This document shows, piece after piece, positions 1-64,000 of a DNA stretch of 64,000 nucleotides (the first letter of the stretch is position 1; every line of letters begins with the position of its first letter). Under the pieces are notes generated by a model that was not told where the DNA came from, did not search any database, and was given only the letters and a program-made list of their open reading frames with translations. Source of the DNA: Phytobacter ursingii (GTDB taxonomy: Bacteria; Pseudomonadota; Gammaproteobacteria; Enterobacterales; Enterobacteriaceae); contig CABDWT010000003.1 in assembly GCA_901456055.1 (NCBI GenBank), positions 5,352 through 69,351 of the forward strand. The letters run 5' to 3'. A program made the translations under genes and the position numbers.

Positions 1-570
1 GCTTACGACGGGCGCAACGCTACCGCGCAAGGGCTTATTAACTTCTTCACGCAAAACAATGTGTTTGCTGATGTGGTTGATTTTGAACACAACGTCGTAC
101 CTTCGAAGAGCAGTAAGTGGGTCAGCTTTAAGGCGCTGAGCGATGCGACGGATAAATTCTCTACCGTTGCCGGGAAGAAACTGGAGATGGGCGACATCGA
201 GTCAATCTGGGAAGCATGGCTGCTGCTGACCGCTATTGATGATATTCGCCACGGCACAAGCCAGGGTGATTACAAGCGCGATTACCTCCAGTTCTACGCA
301 GTGATGATTAATGCCTTTGGCTACGCCGTGCAGCGCCTGCTCGCTGCCAATTCCGTGCGTGATGTCGTTGCGATGATTGAGTCGCTCGCACTGGCCACCG
401 GGACCGCAGAACGTGAGGATTTCTTCCTGATGACGAACTGGGCCGGTATTTGCGTGAATACCGATAAGGATAAACCAACAGTCATCGCGAACGTGGCCGC
501 GCAGAAAGCAGCAGCAGAACGCCTGACGTTGGTATTCACCCAGAAGAACCTGAACGTGGGAGGGGAGTGA
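1..570 (+). CDS. phage-related hypothetical protein, 3' portion (frame open from window start)
   Basis: Frame 1 is open from nt 1 to the stop at 570. It is translationally coupled (ATGA overlap) to the downstream HNH gene. The context is phage-like. No family was recognised. Confidence 0.4.
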   Translation, partial: AYDGRNATAQGLINFFTQNNVFADVVDFEHNVVPSKSSKWVSFKALSDATDKFSTVAGKKLEMGDIESIWEAWLLLTAIDDIRHGTSQGDYKRDYLQFYAVMINAFGYAVQRLLAANSVRDVVAMIESLALATGTAEREDFFLMTNWAGICVNTDKDKPTVIANVAAQKAAAERLTLVFTQKNLNVGGE

Positions 571-992
571 AGATGGCGCTCACTAAAAAACAACGCGCTG
601 AATTGCGCATGAAGTTTGGCGGTCACTGTGCGTATTGCGGCTGCGAACTGAAAGAGAAAGGTTGGCACGCTGACCACGTGGAGGCCGTTTACCGTAAATG
701 GGAGTTCGGCCCGCGCCGAGCTGATGGTACTCGTAGGACCGTAGCCACCGGGGAACATGAGCGCCCGGAGAATGACACCGTGGATAACCTGTTTCCAGCT
801 TGCGTGCCGTGCAACCTGTTCAAGTCTGTCGATTCGATTAAGCAATTCCGCGAGCGTATTGCTACCCAGGTTGATGTTACCCGGCGAGCATCGCGGAGTT
901 ACCGCACTGCTGAATCATTTGGGCTTGTCCAACCAACTAATGTGCCTGTTGTGTTCTGGTTTGAGAAATATCAACAGCAGGAGGAAGCATGA
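567..992 (+). CDS. HNH endonuclease (phage-type)
   Basis: Cys-rich HNH signature is present (CAYCGC...HADH...PACVPCN). It overlaps the neighbouring genes by 4 nt on each side. Confidence 0.6.
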   Translation: MKMALTKKQRAELRMKFGGHCAYCGCELKEKGWHADHVEAVYRKWEFGPRRADGTRRTVATGEHERPENDTVDNLFPACVPCNLFKSVDSIKQFRERIATQVDVTRRASRSYRTAESFGLVQPTNVPVVFWFEKYQQQEEA

Positions 993-1294
993 CAGCACAA
1001 TTACCGTGCAGAGAGCGCCTTGAGAAAATCGCATCGTGGCGTGAAATGTATGGCGCTGGTCACAACGTAATGTTGCCAGCCGAAGAAGCTGAGTCATTGG
1101 CCCGCTTCGCATTGGAGCACGCCGCCGAGATTGAACAACTGAAACGGCAAGTGATTCATGTGGTCATGCCAATGATGGTGCCACCAGCAGTAATACAGGA
1201 TATGAAAGCGCGGCGTATCGAACATGCGCTTTGCCTCAAATGTAACGAAGGTGCTCGCGGGGGTTGCTCCGCATGTGCCTACAATGAGCGATAA
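989..1294 (+). CDS. hypothetical phage protein
   Basis: 101-aa ORF, coupled to the HNH gene, with a C-terminal Cys cluster. Confidence 0.35.
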   Translation: MTAQLPCRERLEKIASWREMYGAGHNVMLPAEEAESLARFALEHAAEIEQLKRQVIHVVMPMMVPPAVIQDMKARRIEHALCLKCNEGARGGCSACAYNER

Positions 1295-1323
1295 CCGGGT
1301 GCAGCCGGTGATGTGGAGAGACT

Positions 1324-1596
1324 ATGAATACACTTTTTCTTCTTATGGCTGAGTTTAATACTCCTGACATCGAGCTTTCTGCTGTGTGCCAGAAATATTT
1401 CGGGATGAGTCCTTCCACTGCAGAAGCTAAGGCTAATGCATGTCAGTTACCTGTTCCAACATACCGTATAGGTGCATCCCAAAAAGCTAAGCGCTGTATC
1501 AACATTCAGGATCTTGCGGAGCATATCGACCGTATGAGGGTTCAAGGGCGAGAGGAATGGGAAAGAGTAAGGACATTAAAACAAAAAAATGATTAA
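1324..1596 (+). CDS. PrtN-like (pyocin activator family) DNA-binding protein
   Basis: The N-terminal MNTLFLLMA... and ...ASQKA..I.IQDLAEHIDRMR pattern resembles the PrtN / phage transcriptional activator family. Confidence 0.45.
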   Translation: MNTLFLLMAEFNTPDIELSAVCQKYFGMSPSTAEAKANACQLPVPTYRIGASQKAKRCINIQDLAEHIDRMRVQGREEWERVRTLKQKND

Positions 1597-1603
1597 CTCC
1601 ATC

Positions 1604-1631
1604 AACCCGCTTGAATAGGCGGGTTAGTTTT
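1604..1631 (+). terminator. rho-independent terminator (convergent gene ends)
   Basis: Hairpin AACCCGC-ttgaatag-GCGGGTT followed by AGTTTT. It overlaps the stop of the convergent YafO-like gene. Confidence 0.4.
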
Positions 1632-2058
1632 CATCTTTAAATTTCTGGGCAATCCGAGCTAAATACCCCATCACCTTAGGATCTCTGGCCATCCCGTGGC
1701 CATTGGGATGCATTATCGCAATAAGAGAATATTTATTCTCATATAGCTCACCTTGGACATAGGCTAGACAAGCATCTTTTTCAGGATCGCCTTTTTTGCA
1801 TACTCTATCTGGTTGAGGGCGATTCTCTGGGAATACATCAGGAGGAAGGCTAATGTGTATATGCATCAACCCAGCTTTAAAAGCACTATGCGGCTGAGTA
1901 TACGCAACATCCCTACCGAAATACCGAGGCAACTGCCCCGTTGCTTTATACCTTATGAAATCATCAATGATAGAAGCCTCTAACTCCGGATAGTCGATAA
2001 AAACTTTATCAAAAAATTCAGCTTTAGTTGCTGGATTTATAGAGGCTTCTATTGGCAC
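1624..2058 (-). CDS. YafO-like type II toxin (ribosome-dependent mRNA interferase family)
   Basis: Motifs recalled from E. coli YafO are present: FI.YK..G.LP..FGRD..Y, HIHI, AYVQGE, LIAIM.P..H..ARD. There is a probable GTG start. It lies 16 bp downstream of the partner ORF. Confidence 0.5.
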   Translation of the reverse strand: MPIEASINPATKAEFFDKVFIDYPELEASIIDDFIRYKATGQLPRYFGRDVAYTQPHSAFKAGLMHIHISLPPDVFPENRPQPDRVCKKGDPEKDACLAYVQGELYENKYSLIAIMHPNGHGMARDPKVMGYLARIAQKFKDEN

Positions 2059-2074
2059 GGTAGTCCGTTACGAG

Positions 2075-2617
2075 TTAGTGGAATTGCATTAATTTTATCT
2101 TATCTGACGTGTAATTTGCCAGAGCAGCAATTCCATTAAGGTCAGCTTTACCATCGAATAAAACAGCGTCTTTAAACAGACTCTTCGTATAATCATTAAG
2201 GCGAGTTACTGACGAACGAGCTTTAGCGATATGACGCCAATAAACCTTCAATTCCGACTTAACAAAATCAGGAATAGGAAAGTCAATGGTACGTTTAACT
2301 TCTTCTTCAAACGCCCGTAAAAACATTTCACACGCTTCTGTGATAGTGTCAGAACTATTTTGATTCACAAAGTTACGAGCTTCATCGCTATCAAGTCCAA
2401 TCAAACTGACATAATAATTGTCAGCAGAAACTGTTAGCTTTTTAAGGATTTCTTTGCCTTCTTCTAATCTACGAGAAAACTCCTCAACAGAAGGAGTAGC
2501 TTTCAAAGGTTCTGCAACGACGGGTGCGGGCTGGATAATGAAGTCCTGAGCCATAGCAGCAGGACAAGCCAGAGGCCCGCACAATGCAGCAAAAGTAATG
2601 GCGTTAAACGGATTCAT
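2075..2617 (-). CDS. hypothetical protein with signal-peptide-like N-terminus, upstream partner of the YafO-like toxin
   Basis: GAGG ribosome-binding site sits 6 nt before the ATG of MNPFNAITFAALCGPLACPAAMA|QD. The protein is 180 aa with no recognised family. It sits in the antitoxin position but is twice the YafN size. Confidence 0.4.
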   Translation of the reverse strand: MNPFNAITFAALCGPLACPAAMAQDFIIQPAPVVAEPLKATPSVEEFSRRLEEGKEILKKLTVSADNYYVSLIGLDSDEARNFVNQNSSDTITEACEMFLRAFEEEVKRTIDFPIPDFVKSELKVYWRHIAKARSSVTRLNDYTKSLFKDAVLFDGKADLNGIAALANYTSDKIKLMQFH

Positions 2618-2974
2618 GGCAACCTCGATAATCATTTCACTTACTCAAAAATAGCCAGAGCTATTGTAAGCGAAGTCTATAACCGGAGTTATTTTTGGTC
2701 AATCAGATAAGACGGCAAATGGTGCTTTACCAAAAGATTCGAATAGATAAAACGAGAATTCAGGTTCCCAATAGAACCCCAAGAATGAAATAACTTATTG
2801 AGTTTAATAATCAATACATCCTATCGAGCATCGGCGCGATGGAGAAACGGTGAGCAGGATAGGCAGCAGACTGATTTTCTGGCGACATGGCGAATAAATG
2901 AGCTTTAGGTAAAAAAGGGGCGCTACTATAGCACAGAGAATCGACGCCGGGCAGCGAGGACATTTGCCTGACCA

Positions 2975-3005
2975 CAAAGAAAAACCGGAGGCGCAAGGCC
3001 TCCGG
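2975..3005 (-). terminator. rho-independent terminator of OMP gene
   Basis: Hairpin CCGGAGGC-gcaa-GCCTCCGG is followed by a T-tract on the minus strand, 8 nt after the stop. Confidence 0.5.
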
Positions 3006-3012
3006 TTGTGCA

Positions 3013-4350
3013 TCAGAATGTCATGCTCAACTGTGCACCGGCCCCCCAGGTTTTGTTCTCACCGACTGACCCCATTAAATCAACGTGCACACGGTTAAAT
3101 GGCGCAAAACCGACACCGCCTGTGAAGACATTGCTTTCATCACCTTTCACATCAGCACGGTAGCCAGCACGCACCGCCAGCCAACTCAGAGGACGAACCT
3201 CCGCACCGACGCCAACGAACTGTGAATTTTTCTCGCTCTTAAACCCTTTGGTTTCCGTCAGATCACCGTCAGCACTCAGTGTCAGCAGATCGTTATGCCA
3301 CGCCGCTCCAGCGGTAACCAATGGGCTGATCTGGTAGGTATCTTTGTAGTTTTTAACTTCGCCGGTTCTGCCATTGGTGATAAAAACATCTTTGGTGTCG
3401 ATATTACGCGAGACCAGGTTTTGTCCACTCAGACCGAGGGTGACGTTATCTGTTAAATCTGCCGCCAGGCCAACATCAATGTTAAAGCCCGTGTCATCCT
3501 TGCGGTATTTACTGTTGTTCCATTCGTTTTTGTCGTAATCATAAATCGACGTGGTGTAGTTATAGATCCATGACTTTTGCAGTTTTGGCGTTACGCCGAC
3601 GGAAAGAGGAACGCCGCCCACGTCGAATTGATGCGCCATTGCGATACCAAAGTCCGTAATGATAGCCGCACGACCTGATGCCGTGGAGTTAAGATTTTTT
3701 GTGATCTCGTCCGAGCCATTAGGTGAGACAACAGCACCGAGGGCAACTCCCGTGGCGACGGTATCACTGTTCTGGATGCTACGAAGGTAGGTGATATCGT
3801 TTTGATCAATATTCGAACTCACACGGGCATGCGCATAGCCTTTAGTCACAAAGGCAACAGATAACACATCGTTAGGAATAGTGACGGCGATACCGGCTCC
3901 GGCATTCGCACTCGCGGTTTTGCCATCAAGATAATCAAGCGAATCCGCAAGATCTTTTGCCGCCATCTGGAACTGATCGACAGTCCCAACGGGGTTAAGC
4001 AGCACTTCGCGCAGGGTGAGATTGTCAACGATGTCTTTGTAATAATCGATTTTATCACTGATATCATTAATTTCATCGCGCAGGTTATCCTCATCGGTTA
4101 TCTGCGCACCAACAGTCGGTAAGATGACCGTAACATTGTCTTCCGGTTTCGCCTTTGCCAGCAACGCCGGGTTAATGAATGCACCACTGCCGTAATTTGC
4201 GGAGGCAACACCTGTCCCCCCCATTGCATCATTACGTGCCTCTGACCAGGTATTTGCCGCTCCGGCTTGATTTGCCACGAAAAAGGAGACAGCGATAGCG
4301 ACCACCGAAAGTTTAAGATTGTTTTTCACAGTTATGCGTCTCGTAATCAA
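3013..4350 (-). CDS. outer-membrane beta-barrel protein, TraF-like family
   Basis: It has a signal peptide (…ANQAGA|AN) and an alternating beta-strand pattern. The C-terminus ends ...QLSMTF with a terminal Phe. Sequence is similar to chromosomal proteins commonly annotated as conjugal transfer protein TraF-like OMPs. Confidence 0.55.
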   Translation of the reverse strand: MITRRITVKNNLKLSVVAIAVSFFVANQAGAANTWSEARNDAMGGTGVASANYGSGAFINPALLAKAKPEDNVTVILPTVGAQITDEDNLRDEINDISDKIDYYKDIVDNLTLREVLLNPVGTVDQFQMAAKDLADSLDYLDGKTASANAGAGIAVTIPNDVLSVAFVTKGYAHARVSSNIDQNDITYLRSIQNSDTVATGVALGAVVSPNGSDEITKNLNSTASGRAAIITDFGIAMAHQFDVGGVPLSVGVTPKLQKSWIYNYTTSIYDYDKNEWNNSKYRKDDTGFNIDVGLAADLTDNVTLGLSGQNLVSRNIDTKDVFITNGRTGEVKNYKDTYQISPLVTAGAAWHNDLLTLSADGDLTETKGFKSEKNSQFVGVGAEVRPLSWLAVRAGYRADVKGDESNVFTGGVGFAPFNRVHVDLMGSVGENKTWGAGAQLSMTF

Positions 4351-4601
4351 ATGAGTTTATGACCCTGCTAGTTGTGACATGGACAGGGTGGCTCTATTGC
4401 TGCGAATAACATCCAAAAAACATCCTATTTCTACGGAATGTAATAAAACGTTACAGAAGATGTTGTTATATGAAGTGACCATCAATATTTATAGAAGACA
4501 CATGGCGATTGCGAAAGGTGAAGGCGCGGTCGCGATCTCGGCGTTTAGTACAGAACATGATAAAGTGGGGGCTTATGTCGCCCTTTCATGAGAGAACGCC
4601 T

Positions 4602-5117
4602 ATGGATAAGTCCACTTCGCAAGAGATGCTCGCGCAGGCCGAAAAACTGTGTGTGCAACGCAATGTGCGCCTGACTCCCCAGCGCCTCGAAGTGTTACGC
4701 CTGATGAGTCTGCAACAGGGGGCCATCAGCGCCTACGACCTGCTCGATCTCCTGCGTGAGGCAGAGCCTCAGGCCAAACCCCCAACTGTCTATCGCGCGC
4801 TGGATTTTCTTTTAGAACAAGGCTTTGTGCATAAAGTGGAGTCCACGAATAGCTATGTGCTTTGCCATCTTTTCGATCAACCGACGCACACCTCTGCGAT
4901 GTTTATCTGCGATCGTTGCGGCGTGGTAAAAGAAGAGCAGGCGGAAGGCGTGGAAGATATCATGCACGCACTGGCGGCAAAACGCGGTTTTGCGCTGCGC
5001 CATAACGTCATTGAAGCACATGGATTATGCGCTGATTGCGCCGAGGTTGAAGCGTGCCGACATCCCGGCGAATGCCATCATGACCACACGATTCAGTTGA
5101 AAAAAAAATCGCGCTAG
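4602..5117 (+). CDS. zur: zinc uptake regulator Zur
   Basis: Near-identical to E. coli Zur (MDKSTSQEMLAQAEKL...RNVRLTPQRLEVLRLM). Confidence 0.9.
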   Translation: MDKSTSQEMLAQAEKLCVQRNVRLTPQRLEVLRLMSLQQGAISAYDLLDLLREAEPQAKPPTVYRALDFLLEQGFVHKVESTNSYVLCHLFDQPTHTSAMFICDRCGVVKEEQAEGVEDIMHALAAKRGFALRHNVIEAHGLCADCAEVEACRHPGECHHDHTIQLKKKSR

Positions 5118-5131
5118 TCGCGATTTTTCTC
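5100..5131 (+). terminator. terminator after zur
   Basis: A-tract, then AATCGCG-ctagt-CGCGATT, then TTTCT. It may act bidirectionally. Confidence 0.4.
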
Positions 5132-5225
5132 TTTTAAACGGACAAATAAATTGAGGGTGGTACATCCATGTACCGTTCGGGCAGGGTAGCCATTGAGGGT
5201 CTACACATTGAGGGGAATGTGAAGG

Positions 5226-5435
5226 CTACCAGCGGTAATCATTCCGCGTTTCCCAGTCCACGACTTCTTTTTCTGCCTGATCTTTGGCGTAGCCGTAACG
5301 TTCCTGAATTTTACCAACCAGTTGGTCACGTTTACCTTCGATGATGGTCATATCATCGTCAGTCAATTTACCCCACTGTTCCTTCGCTTTACCTTTGAAC
5401 TGTTTCCAGTTGCCGCTGACTTCGTCTTTATTCAT
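5226..5435 (-). CDS. yjbJ: CsbD-family stress protein YjbJ
   Basis: MNKDEVSGNWKQFKGKAKEQWGKLTDDDMT... matches E. coli YjbJ. Confidence 0.85.
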   Translation of the reverse strand: MNKDEVSGNWKQFKGKAKEQWGKLTDDDMTIIEGKRDQLVGKIQERYGYAKDQAEKEVVDWETRNDYRW

Positions 5436-5694
5436 CGTCATTTCCTCATCGTTGGTCATGAACAGCGTTATTCCTTTCGTTACGCTCTAAATATCCTGAA
5501 CGTGATTATTATTGTAGTTAAGGATAGCGACCATGAATCTTTATTCGGAATTTTTAACCATCAGAAAGGAAATTGCCGGAGAAATATGCAGACCAAACCT
5601 AAGCGAGATCAGGAGGATAACCGAGAAGTTAAAGCTTTGTCAGGAAAGGAAAGCAACCGTGACAGCGGATCTGCCGCCACGGCTCAGAAGGGTA

Positions 5695-6309
5695 TTACAG
5701 CCATTCACCATTGCGGATAACGCCAACCGCCAGGCCTTCAATGGTGAAGTTGTGCTCACGCAGGTTAACCACGATTGGGGAAAACTCACTGTTTTCAGGC
5801 AGTAGCTGCACCGTATTACCCTGTTTTTTCAGGCGCTTGACCGTGACTTCATCGTCAATACGGGCAACAACAACCTGCCCGTTACGAACATCCTGAGTTT
5901 TATGGACAGCCAGCAGGTCGCCATCCATGATGCCGATATCTTTCATCGACATACCGCTTACGCGGAGCAGGAAGTCAGCGTTAGGTTTGAAGAGAGAAGG
6001 ATCGACCTGATAGTGTCCTTCGATATGCTGTTGCGCCAACAAAGGTTCGCCAGCAGCGACACGGCCGATAAGCGGCAGCCCGATATCCTCTTCTTCTTCA
6101 AGCAACAGACGAATACCACGAGACGCACCCGATACAATCTCAATAACGCCCTTACGCGCAAGCGCTTTCAGGTGTTCCTCTGCCGCGTTTGGGGAACGGA
6201 ACCCCAACTGTTGCGCGATCTCCGCACGCGTCGGCGGCATACCTGTCTGGTTGATTCGATCGCGAATGAGATCGAACACCTCTTGCTGCCTGGCCGTTAA
6301 AGCTTTCAT
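5695..6309 (-). CDS. lexA: SOS repressor LexA
   Basis: About 97 % identical to E. coli LexA. Confidence 0.95.
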
Positions 6310-6317
6310 TCCGCCCC

Positions 6318-6354
6318 CTGGGTGTATATACAGTTATGCTGTGAGTATATACAG
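6318..6354 (-). promoter_or_regulatory. two LexA (SOS) boxes in lexA promoter
   Basis: On the minus strand: CTGTATATACTCACAG and CTGTATATACACCCAG. Both match the CTGT-N8-ACAG consensus and the spacing seen in E. coli lexA. Confidence 0.85.
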
Positions 6355-6417
6355 TTAAAGGTGATTTTGAAACCAAAATTAAGCAAAAAGCGCGGACTTA
6401 ACGCATTTCTGGAAGCC

Positions 6418-6786
6418 TTATCGAAAATAGCCCCACAGCAGAGAAAACCAGGTAAACAGTGCCAGAAGAATGGCCATTAATACTGCCGCAGACCCCATGT
6501 CCTTCGCACGTCCTGAGAGTTCATGAAATTCAGACCCAATACGGTCAACCACCGCTTCAATCGCACTATTGAGGATTTCCACTATCATCACCAATACAAC
6601 AGAACCAATCAGCAGAACACGCGTAATAGCGTCAACATCCACAAAAGACGCAATGATGATAGCAATAATGACCGCAACACCTTCCTGACGAAAAGCCGCT
6701 TCGTTAATCCACGCTGCGCGCACCCCTTTCCATGAATAGCCTGCCGCTTTAATGATGCGGGTAATTCCAGTGGTATTGTTGGCCAT
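6418..6786 (-). CDS. dgkA: diacylglycerol kinase
   Basis: MANNTTGITRIIKAAGYSWKG... matches E. coli DgkA (122 aa). Confidence 0.9.
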   Translation of the reverse strand: MANNTTGITRIIKAAGYSWKGVRAAWINEAAFRQEGVAVIIAIIIASFVDVDAITRVLLIGSVVLVMIVEILNSAIEAVVDRIGSEFHELSGRAKDMGSAAVLMAILLALFTWFSLLWGYFR

Positions 6787-6916
6787 GAAAAACAACCTTT
6801 TTATGTAATGAACGTCAATGTCTATGTAAGCTTATAGAGGTAGAAAAGAAATTCTGCGGACTTTCTGATATTCTTGCCGCGCAATGGCATTATTAACCAG
6901 AGGCTTTACATCGTTT

Positions 6917-9337
6917 ATGTCCGGCTGGCCACGAATTTACTACAAATTACTAAATTTACCATTAAGCGTCCTGGTAAAAAGCAAGTCTATCCCGGCGGAA
7001 CCCGCCCAGGAATTAGGACTCGATACGTCACGCCCTATTATGTACGTTTTGCCTTATAATTCGAAGGCAGACTTGCTTACCTTGCGCGCTCAGTGTCTGG
7101 CACACGATTTGCCCGACCCCCTCGAACCGCTTGAAATCGATGGAGCGGAGCTGCCGCGTTATATCTTTATTCACGGCGGACCGCGCGTCTTTACCTGGTA
7201 CACGCCTAAAGAAGAGTCGATCAAGCTGTTCCATGACTACCTCGATCTGCACCGCAGCCATCCCGATCTGGATGTTCAGATGGTGCCTGTATCGATGATG
7301 TTCGGCCGTTCTCCAGGTCGCGAAAAGGGTGAAGTCAACCCGCCGCTGCGTATGCTAAACGGTATTCAGAAATTTTTCGCGATCTCATGGCTTGGCCGCG
7401 ATAGCTTTGTGCGTTTCTCGCCGCCGGTTTCGCTGCGTCGTATGGCAACCGAGCACGGGACAGACAAAACCATTGCGCAAAAACTGGCACGCGTAGCGCG
7501 TATGCACTTCGCCCGTCAGCGCCTGGCCGCAGTGGGGCCGCGTTTGCCTGCCCGTCAGGACCTGTTTAATAAGCTGCTCTCCTCCAAAGCCATCGCCCGT
7601 GCCGTCGAAGACGAAGCGCGCAGCAAGAAAATCTCCCATGATAAAGCACAACAAAACGCAATTGCGCTGATGGAAGAGATTGCGGCGAACTTCTCGTATG
7701 AGATGATCCGTCTGTCAGACCGTATCCTCAGCTTTACCTGGAACCGTCTGTATCAGGGCATTAATGTGCATAACGCGGAACGTGTTCGTCAGCTCGCCCA
7801 TGATGGTCATGAAATTGTCTATGTGCCCTGCCATCGCAGTCATATGGACTATTTGTTGCTCTCCTACGTGCTCTATCATCAGGGGCTGGTACCACCGCAT
7901 ATCGCTGCCGGCATCAACCTGAACTTCTGGCCGGCGGGTCCCATTTTCCGTCGTCTGGGCGCGTTCTTTATTCGCCGTACGTTTAAAGGCAATAAGCTCT
8001 ATTCGACGGTTTTCCGCGAGTATCTGGGTGAATTGTTTAACCGCGGCTATTCAGTGGAATACTTTGTGGAAGGTGGGCGTTCTCGTACCGGCCGTCTGTT
8101 GGATCCGAAGACCGGCACGCTCTCGATGACGATTCAGGCCATGCTTCGTGGGGGCACGCGTCCGATCACGCTGGTGCCCATCTACATTGGCTATGAGCAC
8201 GTCATGGAAGTGGGCACCTACGCCAAAGAGCTGCGCGGCGCGACGAAAGAGAAAGAAGGTTTTGCCCAGATGGTACGCGGTTTAAGCAAGCTGCGTAATC
8301 TCGGTCAGGGCTACGTCAACTTTGGCGAGCCCATTCCGCTGATGAACTATCTGAATCATCGCGTACCAGAATGGCGCGAGTCCATCGATCCCATCGAGGC
8401 TGTCCGTCCTGCCTGGCTGACGCCAACGGTGAATGCCATTGCTGCTGATCTGATGGTGCGTATTAATAATGCCGGTGCGGCAAACGCCATGAACCTCTGT
8501 TGTACTGCGCTTCTGGCCTCACGTCAGCGTTCACTGACCCGCGAACAGCTCACCGAGCAACTGAACTGTTACCTCAACCTGATGCGCAATGTGCCCTATG
8601 CTGCCGACACAACGGTGCCCACCGTCAGTGCGGACGCGCTTATTGAGCACGCCCTGCAGATGAACAAGTTTGAGGTAGAGAAAGACACGATTGGCGACAT
8701 CATCATTCTGCCGCGCGAGCAGGCGGTGCTGATGACGTACTATCGCAACAACATTGCGCATATGCTGATGTTGCCATCGCTGATGGCGGCCATTATTACC
8801 CAGCATCGTCATATCTCTCAGGACGAAATGCTGCGCCATGTTGAACTGCTCTACCCGATGCTGAAAGCCGAGCTGTTCTTGCGCTGGGAAAAAGAGGAAC
8901 TGGCCGGCGTACTGGAGAGCCTCGCACAGGAATTACTGCGCCAGGGGCTGATCACCATGAAGGATGGCCAGCTCTATATCAATCCGGTACATTCCCGTAC
9001 TCTGCAATTGCTGGCGGCTGGCGCGCGCGAAACGCTGCAACGTTATGCCATCACGTTCTGGTTGCTGAGCGCCAATCCGGCGATGAACCGCAGTACACTG
9101 GAGAAAGAGAGCCGTACGCTGGCGCAACGTCTGTCAGTCCTGCACGGCATCAATGCGCCGGAATTCTTCGACAAGGCGGTTTTCAGTACTCTGGTGCTGA
9201 CGCTGCGTGATGAAGGGTATATCAGCGATACCGGCGATGCCGAGCCCGAGCAGACACTGGCGGTGTATCAGCTGTTAGCTGAGCTGATTACTTCTGATGT
9301 GCGTTTGACTATCGAGAGCGCAACGCAGGCGGAGTGA
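6917..9337 (+). CDS. plsB: glycerol-3-phosphate acyltransferase
   Basis: [17 protein letters not shown]... is about 90 % identical to E. coli PlsB. It is divergent from dgkA. Confidence 0.95.
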
Positions 9338-9452
9338 GTAAAGCGCCGCATCCGGGAGTAACTTCCCTGATGCGCTTCGCTTATCGGGGCTACACTGGGC
9401 TTTACGCTTACAGTAGCCCCGATAAGGCAACGCCACATCCGGCAAAATCGCA

Positions 9453-10322
9453 TTATGCCAGGTAGCTTGTCGCCAGGCCGATAAACAGTACCAGCCCCAC
9501 ATAGTTATTATTCATAAATGCTTTAAAACAGGCGTCGCGATCGCGATTCACAATGAGTTTCTGCTGATAAACAAACAGCGCGCCCGCGATAATGACCGAC
9601 CCGTAGAAGTGCCAGCCTAAGCCATTAAGCGCGCCAATCGCCACCATCAACGCCAGTACCGCCACCTGCAATATGCCAATGATCAGCTTATCGTGGCGAC
9701 CAAACAGAATGGCGGTCGACTTGATACCAATTTTCAAGTCATCGTCGCGATCAACCATGGCGTACTGCGTATCGTAGGCGACCGCCCACAGAATATTGGC
9801 GAGAAACATTATCCAGCAACTCAGCGGCACGGATTCGCTTACCGCGGCAAATGCCATCGGGATCGACCAGCCAAACGCCGCCCCCAGCACCACCTGCGGC
9901 AAATGGGTATACCGCTTCATAAACGGATATACCCAGGCAAGCAGAAGCGCCGCAACGGAGAGCAGAATGGTCATGGCGTTAAGCGTCAACACCAGCGCAA
10001 ATGCCAGCATCACCAATACCACAAACAGTATCCGCGCTTCGTTTTCCGTGACCGCCCCGCTGGGCAGCGGACGATTGGCAGTGCGTTTTACATGGCCGTC
10101 AAATTTACGGTCCGCATAGTCATTTATCACACAGCCTGCCGCACGCATCAGCCAGACCCCTGCCACAAAAACCATCAGGATCCACAGGGGAGGAACACCA
10201 GGTGTTGCCACCCACAGCGCCCATAGCGTTGGCCAGAGCAGCAACAACGCGCCAATGGGCTTGTCCGTGCGCATGAGTCGATGAAAGGCCAGCAGCTTAT
10301 CCTGCGAGAGACTCCACTCCAT
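9453..10322 (-). CDS. ubiA: 4-hydroxybenzoate octaprenyltransferase
   Basis: High identity to E. coli UbiA. Confidence 0.95.
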
Positions 10323-10334
10323 TCTTTTTTCCTC

Positions 10335-10832
10335 TTAGTACAGCGGTGACGCAGGCAAAAACAATTCAGTCAGCAGGAGAGGTTTCCCTCCCAGGCGCAG
10401 GCGGGAGCGTCTTCCCCACAGCGCGTCATAGCGACCAACTTCAATAAAATCTCGTGTCAGCGTAGATGATGTAAAGAGATAACGCCCAAGCGGCGTGGTA
10501 CCCAACTTCTGCAGCGCAAGTTCCGGCCCGGTCAGCGTAGACTCTGGCACCACGGTTCGTCCGGCAAGCCAGGGTTCGCCGTCAGCGCACAGTAGGATCT
10601 CCCGCAGCCAGTACCTCGCGTCGTCAGGCAGCAAATGGCGCTCGCCATCGAGCATAGCGGACGTCACAAATCCTTCCTGGATAAGCGTCACGGATACCTG
10701 TTTACCCTGTTGCTCAAAACGTTTCGTCATGGAATCTTCCAGCAACAGCCAGTCCAGTTGCTGCGGGTCGAGCGCGGGAAGTGCTTCAAAATAGCGCAGC
10801 GCACGCAATTGCGTAAGCGCGGGGTGTGACAT
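10335..10832 (-). CDS. ubiC: chorismate pyruvate-lyase
   Basis: [14 protein letters not shown]... matches E. coli UbiC (165 aa). Confidence 0.9.
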
Positions 10833-10949
10833 GCCTTACTCTCCAATACATAACGTCACATTATTGTATCGCAGAACAGGCTGTTCCGGCGGGGAAACTT
10901 CATTCAGTTTTCATAAGCGCAACAGATATGCAACAGCGTCGTTGCGCCA

Positions 10950-10977
10950 CAAAAAAGGGTGCGTCAGGCGACGCACC
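10950..10977 (-). terminator. malM/lamB operon terminator
   Basis: Minus-strand hairpin GGTGCGTC-gcct-GACGCACC followed by CTTTTTT. Confidence 0.55.
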
Positions 10978-11011
10978 AGTTGTTGCAAACATCAGCATTG
11001 CGGGGAGACGG

Positions 11012-11977
11012 TCACCCCTTGCCTTTTACACTGCTGATAAAGGTTTTCCGGGCGGATGTGGACCCGAGACGCTCAGCTTCATTCAGTAACTTCAGGGCCT
11101 TATCGATATCCCCTTTTGCGGCGGCCTGTTTAATGGCCTGGTTGAAATAGCTTTCAGTATCATTCAGCATCGGCTCACTTTTCGCGGCGGATGCAGGCGC
11201 AGAGGCCGGTGCGGCAGCCACGGCAGCAGATGCTGCCGCTGGTGCGCTATAGGCCGTGGCAGGCGCGGCAGTGTTACCTACCGTCACGGGCCCTGGTCCG
11301 GATGAACCGAACAGCGGGCCGACCAGCACGCTGGAACCGCTACTGGTTTTCACTTTCAGTTTCACCACACCCTCAGTAACGTGACGGGCTATCGGATCGG
11401 GGATATCCGGTACCGCGTTACCCGTTCCTTTGGCGTAGGATTTGGCCGGGTCCATCAGTTTGGTGGTCTGGCGCAGATCGTTTTCGGTAGTGAAGACCAG
11501 CAGATAGATCTTTTGCTGGCCCAGCGCAGGCGTCAGGCGCATCACCCCTTCCAGCCTGTCGGCACTCATCACTCCCGGCTCCTGATACGTAAAGAAGCTG
11601 CTGGGGAAGTAAGCGGCAGGTGACATGTTCTGGTCAAGAACCAACACATTGGGCGCAAAAACGCTGGTTTGTTTATTCACTTCACTGCTGAGCGTGAGCG
11701 TCAGTTCACCGATGTTAGCCGGGACACTGTATGCGGCCACCGGGCCGCTGATACCCGCCACATTCAGGCGTTGGCCCGTGGTGGCAAGTTCGGTCGTTTG
11801 TGTTTTGCTTTGATCGACAGGCGTCCAGCTCAGTTGCTGGAGTGCGGAGGCCGGAATGGCCGGGGCCGCCGTGGTATTTTGCGGGACAATATTAACATCT
11901 GCGAAGCTAACCCCAGGCGCTGCGGCGAGTAAACCCGCGGTCAGGCACAGGGCGACGAAACTTTTTTTCATTTTCAT
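11012..11977 (-). CDS. malM: maltose operon periplasmic protein MalM
   Basis: MKMKKSFVALCL... matches E. coli MalM. A GAAGG ribosome-binding site lies 8 nt before the ATG. Confidence 0.9.
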   Translation of the reverse strand: MKMKKSFVALCLTAGLLAAAPGVSFADVNIVPQNTTAAPAIPASALQQLSWTPVDQSKTQTTELATTGQRLNVAGISGPVAAYSVPANIGELTLTLSSEVNKQTSVFAPNVLVLDQNMSPAAYFPSSFFTYQEPGVMSADRLEGVMRLTPALGQQKIYLLVFTTENDLRQTTKLMDPAKSYAKGTGNAVPDIPDPIARHVTEGVVKLKVKTSSGSSVLVGPLFGSSGPGPVTVGNTAAPATAYSAPAAASAAVAAAPASAPASAAKSEPMLNDTESYFNQAIKQAAAKGDIDKALKLLNEAERLGSTSARKTFISSVKGKG

Positions 11978-12085
11978 TGTTATCACCTTCTTTACGAGAG
12001 ACAGCTAACGCCCGGCAATAGCGCACTGTCTCGAAGAATTGAGGGGCTTGCGCCCCTCTTGTTTCGGTACGTCAGGTGGCGAGGA

Positions 12086-13423
<1,338 letters not shown>

Positions 13424-13505
13424 TTAAACACCTCACCTCTCGGGCTGCCTCTTCGTTGGCTGCAACCGCGAACGGTTTAGCGTTTTGCTTTTTTAATGGG
13501 AGACC

Positions 13506-14615
13506 TTAAACGCCCGGCTCTTTATGCAACCGACGACAGGCGGTACCATCCTCGCGGAACAGATGGCAGCGCTCTGGCGGCAAGCCGATAGCGAATGTGG
13601 CCCCCTCTTCTACCAACACCACGTCATTCTGGCGGTAGACCAGGTTTTGACGGATGGCGGGGATCTGGATGTGAATTTGTGTTTCGTGACCAAGCTGTTC
13701 GACGACCTGAACCTCACCTTCCAGGGTGACATCGGCGATGTCGCTGGGCAGCAGGTGTTCAGGGCGAATACCGAGTGACATATTGCTGCCGACCTGCACA
13801 TTGGCGCTGTCGACAGGCAGCCAGACCTGCTGGCGGTTAGGCAACTCGACCTGGACTTGTTCAATGGCGGTAGCGGTAACCTTCACCGGCAGGAAATTCA
13901 TTTTTGGCGAACCAATAAACCCGGCGACAAAGCGGTCTGATGGGTAGTGGTAAAGCTCAAGCGGTTTGCCCACTTGGGCGACGCGACCGGCGTCCAGCAC
14001 CACAATTTTGTCGGCCAGCGTCATCGCTTCCACCTGATCATGGGTGACGTAAATCATCGTGCGACCCAGACGCTTATGCAGGCGTGAAATCTCGATACGC
14101 ATCTGTACACGCAGTGCGGCATCAAGGTTGGATAACGGCTCATCCAACAGAAAAACGCGCGGTTCCGCCACCAGCGTACGGCCAATCGCCACACGCTGAC
14201 GCTGACCGCCAGACAAGGCTTTCGGTTTACGCTCCAGCAAATGCGCCAGTTGCAGGACTTCTGCTACCTGTGTTACTCGCTGGTTAATGACCTCTTTTTT
14301 CGCCCCGGCCAGCTTTAAGCCAAATGACATGTTCTCCGCCACGGAAAGGTGGGGATAAAGTGCGTAAGACTGAAACACCATGCCCACGCCGCGCTCGGCA
14401 GGCGGGATATCGTTCATGCGGGCATCGCCAATAAACAAATCGCCGCTGGTAATGGTTTCCAGACCCGCAATCATGCGCAGCAGCGTCGACTTCCCACAGC
14501 CTGACGGACCGACAAACACCACGAATTCTCCTTCGTGGATGTCGAGATTGATGTCTTTTGACACCACCACATCGCCCCAGGCTTTCGTTACATTCCGCAG
14601 CTGTACGCTCGCCAT
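13506..14615 (-). CDS. malK: maltose ABC transporter ATPase
   Basis: [14 protein letters not shown]... with Walker [10 protein letters not shown]. Near-identical to E. coli MalK. Confidence 0.95.
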
Positions 14616-16175
<1,560 letters not shown>

Positions 16176-16185
16176 GGCAGGCTGT

Positions 16186-16270
16186 TCCCCCCTCATCCCG
16201 GCCTTCTCCCTCAAGTGAGAAGGAGAAAACCGCCCCCTCTCCCTCAGGGAGAAGGTTGGGGTGAGGGTTG
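16186..16270. repeat. GC-rich palindromic intergenic repeat (CCYTCTCCC..GGGAGARGG..GGTGAGGG family)
   Basis: Two imperfect hairpins (CTTCTC..GAGAAG and CCTCTCCC-tca-GGGAGAAGG) are followed by GGGGTGAGGG. Related copies occur at 50190-50282 and 21434-21466. Confidence 0.6.
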
Positions 16271-16296
16271 TTTAATTGTTGTAGAGGAAGATCCCC

Positions 16297-17841
16297 ATGG
16301 ATGTCATTAAAAAGAAGCACTGGTGGCAAAGCGACGCGCTGAAATGGTCAGTGATAGGTCTGCTGGGCTTACTGGTGGGATACCTTGTAGTTTTAATGTA
16401 CGCACAAGGGGAATACCTTTTCGCCATCACGACGCTGATCCTGAGCTCGGCTGGCCTGTACATCTTCGCTAACCGTAAAACCTACGCCTGGCGTTATGTT
16501 TATCCGGGCCTGGCAGGGATGGGGCTGTTTGTCCTGTTCCCGTTGATTTGTACCATCGCCATTGCGTTTACTAACTACAGTAGTACCCACCAGCTCACGC
16601 AAGAACGCGCGCAGCAGGTGCTGATGGACCGCTCTTATCAGGCGGGCAAAACCTATAACTTTACCCTTTTCCCGTCAGAGGGAAGCTGGCGACTGGCGCT
16701 GACCGACGGTGAAAGCGGCAAAAACTTTCTTTCGGACGCCTTTAAACTCGGGGGCGAGCAAAAAATCGTCTTAAAAGAGACGGATGCCCTGCCTGCGGGT
16801 GAACGCGGCACCCTGCGTGACGTCACACAAAACCGCACCGCGCTCAACCAGCTGACCGCCGTGTTGCCAGATAACAGCAATGTTGTGATGAGTTCGCTGC
16901 GTCAGTTCTCAGGTACCACGCCGCTGTACAGCATGGCGGAAGACGGCACGCTCACCAACAAGCAGAGTGGTGTGAAATACCGTCCTAATAACAGTCTGGG
17001 TTTCTACCAGGCGGTTAATGCCGATAATAGCTGGGGCGATGAAAAGCTCAGTCCGGGATATACCGTGACCATTGGCTGGGATAACTTCATGCGCGTCTTT
17101 ACCGATGAAGGTATCCAGAAACCGTTTATTGAGATTTTCGTCTGGACGGTGGTCTTCTCGCTGCTAACCGTCGTGTTGACCGTTGCCGTCGGCATGGTGC
17201 TGGCCTGTCTGGTGCAGTGGGAATCGCTGAAAGGCAAGGCTATCTACCGCGTCCTGCTGATTCTGCCTTACGCCGTACCGTCGTTTATCTCGATTCTGAT
17301 CTTCAAGGGGCTGTTTAACCAGAGCTTCGGTGAGATCAACATGATGCTGAGCGCGTTGTTTGGCATCAAACCGGCGTGGTTTAGCGACCCGACCACGGCA
17401 CGTTCGATGATCATTATCGTCAATACCTGGCTCGGTTATCCGTACATGATGATTCTGTGCATGGGGCTGCTGAAAGCGATTCCGGACGATTTGTATGAAG
17501 CCTCGGCAATGGATGGCGCCGGGCCGTTCCAGAACTTTTTCCGCATCACTTTGCCGCTGCTGATCAAGCCGCTCACGCCGCTGATGATTGCCAGTTTCGC
17601 CTTTAACTTTAATAACTTCGTGTTGATTCAGTTGTTGACTAACGGTGGCCCGGATCGTATCGGCACCACCACGCCTGCGGGCTACACCGACCTGTTGGTC
17701 AGCTACACCTACCGCATTGCCTTTGAAGGTGGCGGTGGGCAAGATTTTGGCCTCGCCGCCGCTATCGCCACGCTGATTTTCTTGCTGGTTGGCGTGCTTG
17801 CCATCGTCAATCTGAAAGCCACACGCATGAAATTTGATTAA
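16297..17841 (+). CDS. malF: maltose ABC transporter permease
   Basis: High identity to E. coli MalF. Confidence 0.95.
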
Positions 17842-17855
17842 GGAGGGCGATGATT

Positions 17856-18746
17856 ATGGCTATGGTCCAGGCGAAATCGCAAAAGTTAAGATTATTCGTT
17901 ACCCATTTATTATTGCTGGTGTTTATCGCCGCAATCATGTTCCCGCTGCTGATGGTGGTCACTATCTCTCTGCGCGAAGGCAATTTCGCCACCGGGAGCC
18001 TGATTCCGGAAAGCATCTCGTGGGAGCACTGGAAACTGGCGCTGGGCTTTAGCGTGGAGCACGCCGATGGTCGCGTAACGCCTCCCCCCTTCCCGGTGCT
18101 GCTGTGGTTGTGGAACTCCATCAAGATCGCCGCGATTACCGCCATTGGTGTGGTAGCGCTCTCGACGACCTGCGCCTATGCCTTTGCCCGTATGCGCTTT
18201 CCCGGCAAAGCGACGCTGTTGAAAGGGATGCTGATTTTCCAGATGTTCCCGGCGGTATTGTCGCTGGTTGCCCTGTACGCCCTGTTTGACCGTCTGGGCC
18301 AGTACCTTCCGTTTATCGGCCTGAACACCCACGGCGGGGTTATTTTCGCCTATATGGGCGGCATCGCCCTGCACGTCTGGACGATAAAAGGTTATTTCGA
18401 AACCATCGACAACTCGCTGGAGGAAGCGGCTGCGCTGGATGGCGCGACGCCGTGGCAGGCATTCCGTCTGGTACTGTTGCCGTTGTCGGTGCCAATTCTG
18501 GCGGTAGTGTTCATTCTTTCGTTTATCGCTGCGATCACCGAAGTCCCCGTAGCATCGTTGCTACTGCGCGATGTGAACAGCTACACCCTGGCCGTTGGCA
18601 TGCAGCAATACCTCAACCCGCAAAACTATCTGTGGGGTGACTTTGCGGCAGCAGCGGTGCTGTCAGCCATCCCGATTACGGTTGTCTTTCTGCTTGCGCA
18701 GCGTTGGCTGGTTAACGGCCTCACCGCGGGCGGTGTAAAAGGTTAA
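17856..18746 (+). CDS. malG: maltose ABC transporter permease
   Basis: [10 protein letters not shown]... matches E. coli MalG. Confidence 0.95.
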
Positions 18747-18759
18747 TTTTTATCGTCAT

Positions 18760-18889
18760 ACTCTAAATAATTCGCGTGGCAGGAAGGCGGCAAATGAGAG
18801 AGTCCCCGGGAGCTTACTGGAGTAAGTGACCGGGGTGAACGAGTGTAGCCAACGCATCTGCAACGTGAAGTATGACGAGTATATATGCC
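18760..18889. repeat. ERIC/IRU repeat, copy 1
   Basis: TCCCCGGGAGCTTACTGGAGTAAGTGACCGGGGTGAACGAG...GAAGTATGACGAGTAT matches the ERIC core (…CCCCAGGAGCTTACATAAGTAAGTGACTGGGGTGAGCG…GAAGTATGACGGGTAT). Confidence 0.8.
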
Positions 18890-18920
18890 ACTGTAGTCCT
18901 CATTGGAATATTGACCCGAA

Positions 18921-19040
18921 ACTCTAAATAATTCGGGTTGCAGGAAGGCGGCAAGAGAGAGCATCCCGGGAGCTTACTGAAGTAAGTGACTGGGGTTAAC
19001 GAGCGCCGCCAACGCACCTGCAACACGAAGTATGACGAGT
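18921..19040. repeat. ERIC/IRU repeat, copy 2 (tandem)
   Basis: Second copy, about 90 % identical to copy 1. Confidence 0.8.
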
Positions 19041-19058
19041 TAACTTGTGACTGTTGTT

Positions 19059-19086
19059 AGGCGCTCCCCGGAGCGCCATTTTTTTA
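19059..19086 (+). terminator. rho-independent terminator after malEFG/ERICs
   Basis: GGCGCTCC-ccgg-GGAGCGCC followed by ATTTTTTT. The T-tract overlaps the psiE stop codon. Confidence 0.55.
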
Positions 19087-19503
19087 CTCGCGTTTCAGGC
19101 GCTTAGAGTTACACAGCCAAAGAGTGATCACTAACAGCAGGATCGCGCCCGAATAAATCAGCACATCCATCGGGGATTTATGATCGACGATGATCAGCCG
19201 CACAATCGCGGTGATCCCAATGTAGATAAAATAACGTAGCGGAAAGTGAAAACCGGACTGAAAGTACTTCACAATCAGTGCGATAAATTCAAAGTAGAGA
19301 AAGTAAACCACCAGCCCTTCCACCAGCGCATACTTGCTGGTTTGTTCAGGCGCGAAAAGGACATCCGCCAGATGCAGCGTCTCCTTACCCAGGAAGACAA
19401 CCAGAATCAGGCCAAGACTCAACAAACCCAGATTCAGCACGGTCTGGAGAACGGTGGAGATAAACTCAACGCGTGGACGAACAGTTAGCGATGGCATTGT
19501 CAT
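19084..19503 (-). CDS. psiE: phosphate-starvation-inducible protein PsiE
   Basis: [20 protein letters not shown]... matches E. coli PsiE. Confidence 0.9.
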
Positions 19504-19642
19504 ACCGGCACCTCATTCTCTGTGACGAGCTTTCTGTATAACGCAAAAATGTGATCCAGATCTAGATTTTTTGCTTATATTTTGTGCTTTCTCGTGATGA
19601 CATATCTCCCTGCAAGCATGCAAACAGGGAGTGACAAATCTA

Positions 19643-20155
19643 ATGCTTACAATCTGTAAGGCGCAGGTTGATGATGCCGAACGGCTCCATGATATGGCGT
19701 ACGCCAGTTACACCTATCATTTCGCCCATTTGTGGCAGGAAAAAGATGAACTGGCGAATTTTCTCACACAGGAATATGCGCTGCCCGTTGTGCAGCAGAG
19801 TGTGCAGGACAAGCGTTGCTGCTGGCTGATCGCTCTTTCTGACGGTATCCCGGTCGGCTTTGCCAAATTTAGCTGGCATGCTGCCGCTGGCCCTCAGGGC
19901 CCGTCAGGGACGCTACTGCATAAACTCTATTTTTTGCCGCAGGCGACCGGCAAAGGTTATGGGGAACAGGTTATCCAGGAGGTCATCCGTCGCGCGCGGG
20001 CGCATGGTGAACATTTTCTTTGGCTGGAAGTGCTGGATGCCAACCCGCAGGCCCGTCGATTCTATGAACGCCAGGGTTTTCAACATCTGCGTGATACCGT
20101 CTTCAGTACCGCCTCGCAGCAGAGCACGCTGCATATTCTGGGCAAGGCCATTTAA
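19643..20155 (+). CDS. GNAT-family N-acetyltransferase
   Basis: The acetyl-CoA binding motif Q.TGKGYG is present and the protein has about 170 aa GNAT-fold length. Start could be the GTG at 19631 or the ATG at 19643. Confidence 0.65.
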   Translation: MLTICKAQVDDAERLHDMAYASYTYHFAHLWQEKDELANFLTQEYALPVVQQSVQDKRCCWLIALSDGIPVGFAKFSWHAAAGPQGPSGTLLHKLYFLPQATGKGYGEQVIQEVIRRARAHGEHFLWLEVLDANPQARRFYERQGFQHLRDTVFSTASQQSTLHILGKAI

Positions 20156-20164
20156 GGAGCTGTG

Positions 20165-20623
20165 ATGAGTGCGAATATTCGGCAGGCGACCATCCGTAAC
20201 GTGATATGCGGCGAAAACGTGGTGATTTATGACCCGGTGAACCTGTATGACTGTGAACTGGCAGAAGACGTTTTCATCGGACCTTTTGTTGAAATTCAGG
20301 GACATTCGAAAATCGGCAAGGGCAGCAAAATCCAGTCTCACAGTTTTATCTGCGAATACGTGACCATTGGCGAGCGCTGTTTTATAGGCCATGGCGTGAT
20401 GTTCGCTAACGATATGTTCCGGGAAGGCAAACCCAACCCGGACAGGGAAAGCTGGGGCAGGATCGTGGTGGGAAATGACGTGTCGATTGGCAGCGGCGCT
20501 ACTATTCTGGCGGTGACCCTTTGCGATGGCGTGGTGATTGGCGCTGGCAGCGTGGTTACAAAATCGATTACCGAGAAAGGGGTTTACGCAGGCAATCCGG
20601 CGAGGCTATTGCGGCGATTATAG
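20165..20623 (+). CDS. hexapeptide-repeat (left-handed beta-helix) acetyltransferase
   Basis: Repeating [LIV]G..[a-z]..I hexapeptides are visible (IGKGSKIQSHSFI, IGERCFIGHGVMF, VGNDVSIGSGATI, IGAGSVV). An AAGGAG ribosome-binding site lies 6 nt upstream of the ATG. Confidence 0.7.
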   Translation: MSANIRQATIRNVICGENVVIYDPVNLYDCELAEDVFIGPFVEIQGHSKIGKGSKIQSHSFICEYVTIGERCFIGHGVMFANDMFREGKPNPDRESWGRIVVGNDVSIGSGATILAVTLCDGVVIGAGSVVTKSITEKGVYAGNPARLLRRL

Positions 20624-21055
20624 CCCCCCGGTGGCGCCGCGCTTACCGGGGCTACAAACCCGGTCGTAGCCCGCATAAGGCGTTTGCGCCGCATCCGGGA
20701 ATATCCCCCGGTGGCGCTGCGCTTACCGGGGCTACACACCCAATCGTAGCCCGCATAAGGCGTTTGCGCCGCATCCGGGAAGAGTCCCCGGTGGCGCTGC
20801 GCTTACCAGGGCTACACGCCCGGTCGTAGCCCGCATAAGGCGTTTGCGCCGCATCCGGGAATATCCCCCGGTGGCGCTGCGCTTACCGGGGCTACACGCC
20901 CGGTCGTAGCCCGGATAAGGCGTTTGCGCCGCATCCGGGAATCCCCCGGTGGCGCTGCGCTTGCCGGGGCTACACGCCCGGTCGTAGCCCGTGCGCCGCA
21001 TCCGGGAATCCCCCGGTGGCGCTGCGCTTACCGGGGCTACACGCCCAGTCGTAGA
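20624..21055. repeat. BIME cluster (5-6 tandem units of paired REP elements)
   Basis: An about 81-bp unit repeats in tandem: CCCCGGTGGCGCTGCGCTTACCGGGGCTACA..CGGTCGTAGCCCGCATAAGGCGTTTGCGCCGCATCCGGGAAT. The second half matches REP (GTAGGCCGGATAAGGCGTT.ACGCCGCATCCGGC). Confidence 0.85.
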
Positions 21056-21059
21056 TAGT

Positions 21060-21433
21060 GAGCGTCTTCAACCTTTTTAGCCATGGCTGACTCGTTTTCC
21101 CGCATGATAACCATAGCGACATCTTTGTCCCCCTGGCGCAGAGCGTGCAGCGAGGGGGTTGAGTCCCCGCTGAAATCGGTGAGACGAAGACCCGATGACA
21201 AGGTCAGGCCGCCAGGGATGGCGGACTGAGGTTTGTCGAGACAGGACGTCGAGTCAAACCGACCGCAGGCAGTGGGGCGGGAGGCGAATGCAGTGCGAAG
21301 CACCGATTTCTTTGCGGGGCCGCGGGGATTGTAAAGGGGAACGCGGTGTTCCCCTTTACCCGTTCACGGGTCCGAAGGCGACATTTCGCCATGAACATAA
21401 GGGGAACGGAACCCTCCTCCTGAGCCGCATATT
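21060..21433. other. GC-rich non-coding block with multiple perfect hairpins (unassigned)
   Basis: No convincing ORF is present. Perfect hairpins occur at 21334-21357 (AAGGGGAAC-gcggt-GTTCCCCTT), 21358-21371 (ACCCG-ttca-CGGGT) and 21377-21390 (GGCGA-catt-TCGCC). Another hairpin is CCGCCA-ggga-TGGCGG. Confidence 0.3.
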
Positions 21434-21466
21434 CCCCTCACCCAGCCCTCTCCCCGGGGAAGAGGC
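21434..21466. repeat. GC-rich palindromic repeat, inverted copy of the 16186/50190 family
   Basis: CCCCTCACCC..GCCCTCTCCCCGGGGAAGAGGC is the reverse complement of the (hairpin + GGTGAGGG) pattern. Confidence 0.5.
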
Positions 21467-21470
21467 AGAA

Positions 21471-21514
21471 AACCGGTCGTAGCCCGGATAAGGCGTTTGC
21501 GCCGCATCCGGGAA
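21471..21514. repeat. REP element
   Basis: CGGTCGTAGCCCGGATAAGGCGTTTGCGCCGCATCCGGGAAT. Confidence 0.8.
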
Positions 21515-23611
21515 TTAACGGAAATTCAAACTCTTATCGCTGGTCATACTGTAAAGATCAAACTTACGTCCCAGCATTTGTCCGCCATCACGCGTCAGCG
21601 GCGTCCAGCCCACGGCCGCACGGCTGCGGGTGGCGCCGGAAGTGAAGAGATCCATAGGAATAGAAACATACACCCCTTTGGTAAAATCCCCCTCCCCGTA
21701 CTCTTTCGGCGACACGTTGGTGATAGTGGCATACGTCCCGACAACCACCCCGCTGTCGAAATGTTTAGCCACTTCCAGGGTGCCGCCTTTATCACCCGCC
21801 AGATATTGCCCGACACTCGCTTTGATCAGCACATCCTGGGCGAAAGGGGGTGTCCAGTAGGCCGTTAAGTGCCCGGTTTTAACGCTATAATCCGTAAACT
21901 TCATCATGTCCTGCGCGCTGCGCCAGTCACGCTGTTTCACGTAGTTGGCGTCAATACCGAAGGCCCAGTTGCTGTCAACCGGACGCCATAACACCTCCGC
22001 ACCCGCGCCACCGTACATCGTTTCCAGATAACCGGCGTACACCTGACCATAGAAATTGTTGCCCATGTACTGGAAGTAGTTGGCCTGCAGGTTGTTCACG
22101 TAGACATCATTTTGCACATACTCACGCACGCGGGTACGCACACGTGGCAGTTTTGAATCCGGCGGCGGATTGGTGTAGTTAAATTTGTCGTAGTTGTTAG
22201 CGATGTTGGCGAACAGGCTGCCGGTTGTCAGCAGATGATCGCTCAGCCACCAGTCTGCGGTCGCCATCGCCCCAAGCTGGTACATGTAGAAACTTTCCGG
22301 GCCACCAACGGACTGGTTTAACACCGGGTCGATATGGAAATCAAAGCTCGACTTCTCGATATACCAGCCCTGTTCCGGCGAATCCGGCACAATCGGCTCA
22401 ACGCGCTGTTGCACCAGTTGCGTTTCCTGACCCAGCGGTTCGCCTTCAAGGTGACGCTGCAGGCTGGCAACATCGGTTTCGGTGGTGACCTGCGGCATAT
22501 TCAGACGGTTTTCCGTCACGCGGATCGTGCGGATACCCTCCGGCAAATCGTTCATGATGATGCGATTTGCGCGTATCACGCCTTCCTGGGAGTCACGGTA
22601 TTTCACCTGTTCTCCGGTCACGTAGAGCGTGTCGCCTTTCACCTGAATTTGTGGATTGGCAAACCCGGCATTGTACTTGAGCAAGGTCAATTGATTGGCC
22701 ACGACGGAGTGCTGAAGAATGGCATCCTGGGGCTGCGGCTGATACTTCGGACGTGAGTTATCGTTGTAGTTCGGACGCAACTCATTGAAATTATTGCGCA
22801 GGGTAAAACCAAACATCACGGTATTCCCACGCTCATAGCTGAGGTTAACGTCGGCCCAGTCCGTCACCCGATAAATCGCGCCGACGTTAAACTTACTCTT
22901 TTGCGGTAGCTTACCGGCAAAGTCCTGCTGATAGTTATTGCCTTCATATTCCAGTTTCAGACGCAGCGGTTGCCAGGGCGTCTGGTATTCCACACCGCCG
23001 AAAAGCGCGGTCGGGCCATGGAACATCTGGCTGGCATCCACAGAGCCCGCCTGGTTATAGCTGTTATCGCGATAGCAAAATTTTTGTTTATAGGTACAAA
23101 GCGGGTTTTTGATATTTCCAGAGGTGCCCAGATATCCCCAGCCAAGCCCGAGAGAGAAATCAAAGGGGCCCCAGGCTTTGTTCGCCACAATGTACTCACC
23201 GTCAAACAGGCCGGTACCACCGATATCGCGCGCGCCAACCGCCACCTGCGGCAGCCAGTATCCCTCTTCCCATAAACGTACTTTCAGATCGAAAGCTTTA
23301 TCTTTGTACGACTGATCTCCGGAGAAGGCCTCCACGCTGCTGTATTTGCGGGTTCGAACATCGGTATAACGCAGTGTGGTTTCCAGCCACGGGAAAAGCT
23401 GCATCGAGCCTGAGTAGTAGCGGTACTGGTCGTTATCGCGATAATTGAGGCTGATTTCCCCCGCAGGCGCCATACGGGCTGTAGGCGTTTGCAACAGCCC
23501 TGCGCCACCAAAATCCGATTGCGAGGGCCCAACAGGTGCCGGATACGTTTCAGCCTGGCAGGCGGCACTCACACTTAGCGCCAGGACACTGATGACAAAC
23601 GATTTTTTCAT
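21515..23611 (-). CDS. yjbH: YjbH (GfcD-family outer-membrane lipoprotein, exopolysaccharide export)
   Basis: 698 aa with a signal peptide. Colinear with E. coli YjbH. Confidence 0.9.
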
Positions 23612-24351
23612 TATTCTTCCGGTATCCGATGCGTCAGTAAGCGAAGAATGTCAGCGTTCAGCACTTCGTAGCGATCGCCCCATAACGCTGGAGCGAAGCC
23701 GACAAAAATCACGCTGCCTGGCATAGGTTCAACATGGCGTCGGTTCCAGTACGCCACCGGCACTTTCTCTGTCCGACCATTGGGATAAATCAGCCAGGCA
23801 TCGCTTTTTTCCGCCCCGCTCAGCAAACTCATCTCATTGAGGTAACTCACCACATCACGCCCTGGCGTAAAGGGCTTTTTACCCGGTTGGCTTACCAGCC
23901 CCACCACGGTGACAGTCGTGGGTCGGGGTCCCACCCACAAGCTGTACTCGCCCTCCAGCGGAGGGTTAGCACGCGTTTTGATGCGCACATAATCCGGGTC
24001 GAGATTGATTTGTTGCCGCCCCGTCACACGCAACGCCTGAACCTGGCGACGCAGGCTGTTTATCGCTGCCGCATCATCGCCCTCTTCCTCGGCGGCCAGC
24101 GCGCTAAGGCGGCCCAGTAACGCCTGCTGGCGCTGCTCTTCAAGAGCCGTGGCCTGCCGCTCGCTGATGACGGCTCCGGGCCACCAGCTTTGTGCCAGAC
24201 GGGGCTGCCCGACAACATCAATCAGACGCGCCGCGTTGGTGAGTATTTTGGGTTTACTGTCGCCTGCGATATAGACATTGACGTTGCCCGCCGCCTGCGC
24301 CAGCGAAGAGGCGCAGCAGAGTAAAAACGCGCTAGCGGATAAGAGCCTCAT
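23611..24351 (-). CDS. yjbG: YjbG (GfcC-family)
   Basis: Synteny and length match (246 aa). It has a signal peptide. Confidence 0.85.
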
Positions 24352-24986
24352 GATTTCGCCGCCTTGATAAGCGTGGTTCTGACCGGGAACCAGTTCGCCC
24401 CCAGGTACTGTTCCGACTGACGAATTAATCCGTCTTCGTCCACCCAGTAACGGTTACGCCAGTGGGTCTGGTCCGTCGTAATCTCTTCATCAAGAATGCG
24501 AACATGGGTCGATTCGCTGCCCAGCGTGACCGAGTCCGAACCATTCCAGTGGAAGACCGAGCGTGCCGTCGCGTAACGCACCTGTTTGTGCTCCGTCCAG
24601 CCCATCGTGCGGGTCCAGCTCGCGCCATCAATAATTTGATTCGGGTTGGCTAACGGGTCTGCCGCCAGGTTATTCACCTCCAGCAAGTTGTCGCCGTTGG
24701 TCAGGGTTTTCACAATGCGATAATGCCGGGTAACGAAAATGGCCTGATCCTGTGTTGCCCACTTCTGCAGCCCGTCTTCAGAGAAGGCGAGCACCACGAA
24801 GAGCTGCGGTCCGCCATTGAGCTGCACATACTGGCTGGCGTAGGGCATATTCTGGATTTCGTCCTCGGTTAACTGGACGCCGGGCGTGCCGAACACGCTG
24901 TTCCACAGTGAATGGCCCAGCCCTTTGGTGGTGGATGAACAGGCCTGAATCAGCAGGCAAATCAGGATGATTGCGGGTCGCTTCAC
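24348..24986 (-). CDS. yjbF: YjbF (GfcB-family lipoprotein)
   Basis: Lipobox LIQAC|SS is present. Synteny matches. Confidence 0.85.
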   Translation of the reverse strand: MKRPAIILICLLIQACSSTTKGLGHSLWNSVFGTPGVQLTEDEIQNMPYASQYVQLNGGPQLFVVLAFSEDGLQKWATQDQAIFVTRHYRIVKTLTNGDNLLEVNNLAADPLANPNQIIDGASWTRTMGWTEHKQVRYATARSVFHWNGSDSVTLGSESTHVRILDEEITTDQTHWRNRYWVDEDGLIRQSEQYLGANWFPVRTTLIKAAKS

Positions 24987-25051
24987 GACTCTTCTCCAGA
25001 GGGGGACGAAATAACCACACCGAAGTGTGGTTATGATTAAAGTACTCGCCG

Positions 25052-25294
25052 TTATTGAGTACTGGTGGTCGTGGTGGTCGTGGTTCCGGTATTGGAGCCA
25101 TCACCGCCACCGGTTGCCGCAAGGGCAACACCCACCGCAGAACTTACGGTGCTGACGCTGGTTGCTGAGGAGCTACCCGCAGAAACAGTCGTCGCTGCCG
25201 ACCCTGCCGCGTCACCCACTTCAATCGGTGCCGCAAAAGCAGAAGTCGCCGCAAGCGCGGTAATGGCAAAAATGCCATACAGTGCTTTTTTCAT
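25052..25294 (-). CDS. yjbE: YjbE (Ser/Thr/Gly-rich secreted protein)
   Basis: [21 protein letters not shown]... with a poly-T tail …[10 protein letters not shown]. Near-identical to E. coli YjbE. Confidence 0.85.
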
Positions 25295-25616
25295 ATCAAT
25301 TTCCCTTCATTGAATGAATGGAGATTTGCCTGAAAATAAACAGGCGAGAACGAGTATACACAACTAAAGCAGGCTATTTGCCGAATGGGAAACGCAGCGG
25401 GAAGTTTTAAGAAAATTGGATAAAATCGATAAATTGCAGATATTAATTTAAAATAAAAATTTTGTATTTCATACAGTTACAAATATTTCAGCAATAAGGA
25501 AGTATACGTAACATCTGAAAATAACACTGAGGAATTAACTGGATATTCTGTTTTTTCAGAATAACCTCATAATGAAGAATTATGTCGACGACGGAACAAC
25601 AAGAATTATCCGATAA

Positions 25617-25644
25617 TAAAATGCCGACGTTATGTCGGCATTTT
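25617..25644 (-). terminator. pgi terminator (symmetric hairpin, bidirectional)
   Basis: AAAATGCCGACG-ttat-GTCGGCATTTT. Confidence 0.55.
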
Positions 25645-25682
25645 AATTTACCTATTTCGCTCACCCTTATCGCTGAACGATA

Positions 25683-27428
<1,746 letters not shown>

Positions 27429-27552
27429 CTAAAACGACCCTTTTTACGCGATAAATACGCCCAACATAAGGCGTTTTTCTAATCGATTCGTCTGCATGAA
27501 AAATCCGCATAATCGTAACATTGACAGCGATGCCGCTAGCCTTTATTTATTA

Positions 27553-27880
27553 GGGCGCTACCTGCGTGCGCGCGGGCCAGAAGAGGAGCGTTACCCAGGT
27601 ACGGTGTTGGAAGAGCCAATCTGAAGAAAACACCTGAGGGGGAGTAACGCCGAGGTGGTGAATTGCATGGCGGCATTCATCATCGGCTACAGGGGCTGAA
27701 TCCCTTGAGTTGTCACCAGAAACGTTCGCAGTCGGGCGTTTCACAAGTGGTGGAGCACTTCTGGGTGTAATCGTAGTTGTCTTTTGCTCTGCGCCTACCC
27801 CTTTTCGCTCTTCCCTTGTGCCATGGCTGAATAATTTTGTCTGACGTTATACGCCAGGCTTCCCTGACACGAGGTTATAA
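27553..27880 (+). ncRNA. lysine riboswitch (L-box) in lysC leader
   Basis: GGCCAGAAGAGGAGCGTTACCCAGGTACGGTGTTGGAAGAGCCA...CACCTGAGGGGG...GGGCTGAATCCC...GTGGTGGAGCACTTCTGGGTG is colinear with the E. coli lysC leader aptamer. It lies immediately 5' of the lysC ATG. Confidence 0.85.
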
Positions 27881-27882
27881 CA

Positions 27883-29244
27883 ATGAGTCACTCCGTTTCC
27901 CCGCTCGTCGTCGCCAAATTCGGCGGTACCAGCGTGGCAAATTTTGATGCAATGAACCACAGTGCGGACGTGGTGCTTTCCGATGCGAGCGTACGTCTGG
28001 TCGTGCTTTCTGCCTCTGCCGGTGTTACCAATTTGCTGGTTGCGCTTGCCGAAGGGCTGGAGGCGACTGAGCGTTTCGTTAAGCTCGATGCGATTCGCAA
28101 AATTCAGTTCGATATTCTGGAACGTCTGGTCAATCCAAACGTCATTCGCGAAGAGATCGAACGTCTGCTGGAAAATATCACCACTCTGGCAGAAGCCGCT
28201 TCACTGGCCACCTCCAATGCATTAACCGATGAACTGGTCAGCCACGGCGAACTGATGTCCACCCTGTTGTTTGTTGAAATCCTGCGTGAACGCAATGTGC
28301 AGGCGCAGTGGTTTGACGTGCGTAAAGTGATGCGTACCAGCGATCGCTTTGGCCGCGCTGAGCCGGACGTAGCCGCGCTCGCAGAGCTGGCGACTCAGCA
28401 ACTCGCCCCACGTCTTGCCGACGGCATCGTCATTACTCAGGGCTTTATTGGCAGTGAAGCGAAAGGTCGCACCACCACGCTGGGCCGTGGCGGCAGCGAC
28501 TACACCGCCGCGCTGCTCGGCGAAGCGTTGCATGCGACCCGCGTCGATATCTGGACCGATGTCCCCGGCATCTATACCACCGACCCGCGAGTGGTGCCTG
28601 CCGCCAAACGCATTGACGAGATTGCCTTTGAAGAAGCCGCTGAAATGGCGACCTTCGGGGCGAAAGTTCTGCATCCGGCAACCTTGTTGCCGGCCGTTCG
28701 TAGCGATATCCCGGTCTTTGTCGGTTCCAGCAAAGACCCGAAAGCAGGCGGCACACTGGTGTGCAACAAAACCAGCAACCCGCCGCTGTTCCGCGCGCTG
28801 GCGCTACGTCGCAAACAGACCCTGTTGACGCTACACAGCCTGAACATGTTGCATTCTCGTGGCTTCCTGGCGGAAGTGTTCGGCATTCTGGCGCGCCACA
28901 GTATTTCGGTTGACCTGATCACCACGTCGGAGGTGAGCGTGGCGCTGACCCTGGATACCACCGGCTCCACGTCAACGGGCGATACACTGCTCACGCAGGG
29001 TCTGCTGACCGAACTTTCTTCACTCTGCCGTGTGGAAGTGGAAGAGAATCTTGCACTGGTGGCGATCATTGGTAATGACCTGTCTAAAGCCTGCGGTGTT
29101 GGCAAAGAGGTCTTCGGCGTGTTGGATCCGTTCAACATCCGCATGATTTGCTACGGCGCGTCCAGCCACAACCTGTGTTTCCTGGTGCCGGGCGCCGAAG
29201 CAGAGCAGGTTGTGCAGAAGCTGCATCATAATTTGTTCGAGTGA
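27883..29244 (+). CDS. lysC: lysine-sensitive aspartokinase III
   Basis: MSHSVSPLVVAKFGGTSVANFDAM... matches E. coli LysC. Confidence 0.95.
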   Translation: MSHSVSPLVVAKFGGTSVANFDAMNHSADVVLSDASVRLVVLSASAGVTNLLVALAEGLEATERFVKLDAIRKIQFDILERLVNPNVIREEIERLLENITTLAEAASLATSNALTDELVSHGELMSTLLFVEILRERNVQAQWFDVRKVMRTSDRFGRAEPDVAALAELATQQLAPRLADGIVITQGFIGSEAKGRTTTLGRGGSDYTAALLGEALHATRVDIWTDVPGIYTTDPRVVPAAKRIDEIAFEEAAEMATFGAKVLHPATLLPAVRSDIPVFVGSSKDPKAGGTLVCNKTSNPPLFRALALRRKQTLLTLHSLNMLHSRGFLAEVFGILARHSISVDLITTSEVSVALTLDTTGSTSTGDTLLTQGLLTELSSLCRVEVEENLALVAIIGNDLSKACGVGKEVFGVLDPFNIRMICYGASSHNLCFLVPGAEAEQVVQKLHHNLFE

Positions 29245-29258
29245 TCGCAGGCGTTGTT

Positions 29259-29393
29259 TCCCCGGTGGCGCTGCGCTTACCGGGGCTACGGGCTGTAGCC
29301 CGGATAAGGCGTTTACGCCGCCATTCGGGGCAACCGTAATTTACCAGAGCAACCAGCCGTAGCCCGGATAAGGCGTTTACGCCGCATCCGGGA
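29259..29393. repeat. REP/BIME elements (about 3 REPs)
   Basis: CCCCGGTGGCGCTGCGCTTACCGGGGCTAC.. followed by two GTAGCCCGGATAAGGCGTTTACGCCGC units. Confidence 0.8.
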
Positions 29394-29410
29394 AGCCTTG
29401 CTTGCCTAAC

Positions 29411-30202
29411 CTACATCTGCCCCATGACCGTCCGGAACAGCAACGCGTCCAACGTTCTGACGTCGCCTTCCCGGCTTTCCGGTAACGTGGGGGGAAGGGT
29501 TCCCCTTTCGATCTCGGCCGCGATAAACGCGTGTAAGCGTGGCAGACGCGCGCCGTATTGCGCTTCCCCTGCACACTGCTTACGTGCCAGTAAATCATCG
29601 ATTTCCAGACGCAATTGCGCATCCAGTTCGCTTCCGGCCAACAGTTCGGCAAAGCGCATCGGCGGTACGCCTTTTCCCGCTTCCACCCAACGCACCGCCA
29701 GTAACGGGCGCAGCACATAAAAGTATTTCTTTAACCGCACCTCATCACCCTGCAAATACTGATGGAAGTTTCTGCGGGCCATGGAGTAGTAATGCCAGCG
29801 CGCCCGCACGGCAGAAAACCATTTCGGCATCTCCGCCTTAAGCGCACCGACGGTGGCATCGTCTTGCTGATAGACCACTGGCGAATCCAGCCACTCGATC
29901 AGCGTTGGGTTTGCGCTTTTTAGCAAACCTAACGCTTTACGCCACTCCCAGCCGCTCACGTCCAGCTCATCATCGATGGGCAGTTCAATCACATCACGCG
30001 GCGCCTCTACCCGCAGATACCACTGCGGCGGATGCACATATAAAAAACGCACATCATAGTCGCTGTCCGGTGAGGCAAAACCCCAGCCACGGCTGCCGGA
30101 TTCGCAGGCATACAGCACTCTGACGCCGTAACGCTGCTCCACCTCTTTTAATTGCTGCCGCACGCGTTCACGCATTGCGGCATCCACTCCGCTATCAGCC
30201 AT
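29411..30202 (-). CDS. Pol-beta-superfamily nucleotidyltransferase (RtcB-associated)
   Basis: NTase signature GSRGWGFASPDSDYDVRF (GS-x9-D-x-D) near the N-terminus. The protein is 263 aa. Its start lies 5 bp downstream of the rtcB stop. Confidence 0.65.
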   Translation of the reverse strand: MADSGVDAAMRERVRQQLKEVEQRYGVRVLYACESGSRGWGFASPDSDYDVRFLYVHPPQWYLRVEAPRDVIELPIDDELDVSGWEWRKALGLLKSANPTLIEWLDSPVVYQQDDATVGALKAEMPKWFSAVRARWHYYSMARRNFHQYLQGDEVRLKKYFYVLRPLLAVRWVEAGKGVPPMRFAELLAGSELDAQLRLEIDDLLARKQCAGEAQYGARLPRLHAFIAAEIERGTLPPTLPESREGDVRTLDALLFRTVMGQM

Positions 30203-30207
30203 CTCAT

Positions 30208-31434
30208 TTATCCTTTTACACAGACCACCTGACGTAAGGTGTGGACAATCTCCACCAGCGACGCCTGCGCCGCCATCACCGCGTCGATATCTTTATAGGC
30301 CATCGGAATTTCATCAATAACGTCGCTGTCTTTACGACACTCAACGTGAGCGGTCGCCCGAATCTGGTCATCAACCGTAAAGCGCTTTTTCGCCGCCGTA
30401 CGACTCATCGTGCGCCCTGCGCCGTGGCTACAAGAGCAGAAGCTCTCTTCATTTCCCAATCCACGTACGATAAAGCTTTTCGCCCCCATCGAACCGGGAA
30501 TAATCCCCATCTGGCCCTTCTGCGCCGAAACCGCGCCTTTACGCGTCACCAGCACCTCTTCGCCAAAATGGGTCTCTTTTTGCACGTAGTTATGGTGGCA
30601 ATTCACCGCCTCCTGCTGGGTCAGAAACGGTTTTGTCACGATACGCGACAGCGCCGCCAGCACGCGCGACATCATCACTTCCCGGTTATGACGGGCAAAG
30701 TCCTGGGCCCACGACACGGCTTCCATATAGTCGTCATAGTGCTTACTCCCCTCCTTGAAATAGGCCAGGTTTTTATCCGGCAGGTTGGCAATATGCTGCT
30801 GCATGTCCTGTTGGGCCAGCGTGATAAACAGCGTACCAATGGCATTACCCACGCCGCGCGAACCGCTATGTAACATCACCCATACACGTTGCTGCTCATC
30901 CAGGCAGACCTCAATAAAATGGTTGCCCGTACCCAGCGTTCCCAGGTGCTGATGATTATTGGTTTTCAATAGCTGCGGATAGTTATCCGTCAAGCGCTTA
31001 AACCGTGCCGCCAGCATTGTCCAGTGGTTATCCACTTCCTGCGGGGGCGTTTCCCACGCCCCTTTATCCCGGACGGAACGTGTGCTGGTACGCCCATGCG
31101 GCACCGCCTGTTCGATTGCGCTGCGAAGCCCGCTCAGGTTATCCGGTAAATCGCTTGCCACCAGCGAGGTGCGCACGGCGATCATCCCACAACCAATATC
31201 CACGCCAACCGCCGCCGGGATAATGGCCCCTTTGGTCGGGATCACGCTGCCGATGGTGGAACCTTTACCGAGATGTACATCGGGCATTACCGCCAGATGC
31301 TGAAAAATAAACGGCATCTTCGCGGTATTCTGCAACTGTTCACGCGCCTCTGGTTCTACCGGCACCCCGTGAGTCCACATTTTTATCGGCGCACTGTTCT
31401 GCGCCGTCAGCAGTTGAAATTCGTTATGCTGCAT
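30208..31434 (-). CDS. rtcB: RNA-splicing ligase RtcB (3'-phosphate/5'-OH RNA ligase)
   Basis: 408 aa with long identical blocks to E. coli RtcB (PFIFQH.AVMPDVHLGKGSTIGSVIPTKGAIIPAAVGVDIGCGM..., GNEESFCSCSHGAGR, CRKD..VIDEIPMAYKDIDAVMAAQ). Confidence 0.9.
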   Translation of the reverse strand: MQHNEFQLLTAQNSAPIKMWTHGVPVEPEAREQLQNTAKMPFIFQHLAVMPDVHLGKGSTIGSVIPTKGAIIPAAVGVDIGCGMIAVRTSLVASDLPDNLSGLRSAIEQAVPHGRTSTRSVRDKGAWETPPQEVDNHWTMLAARFKRLTDNYPQLLKTNNHQHLGTLGTGNHFIEVCLDEQQRVWVMLHSGSRGVGNAIGTLFITLAQQDMQQHIANLPDKNLAYFKEGSKHYDDYMEAVSWAQDFARHNREVMMSRVLAALSRIVTKPFLTQQEAVNCHHNYVQKETHFGEEVLVTRKGAVSAQKGQMGIIPGSMGAKSFIVRGLGNEESFCSCSHGAGRTMSRTAAKKRFTVDDQIRATAHVECRKDSDVIDEIPMAYKDIDAVMAAQASLVEIVHTLRQVVCVKG

Positions 31435-31438
31435 TTGA

Positions 31439-32563
31439 TTATCCTTTAATACTCACCAGTCCATTCAGGACGTTATCGAGGCCACCAAATACCGAGATTT
31501 TATCGATACGTTCAGCCACTTTTTCTAGCGTTTCCAGCTCTTTTAAGCGCAACGCTACCGGGTTGTTTTCCATGACTTTCGCGGTATTAAGCAATGAGCG
31601 GGTTGCCGCTGTCTCTTCACGCCGACGAATCACGTTCGCCTGCGCCGATTTTTCCGCTTCCACCAGCTTCGCCAGAATGGTTTTCATATCGCCCGGCAAC
31701 ACGATATCCCGCACACCCAGCGACGCGACATCCATGCCAAAGGGAGCCATACGTGTTTTTACCTGAGCACTGACTACCTCATCGATGATTTGCTTGTCTT
31801 CAAGCAGTTCGTCCAGCGTCCGGGTTCCCACCGCTTCACGCAGGGCAAACTGCAGTTCGCGATACAGGTGATCCAACGGTTTGGTTAACTGGCTGAATGC
31901 CTGTAACACATCGCTGTATTGCCAGTTCGCCCCCAGGTTGATGCGCAGGTTCACTTTGTCTTTGGTCAGAATTTCCTGGCCGGACACTTCCATCAATTGC
32001 AAACGCGTATCGACAACGTCTGCATCAACCAGATGGTTCACTTTCCAGTAAGCGCTCAATCCCGGCGGCAACAAAGGTTGTGTTACACCATCGATTTTTA
32101 CTACACCGACGTGCCATGCCGCGACATTAACCGCCAGTATGGCATCCCGGCCTTTAACAGCTGCGCCGCTACGTGGCTGCAATACGGCATTCATGATGCT
32201 CTCAGGTACACGCACATCCCGGGTATCGATCAACACCACGCTCAGGCTACCGTCCTGCCAGAACAGGCGGCGTGACGCTGGCGGGATAATTTCCACCAGG
32301 ATGCCGTCACGGTAGAGCGCAGCCACCTCATGCCCGGCGGTATCGACGCTCAGGCAGTACGCCTCGACCCACTCAGGTCTGAAACGGCGCAGATAATTCG
32401 CCAGCTCTGCCGACACATCGCTGCCGTTGAGCTCAACGACCATGACCTCTTGCTTATTAAACCAGGAAAGACGGTGCTCTCCTGCCTCAAGAATTTTTGT
32501 GTAATCGCCTGCTTTTACCAGCAGGCCCACTTGTCCCTGGCGGAGAGTGATTTTTTTATTCAT
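31439..32563 (-). CDS. SPFH/band-7 domain protein (soluble, no N-terminal TM)
   Basis: The C-terminal half has stomatin/HflC-like SPFH features (…DIVLPGDMKTILAKLVEAEKSAQANVIRRREETAATRSLLNTAKVMENNPVALRLKELETLEKVAERI…). An AAGGAAG ribosome-binding site is present. It is the first gene of the rtcB operon. Confidence 0.65.
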   Translation of the reverse strand: MNKKITLRQGQVGLLVKAGDYTKILEAGEHRLSWFNKQEVMVVELNGSDVSAELANYLRRFRPEWVEAYCLSVDTAGHEVAALYRDGILVEIIPPASRRLFWQDGSLSVVLIDTRDVRVPESIMNAVLQPRSGAAVKGRDAILAVNVAAWHVGVVKIDGVTQPLLPPGLSAYWKVNHLVDADVVDTRLQLMEVSGQEILTKDKVNLRINLGANWQYSDVLQAFSQLTKPLDHLYRELQFALREAVGTRTLDELLEDKQIIDEVVSAQVKTRMAPFGMDVASLGVRDIVLPGDMKTILAKLVEAEKSAQANVIRRREETAATRSLLNTAKVMENNPVALRLKELETLEKVAERIDKISVFGGLDNVLNGLVSIKG

Positions 32564-32858
32564 TTGATCTTCCTTAAATTTTCACGTACCGGCGCGAATG
32601 CAGGATCGGAGCCGGAGGGAAACAGACCACCACTGCCAGCCTGTTTTGCCTGCGACCCGGAGCCCTTATCGGCGCCGGTTCATTGCCATCGCTAACCACC
32701 CGACGGCGCGTTTACGAACACAACCAGTGTTCACCGGAAAGGTGAGTTGGGAATCGAACCCTCATGGTGTCTCTCGGCTGACAGAACGCCCCGCGGATAA
32801 CGTCTTACCGTTCCGGGTGCGCTGGCGGGGCATAATCCCCTGCGTGCTCAACGTCGTG
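32564..32858 (-). ncRNA. candidate structured leader / Y-RNA-like ncRNA with tRNA T-loop-like motif
   Basis: The approximately 295-nt transcript 5' region runs between the sigma-54 promoter and the SPFH start codon. The minus strand contains GGGTTCGATTCCC (32749-32761), a tRNA T-arm mimic. GC-rich long-range stems are present (ATGCCCCGC…GCGGGGCGT and TCACC-tttcc-GGTGA). Confidence 0.3.
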
Positions 32859-32870
32859 ACATATCAGGTA

Positions 32871-32888
32871 TTGCCAGAAGCGTGCCAG
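32871..32888 (-). promoter_or_regulatory. sigma-54 (-24/-12) promoter of SPFH-rtcB-NTase operon
   Basis: The minus strand reads CTGGCACGCTTCTGGCAAT, which gives GG and GC 12 nt apart and fits TGGCAC-N5-TTGCA with one mismatch. It is oriented toward rtcB and is divergent from rtcR. Confidence 0.55.
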
Positions 32889-33021
32889 GTTGGAAGAAGT
32901 GGAAGATTAAATTTTAATTTACTGATATTTAAGAAATTAAATTTTCATCTCTTTGTTCACTTGCTGGTATCCCGGTAATTTTTTTATATTTATTTATCGT
33001 TATTTATCTTTAAGGATAAAA

Positions 33022-34602
33022 ATGCAAAAGCGCAGAGTGGTGATAGGCGTACTGGGAACAGTGTTGGATAAACGCGGCAAGCGGGCAAATCGCTTTCGTA
33101 AATGGCGGCCAACCGTTGGGTTATGCCAGCAGCCGGACTTTCCGGTTGATCGGCTGGAGTTGCTCCATCAGCCGCGCGATGAAGGCATGGCCCAACAGCT
33201 GGCGGAAGATATCGCACTGCTTTCACCGCAAACCACCGTACGCCCTCATCCGGTAAATATTCGCGATCCGTGGGATTTTGAAGAGGTGTATGCCGCGTTC
33301 CTCGATTTCGCCAGCCACTATGATTTCGATACAGAAAACGAAGAGTATCTGGTGCATATCACCACCGGCACGCACGTGGCGCAGATCTGCTGGTTTTTGC
33401 TGACAGAGGCTCGCTATCTGCCCGCCAGCCTGCTGCAAACCAGCCCGGCGCCGAAAGGGGCTTCGGAGGAAGATATTGCCGCCGGCGTTTGCTCGGTTAT
33501 CGATCTCGATTTAAGCCGCTATGCAACCTTAACCAGCCGCTTTCAACGCGAACAGCAACAGTCGGTTTCGCTGCTCAAAGCCGGTATCGATACGCGCAAC
33601 GCAACGTTTAATAAGCTTATCGATCAAATTGAACGGGTAGCCTTGCGCTCCACGGCACCGATTCTGTTGACCGGGCCCACCGGGGCGGGTAAATCCTTCC
33701 TGGCAAAACGTATTTTCCAGCTACGCCAGTCGCGCCATCGTGTGGCGGGTAAACTGGTGGCGGTAAACTGCGCCACGTTGCGAGGCGATAACGCTATGTC
33801 GACATTGTTTGGCCATGTGAAAGGGGCGTTTACCGGGGCGCTAACGCCACGAATGGGGCTGCTGCGCGAAGCCGATGGCGGGGTGCTTTTTCTGGATGAA
33901 ATTGCGGAGCTGGGCCTGGATGAGCAAGCGATGCTGCTGAAAGCCATTGAAGAAAAAACGTTCTTCCCATTTGGCTCGGATAAAGAGGTCCACAGTGATT
34001 TTCAGCTTATTGCCGGTACACACCGCGACATGCGCCAGTGGGTGGAGGAAGGGAAATTCCGTGAGGATCTCTATGCGCGTATCAATATGTGGACGTTTGC
34101 CCTGCCGGGGCTTGCTGAAAGACGGGAAGATATTGCGCCGAATATTGAATTCGAACTCCAGCGCTTTAGCGCCGAAGCCCAGACTCAGATCCGTTTTGAC
34201 AAAGACGCGCGTGAACGTTATCTGGCATTTGCCTGTTCCGGACAGGCACAGTGGCGCGGTAACTTTCGTGAACTGAGTTCCTCGATTGCCCGTATGGCGA
34301 CGCTGGCCGAACAGGGGCGTATCACTCTGGCTAATGCCGAAGAAGAAATTGCCCGTTTGCAGCACGCCTGGCAGACACCATCTTCACTCCCCCCTTTAGC
34401 AGAGGAAATCGATCTGTTTGAGCAACGTCAACTGGAAACGGTACTGGAGGTATGTCGCCGTCACCACTCTCTTTCCGATGCCGGGCGCGAACTGTTTGCC
34501 GTTTCGCGCTTGAAAAAAGCCAGGCCGAATGATGCTGACCGTCTGCGTAAATACCTCGCGCGCTTCGGGCTGAGCTGGGAAAACATCCGCCCTGCTACAT
34601 GA
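33022..34602 (+). CDS. rtcR: sigma-54-dependent transcriptional activator RtcR (CARF + AAA+ + HTH)
   Basis: Colinear with E. coli RtcR. Shared blocks include KWRPT..LCQQ, HITTGTHVAQICWFLL.EARYLPA, Walker A GPTGAGKSFLA, GAFTGA, LFLDEI.ELG.DEQAMLLKAIEEKTF.PFGSD and a C-terminal DADRLRKYLARFGL.WE. Confidence 0.85.
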   Translation: MQKRRVVIGVLGTVLDKRGKRANRFRKWRPTVGLCQQPDFPVDRLELLHQPRDEGMAQQLAEDIALLSPQTTVRPHPVNIRDPWDFEEVYAAFLDFASHYDFDTENEEYLVHITTGTHVAQICWFLLTEARYLPASLLQTSPAPKGASEEDIAAGVCSVIDLDLSRYATLTSRFQREQQQSVSLLKAGIDTRNATFNKLIDQIERVALRSTAPILLTGPTGAGKSFLAKRIFQLRQSRHRVAGKLVAVNCATLRGDNAMSTLFGHVKGAFTGALTPRMGLLREADGGVLFLDEIAELGLDEQAMLLKAIEEKTFFPFGSDKEVHSDFQLIAGTHRDMRQWVEEGKFREDLYARINMWTFALPGLAERREDIAPNIEFELQRFSAEAQTQIRFDKDARERYLAFACSGQAQWRGNFRELSSSIARMATLAEQGRITLANAEEEIARLQHAWQTPSSLPPLAEEIDLFEQRQLETVLEVCRRHHSLSDAGRELFAVSRLKKARPNDADRLRKYLARFGLSWENIRPAT

Positions 34603-34660
34603 ATCCTCTTCATCTTAATTTGTTTGAATAAAATTTCCTCACGCGATAAACAGTACTGAC

Positions 34661-34688
34661 GGCCGGGCTCGACCCCGGCCTTTTTTAT
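34661..34688 (+). terminator. rtcR terminator
   Basis: GGCCGGG-ctcgacc-CCGGCC followed by TTTTTTAT. Confidence 0.55.
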
Positions 34689-34724
34689 AACAAAACACAA
34701 CACCACGCGTTAAAGGAAAACACT

Positions 34725-35666
34725 ATGCTCGCTGTACTCACCCGGCTGTTCCCGTTATGGGCGCTGCTGCTCTCTGTGCTTGCTTATTACACGCCCTCTA
34801 CCTTCACGCCCATTGGCCCGTGGGTCACCACCCTACTCATGTTGATTATGTTCGGCATGGGCGTACACCTGAAAATTGACGATTTTAAGCGTGTACTTTC
34901 CCGCCCGGCCCCGGTTGCCGCAGGCATTTTCCTGCACTACCTGGTGATGCCGCTTGCCGCCTGGCTGCTGGCAATGATTTTCAAAATGCCGCCGGATCTT
35001 TCTGCCGGGATGGTGCTGGTCGGTAGCGTGGCCAGCGGTACGGCTTCCAACGTCATGATCTACCTGGCGAAAGGCGACGTGGCGCTCTCAGTGACCATTT
35101 CGTCTGTCTCAACGTTGGTTGGCGTAGTCGCCACACCGCTGCTGACGCGCCTCTATGTTGACGCCCACATTCAGGTGGATGTGATGGGTATGCTGCTGAG
35201 CATATTGCAGATTGTGGTGATTCCGATTGGACTGGGTTTGATTATTCATCACCTGTTCCCGCACGTGGTGAAGGTGGTGGAGCCGTATCTGCCCGCGTTT
35301 TCGATGGTCTGTATCCTGGCGATCATCAGCGCCGTGGTGGCGGGTTCCGCTTCACACATTGCGTCCGTAGGCCTGGTGGTGATTGTCGCGGTGATGTTGC
35401 ACAACAGTATCGGTCTGCTGGGTGGCTACTGGGGTGGGCGTCTGTTCGGTTTCGACGAATCCACCTGCCGCACACTGGCTATCGAAGTGGGGATGCAGAA
35501 CTCCGGCCTTGCTGCCGCACTCGGTAAACTTTACTTCTCGCCGCTGGCTGCCCTGCCAGGCGCGCTTTTCTCGGTCTGGCATAATCTGTCCGGCTCACTG
35601 CTGGCGGGTTACTGGTCCGGTAAGCCTATTGCAGACAAACCACGCGAAACAGTAAAAGAAAACTGA
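34725..35666 (+). CDS. bile acid:sodium symporter (BASS) family transporter
   Basis: 313 aa with about 9-10 predicted TM segments, typical of the BASS/YocS-type fold. Confidence 0.7.
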
Positions 35667-35695
35667 CAGGCCGTATCAGGTTTGGCTTTGACGTT

Positions 35696-35731
35696 CCCCC
35701 GGTGGCGCTAACGCTTACCGGGGCTACGAGT
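35696..35731. repeat. REP element
   Basis: CCCCCGGTGGCGCTAACGCTTACCGGGGCTACGAG. Confidence 0.75.
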
Positions 35732-35806
35732 CAGTACGGTTTATTTATTGTGAGACGACACGCCTGTACCGTACACTGAGACCATCGGCTTACTGAGGGC
35801 ACCGAC

Positions 35807-36079
35807 ATGGCACTCCCCCGCATTACCCAAAAAGAGATGACCGAGCGCGAGCAGCGTGAACTGAAAACCTTGCTCGACCGCGCGCGTATTGCGCACGGAC
35901 GGGTTCTGACCAACGCCGAAACCAACAGCGTGAAAAAAGAGTACATCGATAAATTAATGGTTGAGCGTGAAGCGGAGGCAAAAAAAGCCCGCCAGATAAA
36001 GAAAAAGCAGGCTTACAAACCGGATGAAGCGACCACCTTCTCGTGGTCGGCCAATACGTCGACGCGCGGCAGGCGTTAA
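35807..36079 (+). CDS. yjbD: YjbD (DUF3811 family)
   Basis: 90 aa: [27 protein letters not shown]... Synteny with E. coli (adjacent to rluF). Confidence 0.75.
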
Positions 36080-36954
36080 CGCCCCTTCTTCTTACGCCCC
36101 GGAGAGGTAAAGCGTTTACGCGACGCCATTTCCGCCGGGGTTTTTGCCATATTTTTCGCCCCACTGGCGACGGGCTTCTTCGCGGCGGTCGTCGCCGTTT
36201 TCGGTTTACTTTTTGTCTTTGGCTTCGCCTCGGACGAGGAATTCTCAATAAGCTTAAACAGCGTGATCAATTCGTCATCGGTCAGATCGCGCCATTCCCC
36301 GAGCGGCAGGCCAGCCAGCCCGACATTCATAATCCGGGTACGCTCAAGCTTCGTGACTTCATAGCCAAAATGTTCACACATGCGGCGAATCTGTCGGTTC
36401 AGCCCCTGAATCAGGGTGATACGAAAGACAAACGGCGCCTCTTTTTTGACTTTGCACTTCTTCGTGACCGTTCCCAGAATCGGTACACCTGACCCCATGC
36501 CACGAATAAATTCATCGGTCACGGGTTTGTCCACCGTCACCAGATACTCTTTTTCGTGATCATTGCCGGCACGCAAAATCTTGTTCACCAGATCCCCGTG
36601 GTTGGTGAGGAAGATCAGCCCCTGGGAGTCTTTATCGAGACGACCAATCGGGAAAACGCGTTTGCTGTGGTTAACAAAATCGACAATGTTGTCTTTTTCG
36701 CTGTCTTCCGTGGTACTGACAACGCCCACGGGTTTATTCAGCGCGATAAAGACCAGATCCTCGGCCTCGCGCGGCTCAATCAACTGACCGTTTACCTTAA
36801 CGACGTCGCCAGGCTTAACCTGATCGCCAATGGTGGCACGTTTACCGTTAATGAAAACATTGCCTTGTTCGATATAGCGATCGGCTTCGCGGCGCGAGCA
36901 AATTCCGCTTTCGCTGATGTATTTGTTTAATCGGGTTGATGAGTCTGGCAGCAT
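36076..36954 (-). CDS. rluF: 23S rRNA pseudouridine(2604) synthase
   Basis: [34 protein letters not shown]... matches E. coli RluF. Confidence 0.9.
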
Positions 36955-37129
36955 AAATTCTCCTGTAAAAGCGAAATATATCTTATCAGAAGGTTAAGAA
37001 AATCTGCGCTTTCTCGCATCCCGGCGCTGCTGGAAAAACGAATTGCTTCATACTCGCAGGGGCTTAACGGCAATGAAGCGTTGCCCGGATATCTTCATTG
37101 CCTTTTGACCAACCCCGACACCGTGGGCG

Positions 37130-38761
37130 TTAATACTCATCCCTTTCATCATCTTCATCCGGCTGCTCCAGCACGCTGTAGGCCACCGAACAGAACAGGG
37201 AGTTAAGGCGCTTCATGTCGCCCAACAGCCCCAGGTGCAGCGAGCTGGTTTCAATACTCTGTACGTTCTGCTGATGCAGCCTGTCAACGTGGGCGTGGGA
37301 GTAACGACGGTTGAGAATACGGAAACGATGCTTACTGCGGCGCAGACGGCGCGCGCTGGTGACATCGGCAGAGAAAAAGACCGACATCGCCAGTTTCAAA
37401 TTGCTGAGTAATAGTTCATGTAACGTATCGAGCTCTTTCAATCCTTCAACGGAAAAGGCACGCCGCACCGCCAGTGATTTATCGGCGATTTCACTGCCCA
37501 TACGCTCTACAATGTCAGAGGCCTGTTCCAGGTTAAGAGACATCTCGATAATCTCAGCCCAGCGTTTTGACTCCTCTTCCGCCAGCTCTTCTTTTGGCAT
37601 ACGTGCCAGATAGAGCTTGATGGCGGTATACAGCACATTAATGTCATCGGCGAGCTTGCGCAGGTCTTTTTCCTCCCTGGGCGCACCGTGCATCACTTTA
37701 TGTAGCCCTTCCAGCATCAGCTCCATCGCGTCGCCCATCCGTAGCGTTTCCCGGGCCGCATTGGCCAGCGCAAGCGTTGGCGTATCCAGCGCTGAACTGT
37801 CGAGATGCTTCGGTTTCAGGCGCGCATCCAGCTCCGGTTCATCGCGGATTAACCGTTCACAGAAGGTCGCCATCACGCCCACAAAAGGCACCATTGCCAG
37901 GCAGCGAATCAAGTTGTAGAAGACGTGGAAGTAGATAACCAGCTCGGCTTTGGGCAGCGGCAGTTTGCCCATCACATCGGCCAGTATGTGCACAAACGGC
38001 AGAATGATCAGGCTCCCCACCAGCTTAAACAGCAAACTGCCCAGCGCCACGCGGCGTGCTGCGGCGTTGGCGGCACTGTTGTTGAGCATCGCCAGCAGGC
38101 CGGAGCCGAGGTTGGCGCCAATCACCAGACAGAGCGCCACCGGGAAGGAGATAATCCCCGCCGTGGTCAGCGTGGCGGTCAGTAACACTGCCGCCAGACT
38201 TGAATAGCTGATGATAGCGAACACCGCGCCAATCAGGGCATCCAGCATGATGTCGCCCGTCAGCGACGCGAAGATCACCTGAACGCCATCGGCCTGAGTA
38301 ATCGGGGTCACCGCCTGAACAATCAGCTCAAGCGCCAGCAAAATCAGGCCAAGGCCGATGCTGACACGCCCCAACTGGCCTTCGCGCGTTTGCTTGCGCC
38401 CCAGGAAAAAAATCACGCCGATGAATATCAGCAACGGAGATAACCACGATAGATCGAAGGTGAGAACACGCGCCATCAGCGCAGTCCCCACGTCAGCGCC
38501 CAGCACGATCACCAGCGCAGGCGCGAGCGCCACCAGGTCCTGGGCAACGAACGACGTCACCAACATGGTGGTGGCATTGCTGCTTTGTACCAGTGCGGTC
38601 ACGCCAATCCCGGCGCTAAAAGCGAGGGACTTCTTTTCAATACTGCGACTGAGTACCGTGCGCAGCCGCGCGCCAAAAACGCGCATGACACCGGTACGTA
38701 CGATATGCGTGCCCCATACCAGGAGGGCAACAGAAGAGAGTAAGTGAAGCAAAATTAACAC
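37130..38761 (-). CDS. yjbB: Na/Pi-cotransporter family protein YjbB
   Basis: 543 aa, multi-TM, with a C-terminal PhoU-like region. Colinear with E. coli YjbB. Confidence 0.85.
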   Translation of the reverse strand: MLILLHLLSSVALLVWGTHIVRTGVMRVFGARLRTVLSRSIEKKSLAFSAGIGVTALVQSSNATTMLVTSFVAQDLVALAPALVIVLGADVGTALMARVLTFDLSWLSPLLIFIGVIFFLGRKQTREGQLGRVSIGLGLILLALELIVQAVTPITQADGVQVIFASLTGDIMLDALIGAVFAIISYSSLAAVLLTATLTTAGIISFPVALCLVIGANLGSGLLAMLNNSAANAAARRVALGSLLFKLVGSLIILPFVHILADVMGKLPLPKAELVIYFHVFYNLIRCLAMVPFVGVMATFCERLIRDEPELDARLKPKHLDSSALDTPTLALANAARETLRMGDAMELMLEGLHKVMHGAPREEKDLRKLADDINVLYTAIKLYLARMPKEELAEEESKRWAEIIEMSLNLEQASDIVERMGSEIADKSLAVRRAFSVEGLKELDTLHELLLSNLKLAMSVFFSADVTSARRLRRSKHRFRILNRRYSHAHVDRLHQQNVQSIETSSLHLGLLGDMKRLNSLFCSVAYSVLEQPDEDDERDEY

Positions 38762-38921
38762 GTATTCAGGTTCTCCTTATCGTTGTCGATTCCTTTCGTT
38801 TTCCCCTTTTCCCGGTTTTAGCCTGCAAGTCGGGGAGAAAAGGCCCTGTCAGTTCAGAGCAAGGATTATTAAATCTAAGTATAAAGACTTACGCGCCATA
38901 AAGAGACATGTGGATTCAACA

Positions 38922-39368
38922 TTACGTTAACAATGCCCGTTTTCTCAGCCACAGTAACGAACCGATCTTAAGCGTTTCGGAAATGACGAACAAAATAAGG
39001 GCAACGAACGCATCCTCAATTCGCATGACCTGCAGGAGCAGCGGAAAAAGGGCGACCGAGCAGGTGAGCGATAAAATACGCATCATTTCCTGCAACCCAA
39101 TGAGCAGGAAACGTATTTTCTTTTTGACGAGAAAGGCGTATGCCGAAAAACACAGTGATAACAACAACCCTGAATGGATAAAAAAGAGGAATTGCAGAAA
39201 AATACGGTCCGCCCCTCTGACTTCCATTAACGTCAGTTGGGTGTAGAAAAGCTGGATATCGGACCAGATCGGTACGTGAGCCATTTTTAGGGAATAGAAA
39301 AGATAGCTTCCGATGGCCAGAAGATCCATCGTTCCCCAGAACGTAAATATTTTATCTTTATAACTCAT
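38922..39368 (-). CDS. small hypothetical membrane protein (about 4 TM) in AT-rich DNA
   Basis: 148-aa ORF with hydrophobic segments. The local AT-rich composition suggests acquired DNA. There is no family match, so the call is weak. Confidence 0.3.
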   Translation of the reverse strand: MSYKDKIFTFWGTMDLLAIGSYLFYSLKMAHVPIWSDIQLFYTQLTLMEVRGADRIFLQFLFFIHSGLLLSLCFSAYAFLVKKKIRFLLIGLQEMMRILSLTCSVALFPLLLQVMRIEDAFVALILFVISETLKIGSLLWLRKRALLT

Positions 39369-39665
39369 ATCATTACTGCTTCCCTGTTATGCATAGCGCT
39401 TTTTATCAGTATAAAGGCAAAGATGTAATAAAGAGATAAACAAAACAGAGTAAATGCATTATCAATACCAGAATGAATAATAAAATGGCCGACTGGCACG
39501 ACTTTCATATTCAGCGGATTGTCTTTAATTATCGTTTCTTCTGTAGAAACTTTGTTAACGAAAAAACAATGTTGTTACTCTCGCAAAAGAGAAACTATCC
39601 GCTTTATTTATAAATTAATATGCTAAATAATCTGCCATGAGTTATTACGCAGTAGGGGAATAAAG

Positions 39666-40106
39666 ATGCGTTTCAGTACTATGTCCGACAGTGAAATTAT
39701 TTCTGAATTGTGCCGCAGAATTAAAGAAACGCGTATGCAGCTCGGGCTATCGCAGATTGAACTGGCCGAGCGCGCACAAGTCGGCGCTGCAACCATCAAA
39801 CGCGTTGAATTAGGCGAATCTGTGACCCTGAGTACGCTTATCGGTATTCTGCGCGGTCTGGATCGTCTGCATCAACTGGAGTCGGTTTTATTCGATTCGC
39901 ACATTCGCACCTTTAACGCGCAAATCAATGCCGCAACCCCTTCCCGTATCCGTATCCGGAAAAAAGCGCACCAGCCAAAAGAAAAATTCACCGCCGCAAC
40001 GCAGACCAGCGACACTAACGCCACCATCAACGAATGGTATACCTCATCGGCTTCTCACAGTGTGGTCTGGTCTTTCCTGCCGCCTGACACAGAGAAAAAA
40101 GGGTAA
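39666..40106 (+). CDS. XRE-family HTH transcriptional regulator
   Basis: Cro/C1-type HTH: LGLSQIELAERAQVGAATIKRVELGE. Confidence 0.6.
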   Translation: MRFSTMSDSEIISELCRRIKETRMQLGLSQIELAERAQVGAATIKRVELGESVTLSTLIGILRGLDRLHQLESVLFDSHIRTFNAQINAATPSRIRIRKKAHQPKEKFTAATQTSDTNATINEWYTSSASHSVVWSFLPPDTEKKG

Positions 40107-40154
40107 TTCGTTTTGGGAGATGTCCCGGTAAGTTTGCACCGCCGGAGAAAGAGA

Positions 40155-40180
40155 AACCGCCTGCAAGCAGGCGGTTTTTT
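40155..40180 (+). terminator. terminator between convergent regulator and serine dehydratase genes
   Basis: ACCGCCTGC-aag-CAGGCGGT followed by TTTTTT. Confidence 0.5.
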
Positions 40181-40188
40181 GAGGGGAC

Positions 40189-41556
40189 TCAGGATTCACA
40201 TACCGCGACTTTAATCGCCAGACCGCCTCGTGCGGTTTCACGGTATTTGGCGTTCATGTCTTTGCCTGTCTCAAACATCGTTTCGATGACTTTATCCAGT
40301 GAGACTTTCGGATCGCTGGTGCGGTACATCGCCATGCTCGCCGAGTTAATCGCCTTCACTGCCGCAATCGCGTTACGCTCGATACACGGCACCTGAACCT
40401 GCCCGGCGACCGGATCGCAGGTCAGCCCAAGGTTATGTTCCATGCCGATTTCCGCCGCGATGCACACTTTCTCCGGACTACCGCCCAGAAGCTCGGCCAG
40501 GCCGGCGGAGGCCATCGAACAGGCCACGCCCACTTCCCCCTGACAACCGACTTCAGCCCCGGAAATAGAAGCATTCATTTTATACAGAATGCCAATCGCG
40601 CCCGCCGTCAGGTAGTAGCGCATATAGATTTCCGGCGTCACCGCCTTGATAAAGCGATCGTAATAGGCCAGTACTGCCGGGATGATACCGCAGGCGCCAT
40701 TGGTCGGGGCGGTGACCACGCGTCCGCCTGCCGCGTTCTCTTCGCCGACCGCCATGGCGAACATATTGACCCAGTCCATTGCGCTTAACGGCGTAATAGA
40801 CTGGCTTTGCGGCGCCAGCACACGATGCAGCGCAGAGGCACGACGCGGTACTTTCAACGGCCCGGGCAAAATGCCTTCCGTGTTCATACCACGGTTAATG
40901 GCATTTCTCATGGTCTCCCAGATTTTCGCCATATTTTGCTCAACGTTCTCCCTGCCGTGGCGGGCGATCTCATTTTTCATCATCACCGCAGAAATCGACA
41001 GGCAGTTGTCGTGGCAGTGTGCCAGCAGGTTGCGGGCAGAATAGAACGGGAACGGAAGATCGACATCCGCGTCCTGGCTCTTGCCAAAGTTTTCTTCCGT
41101 GACGATAAAACCGCCACCGATAGAATAATAGGTCTGGAAGTGGACGATTTTGCCATCGCAAAACGCCGTTATGCTCATGCCGTTTTCATGCAGCGGCAGA
41201 AACTCATTGTGAAAACGCATGCATTCCGCCACCGGGAACTCAATTTCCCGCTGACCTTCTTCAATAAACAGACGATGCATGGTGTTTACATCGCGAATAA
41301 TGCCGGGAATGGCGTCAATGTCGACGGTATCCGGCAAATACCCGGACAGTCCAAGAATAATCGCGATATCGGTGTGGTGGCCTTTACCTGTTAATGACAG
41401 GGAACCGTACACATCCACCACCAGACGAGTCACTTTATGCAGCAGGCCTTTTTCCTGCAGGGTATCAACAAAATGTTTTCCTGCTTTCATCGGCCCAACA
41501 GTGTGTGAGCTGGACGGCCCGATGCTGATTTTGAAAATATCGAAAACGCTAATCAT
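40189..41556 (-). CDS. L-serine dehydratase (SdaA/SdaB/TdcG family)
   Basis: 455 aa. MISVFDIFKISIGPSSSHTVGPMKAG... is typical of Fe-S L-serine dehydratases. Confidence 0.85.
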   Translation of the reverse strand: MISVFDIFKISIGPSSSHTVGPMKAGKHFVDTLQEKGLLHKVTRLVVDVYGSLSLTGKGHHTDIAIILGLSGYLPDTVDIDAIPGIIRDVNTMHRLFIEEGQREIEFPVAECMRFHNEFLPLHENGMSITAFCDGKIVHFQTYYSIGGGFIVTEENFGKSQDADVDLPFPFYSARNLLAHCHDNCLSISAVMMKNEIARHGRENVEQNMAKIWETMRNAINRGMNTEGILPGPLKVPRRASALHRVLAPQSQSITPLSAMDWVNMFAMAVGEENAAGGRVVTAPTNGACGIIPAVLAYYDRFIKAVTPEIYMRYYLTAGAIGILYKMNASISGAEVGCQGEVGVACSMASAGLAELLGGSPEKVCIAAEIGMEHNLGLTCDPVAGQVQVPCIERNAIAAVKAINSASMAMYRTSDPKVSLDKVIETMFETGKDMNAKYRETARGGLAIKVAVCES

Positions 41557-41619
41557 GTGGCACCCATGCGGTTACAAAGCAAAACGGATGCGCCGCCTGT
41601 GACAGGCGGCGCTGAAAAC

Positions 41620-42903
41620 TTAGCTGAACAGAGAGAAGAAGATGGCGGAGATGGCAATCAGCCCCATCAGCACCACAAACGCGTTACTGATATGACCGCT
41701 GTACTTGCGCATAGCCGGTACTTTGTTGATGGCATACATCGGCATCAGGAACAGAATCATCGCGATAACCGGACCACCCAGCGTTTCAATCATGCCCAGG
41801 ATGCTCGGGTTGAGAGTCGCAACAATCCAGGTGGTCACCAGCATAAACAGCGCAGTGATCTTGTTCAGTTTATTGATTTCAATGGATTTGCCTTTGCTAC
41901 GCAGAGACTTAATCACCATGCCGTTGAAACCTTCACGCGCACCAAGGTAGTGACCGAGGAAAGATTTGGTAATGGCGATCATGGCGATAATCGGCGCCAT
42001 CCAGGCAATTACCGGCGCGTTAAAATGGTTTGCCAGATAGGAGAGAATGGAGATGTTTTGTGCTTTCGCTTCCGCCAGGTTTTCCGGGGACAGGCTCAGT
42101 ACGCAACTGAACACAAAGAACATCACGGTCAGCACCATCATGATATGTGCAAAGCCCAGGATGCGGGAACATTTGCGTTCGGCATCCTGACCGTACTCTT
42201 CGCGTTTAGCCACTGCGAAAGAAGAGATAATCGGCGAGTGGTTAAAGGAGAAAACCATGACCGGAATTGCCAGCCACAGGGTCATCCACAGACCGTGACC
42301 AGACGGCGCCGCGTTGCTCAGTGAAAGTGTATCCAGGACCGCACCGTTCCATTGCGGAATCAGATACAGCGCCAGCATCATCAGCGCAACAACGAACGGG
42401 AATACCAGTACGCTCATCGCTTTAACAATCATTTTTTCGCCAAAGCGGACAATGCCCATCATGCCGATAATCAGAATCAGCGATAAAATGGCGCGCGGCG
42501 GTGAAACCAGGCCAAGCTGGTGAGTAATAAAACTGTCGACGGTGTTGGTAATGGCGACACTATAAACCAGCAGAATCGGATAAATAGCGAAGAAGTAGAG
42601 CAACGTAATGAGCTTACCCGCGCCGATACCGAAATGTTCTTCAACCACTTCGGTGATATCTTCACCTGGATTTTTACCCGATAAAACGAAACGGGTTAAA
42701 CCACGGTGAGCGAAAAATGTCATCGGGAATGCGAGAATTGCCATGATGATTAACGGAATTAAACCACCAACCCCGGCGTTAATCGGCAGGAAAAGCACCC
42801 CTGCGCCAATCGCAGTACCGTACAGACCCAGCATCCACACGGTATCACTTTTTCTCCAGCCGCTGCTTTCGCGAGCGACGAGGGTATTTTGAACGGTTTC
42901 CAT
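41620..42903 (-). CDS. serine transporter (HAAAP family, SdaC-like)
   Basis: 427 aa with 11 TM, colinear with E. coli SdaC. It is upstream of and co-oriented with the dehydratase. Confidence 0.85.
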
Positions 42904-43263
42904 AATATGGCCTCAGTAATATAGATTAGAGCCAGGTTTATTTAGCTCTGATTCAGGTAATAAAAGCGCTGTGTTTATTTGGCTATTTTATTAAATGCAA
43001 CTATGCTGAGTTACTAACAGCGATCACATAACCTGATTTATTGAGGGACTTTTAAAGTATCAAAAATAACACCGGGATTTTAATATATTTTTAAGGTATC
43101 ACTTTTAATACGTTATTATTTTACCGCACGATCTCAACTGCCTATACAGTTATATATTTTAAGACCAGAGATAACAAACTATATTTGTCATACGATTAAT
43201 AAAAAATAATCAAAAAATATTTCCGCGAGTTAAATATGTCAGCAGTAAGCCTATGACGGACAT

Positions 43264-43291
43264 AAAAAAACCGGCCTGCTAACAGGCCGGT
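43264..43291 (-). terminator. metH terminator
   Basis: Minus-strand ACCGGCCTG-ttagc-AGGCCGGT followed by TTTTTTT. Confidence 0.6.
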
Positions 43292-43311
43292 AGAGAGAGG
43301 ACAGGCTGCGA

Positions 43312-46300
43312 TTAGTCCGCGTCATAGCCCAGATTCGGCGCCAGCCAGCGTTCCACTTCCGCCACGCTCATTCCCTTACGTAGTGCGTAGTCTTCAACCT
43401 GGTCGCGCTGAATCTGCGCCACGGCGAAATACTTGCTGTCAGGGTGGCTAAAGTACCAGCCAGAAACCGAGGCACCCGGCCACATGGCGAAGGATTCCGT
43501 CAGCTTCATACCGGTATGGGTCTCCACATCCAGCAACTGCCAGATCGTGCCCTTTTCCGTATGCTCCGGACAGGCCGGGTACCCCGGCGCCGGGCGAATC
43601 CCCTGATAGTTTTCGCGGATCAACTCTTCGTTGCTGAGGTTCTCATTGGCCGCATAGCCCCAATAGACCTTACGTACACGCTCATGCAGGTATTCCGCGA
43701 AGGCCTCCGCCAGACGGTCAGCCACCGCTTTCACCATGATTTTGTTGTAATCATCATGCTGCGCGTCGTAGGCCTCTGCCAGCGCGTCTTCTTCAAGACC
43801 ACCGGTAACGGCAAACGCACCAATGTAATCTTCTTTACCGCTCAACTTCGGCGCGACAAAATCGGCCAGACAGTAGTTAGCAAAGCCGACTTTCTCGGTC
43901 TGCTGACGCAGATGACGACTTACCGCGAGCACCTGCGTACGGGTTTCATCGCGATAGATCTCAACATCGTCGCCGACGCGGTTCGCCGGGAACAAGCCCA
44001 CTACACCGCGCGGGTTCAGCGCTTTTGTCGCACTCAACTGGTCAAGCATATCATTGGCATCTTTGAACAGGCGTTGTGCCTCCTCTCCGACAATCTCATC
44101 TTCGAGAATGCGCGGATATTTTCCGGCCAGCGACCAGGTCATAAAAAACGGCGTCCAGTCGATATAGTTACGCAGGGTTTCGATGCTTGCTTCCACTTCC
44201 TGCACGCCCAGGCGATGCGCCACCGGCGGGGTGTAGCTCTGCCAGTCGAATGCGAGATCGTTTTCGCGGGCGGCCTCCAGCGTCACTGGCGGGGTGCGCG
44301 GCTTTTTACGTCCGTGCTGGATACGCACGGTTTCGTACTCTTTGCGCGTGCGCGCCACAAAATCGTCGCGCTGAGTGTCGGAAAGCAGCGCGGAGACCAC
44401 GCCCACGGTACGCGAGGCGTTTTGCACATAGACCGTCGGACCGCTGTAATTCTGTTCGATTTTTACCGCCGTGTGCGCTTTCGATGTCGTCGCGCCGCCA
44501 ATCAGCAGCGGGATGGTAAAGCCCTGACGCTCCATCTCTTTCGCTACGTTGACCATTTCATCCAGCGACGGGGTGATCAGGCCAGACAGGCCAATCAGGT
44601 CGGCGTTCACTTCACGGGCGGTTTTGAGGATTTTGTCCGTCGGCACCATCACGCCCAGGTCGACGATTTCGTAGTTATTACACTGTAAGACCACGCCGAC
44701 AATATTTTTACCGATGTCATGGACGTCGCCTTTAACGGTGGCGATAACCATTTTGCCGTTGCTGGAGCCTTTCTCTTTGCTGGCTTCAATAAACGGCTCA
44801 AGGTAGGCCACCGCCTGTTTCATAACGCGTGCGGATTTCACCACCTGCGGCAGGAACATTTTGCCCTCGCCGAACAGGTCGCCGACCACATTCATACCGT
44901 CCATCAGCGGCCCTTCAATCACCTCAATCGGGCGGGCCGCCTGCTGACGGGCTTCTTCGGTATCCTCTTCGATAAATTCGGTGATGCCTTTAACCAGCGA
45001 ATATTCCAGGCGTTTCTTCACATCCCAGGTCCGCCATTCCGCCTGCTGGGCGTTGGCGGTATCGTCGGTTTTGCTGCCACGGTATTTTTCCGCCAGATCC
45101 AACAAGCGTTCTGTACTGTCATCGCGACGGTTAAGAATCACATCTTCGACCGCATCGCGCAGTTCTGTCGGCAGGTCGTCGTAAATCGCCAGTTGTCCGG
45201 CGTTGACGATCCCCATGTCCATGCCATTACGGATGGCGTAATAAAGAAAGACTGCATGAATCGCTTCACGAACCGGGTCATTACCACGGAACGAGAATGA
45301 GACGTTGGAGACGCCGCCGGAAATCAGTGCATGGGGCAGCTCGCGTTTGATATCTTCGCAGGCGCCGATAAAGTCCTGCGCGTAGTTGTTGTGCTCTTCA
45401 ATACCGGTGGCGACCGCGAAGATGTTCGGGTCAAAAATGATGTCTTCCGGCGGGAAGCCTACCTCTTTGGTCAGAATGTTGTACGCCCGGCGGCAAATTT
45501 CGATTTTGCGCTCGCGGGTATCCGCCTGCCCGACTTCATCAAAGGCCATCACCACCACGGCCGCGCCATAGCGACGAACCAGCTTCGCGTGATGGATAAA
45601 GGCCTCTACCCCTTCTTTCATCGAGATGGAGTTAACGATGCCTTTACCCTGAATGCATTTCAGCCCTTTCTCGATCACATCCCATTTTGAGGAGTCGATC
45701 ATAATGGGCACACGGGCAATGTCTGGCTCGCCAGCAATCAGGTTAAGAAAACGCACCATCGCCGCTTCGGCGTCGAGCATCCCCTCATCCATATTGATAT
45801 CGATGATTTGCGCGCCGTTTTCTACCTGCTGACGCGCCACATCCAGCGCTTCGTTGTACTTTTCTTCTTTGATCAGACGCTTGAATTTCGCCGAACCGGT
45901 AACGTTGGTTCGTTCACCTACGTTAACAAACAGGCTGTCATCGCCAATATTCAGCGGCTCCAGGCCCGCCAGACGACAGGCGACGGGGATCGCTGGCAGT
46001 TTGCGCGGGGGCAGACCTGCGACGGCATCGCTCATCGCTTTAATATGATCAGGTGTGGTGCCACAGCAGCCGCCAACCACGTTCAGAAAGCCGGACTCTG
46101 CCCATTCGCGAATTTGTGCGGCCATGGTGTCGGCATCGAGATCGTATTCGCCAAAGGCGTTTGGTAAACCCGCATTCGGGTGCGCGGTGACGTAGCATTC
46201 GGCAATGCGCGAAAGCTCCTGAACATACTGGCGCAGCTCGTCCGGCCCCAGTGCGCAGTTCAGGCCGAAGGTGAGCGCATCGGCATGGCGCAATGAGTTA

Positions 46301-47010
46301 TAGTAGGCTTCCGTGGTTTGCCCGGAAAGCGTACGCCCGGAAGCATCGGTAATGGTGCCGGAAATCATGATCGGCAGTTCGACGCCCAGCGCCTCAAACT
46401 CAGCTTTCACCGCGAAAATAGCGGCTTTTGCGTTCAGGGTATCGAATACCGTTTCGATCAGAATCAGGTCACTGCCACCTTCCACCAGCGCTTTGGTCGA
46501 TTCGCGATAGGCGGTGACCAGTTGATCAAAGGTGATATTACGGAACGCGGGATCATTAACATCCGGCGATATCGAGGCTGTACGGTTGGTTGGCCCAAGG
46601 ACACCGGCAACATAGCGCGGTTTATCCGGTGTGCGGGCAGTCCATTCATCGGCACACGCACGAGCGAGTCTGGCGGCCGCAAAGTTGATCTCCGCTGACA
46701 GGGATTCCATCTGGTAATCCGCCATCGCGATCGTTGTGGAGTTAAAGGTGTTGGTCTCAATGATATCCGCGCCCGCTGCAAAATAAGCGGAATGGATAGC
46801 GGCAATCACCTCCGGCTTTGTAATCACCAGCAGGTCATTGTTACCCTTGAGGTCGCAGGGCCAGTCAGCGAATCGCTCGCCGCGAAAATCCTGCTCACTG
46901 AGACGCTGATTCTGAATCATGGTGCCCATGCCCCCGTCCAGAACCAAAATTCGTTCTTTTAACTGCTGCTGCAGTTGCTCAACTTTGCTGCTCACACGTG
47001 CTCCCGACAA
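43312..47010 (-). CDS. metH: cobalamin-dependent methionine synthase
   Basis: 1232 aa with high identity to E. coli MetH. Confidence 0.95.
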
Positions 47011-47188
47011 CGCTCAACCAGGCCAAAAGGCCAGCAGGACATACTGGCACAAACTGACAGAGCGGAAAAGGCACACAGGGGTAACATGAGAGATGTTCAT
47101 TTGAACTCATCCGATCAGTCTGCGTCAGTGTTGCATTATAATTAAATAAAACGAAAATGATTTCCACGATACAGAAAAGGAGTCAGCC

Positions 47189-48022
47189 ATGGTTGCCACT
47201 GTCCCCGCTAAACGCGGCAGAAAACCCGCCGCCCCCGCCGCTCAGGCTACCGGGCAAGTCCAGTCTCTGACGCGTGGACTCAAACTGCTTGAGTCAATCG
47301 CCGAATCCCCCGGTAGCGTTGCGCTCACCGAGCTGGCGCAACAGGCCGGCCTGCCCAACTCCACCACCCACCGTCTGCTCACGACCATGCAACAGCTTGG
47401 CTTTGTACGACAGGTAGGCGAACTCGGTCACTGGTCCGTTGGCGCCCACGCGTTTATCGTCGGCAGCAGCTTTTTGCAAAGCCGCAATCTGATGGCGATT
47501 GTCCATCCAATCCTGCGCAAGTTGATGGAGGATTCCGGCGAGACGGTCAACCTGGCGGTGCTCGACCAAAGCGATCATCAGGCCATAATTATAGACCAGG
47601 TGCAGTGTACCCAATTGATGCGCATGTCCGCGCCCATTGGCGGGAAGCTGCCGATGCACGCTTCCGGCGCGGGTAAGGCGTTCCTCGCGTATTTAAACGA
47701 TGACCAGGTCTCCGGCCTGCTGCACCGCAAAGGGCTGCATGCTTACACCCATGCTACGCTGGTGTCCCCGGTACACCTGAAAGAAGATCTCGCCCAGACG
47801 CGTAAGCGCGGTTACTCCTTTGATGATGAAGAACATGCCCTTGGCCTGCGCTGCGTCGCCGCCTGCATTTATGATGAACATGGCGTACCGTTTGCCGCGA
47901 TTTCCATTTCCGGGCCGATTTCCCGCATCACCGATGATCGGGTCACTGAGCTGGGCGCGCTGGTGATCAAAGGGGCCAAAGAGGTGACCATCGCCTGGGG
48001 TGGGATGCGACAAAATGGCTGA
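47189..48022 (+). CDS. iclR: glyoxylate shunt repressor IclR
   Basis: High identity to E. coli IclR. Confidence 0.9.
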   Translation: MVATVPAKRGRKPAAPAAQATGQVQSLTRGLKLLESIAESPGSVALTELAQQAGLPNSTTHRLLTTMQQLGFVRQVGELGHWSVGAHAFIVGSSFLQSRNLMAIVHPILRKLMEDSGETVNLAVLDQSDHQAIIIDQVQCTQLMRMSAPIGGKLPMHASGAGKAFLAYLNDDQVSGLLHRKGLHAYTHATLVSPVHLKEDLAQTRKRGYSFDDEEHALGLRCVAACIYDEHGVPFAAISISGPISRITDDRVTELGALVIKGAKEVTIAWGGMRQNG

Positions 48023-48428
48023 CCTGAAATCATACTGGCAGGATAAATACCCTTCTGCTCTTTGCTGGTCGTTCGGTGATTCACCGGAACTGGCCGATGA
48101 GCTGGCGGCCCTGGTCGTTGCAGGGAAAAAGCGCGGGACCTGCGGCTCGTTTGCCAGCTATCAGCAAGAACAACCGCCCGTGACGCCTGGCGCATATCAC
48201 ATTGTGCTGGACGGCAAAGGTAAAGCGGTCTGCGTGATTCGAACCCTGGCGCTCAGGCTCATCCGTTTTAACGAAATGAGCCCCGAGTTCGCGGCGCTGG
48301 AAGGTGAAGGTGATTTGAGCCTGGCTTACTGGCAATCGGCGCATCAGGCCTTCTTTGAACGTGAAGGCACATGGACCGCGGATATGGAGCTGATTTTTGA
48401 GGAGTTTGCCGTCGTCGAGGTGGCCTGA
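48015..48428 (+). CDS. ASCH-domain protein
   Basis: 137 aa starting MADLKSYWQDKYPSALCWSFGDSPELADELAALVVAGKKRGT... It overlaps the iclR stop by 8 nt. Confidence 0.55.
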   Translation: MADLKSYWQDKYPSALCWSFGDSPELADELAALVVAGKKRGTCGSFASYQQEQPPVTPGAYHIVLDGKGKAVCVIRTLALRLIRFNEMSPEFAALEGEGDLSLAYWQSAHQAFFEREGTWTADMELIFEEFAVVEVA

Positions 48429-48442
48429 ATCAGGATGCCGGT

Positions 48443-50185
48443 TTACCCCGCCTGCTGCAGGTTGCCGTAGCGAACGCAAAAGCGCTGGCGGCGACGGTAG
48501 GCATAAACGTCTTCCACATGGCCGTTTTTGATTCGTGCCTGCAGGCCTCGCCAGTAATCAGCACGCAGCAGATCGGCATGCATCTCTTCAAACAGGGGGC
48601 CAATTTCCGGATCGGCGCACAACCAGTGGCGGAACTCTTCCGGGAAAACATCTCCTGGCGCAACGCTGTACCAGGGTTCGGCACTCAATTCATCTTCCGG
48701 ATAACGCGGCGGCGGTATATCACGGAAATTTACCTCCGTCATATAACAGATCTCGTCATAATCGTAGAACACCACACGCCCGTGACGGGTCACGCCGAAG
48801 TTTTTAAACAGCATATCGCCGGGAAAAATATTCGCCGCAGCAAGCTGACGGATGGCGTTACCATACTCTTCCACCGCATCGCGCAACTGCGAACCGCGTA
48901 CCCGCTCAAACCAGATATTGAGCGGCACCATCCGGCGCTCGATATAGAGGTGGCTGATTGAAATACGATCCCCAAGGTCAGTGATTTTCTGCGGCGCCTC
49001 CTGGAGCAATAGCGCCATTAACGCCGGATCAATCTGCCGCTTTTCCAGAACAAAGTGTTCAAACTCCTGCGTATCCGCCATTCGCCCGACGCGATCATGC
49101 TCCTTCACCAGCTGATAGCAGGCGCGCACATGCGCCGCGCTCATCTCTTTTTGTGGCGGAAATTTATCTTTGATGATCTTAAAGACCCGATCGAAGCCCG
49201 GCAGCGTGAAGACCAGCATCACCATGCCGCGAATGCCCGGCGCCTCAACAAACTGTTCGTCCGAGGCATGAATATAGTTCAGGTATTCGCGATAGCTTTC
49301 CGTCTTACCGTGTTTCTGGCAGCCAATGGCCATATAGAGTTCGGCGGTGGTTTTTCCCGGCAGGATCTCCCGTAGCCACTCGACGGTGGCCGCGGGAAGC
49401 GGGGCATATACCATAAAATAGGAGCGAGCAAAGCCGAAGACAATACTCGCTTCCGCGTGCGAGGTCAGGCAGGTATCGACAAACAACTCGCCTTCGTCGG
49501 TACGATGAATCGGCAACAGGAAGGGAAGCGTGCCCGCAGGAGTGATCAATTTACCCACTAACCACGCCGCTTTATTACGGTAAAACAGCTCGTTTGCGGC
49601 CTGCAAATGAGACTGACGCAGCGTATCTGCGCCAAACGTCTCTGTCAGGTGAGTAATGATATAACCCACATCCCGTGCTTTATCCTGCCAGGGCAGGCGA
49701 AGCGGCAAATCGGATAAAACCTTGGTTAACAGGGATTCCCAGCCACGCTCTGGCCAAAAGTCTTTTGCCAGCGGGCGCGGAATGGTGCGAAAGCGCCGTT
49801 CTGGCTGCGAGCTAAAAATAAACAGACGCTCGGGGCTAAGCGAGCGGTGATCGAACAAGCGACAGTAGACGGAGTTAAAAAAACTCTCCGCAATTTCGAA
49901 GCGCGGATAGTCCGGCAAAAGGTGGGTGTAATGCGCTTTCACCCGCAGCAGAAATTCGGCGTCCGGCCGCTGACTGTCGGTGATACAGCGTAGCTGTTCC
50001 ACAACCAGCCCAACGTGGTGATCATAAAGATGAATACGCTGCTTCATCGCCTGCTGAACGGCGTGCCAGTCAGCCAGTTCGAAACGCTGCTGTGCGCCAG
50101 CAGTGACTTCCAGAAAGCGTCCGTATTGCGCGTCGAAACCTTGCAGGATGGTTTGTGCAATCAGTAATTCCAGACCACGTGACAT
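48443..50185 (-). CDS. aceK: isocitrate dehydrogenase kinase/phosphatase
   Basis: [24 protein letters not shown]... matches E. coli AceK. Confidence 0.9.
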
Positions 50186-50189
50186 AGAT

Positions 50190-50282
50190 TCCCCCTCGCC
50201 CTCTCCCCGATAAGGAGAGGGCGAAAAACAGACCTGCGCCAAACCGCCCCTTCTCCCCTCAGGGGAGAGGGGTGAGGGGGAA
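50190..50282. repeat. GC-rich palindromic intergenic repeat (two hairpins + GGTGAGGGGG), aceA-aceK junction
   Basis: A perfect 10-bp hairpin CGCCCTCTCC-ccgataa-GGAGAGGGCG is followed by CCTTCTCCCC-tca-GGGGAGAGG and then GGTGAGGGGG. It belongs to the same family as 16186-16270. Confidence 0.65.
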
Positions 50283-50286
50283 AAGA

Positions 50287-51591
50287 TTAGAACTGTGCTT
50301 CTTCAGTTGACCCGGTTAACGCGGTAACAGAGGACGCCCCGCCCTGAATGATGGTGGTCACTTTATCGAAGTAGCCCGTGCCCACCTCCTGCTGGTGAGA
50401 AACGAAGGTGTAGCCCTCTTTGGCGGCGGCAAACTCCGGCTGCTGTACTTTTTCAACGTAGTGCCGCATCCCTTCACCCTGCGCATAGGCATGTGCGAGG
50501 TCGAACATGTTGAACCACATGCTGTGAATGCCCGCCAGGGTAATAAACTGATATTTGTAACCCATCTCCGACAACTGCTGCTGGAAACTGGCAATGGTTT
50601 TGTCGTCCAGGTTTTTCTGCCAGTTGAAGGACGGTGAGCAGTTATACGCCAGCAGTTTGCCCGGGAATTTCGCATGAATTGCATCGGCAAAGCGTTTCGC
50701 CAGCGCCAGATCGGGTGTTGAGGTTTCACACCATACCAGGTCGGCGTACGGCGCATATGCCAGACCACGGCTAATGGCCTGTTCGATCCCGGCGCGGGTA
50801 CGGTAGAATCCTTCGCTGGTGCGCTCGCCAGTGATGAACTCGCTGTCATAGGGGTCGCAATCGGAGGTAATCAGGTCCGCAGCATCCGCATCGGTACGGG
50901 CAATAACCAGCGTCGGTACGCCCATGACATCCGCCGCCAGACGCGCGGCCACCAGTTTTTGAATCGCCTCTTGCGTCGGGACCAGCACTTTCCCACCCAT
51001 ATGACCGCATTTTTTCACCGACGCCAGCTGATCTTCGAAGTGAACGGCCGCTGCACCGGCTTCAATCATCGATTTCATCAGTTCAAAGGCGTTCAATACG
51101 CCGCCAAACCCGGCTTCGGCATCCGCCACGATCGGCAGGAAATAATCGGTGTAGCGCGGATCGTTTGGTTCAATACCCGCTGACCATTGGATCTGATCCG
51201 CACGGCGGAAGGTATTGTTGATCCGATCGACCACAGCCGGAACGGAGTTGGCCGGGTAGAGCGATTGATCCGGATACATGCTGGAGGCCAGGTTCGCATC
51301 TGCCGCCACCTGCCAGCCCGACAGATAAATCGCTTCGATGCCTGCTTTTGCCTGTTGCAATGCCTGCCCGCCCGTCAGTGCGCCAAGGCTGTTGATATAG
51401 CCTTTTTTCGCCTCACCATGCAGCAGACGCCACATTTTGGCTGCGCCCATCTGCGCCAGCGTGCATTCCGGGTTCACCGAGCCACGTAATTTCACCACCT
51501 CTTCCGCGCTATAAGGACGCGTGATGCCTTCCCAGCGAGGGTTAGTCCATTCTTTTTTCAGTTCTTCGATTTGTTGGGTACGGGTTTTCAT
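50287..51591 (-). CDS. aceA: isocitrate lyase
   Basis: [15 protein letters not shown]... matches E. coli AceA. Confidence 0.95.
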
Positions 51592-51748
51592 GTGCAGATG
51601 CTCCATATTATCGTCCTGGCTTCCCAGGCGTTATTGGTGAAGGCAGTTTGGTCACGGGAAGCCGCGCAAAAACCGGAGCATACGTAAAGTACGTGAGGAT
51701 TTTGAGCACTGCCCGGGGCCAAAATGGCGAACAAAATAGCCTGGGCCA

Positions 51749-53350
51749 TTACGCCAGCAGGCGGTAACCTGGCAACGTCAGGAAGTCGATTAACTCATCT
51801 GAGGTGGTGATCTGTTCCATCAGGCGCGCAGCATCGTCGAAACGGCCGCTACTAAAGCGGTGCTCGCCCAGCTCTTCCTGAATGACCAGCATCTCTTCGG
51901 CCAGCATTTGACGGAACAAGGCCTTCGTAACCGGCTTGCCGTTGCTGAGCGTTTTCTCGTGATGGATCCACTGCCAGATTGATGTGCGCGAGATTTCAGC
52001 CGTTGCCGCATCTTCCATCAGGCCGTAAATCGGTACGCAGCCGTTGCCGGAGATCCAGGCTTCGATGTACTGGACGGCCACGCGAATATTGGCGCGCATC
52101 CCCTCTTCTGTACGTTCGCCATCGCAGGCCGCCAGCAGTTGATCTGCCGTCGTGGGCGCATCATTTTCGCGAGTAACCGTCAGTTGATTTTTGTTATCAC
52201 CCAATACCTCGTTAAAGACAGCCATGGCGGTATCTGCCAGTCCCGGATGCGCAATCCATGTGCCGTCATGGCCATTGCTGGCTTCCAGCAGCTTGTCCGC
52301 TTTTACTTTATTGAGTACCTGGTTGTTCCGTTCAGCATCTTTGCTGGGAATAAAGGCCGCCATGCCGCCCATGGCAAACGCACCACGACGGTGACAGGTT
52401 TTAATCAGCAGCCGTGAATAGGCACTCAGGAACGGTTTATCCATCGTTACCACCTGACGATCGGGCAGCACACGGTCAGGGTGATTTTTTAATGTCTTGA
52501 TATAGCTAAAGATGTAATCCCAACGGCCACAGTTCAGACCAACAATGTGATCGCGCAGCGCATAGAGGATTTCATCCATCTGGAAGACGGCAGGCAGTGT
52601 CTCAATCAACAGGGTGGCCTTGATGGTGCCGCGCGGCAGATCGAAACGGTCTTCGGCATAGCAAAATACTTCGCTCCACCATGCCGCTTCCTGCCACGCC
52701 TGCGTCTTCGGCAGATAAAAGTAAGGACCGCTGCCTTTTGCCAGCAACGCTTTATGGTTGTGGAAGAAATAGAGCGCAAAGTCAAAGAGACTGCCGGGGA
52801 TGGCTTCGCCACGCCAGGTGACATGTTTTTCTGGCAGGTGCAGGCCACGGACACGGCAAATCAGCACCGCCGGATCGGGTTTGAGTTGGTAGATTTTTCC
52901 GGCTTCGTTGGTATAGCTGATAGTGCCATTCACTGCATCACGCAGGTTCATTTGCCCATCAATCACTTTATCCCAGTCCGGTGAAAGGGAGTCTTCGAAA
53001 TCCGCCATAAAAACTTTCACGTTGGCATTGAGCGCATTGATCACCATCTTGCGCTCAACCGGCCCGGTTATCTCAACACGGCGATCCTGCAAATCCTGTG
53101 GAATACCGCGAATCGTCCAGTCACCTTCACGAATGGAATTGGTTTCCGAAATAAAATCAGGCAGCTTACCGTTGTCGATATCCTGCTGCTGTTGCATACG
53201 CGCGGCCAGTAACTTATTGCGCTGTGGCGTAAAGCGTGTCACCAACTCAGTAAGGAATTCGACCGCTTCCGGGGTCAGAATCTGCTTTTCCATTTCGCCA
53301 TGAGGCTTATTAAAAGCCAATCCGCCTGTCGTCGTTGCCTGTTGTGTCAT
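51749..53350 (-). CDS. aceB: malate synthase A
   Basis: MTQQATTTGGLAFNKPHGEMEKQILT... matches E. coli AceB. A GAGGAG ribosome-binding site is present. Confidence 0.95.
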   Translation of the reverse strand: MTQQATTTGGLAFNKPHGEMEKQILTPEAVEFLTELVTRFTPQRNKLLAARMQQQQDIDNGKLPDFISETNSIREGDWTIRGIPQDLQDRRVEITGPVERKMVINALNANVKVFMADFEDSLSPDWDKVIDGQMNLRDAVNGTISYTNEAGKIYQLKPDPAVLICRVRGLHLPEKHVTWRGEAIPGSLFDFALYFFHNHKALLAKGSGPYFYLPKTQAWQEAAWWSEVFCYAEDRFDLPRGTIKATLLIETLPAVFQMDEILYALRDHIVGLNCGRWDYIFSYIKTLKNHPDRVLPDRQVVTMDKPFLSAYSRLLIKTCHRRGAFAMGGMAAFIPSKDAERNNQVLNKVKADKLLEASNGHDGTWIAHPGLADTAMAVFNEVLGDNKNQLTVTRENDAPTTADQLLAACDGERTEEGMRANIRVAVQYIEAWISGNGCVPIYGLMEDAATAEISRTSIWQWIHHEKTLSNGKPVTKALFRQMLAEEMLVIQEELGEHRFSSGRFDDAARLMEQITTSDELIDFLTLPGYRLLA

Positions 53351-53450
53351 TGTGCTGCTCCTCATCGTTGATCCGCGTACACTCCCCAACGCGAACGAAA
53401 GATCGTTGTATGGTTTTCGTTCAGCACAATTAAGACTACTCATTTAATTT

Positions 53451-53478
53451 TCAAAATCAAAAACAATTTCCATTTTAA
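53451..53478 (-). promoter_or_regulatory. putative IclR operator in aceBAK promoter
   Basis: Minus strand AAAATGGAAATTGTTTTTGATTTTG resembles the E. coli aceB IclR box. Confidence 0.5.
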
Positions 53479-53551
53479 TTTAAAAATACACTTAACTTAC
53501 TGATAAAAATGAATTTAAAATTTAACGGCCTGGTGGAGAGATTTTCAGATA

Positions 53552-53576
53552 TGAAAAAGGCACCCGAAGGTGCCTG
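53552..53576 (-). terminator. metA terminator
   Basis: Minus-strand AGGCACC-ttcg-GGTGCCT followed by TTTTTCAT. Confidence 0.55.
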
Positions 53577-53615
53577 AAAAGGGATGCTGAAACGCTTTAG
53601 GATCTGACTGAAACG

Positions 53616-54545
53616 TTAATCCAGCGTTGGGTTCATGTGGCTCAGATCGAACGGCGTAATCTGGTAAACGTAGTAGTTCAGCCAGTTGGTAAATAGCAGA
53701 TTGCCATGGCTACGCCATGTCGCATGTGGCTTGTTCCGGGGATCATTTTTCGGGAAATAGTTATACGGGATGTCCGGTGACAACCCGGCCTCAACATCAC
53801 GGAAATATTCCCCCGCCAGGGTATTGGCGTCGTACTCAGGATGACCGGTAACAAAGGCGATACGCTTATCTTTACTGGCAAACAGATAGGCATCGCCCTG
53901 ATCGGTCTCAGCCAGGATTTCCAGGTCGGTATAGTCACGAATCAGTGCCGCCGGGAAATCAGCATAGCGTGAGTGCGGCGCGAGGAAAGTATCATCAAAA
54001 CCACGCGTCAGCAGAGCATGTGGATGCAAAATGTGATGCTCGTAGACGCCGGACAGCTTTTCACTGCGGGTTTGCTTCGGAATACCGTAAAGGATGTTCA
54101 GTGCAGCTTGCACCGCCCAACAGACAAACAGCGTGGAGGTGACATGGTCTTTTGCCCACTCCAGTACCTGTTTGATCTGCGGCCAGTAGGCAACGTCGTT
54201 AAATTCGACCAGGCCCAGGGGCGCGCCGGTTACGATCAAACCATCGAAATTCTCTTCACTGATTTCATCAAAGTTGCAGTAGAAGTTGTTGAGATGTTCC
54301 GTCGGCGTATTGCGTGATTCACGGGCGTCAATACGCAGTAACTTGATATCCACCTGCAATGGCGAGTTGGAGAGTAACCGCAAAAATTGGTTCTCTGTCT
54401 CTATCTTCTTTGGCATCAGGTTGAGGATAAGCACCTTGAGCGGACGAATTTCCTGACCTGTAGCACGCGATGTCGTCATCACAAAGACATTTTCATCACG
54501 CAAGAAATTGACGGCTGGTAGCTCGTCCTGCACCCGAATCGGCAT
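53616..54545 (-). CDS. metA: homoserine O-succinyltransferase
   Basis: 309 aa. [28 protein letters not shown]... matches E. coli MetA. Confidence 0.95.
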
Positions 54546-54559
54546 AACTTATATCCTCA

Positions 54560-54590
54560 CTGCATACGTTTAAACGTTTAGACATCCAGA
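54560..54590 (-). promoter_or_regulatory. possible degenerate MetJ met-box repeats in metA promoter
   Basis: The minus strand has tandem 8-mers GATGTCTA AACGTTTA AACGTATG, which only partly match AGACGTCT. Confidence 0.3.
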
Positions 54591-54690
54591 TAGCTGACAA
54601 TACCCAGGAATAGCCGTGTTGTCGAGTCTGCATGTTCAAGGTGAGAAAGTTTCACGTCACGATAAGCACACCTGGTCGCTGGCATGCGGA

Positions 54691-55128
54691 TCAGCTGATT
54701 ATCTTCGCTCCTCTGGCCGGTTTTTGCGCGCGAGGAGCAGCTTCATTCCAACCTCGCAGAGTCGCCAGCACTTCCTCGTCGCTTAGCAGGGTTTCACTGT
54801 CGATAACCTTCGGGTATTGGCATTTCCCGTGCGAGGCACCAAATGTCATTTCAAGTATTGCCCGTTCTTCTACCGCCGACAAACCACCTTCGTTCATTTC
54901 CAGCGCATGCGTGAGAATGTCTAAACGCCCCACCCACGGGATAAAATGCATGAAAGTTCGCGGAGCCACCTGCTGGATAAGATGTGCCAGGAAACCTTCC
55001 GCCTCGAAAAAGTTAGCGATGATGATGCGTTGGTTACTGAATACATGATTGCCGGAGGCTTGTTGCCGGGTCGTGAGATTCCGCACAACCATGCGGTTTT
55101 GGTAAAGTTGAACATAGAGAGCAGTCAT
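54691..55128 (-). CDS. yjaA: YjaA-like stress-response protein
   Basis: It lies between metA and the rrn operon, as yjaA does in E. coli. The identification rests on the conserved core block …ASGNH…QR.II.NFF…GF.A.LI.QVAPR..MHFIPWVGRLDILTHALEMNEGGLSA… and on position. Confidence 0.5.
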   Translation of the reverse strand: MTALYVQLYQNRMVVRNLTTRQQASGNHVFSNQRIIIANFFEAEGFLAHLIQQVAPRTFMHFIPWVGRLDILTHALEMNEGGLSAVEERAILEMTFGASHGKCQYPKVIDSETLLSDEEVLATLRGWNEAAPRAQKPARGAKIIS

Positions 55129-55230
55129 AGCCAGATCCTTTAGCAATACAGAGAATAAAGACAGAATTAACAATAGCAAAAAAGCCCCACGCTTTCGCAT
55201 GAGGCTTTTCTGGTAAGGTGTTTGCAGAGG

Positions 55231-55262
55231 GTAAAAACGCAAAAAGCCCATCCGTCAGGATG
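55231..55262 (-). terminator. rrn operon terminator
   Basis: Minus-strand AAGCCCATCC-tgac-GGATGGGCTT followed by TTTGCGTTTTT. Confidence 0.65.
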
Positions 55263-55279
55263 GGCTTCTTACTGGTTTG

Positions 55280-55399
55280 ATGCCTGGCAGTTCCCTACTC
55301 TCACATGGGGAGACCCCACACTACCATCGGCGCTACGGCGTTTCACTTCTGAGTTCGGCATGGGGTCAGGTGGGACCACCGCGCTAAAGCCGCCAGGCA
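55280..55399 (-). rRNA. rrf: 5S ribosomal RNA
   Basis: Reverse complement matches E. coli 5S (TGCCTGGCGGC...GCCAGGCAT), 120 nt. Confidence 0.95.
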
Positions 55400-55592
55400 A
55401 ATTCTGTGCTCTGTCCTGTGTCTTTTGTGCTGATACTGCGTTGGCTGCTCTCGTAAAGTCAGTCACATACCTCAGTATGCTCCTTCCTTTCCTTCGCTGG
55501 CCGCCTTGTCTCAGCGCAAAATCCTTCGGACTCTGAATCTAAGCTGAATATTGTTCGTCTTCTCAATTCCGCCAAAACATCTTCGGCGTTGT

Positions 55593-58494
<2,902 letters not shown>

Positions 58495-58700
58495 TCACAA
58501 CCCGAAGATGTTTCTTTCGATTCATCCTCGCGCTGTAAAAATTTGAGAGACTCGAACACACCGTCATCTGTTCTTATTACGGAGAACAGACACTGTGTGT
58601 CGTTTCAATTTTCAGCTTGATCCAGATTTTTAAAGAGCAAAACTTCGCAGTGCACCTTTTCAGGTTCACTCTGAAGTTTTCTTGTGTTCGCAGTAAATGA

Positions 58701-58776
58701 TGGTGGAGCTATGCGGGATCGAACCGCAGACCTCCTGCGTGCAAAGCAGGCGCTCTCCCAGCTGAGCTATAGCCCC
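58701..58776 (-). tRNA. tRNA-Ala (UGC), 16S-23S spacer
   Basis: Reverse complement equals GGGGCTATAGCTCAGCTGGGAGAGCGCCTGCTTTGCACGCAGGAGGTCTGCGGTTCGATCCCGCATAGCTCCACCA. Confidence 0.95.
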
Positions 58777-58882
58777 ATCGTGGTCAAATCTCGTTAACCG
58801 TAATTTTCCTGAGACAAGGCGTGGAATAACGAAGCATACTCAGGTATGCGGGTTATTTCACAACGCAGTATTCAGGAAAATT

Positions 58883-58959
<77 letters not shown>

Positions 58960-59029
58960 GCAGAGATTTTTTACTGCTGTATTTCATCAGACAATCTGTG
59001 TGAGCACTGCAAAGGCAGGTTCTTTAAGG

Positions 59030-60571
<1,542 letters not shown>

Positions 60572-60699
60572 AAAAGTTTGATGCTCTTAGAATTAAACTT
60601 CGTAATGAATTACGTGTTCACTCCAGAGACTTGGTATTCATTTATTGTCCGAAGACATTAAGAATCCATGTCACTTTGAGTGCCCACACAGATTGTCTG

Positions 60700-60900
60700 A
60701 TAAATTGTTAAAGAGCAGTGCAACGCGGCTTTCGCTCACCGTTGCGAGGTGGCGTATATTACGCTTTCCTCTTTCAGAGTCAACCCGTTATTTCAGGATT
60801 TTTCTCTTCAACCGAACCGGCTGTTTGTGTGAAGTGATTCACATCTGCCGTGTCGATGGAGGCGCATTATAGGGAGTTCCCGCGCATCCGCAATAGAAAA
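60700..60900 (-). promoter_or_regulatory. rrn leader and promoters: boxA antiterminator, P2 and P1
   Basis: Minus strand carries boxA TGCTCTTTAACAA (60706-60718). P2 has TTGACT -35 and TAATAT -10 (about 60756-60782). P1 has a TATAAT -10 (60865-60870) within ...GGGAACTCCCTATAATGCGCC, matching the rrn P1 discriminator region. Confidence 0.6.
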
Positions 60901-61010
60901 ATTGCAGAAAAATGACTGACTGCTGCATTCCACAGCAAAAGCCCGCCTTATACCCTTTTGCACACAGACTTATCCACAATGCTGCGAAAAAGTGAAAATT
61001 CGCGAGCGTT

Positions 61011-61026
61011 GCGCAAACGTTTTCGT
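61011..61026 (+). promoter_or_regulatory. PurR box in purHD promoter
   Basis: GCGCAAACGTTTTCGT matches the palindromic PurR operator (ACGCAAACGTTTGCGT). It sits at the same position as the E. coli purH PurR box. Confidence 0.7.
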
Positions 61027-61134
61027 TAAAATGCCCCCGCTAAAACAAGGATGCCCCGTTAGGGGCGTTAGCTGAGTTTTTTGATGAAAATTCAGCTAAC
61101 GCTCTCTGTAATCGTCAAATCCAGGGGATTTACC

Positions 61135-62724
61135 ATGCAACAACGTCGTCCAATCCGCCGCGCGCTGCTCAGTGTTTCTGACAAAGCCGGTATCGTCGAA
61201 TTCGCCCAGGCACTTTCTGCACGTGGTGTAGAACTGCTATCTACAGGGGGCACTGCCCGTCTGTTAGCTGATAAAGGCCTGCCGGTTACCGAAGTGTCCG
61301 ATTACACCGGTTTCCCGGAAATGATGGATGGACGCGTTAAGACCCTGCATCCGAAAGTCCATGGCGGTATTCTTGGCCGTCGCGGCCAGGATGACGCCAT
61401 TATGGCTGAGCACAACATCTCTCCTATTGATATGGTGGTTGTTAACCTTTATCCGTTTGCCCAGACCGTTGCCCGCGAAGGCTGTTCTCTGGAAGATGCG
61501 GTCGAGAATATCGATATTGGCGGCCCGACCATGGTGCGCTCTGCGGCGAAGAACCATAAAGACGTGGCCATCGTCGTAAAGAGCAGCGACTACAACACTA
61601 TTATTGAAGAGATGGATGCCAACGAAGGCTCGCTTCTGCTGGCAACCCGCTTCGACCTCGCGATTAAAGCATTCGAACATACCGCCGCTTACGACAGCAT
61701 GATCGCCAACTACTTCGGCAGCATGGTTCCGGCTTATCACGGCGAGACAAAAGAAGCTGCTGGCCGCTTCCCGCGTACACTGAACCTGAACTTCATTAAG
61801 AAGCAGGATATGCGCTACGGCGAAAACAGCCACCAGCAGGCAGCCTTCTATATAGAAGAAGAAATCAAAGAAGCCTCTGTTGCGACTGCACAGCAGGTAC
61901 AGGGCAAAGCGCTTTCCTATAACAATATCGCCGATACCGATGCGGCGCTGGAATGCGTGAAAGAGTTCAGCGAACCGGCCTGCGTTATCGTTAAACACGC
62001 TAACCCGTGCGGCGTGGCGGTCAGCTCCTCTATTCTGGATGCTTACGATCGTGCTTACAAAACCGACCCGACCTCCGCGTTCGGCGGCATCATCGCTTTT
62101 AACCGCGAGCTGGATGCGCAAACCGCGCAGGCCATTATCTCCCGCCAGTTTGTGGAAGTGATCATTGCCCCCTCAGCCACAGAAGAGGCGCTGAAAATCA
62201 CCGCCGCGAAGCAGAACGTCCGCGTACTGACCTGCGGCGAGTGGACCGCACGTGTTCCGGGCCTCGATTTCAAACGCGTGAACGGCGGCCTGCTGGTTCA
62301 GGATCGCGACCTCGGTATGGTGAGTGAAGGCGAACTGCGCGTCGTGTCCAAACGCCAGCCAACCGAACAGGAACTGCGTGATGCGCTGTTCTGCTGGAAA
62401 GTGGCGAAGTTTGTGAAATCCAACGCTATCGTGTATGCCAAAGAGAACATGACCATTGGCATAGGCGCAGGCCAGATGAGCCGCGTCTACTCCGCGAAAA
62501 TCGCCGGGATCAAAGCCGGTGATGAAGGTCTGGAAGTGAAAGGTTCCGCGATGGCGTCTGATGCATTCTTCCCGTTCCGTGATGGTATTGATGCCGCTGC
62601 CGCCGTTGGCGTGAGTTGTGTAATCCAGCCTGGCGGTTCTATCCGCGATGACGAAGTGATTGCCGCCGCCGACGAACACGGCATTGCGATGATCTTCACC
62701 GACATGCGTCATTTCCGCCATTAA
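61135..62724 (+). CDS. purH: bifunctional AICAR transformylase / IMP cyclohydrolase
   Basis: [27 protein letters not shown]... with high identity to E. coli PurH. An AGGGGA ribosome-binding site is present. Confidence 0.95.
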
Positions 62725-62739
62725 TTCCCGGAGCAAAGA

Positions 62740-64000
62740 ATGAAAGTATTAGTGATTGGTAACGGCGGGCGCGAGCACGCGCTGGCGTGGAAAGCGGCAC
62801 AGTCACCGCTGGTCGACACCGTTTTCGTCGCGCCGGGTAATGCGGGCACCGCGCTGGAACCGACGCTGCAAAACGTGGCGATCGGCGTGACCGATATTCC
62901 GGCCCTGCTGGATTTTGCCCGAAACGAGAAAATCGATCTGACCATCGTTGGCCCGGAAGCGCCGCTGGTGATTGGCGTGGTTGACGCCTTCCGCGCAGCA
63001 GGTCTGAAAATCTTCGGCCCAACCGAAGGCGCCGCGCAGCTTGAAGGCTCCAAAGCCTTCACCAAAGATTTTCTGGCGCGCCATAACATTCCGACTGCGG
63101 AATACCAGAACTTCACCGAAGTGGAACCCGCGTTGGCTTACCTGCGCGAAAAAGGCGCGCCGATCGTCATTAAAGCCGACGGTCTGGCTGCCGGTAAAGG
63201 CGTGATCGTCGCAATGACGCTTGAGGAAGCCGAAGCCGCCGTCAACGATATGCTGGCGGGCAATGCGTTTGGTGACGCGGGCCATCGCATCGTGATCGAG
63301 GAATTCCTCGACGGTGAAGAGGCCAGCTTTATTGTGATGGTCGATGGCGAGCATGTGCTGCCGATGGCGACCAGCCAGGATCATAAGCGTGTCGGCGATG
63401 GCGATACCGGCCCAAATACGGGCGGTATGGGAGCGTACTCCCCTGCCCCTGTAGTGACGGATGAAGTCCACCAGCGCACCATGGAACGTATCATTTGGCC
63501 GACCGTGAAAGGGATGGCCGCCGAAGGGAACACCTATACCGGCTTCCTGTACGCCGGTCTGATGATCGACAAGCAGGGCAACCCGAAGGTTATCGAGTTC
63601 AACTGCCGCTTTGGCGATCCGGAAACGCAACCGATCATGCTGCGCATGAAATCCGATCTGGTGGATCTGTGTCTCGCCGCCTGCGACGGCAAGCTCGATG
63701 AGAAAACCTCCGACTGGGATGAACGCGCGTCTCTCGGCGTCGTTATCGCGGCGGGGGGTTATCCGGGCAATTACAACACCGGTGATGAGATCCACGGTTT
63801 ACCGCTGGAAGAGGTGGACGGCGCGAAGGTCTTCCACGCCGGGACGAAGCTGGCCGATGATGATCGCGTTCTCACCAATGGTGGTCGTGTGTTGTGCGCC
63901 ACTGCGCTGGGTCATACCGTTGCTGACGCCCAGAAGCGTGCCTATGCATTAATGGAAAATATTCAGTGGGAAGGCAGCTTTAGCCGTAAAGATATCGGTT
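62740..64000 (+). CDS. purD: phosphoribosylamine-glycine ligase (3' end beyond window)
   Basis: MKVLVIGNGGREHALAWKAAQSPL... matches E. coli PurD. The ORF runs off the window end. Confidence 0.9.
   Translation, partial: MKVLVIGNGGREHALAWKAAQSPLVDTVFVAPGNAGTALEPTLQNVAIGVTDIPALLDFARNEKIDLTIVGPEAPLVIGVVDAFRAAGLKIFGPTEGAAQLEGSKAFTKDFLARHNIPTAEYQNFTEVEPALAYLREKGAPIVIKADGLAAGKGVIVAMTLEEAEAAVNDMLAGNAFGDAGHRIVIEEFLDGEEASFIVMVDGEHVLPMATSQDHKRVGDGDTGPNTGGMGAYSPAPVVTDEVHQRTMERIIWPTVKGMAAEGNTYTGFLYAGLMIDKQGNPKVIEFNCRFGDPETQPIMLRMKSDLVDLCLAACDGKLDEKTSDWDERASLGVVIAAGGYPGNYNTGDEIHGLPLEEVDGAKVFHAGTKLADDDRVLTNGGRVLCATALGHTVADAQKRAYALMENIQWEGSFSRKDIG

Follow-up and report, generated by a model that had tools for sequence, protein, structure and literature searches.

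A probable RtcR/sigma-54-controlled RNA-repair operon of the Band-7/SPFH and RlaP type in Phytobacter ursingii opens with a conserved structured RNA

In E. coli, lysC directly adjoins yjbD. In the 64,000-nucleotide stretch of Phytobacter ursingii DNA analysed here (the window), the two genes are separated by an RNA ligase gene cluster divergent from the regulator gene rtcR. The initial annotation described this cluster as a REP-bounded island of a different, possibly uncharacterised architecture and suggested an anti-phage role. We asked what kind of system the locus encodes, whether its architecture is new, and what occupies the long interval ahead of its first gene.

Gene content, borders and distribution

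The genes and their borders are as follows.

About 29260-29286: further palindrome in the lysC/rlaP gap, from direct reading of the sequence
29298-29334 and 29362-29397: REP copies in the convergent lysC/rlaP gap (partial naRNA4/REP matches; context, outside the system)
29411-30202, minus strand: rlaP, Pol-beta nucleotidyltransferase of the RlaP family, 263 aa, the operon's final gene (PF10127)
30208-31434, minus strand: rtcB, 3'-phosphate/5'-OH RNA ligase, 408 aa (PF01139, E=1.2e-133)
31439-32563, minus strand: SPFH/Band-7 ("slipin") protein, 374 aa, predicted soluble (PF01145)
33022-34602, plus strand: rtcR, sigma-54 enhancer-binding protein, 526 aa, with CARF-type RtcR, AAA+ and HTH domains (NF038308, PF06956, PF00158)
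34661-34680 with T-run to 34688, plus strand: intrinsic terminator after rtcR, a 7-bp all-GC stem followed by TTTTTT

The operon reads SPFH, rtcB and rlaP from its promoter on the minus strand, with gaps of 4 and 5 nt as first reported, and rtcR diverges on the plus strand. Pfam and NF038308 matches bear out the four domain assignments, and none of the ORFs is a fragment of rsr or rtcA. RlaP matches PF10127 over its full length (E=1.6e-96, profile positions 1-248 of 249) and PHROG 14344 nucleotidyltransferase (E=1.5e-110), the motif GS...DSDYD is readable in its translation, and it is 79-82% identical to its counterparts in the Citrobacter, Klebsiella and Superficieibacter loci. RtcB retains the HGAGR motif and aligns with E. 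coli RtcB along its full length at 72% identity; at 76-81% identity, it is closer to the SPFH-operon RtcBs of Providencia, Pseudomonas and beta-proteobacteria. RtcR scores 827 bits against NF038308 RNA_repair_RtcR (cut-off 650), matches the PADLOC model RtcR--CARF_AAA_HTH (E=3e-262) and shares 62% identity with E. coli RtcR. Its start is most likely the ATG at 33022, as called in relatives, rather than the TTG at 32953 chosen earlier.

The SPFH protein matches Band_7 (E=2e-24, residues 147-317) and comprises two N-terminal beta repeats (1-69 and 70-128), a stomatin-type SPFH domain (about 142-288) and long C-terminal helices (291-355). By fold it comes nearest to stomatin, HflK/C and QmcA, with a stomatin-like core within an MVP-like overall layout. 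No transmembrane segment was predicted, and no NfeD partner was found in the window. Cyanobacterial homologues are 44-46% identical and have tRNA-like genes upstream. In one related locus (L019), an FtsH-like AAA/M41 protease is encoded 3' of RtcB; such a neighbour is rare.

Since lysC abuts yjbD in E. coli, the extra DNA in the window spans about 29245 to 35800. As a correction to the initial annotation, an SBF-family transporter gene (34725-35666) also intervenes between rtcR and yjbD. None of 5426 complete E. coli genomes contains the locus, in line with its reported absence there. The REP elements lie only in the convergent lysC/rlaP gap, which measures merely 22-90 nt in relatives; on the rtcR side the terminator was recovered as described, but no REP was found. 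The neighbours are pgi, lysC, the transporter, yjbD and rluF, with no defence island or mobile element, and synteny of the locus extends to at least 12 further enterobacterial genera, Phytobacter sharing the site with Yokenella, Cronobacter, Franconibacter, Siccibacter, Citrobacter and Pluralibacter. A common site across genera argues for inheritance and against recent insertion, so that the operon is chromosomal and vertically inherited rather than a mobile, REP-bounded island. The locus is patchily spread among genera. In six enterobacterial genera RtcR, the upstream RNA described below, SPFH and RlaP are retained but rtcB is missing; Pluralibacter, Klebsiella, Superficieibacter, Mangrovibacter and Lonsdalea are among those lacking it.

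A structured RNA between promoter and SPFH gene

The control elements and the interval that follows them contain these features.

32985-33021, no strand assigned: candidate RtcR enhancer (UAS) sites, TTATCC / GATAAA / CGATA repeats beside the rtcR start, from conservation
32872-32887, minus strand: sigma-54 (-24/-12) promoter TGGCACGCTTCTGGCA, predicted start about 32860
32564-32860, minus strand: structured leader or candidate ncRNA, about 297 nt, behind the promoter, with seven covariation-supported helices
32777-32860, minus strand: 5' three-way-junction domain (H1 32848-32852/32777-32781; H2 hairpin 32837-32843/32825-32830; H3 32812-32824/32782-32797)
32749-32761, minus strand: T-arm-like hairpin GGGTTCGATTCCC with the tRNA T-loop motif, vestige of the band-7-associated tRNA-like module
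32732-32744, minus strand: small hairpin CACC-UUUCC-GGUG with CUUCC-type loop, from direct reading of alignments
32685-32707, minus strand: hairpin H5 (GCCGTCG ... CGATGGC), compensatory change in 7/7 pairs, 84.6% of cells paired
32590-32677, minus strand: 3' rod domain (H6 32668-32677/32590-32599; H7 32645-32664/32603-32622)

The promoter is the sole sigma-54 match in the window, too little for significance by itself, since chance would yield 0.23 matches. Its sequence stays the same in 11 of the 13 enterobacterial genera and in Providencia, carries one to three spacer substitutions in Pluralibacter and Mangrovibacter, and resembles the E. coli rtcBA promoter TGGCACGACGGTTGCAAT, which upholds the sigma-54 promoter proposed earlier; the Pseudomonas and beta-proteobacterial loci have sigma-54-type variants at the matching place. 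UAS-like blocks are kept in the 13 genera, in Pseudomonas and in E. coli (GATATCCTTATAAAAGACGATA), and are candidate RtcR-binding sites. Promoter and repeats are conserved from E. coli to Pseudomonas.

The 297 nt between promoter and SPFH start are a conserved structured RNA and no empty spacer. The initial annotation took the lack of Y RNAs as the lack of an RNA component, and here its reading falls short. In an alignment of 13 enterobacterial genera, the window included (A3), RNAalifold gives a consensus of seven helices and 55 pairs, 29 of which show compensatory changes against 15 ± 2.1 in shuffles (0/500 reaching the observed value) and 3-10 in slid controls; the paired share is 95.1% compared with 85.6% in shuffles. 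Rfam 15 yielded no family match to the leader, Y-RNA-type families included, and neither ARAGORN nor Rfam called a tRNA in it.

With an iterated covariance model (R2), 46 of 88 sources give a hit to the 5' domain at E<=0.05. These hits come from gamma- and beta-proteobacteria, share the strand of the SPFH gene without exception and precede its start by 282-645 nt; in the 1.04 Mb searched, the domain is confined to SPFH-gene neighbourhoods. Compensatory change affects 19 of its 22 pairs over 45 distinct sequences (0/500 shuffles). It has no Rfam family, and it occurs in 25 of 37 loci with RtcR and in 13 of 40 without.

The T-arm core GGTTC-A-TCC is invariant in 13/13 genera, the full 13-mer is identical in seven of the 12 other genera, and 62 of 77 loci have the motif GGTTCGANTCC somewhere in the 800 nt that precede the SPFH gene, on the same strand as that gene. 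At this position ARAGORN and Rfam call one or two tRNA-like genes in relatives, one unit having an encoded CCA, and an acceptor-like stem (GCGAA/UUCGC, with compensatory variants) is present in six genera. The window clade has lost both sides of this stem together (A3 columns 112-128 and 148-153). On this comparison, the leader is related to band-7-associated tRNA-like RNAs, and the module has decayed in the window genome to a 3-bp T hairpin, so that a tRNA-mimicry function may be lost. In the small hairpin the stem letters vary while pairing is kept in Cronobacter, Franconibacter, Citrobacter, Klebsiella, Mangrovibacter, Lonsdalea and beta-proteobacterial leaders; it was left out of the formal pair counts because its alignment register differs among sequences. 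The 3' rod (23 pairs, 11 with compensatory change; single-sequence fold z=-3.9) is matched by its model (R3) only in the 13 Enterobacterales and is lineage-specific at that sensitivity. It ends about 15 nt ahead of the SPFH Shine-Dalgarno sequence AAGGAAG (32569-32575), which lies 3' of the leader helices.

Relation to known systems

Gene content places the operon with P. aeruginosa PA4582-PA4585 and not with E. coli rtcBA. That locus comprises rtcR (PA4581), an SPFH gene (PA4582, "PaFlo8", PA14_60630), rtcB (PA4583), RlaP (PA4584) and rtcA (PA4585) (PMC8619066, PMC13086221), which answers the suggestion of an uncharacterised architecture. Divergent RtcR, the sigma-54 promoter and the gene order are shared, whereas the window operon lacks rtcA. 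As had been noted, SPFH and the nucleotidyltransferase stand in place of RtcA and Ro: tblastn finds no rtcA homologue, and a profile search no TROVE/Ro protein, in the window. The proposed neighbourhood survey recovered the co-occurrence of Band-7 and RlaP with RtcB, identical gene order plus rtcA being found in 18 beta- and gamma-proteobacterial loci. Our comparison with Pseudomonas draws on published work and on loci of other species of the genus, P. aeruginosa lying outside the loci sampled; five of these (L012, L013, L018, L020 and L045) bear the 5' RNA domain upstream of SPFH. In contrast to the Pseudomonas type, the tRNA-like units of the window are reduced to the T hairpin, and the 3' rod is specific to Enterobacterales.

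Burroughs and Aravind (2016), as relayed by 10.1101/312249 and PMC12776372, associated Band-7 proteins, tRNA-like ncRNA and RlaP with RtcB and framed such systems as ribotoxin responses. As far as those accounts describe them, the systems share with the window a Band-7 gene adjoining rtcB, a tRNA-like ncRNA beside it and RlaP in the operon; in the window, however, no tRNA is called, and the tRNA-like element forms part of a far larger conserved RNA, the 5' three-way junction of which has a distribution no narrower than that of the element itself.

The E. coli rtcR-rtcBA locus has similar RtcR and RtcB proteins, promoter and UAS-like repeats, but it contains rtcA, lacks SPFH and RlaP, lies at a different site (between malT and glpR) and has a leader of just about 45 nt. 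An RNA model search did not find the 5' domain in the E. coli rtcR-rtcB intergenic region; that an operon without the SPFH gene also lacks such an RNA supports a pairing of the two. The Salmonella rsr-yrlBA-rtcBA operon is likewise under RtcR control and encodes RtcB and structured RNAs, including one with a tRNA-like (T-arm) domain. It differs in having a TROVE/Ro protein and in placing its RNAs between genes, and not 5' of the first ORF. Ro60 is a non-enzymatic RNA-binding scaffold, a role that the SPFH protein may share. Resemblance to the eukaryotic vault (MVP, vault RNA, TEP1) is in fold only: the window protein has two repeats against nine in MVP and no Pfam Vault match, and stomatin and HflK outscore MVP over the SPFH core. 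In the Anabaena TrcR regulon, rtcB, the trn tRNA operon and alr0739-alr0740 ("slipin family protein") are co-derepressed under translational stress (PMC10272220). Slipin (alr0740 as putative counterpart), RtcB and extra tRNAs are thus co-induced there as well, although the regulator differs, sigma-54 and RtcR are not involved and the genes are dispersed.

Proposed function and alternatives

We consider the locus to be probably an RtcR/sigma-54-controlled RNA-repair operon of the Band-7/SPFH and RlaP type, in which the RNA and the SPFH protein would act as scaffold or cofactor. Activation of RtcR through its CARF domain by 2',3'-cyclic-phosphate RNA ends is established for Salmonella and E. coli. 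In P. ursingii, damage leaving such ends, for example nicked tRNAs, would activate RtcR in the same way, and the regulator would then act on the promoter at 32872-32887, producing a transcript with the multi-helix RNA at its head and the three tightly coupled genes behind it. Judging from family-level biochemistry, RtcB would join 3'-phosphate or cyclic-phosphate ends to 5'-OH ends, and RlaP would add one or two nucleotides to over-trimmed RNA 3' ends. All solved SPFH proteins, to our knowledge, form ring or dome oligomers. The soluble SPFH protein may do likewise and, with the leader RNA, serve as a repair scaffold or cofactor comparable to the pair of Ro60 and Y RNA encoded by the Salmonella operon, a proposal drawn from co-occurrence and fold.

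Several observations count against this explanation. In Salmonella and E. coli, RtcR activation depends on RtcA (PMC7790460, PMC9650030), and the operon here is without rtcA. RlaP, characterised biochemically in 2025, acts on damaged RNA 3' ends (PMC12776372) and leaves a 3'-OH, an end that RtcB cannot ligate. Deletion of the P. aeruginosa SPFH gene (paFlo8) gave no phenotype in general assays, RNA-damaging stress not being among them. The erosion of the tRNA-like module in the window clade and the confinement of matches to the 3' rod to Enterobacterales also weigh against it.

A possible, though less probable, reading makes the leader a cis-acting element (an attenuator, an RNA-damage or tRNA sensor, or an anticodon-nuclease decoy) that tunes stability or translation of the SPFH-rtcB-rlaP mRNA. 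The RNA lies between promoter and Shine-Dalgarno sequence with no strong terminator behind it, its rod stops close to that sequence, its 3' domain varies by lineage as leaders often do, and tRNA-like modules are natural targets of tRNA-damaging nucleases. Against this, no terminator/antiterminator alternative or pairing that sequesters the Shine-Dalgarno sequence was predicted in the leader; the units of relatives are complete enough for tRNA calls, one with CCA, and this points to their release as separate RNAs by RNase P/Z-type processing; and the RNA accompanies the SPFH gene also in loci whose regulator and ligase are different or missing. That the cluster serves chiefly in defence against phages or in conflict between bacteria, through abortive infection or counter-ribotoxin immunity, and not in general housekeeping repair seems unlikely. 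The PADLOC-listed CARF regulator, the ribotoxin framing in the accounts of Burroughs and Aravind cited above and the patchy spread would suit such a role; however, PADLOC has no model that matches any of the three effector proteins, and the setting is syntenic and outside defence islands and mobile elements, leaving the anti-phage suggestion without direct support. Phages commonly carry members of the RlaP and RtcB families (PHROG matches; T4 NrdC.11), a point on the side of that suggestion.

We regard it as very unlikely that the SPFH protein acts in the usual way of its family, scaffolding or regulating a protease or a membrane complex, with an incidental link to RNA. Its closest folds and the protease of L019 fit such a role, but the protein lacks a transmembrane segment and an NfeD partner, it is tightly coupled to RtcB by the 4-nt gap, the structured RNA upstream is conserved in 46 loci, and protease neighbours are rare. 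Least probable of all is a decaying remnant of a Pseudomonas-type operon with little current function. The missing rtcA, the minihelix co-deleted in the window clade, the loss of rtcB from the genera named above and the absence of the locus from E. coli could be read as decay, yet every ORF of the cluster is intact over its full length, amino-acid identity between genera is 75-99%, compensatory substitutions maintain the RNA helices, and the promoter is nearly invariant.

The earlier observation of the cluster is therefore confirmed and its interpretation partly supported. The locus is an RNA-repair cluster of an already described type, and its conserved folded leader is the part that the earlier reading missed. 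Across the loci compared, the RNA and the SPFH gene appear to form the invariant core of these operons, a pair that persists without RtcR, RtcA or even RtcB.

Gene content and regulation of the operon

The locus consists of three tightly packed minus-strand genes and a divergently transcribed regulator gene, laid out in window coordinates as follows:

29411-30202 (-): rlaP, RlaP-family Pol-beta nucleotidyltransferase (PF10127, E=1.6e-96)
30208-31434 (-): rtcB, RtcB ligase (PF01139 over its full length, E=1e-133)
31439-32563 (-): SPFH/Band-7 gene, the first gene of the operon (PF01145, E=2e-24)
32872-32887 (-): predicted sigma-54 -24/-12 element TGGCACGCTTCTGGCA, the window's sole match, in the divergent gap before the repair genes
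33022 (+), start ATG: rtcR (NF038308 equivalog, 827 bits against a cut-off of 650; PF06956 and PF00158)
34725-35666 (+): SBF-like (bile acid:sodium symporter family) transporter gene, part of the extra DNA relative to the E. coli lysC-yjbD junction

Based on Pfam and NF038308 matches, the four open reading frames proposed in the initial annotation (RtcR, SPFH, RtcB and a nucleotidyltransferase) are real and full length, and the intergenic gaps of 4 and 5 nt agree with the packing described there. RtcR has a CARF-type N-domain, an AAA+ sigma-54 interaction domain and an HTH; the ATG at 33022 is its best predicted start and would give 526 aa, as in relatives. The reported absence of rtcA and rsr also held: the best tblastn match to RtcA in the 64-kb window had E=1.7, no RtcA homologue was found by tblastn in the loci of enterobacterial relatives either, and no TROVE/Ro domain was detected among the operon ORFs. 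No Y-RNA-type (YrlA/YrlB) Rfam match was obtained at E<=10 in 341 nt of the region. RlaP, whose name reportedly comes from Burroughs and Aravind (NAR, 2016), had no sequence match in the PDB.

A lone match to the sigma-54 element is not significant, with 0.23 expected by chance and one carried by 20 of 100 shuffles. The predicted element is nevertheless credible because of its position in the divergent gap, its similarity to the E. coli rtcBA promoter and its conservation, being unchanged in 11 of 13 enterobacterial genera and in Providencia; Pluralibacter and Mangrovibacter have substitutions in the spacer. The sigma-54 promoter that had been placed ahead of the operon can thus be retained as a predicted, conserved element.

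The architecture was initially considered to be different from known systems, but it is already known from the rtc operon of P. aeruginosa, which consists of PA4582 (SPFH, "PaFlo8"), rtcB, PA4584 and rtcA and is regulated by a divergent RtcR (PMC8619066, PMC13086221). PA4584 is a member of the RlaP family, which adds 1-2 NMPs to the 3'-OH of damaged RNAs (PMC12776372), and the window locus shares both the Band-7 first gene and RlaP (PF10127) with this PA4582-85 type. With canonical E. coli rtcBA it shares RtcR, RtcB and a (here predicted) sigma-54 promoter, whereas RtcA belongs to the E. coli operon and not to that of the window; compared with the Salmonella-type rsr-yrlBA-rtcBA operon, it has neither a TROVE/Ro60 protein nor a Y-RNA match. 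The window RtcB is 72% identical to E. coli RtcB and 76-81% identical to RtcBs of SPFH operons (Providencia, Pseudomonas and beta-proteobacteria; loci L011-L028 and L094 of our survey). Since RtcB is closer to the SPFH-type operons, the enterobacterial locus is, as judged from its sequence, a P. aeruginosa-type operon without rtcA and not an altered E. coli rtcBA. These identities suggest either that SPFH-associated RtcBs form a lineage of their own or that the module as a whole has spread laterally.

An AlphaFold model of the SPFH protein (33-sequence alignment, pLDDT 84.9) predicts two N-terminal beta repeats, each weakly resembling the start of an SPFH domain, followed by a stomatin-type SPFH domain and a long helix of ~65 residues. 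In contrast to membrane-anchored stomatin/HflKC complexes, the protein has no predicted membrane anchor (maximum KD19 1.45, with beta repeats at the N-terminus), and neither an NfeD nor a protease gene is present at the window locus. It also differs from the vault protein MVP in that no MVP repeats (Pfam Vault) can be recognized in its sequence. The bacterial MVP homologues described in a preprint (10.1101/872010) were considered as relatives and set aside as a different protein family. Longer SPFH homologues of ~505-560 aa carry the beta-repeat region in an additional copy at the N-terminus (L011:6001-7521, L045:6001-7521, L029:3304-4869 and L062/L066/L073/L079, in locus-internal coordinates); they give a second tblastn segment of 26-34% identity, and the representatives P0122, P0125 and P0128 each show two matched stretches. 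Deletion of the P. aeruginosa SPFH gene had no phenotype in general assays.

A structured leader RNA with a probable remnant of a tRNA-like module

Between the predicted promoter and the SPFH start codon lies a leader of 297 nt that carries the tRNA T-loop sequence GGGTTCGATTCCC. Its structured domains include:

32777-32860 (-): three-way junction, the 5' 84 nt of the leader from the predicted +1
32590-32677 (-): 3' rod, with good support inside the Enterobacterales

The structure became evident only after comparative data were included. Folded as a single sequence, the whole leader is not significant (z=-1.4), and the 3' rod is the significant part (z=-3.9). Alignment of the leaders of 13 enterobacterial genera, analysed by RNAalifold, yielded 55 pairs in seven helices, with compensatory double changes in 29 pairs. 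By pair counting, 95.1% of the cells are paired, compared with 85.6% after shuffling; shuffled alignments contain 15 +/- 2.1 covarying pairs and none of 500 attained 29, and sliding the partners by 1-3 columns left just 3-10. A covariance model of the 5' domain, iterated once, found this domain in 46 of 88 sources (E<=0.05), always on the SPFH strand and 282-645 nt upstream of the SPFH start codon, in beta- and gamma-proteobacterial loci both with and without RtcR. Among the 45 distinct sequences, compensatory change occurs in 19 of the 22 pairs (equalled in 0 of 500 shuffles; 5-9 pairs in slid controls), in an alignment that was fitted to the model and is therefore biased towards the structure. 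The corresponding model of the 3' domain recovered its training set only, with none outside the Enterobacterales, and an nhmmer profile of the enterobacterial leader had no matches beyond this order.

No family in Rfam 15 accounts for the leader, whether that of the window or those of relatives, and neither ARAGORN nor Rfam (scanned over 7 kb at E<=1 and over 341 nt at E<=10) gave more than chance-level matches in the window leader. The rtcR-rtcB gap of E. coli, at 188 nt with a leader of ~45 nt, does not match the 5'-domain model. Two candidate elements were discarded: the inverted repeat 32734-32746/32804-32816 as an acceptor-like stem, because it clashes with the covariation-supported helix H3, and the loop of hairpin H5 as a D-loop mimic, because its GG is not conserved.

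The motif GGTTCGANTCC occurs within 800 nt upstream, on the SPFH strand, of 62 of 77 SPFH genes, compared with ~0.001 expected by chance at each locus. At this position most non-enterobacterial loci contain, according to ARAGORN, a tRNA-like gene or a tandem pair of them, the anticodons being odd or variable; RF00005 is matched solely by the second tRNA-like unit of the beta-proteobacterial and Pseudomonas leaders. A minihelix, composed of an acceptor-like stem GCGAA/UUCGC (with the compensatory variants GCAAA/UUUGC and GAUA/UAUC) and a 5-bp T arm, is kept in Cronobacter, Franconibacter, Siccibacter, Superficieibacter, Mangrovibacter and Lonsdalea. The two strands of the acceptor-like stem have been co-deleted in the window clade, leaving a 3-bp T hairpin. 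The 13 nt of this hairpin are strongly conserved, with the GGTTC-A-TCC core unchanged in all 13 genera. A search of the window for the Band-7-associated tRNA-like ncRNA (b7a-tRNA; Burroughs & Aravind 2016) was negative with ARAGORN and the Rfam tRNA model, the T-arm hairpin being present and the 5' RNA domain being common to the relatives. The loss of the stem and the remaining T hairpin suggest that b7a-tRNA is vestigial here. The leaders of L018 and L045 (~5579-5990; Pseudomonas entomophila and P. soli) keep the 5' three-way junction, with an unrelated GC-rich hairpin standing in for both tRNA-like units. In a number of gamma- and beta-proteobacterial loci (L084, L019, L035, L037, L063, L077 and L072), a big tRNA array on the SPFH strand directly precedes the SPFH gene; that of L084 (1530-5667) contains 25 tRNAs for most amino acids and is reminiscent of the stress-induced trn operon of Anabaena.

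Chromosomal site and distribution

In E. coli, lysC is followed directly by yjbD, and the locus is absent from all 5426 complete E. coli genomes searched. The initial annotation therefore correctly recognized extra DNA relative to E. coli, but the recurrence of the gene arrangement across genera does not fit a mobile or REP-bounded island. The order pgi-lysC-[rlaP-rtcB-SPFH]-leader-rtcR-SBF-yjbD-rluF is shared by Phytobacter, Yokenella, Cronobacter, Franconibacter, Siccibacter and Citrobacter, and Pluralibacter has the same arrangement without rtcB; judged from this sequence comparison, the locus is not a mobile insertion. REPs do lie in the convergent lysC/rlaP gap and a clean intrinsic terminator on the rtcR side, where no REP was found. 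As relatives have just 22-90 nt between lysC and rlaP, the REPs are a local trait of the window genome and not island boundaries. The SBF transporter gene shows conserved synteny with the rtc-type locus in every enterobacterial relative examined. Other features annotated in the window are:

25491-25652 (+): sRNA STnc430, downstream of pgi
27573-27768 (+): lysine riboswitch upstream of lysC (Rfam RF00168, 95.7 bits)
55282-60571 (-): complete rRNA operon (5S, 23S, two tRNAs, 16S), with a StyR-44 element at 58502-58635

The window SPFH protein is 99% identical to Kluyvera intermedia proteins, which places the source organism near K. intermedia or Phytobacter. Full-length homologues with 43-77% identity were surveyed at 80 loci, fetched by SPFH profile out of at least 596 relatives, in beta- and gamma-proteobacteria and cyanobacteria; a divergent upstream RtcR was present in 37, a downstream RtcB in 41, RlaP in 24 and RtcA in 18. 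Six loci have no rtcB between SPFH (6001-7125 or 4001-5128) and RlaP, which starts 5-50 nt further on: L007, L008, L009, L010, L061 and L091, from Superficieibacter, Klebsiella oxytoca, Klebsiella sp., Lonsdalea, Mangrovibacter and Pluralibacter. Their site is unchanged, and they retain RtcR, leader RNA, SPFH and RlaP, with the other ORFs intact. Small genes lie between SPFH and rtcB in ~20 beta- and gamma-proteobacterial loci (L012:7163-7561, L039:7239-7712 and others), encoding a treble-clef zinc finger (zf_Tbcl, PF13451) or a PNKP-type HAD phosphatase (PF25109), and L019 has a gene for an FtsH-like AAA/M41 protease downstream of rtcB. RtcR, RtcB and the 5' RNA domain are all missing from the surroundings of the cyanobacterial homologues (L059, L062, L066, L074, L078-L082, L085 and L086; 44-46% identity); frequent neighbours there are tandem tRNA-Met-like genes, 1-2 kb upstream, and a downstream gene for a DUF4238 protein.

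A possible RNA-protein module in RNA repair

At the level of sequence, the regulator, the predicted promoter, the RNA structure, the coupling of the genes and the enzyme families are established. RtcB joins 3'-phosphate or cyclic-phosphate ends to 5'-OH ends. The 3'-OH left by RlaP is unusable for RtcB. RNA damage would be sensed by RtcR, which would induce the operon from its predicted sigma-54 promoter; for the RtcR family, it is established that tRNA fragments ending in a 2',3'-cyclic phosphate activate the CARF domain (PMC7790460). Activation of RtcR in Salmonella and E. coli is described as needing RtcA, and the window operon has no RtcA. The leader RNA and an SPFH oligomer may then constitute a scaffold or cofactor module, a proposal drawn mainly from their co-occurrence. 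The 5' RNA domain accompanies SPFH in 13 of the 40 loci lacking RtcR, leader RNA and SPFH are kept without rtcB in six enterobacterial loci, and the RNA is absent from the SPFH-less E. coli operon. RNA and SPFH travel together even without RtcR, RtcA or RtcB, an apparent partnership. In Anabaena, a slipin gene (alr0740) belongs, like rtcB, to the TrcR translational-stress regulon and is derepressed together with it and a tRNA operon (PMC10272220); alr0740, compared by its description, is a candidate orthologue, and this may be an independent hint of a link between SPFH and RNA repair.

A bolder reading, possible but doubtful, is that the leader represents an unrecognized, widespread RNA family, combining a three-way junction, a tRNA-like minihelix or T arm and a lineage-specific rod, and that it is obligately paired with a soluble MVP-like SPFH protein. 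The two might form a bacterial vault-like or Ro/Y-like RNP that organizes RNA repair and is able to act without RtcB. The main alternative to the scaffold or cofactor module, a purely cis-regulatory leader, is likewise possible but doubtful, and the two are compatible. An anti-phage role, which is also possible, would call for effectors that match a PADLOC defence-system model; PADLOC matches RtcR only, with none for SPFH, RtcB or RlaP, so the anti-phage reading put forward initially is unsupported. It is unlikely that SPFH acts as a protease or membrane scaffold, given its missing anchor, or that the locus is a decaying remnant, since no ORF is broken and compensatory changes uphold the RNA helices.

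The function class first assigned to the locus stands, while its novelty and its description as a REP-bounded island do not. The operon itself is ordinary, its gene content being already in the literature. It is an rtcA-less operon of known type, and its part of most interest is a large, conserved, uncatalogued RNA in apparent partnership with a soluble SPFH protein. This leader RNA is much bigger and better conserved than a "tRNA-like gene", and its 5' domain is supported by covariation and present at 46 loci with no Rfam family. It provides a handle on the question of why a putative cage-forming scaffold and a structured RNA sit in RNA-repair operons, a question that is approachable in the tractable Citrobacter, Cronobacter, Klebsiella oxytoca and Kluyvera, with the natural rtcB-less variants as controls.

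Follow-up and report, generated by a model that had tools for sequence, protein, structure and literature searches.

A candidate Band-7-associated tRNA-like RNA in the conserved leader of an SPFH-RtcB-RlaP operon

Why RNA-repair operons often pair a tRNA-shaped RNA with the gene for a scaffold protein is an open question, and two cases of that pairing are known, Ro with Y RNA and Band-7 protein with tRNA-like RNA. A locus of Phytobacter ursingii (contig CABDWT010000003.1) raises this question in concrete form. Within the 64,000 nucleotides analyzed here (hereafter the window, with positions counted from its first letter), an SPFH/Band-7 gene heads an RNA-repair operon and is separated from its putative sigma-54 promoter by a long leader, which a preliminary description, made from the sequence alone, took for a structured RNA with a tRNA T-loop mimic and a candidate Y RNA of the YrlA type. 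Thus, we asked what this leader is, whether it belongs to a known RNA family, and what it might do. The genes and signals on which the analysis rests are the following.

29411..30202, minus strand: gene for an RlaP (PF10127) nucleotidyltransferase (Pfam RlaP, E = 1.6e-96)
30208..31434, minus strand: gene for the RtcB RNA ligase (Pfam RtcB, E = 1.2e-133)
31439..32563, minus strand: SPFH/Band-7 (slipin) gene (Pfam Band_7, E = 2.3e-24, residues 147-317)
32575-69 and 32563-61, minus strand: Shine-Dalgarno sequence AAGGAAG and SPFH start codon ATG, both unpaired in the consensus structure
32887-32872, minus strand: sigma-54 -24/-12 promoter, TGGCACGCTTCTGGCA, the single match in the 64-kb window
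33022..34602, plus strand, divergent: rtcR, encoding a sigma-54 activator (Pfam RtcR, E = 4.7e-81; Sigma54_activat, E = 1.4e-49)

The operon has the order SPFH-RtcB-RlaP and lacks rtcA. The product of rtcR, which begins MQKRRVV... if read from the first ATG of the open reading frame, contains a CARF-type RtcR domain. Residues 153-372 of the SPFH protein match the structures of stomatin, QmcA, and HflK; a Pfam search with its N-terminal 151 residues matched no family, and no RNA-binding domain was recognizable in this region. The AlphaFold model of the protein, built on a shallow alignment, is poor (mean pLDDT of 49.9).

When the entire window was scanned with the pattern TGGCAC-N5-TKGCW, the only site recovered was the minus-strand element upstream of the SPFH gene. 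It combines the -24 GG and -12 GC dinucleotides at correct spacing with a divergent rtcR gene alongside, as expected of an RtcR-type sigma-54 promoter. Counting from the -12 GC at 32874/32873, transcription is predicted to start near 32861, which would yield a leader of ~298 nt up to the SPFH ATG at 32563. The sigma-54 element proposed in the preliminary description is therefore upheld, and its estimates of the start site (32858) and of the leader length (about 295 nt) are displaced by 3 nt. The region 32400-33100 holds no sigma-70-like promoter, and between the sigma-54 site and the SPFH gene there is neither a terminator better than chance nor an internal promoter, so that the leader must belong to the transcript of the operon. 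One terminator-like site (32737-24) was considered and dropped, being at chance level and without conservation.

To follow the leader across genomes, we used 80 homologous loci collected with the SPFH protein, which come from Enterobacterales as well as from Neisseriaceae, Lampropedia, and Thorsellia. The gene order rtcR / leader / SPFH is kept in 76 of the 80, the sigma-54 motif (TGGCAC-N5-T[TGC]GC) lies at the equivalent relative place in 76, and the exact T-loop motif GGTTCRANYCC likewise occurs in 76, always in the interval between the promoter and the SPFH start and 122-168 nt past the promoter. Leader length ranges from 268 to 402 nt, with a median of 323. Among the organisms bearing the RNA are Citrobacter, Klebsiella, Enterobacter, Proteus, Providencia, Erwinia, and one lineage of E. 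coli; Kluyvera/Phytobacter, Citrobacter amalonaticus, Klebsiella michiganensis, and E. coli O177:H21 are examples of carriers. The constant set in these loci consists of RtcR, the leader, and SPFH, and RtcB or RlaP can be missing: about 25 loci, from Citrobacter, Klebsiella, Kluyvera, Brenneria, Lonsdalea, and Hafnia, are devoid of RtcB, and the Proteus loci are devoid of RlaP. As to the proximity to rsr and rtcB that had been invoked in favor of a Y RNA, the constant partner of the leader is the SPFH/Band-7 gene, not rsr, nor even rtcB. In two DNA searches seeded independently of the SPFH protein, every leader recovered directly precedes a slipin gene and is unannotated; co-occurrence with SPFH is obligatory. 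One of these matches was in a single genome out of 5,426 E. coli genomes, and the other in a record of Citrobacter freundii classified as a plasmid. The latter, the sole plasmid match, lies amid chromosomal housekeeping genes (rluF, lysC) and is thus uninformative on mobility; the phage collection contained no SPFH homolog.

The exceptions to the T-loop motif are few. In one locus (L035), the motif differs by one base. In three others it has been lost, through replacement by another hairpin (L055, L059) or through a deletion (L077). All three retain SPFH and RtcB, and two retain RlaP, so the T loop is not indispensable.

Comparison of the homologous leaders resolves the following RNA elements, listed from the 5' end of the transcript.

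32777..32852, minus strand: 5' domain, a three-way junction (covariation in alignment A2)
32852-48 paired with 32781-77, minus strand: P1 of the 5' domain
32840-27, minus strand: P2 hairpin of the 5' domain, GGGG/CCCC
32824-32782, minus strand: P3, the long hairpin of the 5' domain
32761-32749, minus strand: T-arm mimic GGG-TTCGATT-CCC, GGGTTCGATTCCC, with a stem of 3 bp in the window
32731..32745, minus strand: acceptor-like hairpin (AS), TCACC-TTTCC-GGTGA, closed by a loop; covaries in relatives
32718..32730, minus strand: GG strand or D-loop-like element, ACAC-TGGTT-GTGT, with A-N-TGG-T conserved
32685..32707, minus strand: middle hairpin, GCCGTCG-GGTGGTTAG-CGATGGC (judged by eye, without a formal count)
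32589..32678, minus strand: 3' domain, a long irregular hairpin with a variable tip (covariation in alignment A1)

The folding energy of the leader as a single sequence is unremarkable (z = -1.06) and uninformative. It is the relatives, when compared, that provide evidence for structure. Alignment A2 comprises 49 sequences from many genera and was evaluated against two controls, slid pairing partners and 500 shuffles. In the 5' domain, 93.4% of the cells are paired, compensatory changes occur at 25 out of 27 pairs, and a covariation score of 0.544 is obtained, compared to at most 0.134 with the partners slid; none of the 500 shuffles reaches this value. Alignment A1, restricted to 28 sequences of close relatives, was used for a structure composed of the 5' domain, the T arm, and the 3' hairpin, in which 97% of the cells are paired, versus at most 54% when slid, with 18 compensatory pairs overall. 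Helices 6-8, which make up the 3' domain, are 92-98% paired and account for 11 compensatory pairs. This domain also carries a conserved internal signature (GGCA-RAA ... UUUCCC ... YUUCGY), visible even in loci from Neisseriaceae (L074, L076), and ends ~14 nt before the Shine-Dalgarno sequence. The middle hairpin was compared by eye: its relatives have stems of 6-7 bp that differ in sequence (for example, GGAGC../..GCTCC, GGGGAT../..ATCCC, and GTAACCG/CGGTTAC) and enclose a GCAGTYAR-like loop. The many G-U pairs of the A1 structure, which would be C-A mismatches on the opposite strand, fit the minus strand only. Insertions and deletions in the relatives break multiples of three throughout the leader, indicating that it is not coding. 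RNAalifold run on a MAFFT alignment failed in the middle of the leader due to differing hairpin lengths and spuriously paired promoter DNA; these pairs were removed.

Collectively, the covariation in homologous loci vindicates the proposal of a structured leader and demonstrates its fold, its conservation, and its strand. As judged from sequence comparison, the leader is a conserved, strand-specific structured RNA of ~300 nt. The homologous islands have kept both the T-loop motif (76 of the 80 loci) and the covarying helices, on which the preliminary description had made its proposal depend. One of its helices has to be given up: the long-range stem ATGCCCCGC...GCGGGGCGT (GCCCCGC/GCGGGGC) is specific to the window, and the relatives back a GGGG/CCCC hairpin and a separate long hairpin in its stead.

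The tRNA-like module lies between the 5' domain and the middle hairpin. In the window, GGTTCGATTCC at 32760-32750 is the sole match to GGTTCGANTCC, with 0.06 matches expected by chance, and the T-arm-like motif at 32749-32761 pointed out earlier is thereby both unique in the window and, as described above, present in 76 of the 80 loci. Its loop has seven nucleotides, fits TTCRANY, and is closed by a G-C pair of the G53-C61 type; the entire GGG-TTCGATT-CCC is invariant in the 28 close relatives. The adjacent TCACC-tttcc-GGTGA stem (32745-31), also noticed in the preliminary description, is confirmed by covariation, its pairing being kept in relatives while the sequence changes (TTCATT/AATGAA, TTTCAT/ATGAAA, TTCACT/AGTGAA, TCACT/AGTGA, ATTCATT/AATGAAT), and the hairpin is deleted in one relative (L014). 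It is followed by the GG strand, whose TGG is invariant in the 28 relatives. The module thus reads, in the window and 27 close relatives, as a T arm of 3-4 pairs, the AS hairpin, and an A-N-TGG-TTGT strand, without an anticodon arm, an NCCA end, or a D stem in the window form, where the AS is closed by TTTCC. A local 'D hairpin' (AAC/GTT) at the GG strand is doubtful, since it changes without compensation in three relatives (L025, L026, L032). Pairing of TTGT with an upstream GAC(A) linker is a possible alternative, which rests on invariant bases.

In other genera, the module approaches a tRNA more closely. Outside the subgroup of the window, the T arm has the canonical 5 bp, in many covarying variants, and the acceptor-like stem is open, with 4-7 covarying pairs (GCGAA/TTCGC, GGTG/CACC, TCGAAT/ATTCGA, GTGAT/ATCAC), a GG-containing linker after its 5' strand, and an ACC or ACCA tail after its 3' strand. 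The GG strand lies 3-5 nt past the 5' acceptor strand in both arrangements, and the Superficieibacter locus (L019) has both partners available for the 3' acceptor strand. From this equal spacing and from the coexistence of both arrangements in one leader, we infer that the module in the window may represent a circular permutation of the open-acceptor form. The leaders of Neisseria sp. (L076) and Lampropedia (L080) go further still and contain full cloverleaf pseudo-tRNAs (68.3 and 41.5 bits, respectively, with Rfam RF00005). These terminate in ACCA, bear the unnatural anticodons AUU and UUA, and in each case follow a second T-arm element. No Enterobacterales form possesses an anticodon arm. 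A strong resemblance to an authentic tRNA is seen in these two leaders and not in the window copy, with intermediate forms made of acceptor and T arm in other genera.

Does the window element nevertheless belong to the tRNA or YrlA family? Within the 64-kb window, ARAGORN detected only the tRNAs Ala and Ile of the rrn operon and none in the leader, and it found no tRNA in the Enterobacterales leaders. The Rfam tRNA model (RF00005) did not match the leader at the gathering score or at E<=10 in searches with 701-nt and 121-nt sequences, in agreement with the earlier remark that the leader lacks a complete cloverleaf, and a search of the leader against all Rfam families returned only noise and a 13-nt T-loop match to tmRNA. 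YrlA RNAs carry V, T, acceptor-like, and D stem-loops downstream of an Rsr-binding site, GNCGAAN0-1G, and are encoded beside rsr (Chen et al. 2014, PMC4201824). The Rfam YrlA model (RF02553) gave no match in the window at E<=10 in the 701-nt and 121-nt searches and none at the gathering score in 16 homologous loci; as a positive control, it recovered the copy upstream of the Ro-like gene of mycobacteriophage Bxz1 (32.5 bits, E = 2e-4). The GNCGAAN0-1G motif is absent from the window and from 77 out of 78 leaders, the canonical YrlA D arm GCUCA..GGUAGAGC is absent from the window, and tblastn with the Bxz1 Ro-like protein, a distant phage Ro, found no Ro/Rsr in ~9 kb around each of 81 loci. In the order of its parts, the module does follow YrlA as far as the T arm and AS are concerned, and its 'D' element consists solely of the A-N-TGG-T strand, the local pairing of which goes uncompensated in the three relatives named above. 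The window element is thus neither a tRNA nor a member of the YrlA family, though YrlA-like in layout. What survives of the YrlA assignment is the order of T arm and acceptor-like hairpin and the setting in an RtcR-type RNA-repair operon; the family model, the Rsr motif, the D arm, and a Ro neighbor are all wanting. Likewise, the idea of a tRNA mimic tied to RtcR-controlled repair stands, but that of a Y RNA does not.

The reading we favor is that the leader is a Band-7-associated tRNA-like RNA, which probably serves, whole or processed, as a partner of the SPFH assembly in tRNA repair. Upon RtcR activation, sigma-54 RNA polymerase would start near 32861, and the first ~300 nt would fold into the 5' three-way junction, a reduced mimic of the tRNA 'elbow', in which the GG strand could cap the T loop in the fashion of a D loop, and the middle hairpin with the long 3' hairpin, while the SPFH-RtcB-RlaP message would continue from the leader without a terminator or an internal promoter. 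The tRNA-like part may be handled as a tRNA by TruB, TrmA, RNase P, or 3' trimming enzymes, and the leader, whole or cut off, might become the RNA partner of a soluble stomatin-like SPFH assembly; in that capacity it would gather either broken tRNAs or the enzymes that repair them, RtcB and RlaP, much as Y RNA does for Ro60. [quoted passage not shown]

Several observations count against a partner role. The leader is joined to the mRNA, which is equally compatible with a cis-acting role. The T stem of the window has 3 pairs, anticodon arm and NCCA are missing, and the tRNA and YrlA models detect nothing. Finally, three loci that keep SPFH have lost the T loop, and the SPFH N-terminus has no recognizable RNA-binding domain.

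Other readings have to be weighed against the partner role. The leader could act purely in cis, as a folded 5' UTR controlling the stability, processing, or translation of the SPFH-RtcB-RlaP mRNA, with no role for a free RNA; binding of a protein such as RtcR, RtcB, or SPFH, or cleavage by RNase P or RNase E, might mediate this control. Contiguity with the mRNA, in the absence of a terminator or second promoter, speaks for this explanation, as do the ~14 nt that separate the 3' domain from the Shine-Dalgarno sequence and the retention of the leader where RtcB or RlaP has been lost. We nonetheless hold it to be unlikely, if a serious contender: the Shine-Dalgarno sequence and ATG are unpaired, no terminator/antiterminator pair is present, the size of ~300 nt, in three domains that covary independently of one another, exceeds what one expects of a simple UTR, and the complete tRNA-like genes with ACCA ends in relatives suggest released RNAs. 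Those same pseudo-tRNAs of Neisseria and Lampropedia, with their anticodon loops and unnatural anticodons, lend some color to a decoy or sensor, in which the mimic would compete with real tRNAs for a ribotoxin or would itself be cut or nicked, thereby generating or sequestering the cyclic-phosphate tRNA fragments that the CARF domain of RtcR recognizes; either would provide feedback on the operon. [quoted passage not shown] However, the anticodon arm, the usual target of ribotoxins, is missing from the window and from all Enterobacterales forms, and the operon lacks rtcA as a source of cyclic ends, which leaves the decoy or sensor quite improbable.

Two further explanations conflict with the data. 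The first is a genuine Y RNA, belonging to YrlA and working with a Ro60/Rsr protein encoded elsewhere. It would account for the module order, which is like that of YrlA in having a T arm, a closed acceptor-like stem-loop, and then a GG element, and YrlA is indeed mentioned as an occasional neighbor of Band-7 genes in bioRxiv 10.1101/312249. Yet the YrlA model stays silent at E<=10 while finding the phage control, and the Rsr motif, the canonical D arm, and a Ro homolog in the loci are all absent, so that we consider membership of the family highly improbable. The remotest explanation, to which we attach next to no credence, is a chance match or a functionless relic of a tRNA gene, such as the remnant of an integration at an island edge. 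The locus does behave as an insert adjoining lysC, and tRNA 3' halves are common scars of islands. However, the motif occupies a fixed place in a transcribed leader in 76 of the 80 loci with covarying helices on both sides, its own T stem and acceptor partner covary, and 0.06 matches are expected by chance in a window of this size.

Within the preferred scheme, a bolder version can be formulated, in which the RNA-SPFH particle rather than the ligase is the functional heart of the system. Its invariant core would be RtcR, the ~300-nt three-domain RNA, and a soluble stomatin-like protein, which may form a cage-like RNP that senses or captures broken tRNAs through the elbow mimic. In the course of enterobacterial evolution, the elbow module would have been circularly permuted from the open acceptor, by way of both forms as in L019, to the closed YrlA-like form of the window, whose topology would have been reached independently of YrlA, by convergence. 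We regard this version as a speculative long shot. The persistence of the RNA, SPFH, and RtcR in loci without RtcB points experiments at the RNA-SPFH pair, and the leader-bearing organisms listed above lend themselves to Northern blots, modification mapping, CLIP, and genetic work as a matter of routine. Should the leader turn out to be no more than a UTR, the finding would matter only locally.

How does the leader compare with known systems? With YrlA it shares the permuted order of T arm and acceptor-like stem-loop, followed by a putative D element, co-transcription in an RNA-repair operon under predicted RtcR and sigma-54 control, and a proposed function as RNA cofactor to a scaffold protein. 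It differs from YrlA in giving no sequence or model match, in lacking the Rsr motif, the canonical D arm, and the rsr gene, in having SPFH as its partner, and in being ~3x longer and joined to the mRNA. The likeness to tRNAs and minihelices resides in the consensus T loop UUCGAUU and, in relatives, in the acceptor stem, the ACC(A) tail, and the GG available for possible elbow contacts, whereas the window copy fails both ARAGORN and the Rfam tRNA model and has no D stem, no anticodon arm, and no sign of aminoacylation. The tufB operon of E. coli is a tRNA-mRNA co-transcript, and the leader resembles it in placing a tRNA-shaped unit upstream of protein genes on one transcript; in such an arrangement, RNase P or RNase E may well separate the two parts. 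Here, however, the unit is a mimic and not a working tRNA, and control would be exerted by a stress-specific sigma-54 promoter. Ro-Y RNA particles and vaults bear a loose likeness to the proposed RNA-SPFH particle.

The closest relationship is with the tRNA-like RNA termed b7a-tRNA, which was reportedly predicted computationally by Burroughs and Aravind in Nucleic Acids Research in 2016. As summarized in bioRxiv 10.1101/312249, that prediction concerned a Band-7 protein and a tRNA-like ncRNA beside RtcB and was not validated. The literature searched made no further use of the term, reported no RNA upstream in the rtc locus of P. aeruginosa, which has the same SPFH gene (PA4582), and contained no expression, processing, or binding data for the leader RNA from any organism; the class is also absent from Rfam and unannotated in the annotated records examined. 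Relative to the class as that summary presents it, the window copy is not 'strongly tRNA-like', given its 3-bp T stem, loop-closed acceptor, and bare GG strand, and its module is embedded in a ~300-nt leader with two more covarying domains. The class itself has thus already been predicted; what may be new are the three-domain architecture, the support from covariation, the permuted form, and a core independent of RtcB. The likeness is nonetheless substantial: a non-coding tRNA-like element lies directly upstream of a Band-7/SPFH gene, in an RtcB-type repair operon under RtcR that also includes RlaP, and the corresponding leaders of Neisseria and Lampropedia harbor a pseudo-tRNA with a full cloverleaf. 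Judged by these features, Band-7-associated tRNA-like RNA, in its enterobacterial form, appears to be a better label for the leader than YrlA.

RtcB is missing from many of the homologous loci, and 'RtcB operon' is a poor label for the family as a whole. The order RtcR-leader-SPFH-RlaP without RtcB is found in many loci of Citrobacter, Klebsiella, Kluyvera, Brenneria, Lonsdalea and Hafnia (L009, L012, L016, L018-L020, L022-L024, L028, L031, L032, L034-L041 and L045), whereas the Proteus loci (L048-L064) encode SPFH-RtcB without RlaP. The copy in E. coli O177:H21 (L001; NZ_CP016546.1, 6001-9203) is an insert between yjbD and lysC in which the same leader as in the window is accompanied by genes for a slipin and an RlaP-like protein, and by a zeta-toxin gene on the opposite strand; neither rtcR nor rtcB is present in this insert, and its -12 element reads TCGCA. 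Among 5,426 complete genomes of E. coli, only this one has the leader-slipin insert. In C. freundii, the locus (L083; NZ_CP151862.1, 1-7171) lies on a record filed as a 425-kb plasmid, where rluF, a DUF3811 gene, rtcR, slipin, an NTase gene and lysC follow one another as they do on the chromosome. Given this gene order, the 'plasmid' appears to be a piece of a chromosome or a chromid. A RelE/XRE toxin-antitoxin pair adjoins rtcR in this record.

Within the leader, a hairpin equivalent to the middle hairpin of the window (32685-32707) is present in all Enterobacterales loci, with a stem of 6-7 bp that covaries among them, as read by eye, and a conserved GCAGUYAR-like loop (GGUGGUUAG in the window). 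Two SPFH leaders from other taxa contain a pseudo-tRNA with a full cloverleaf, each preceded by a second T-arm element upstream:

L076, 3627-3702: Neisseria sp., anticodon AUU
L080, 3642-3714: Lampropedia, anticodon UUA, which would pair with a stop codon

The SPFH open reading frames of Xenorhabdus, some Providencia and Neisseriaceae (L068-L079, L074 and L076, about 3956-4580; the SPFH protein P0025 has 522 aa) contain ~140-150 additional N-terminal residues; the uncharacterised N-terminal domain may have been duplicated in them.

The window also contains the following known RNA elements:

25491-25652 (+): match to the STnc430 sRNA
27573-27768 (+): lysine riboswitch preceding lysC
55282-60571 (-): rrn operon that includes tRNA-Ile and tRNA-Ala; its spacer contains a match to StyR-44

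The region between rtcR and SPFH (window 32888-33021) is AT-rich and includes a 17-nt inverted repeat (32904-32920 / 32934-32950), as well as TTTATC-type repeats beside the rtcR start; both are candidate RtcR or IHF sites. The source of a cyclic-phosphate ligand is not evident from the window, and the absence of rtcA from the window operon (29411-32563) contrasts with the situation in Salmonella, where activation of RtcR requires RtcA (PMC7790460).
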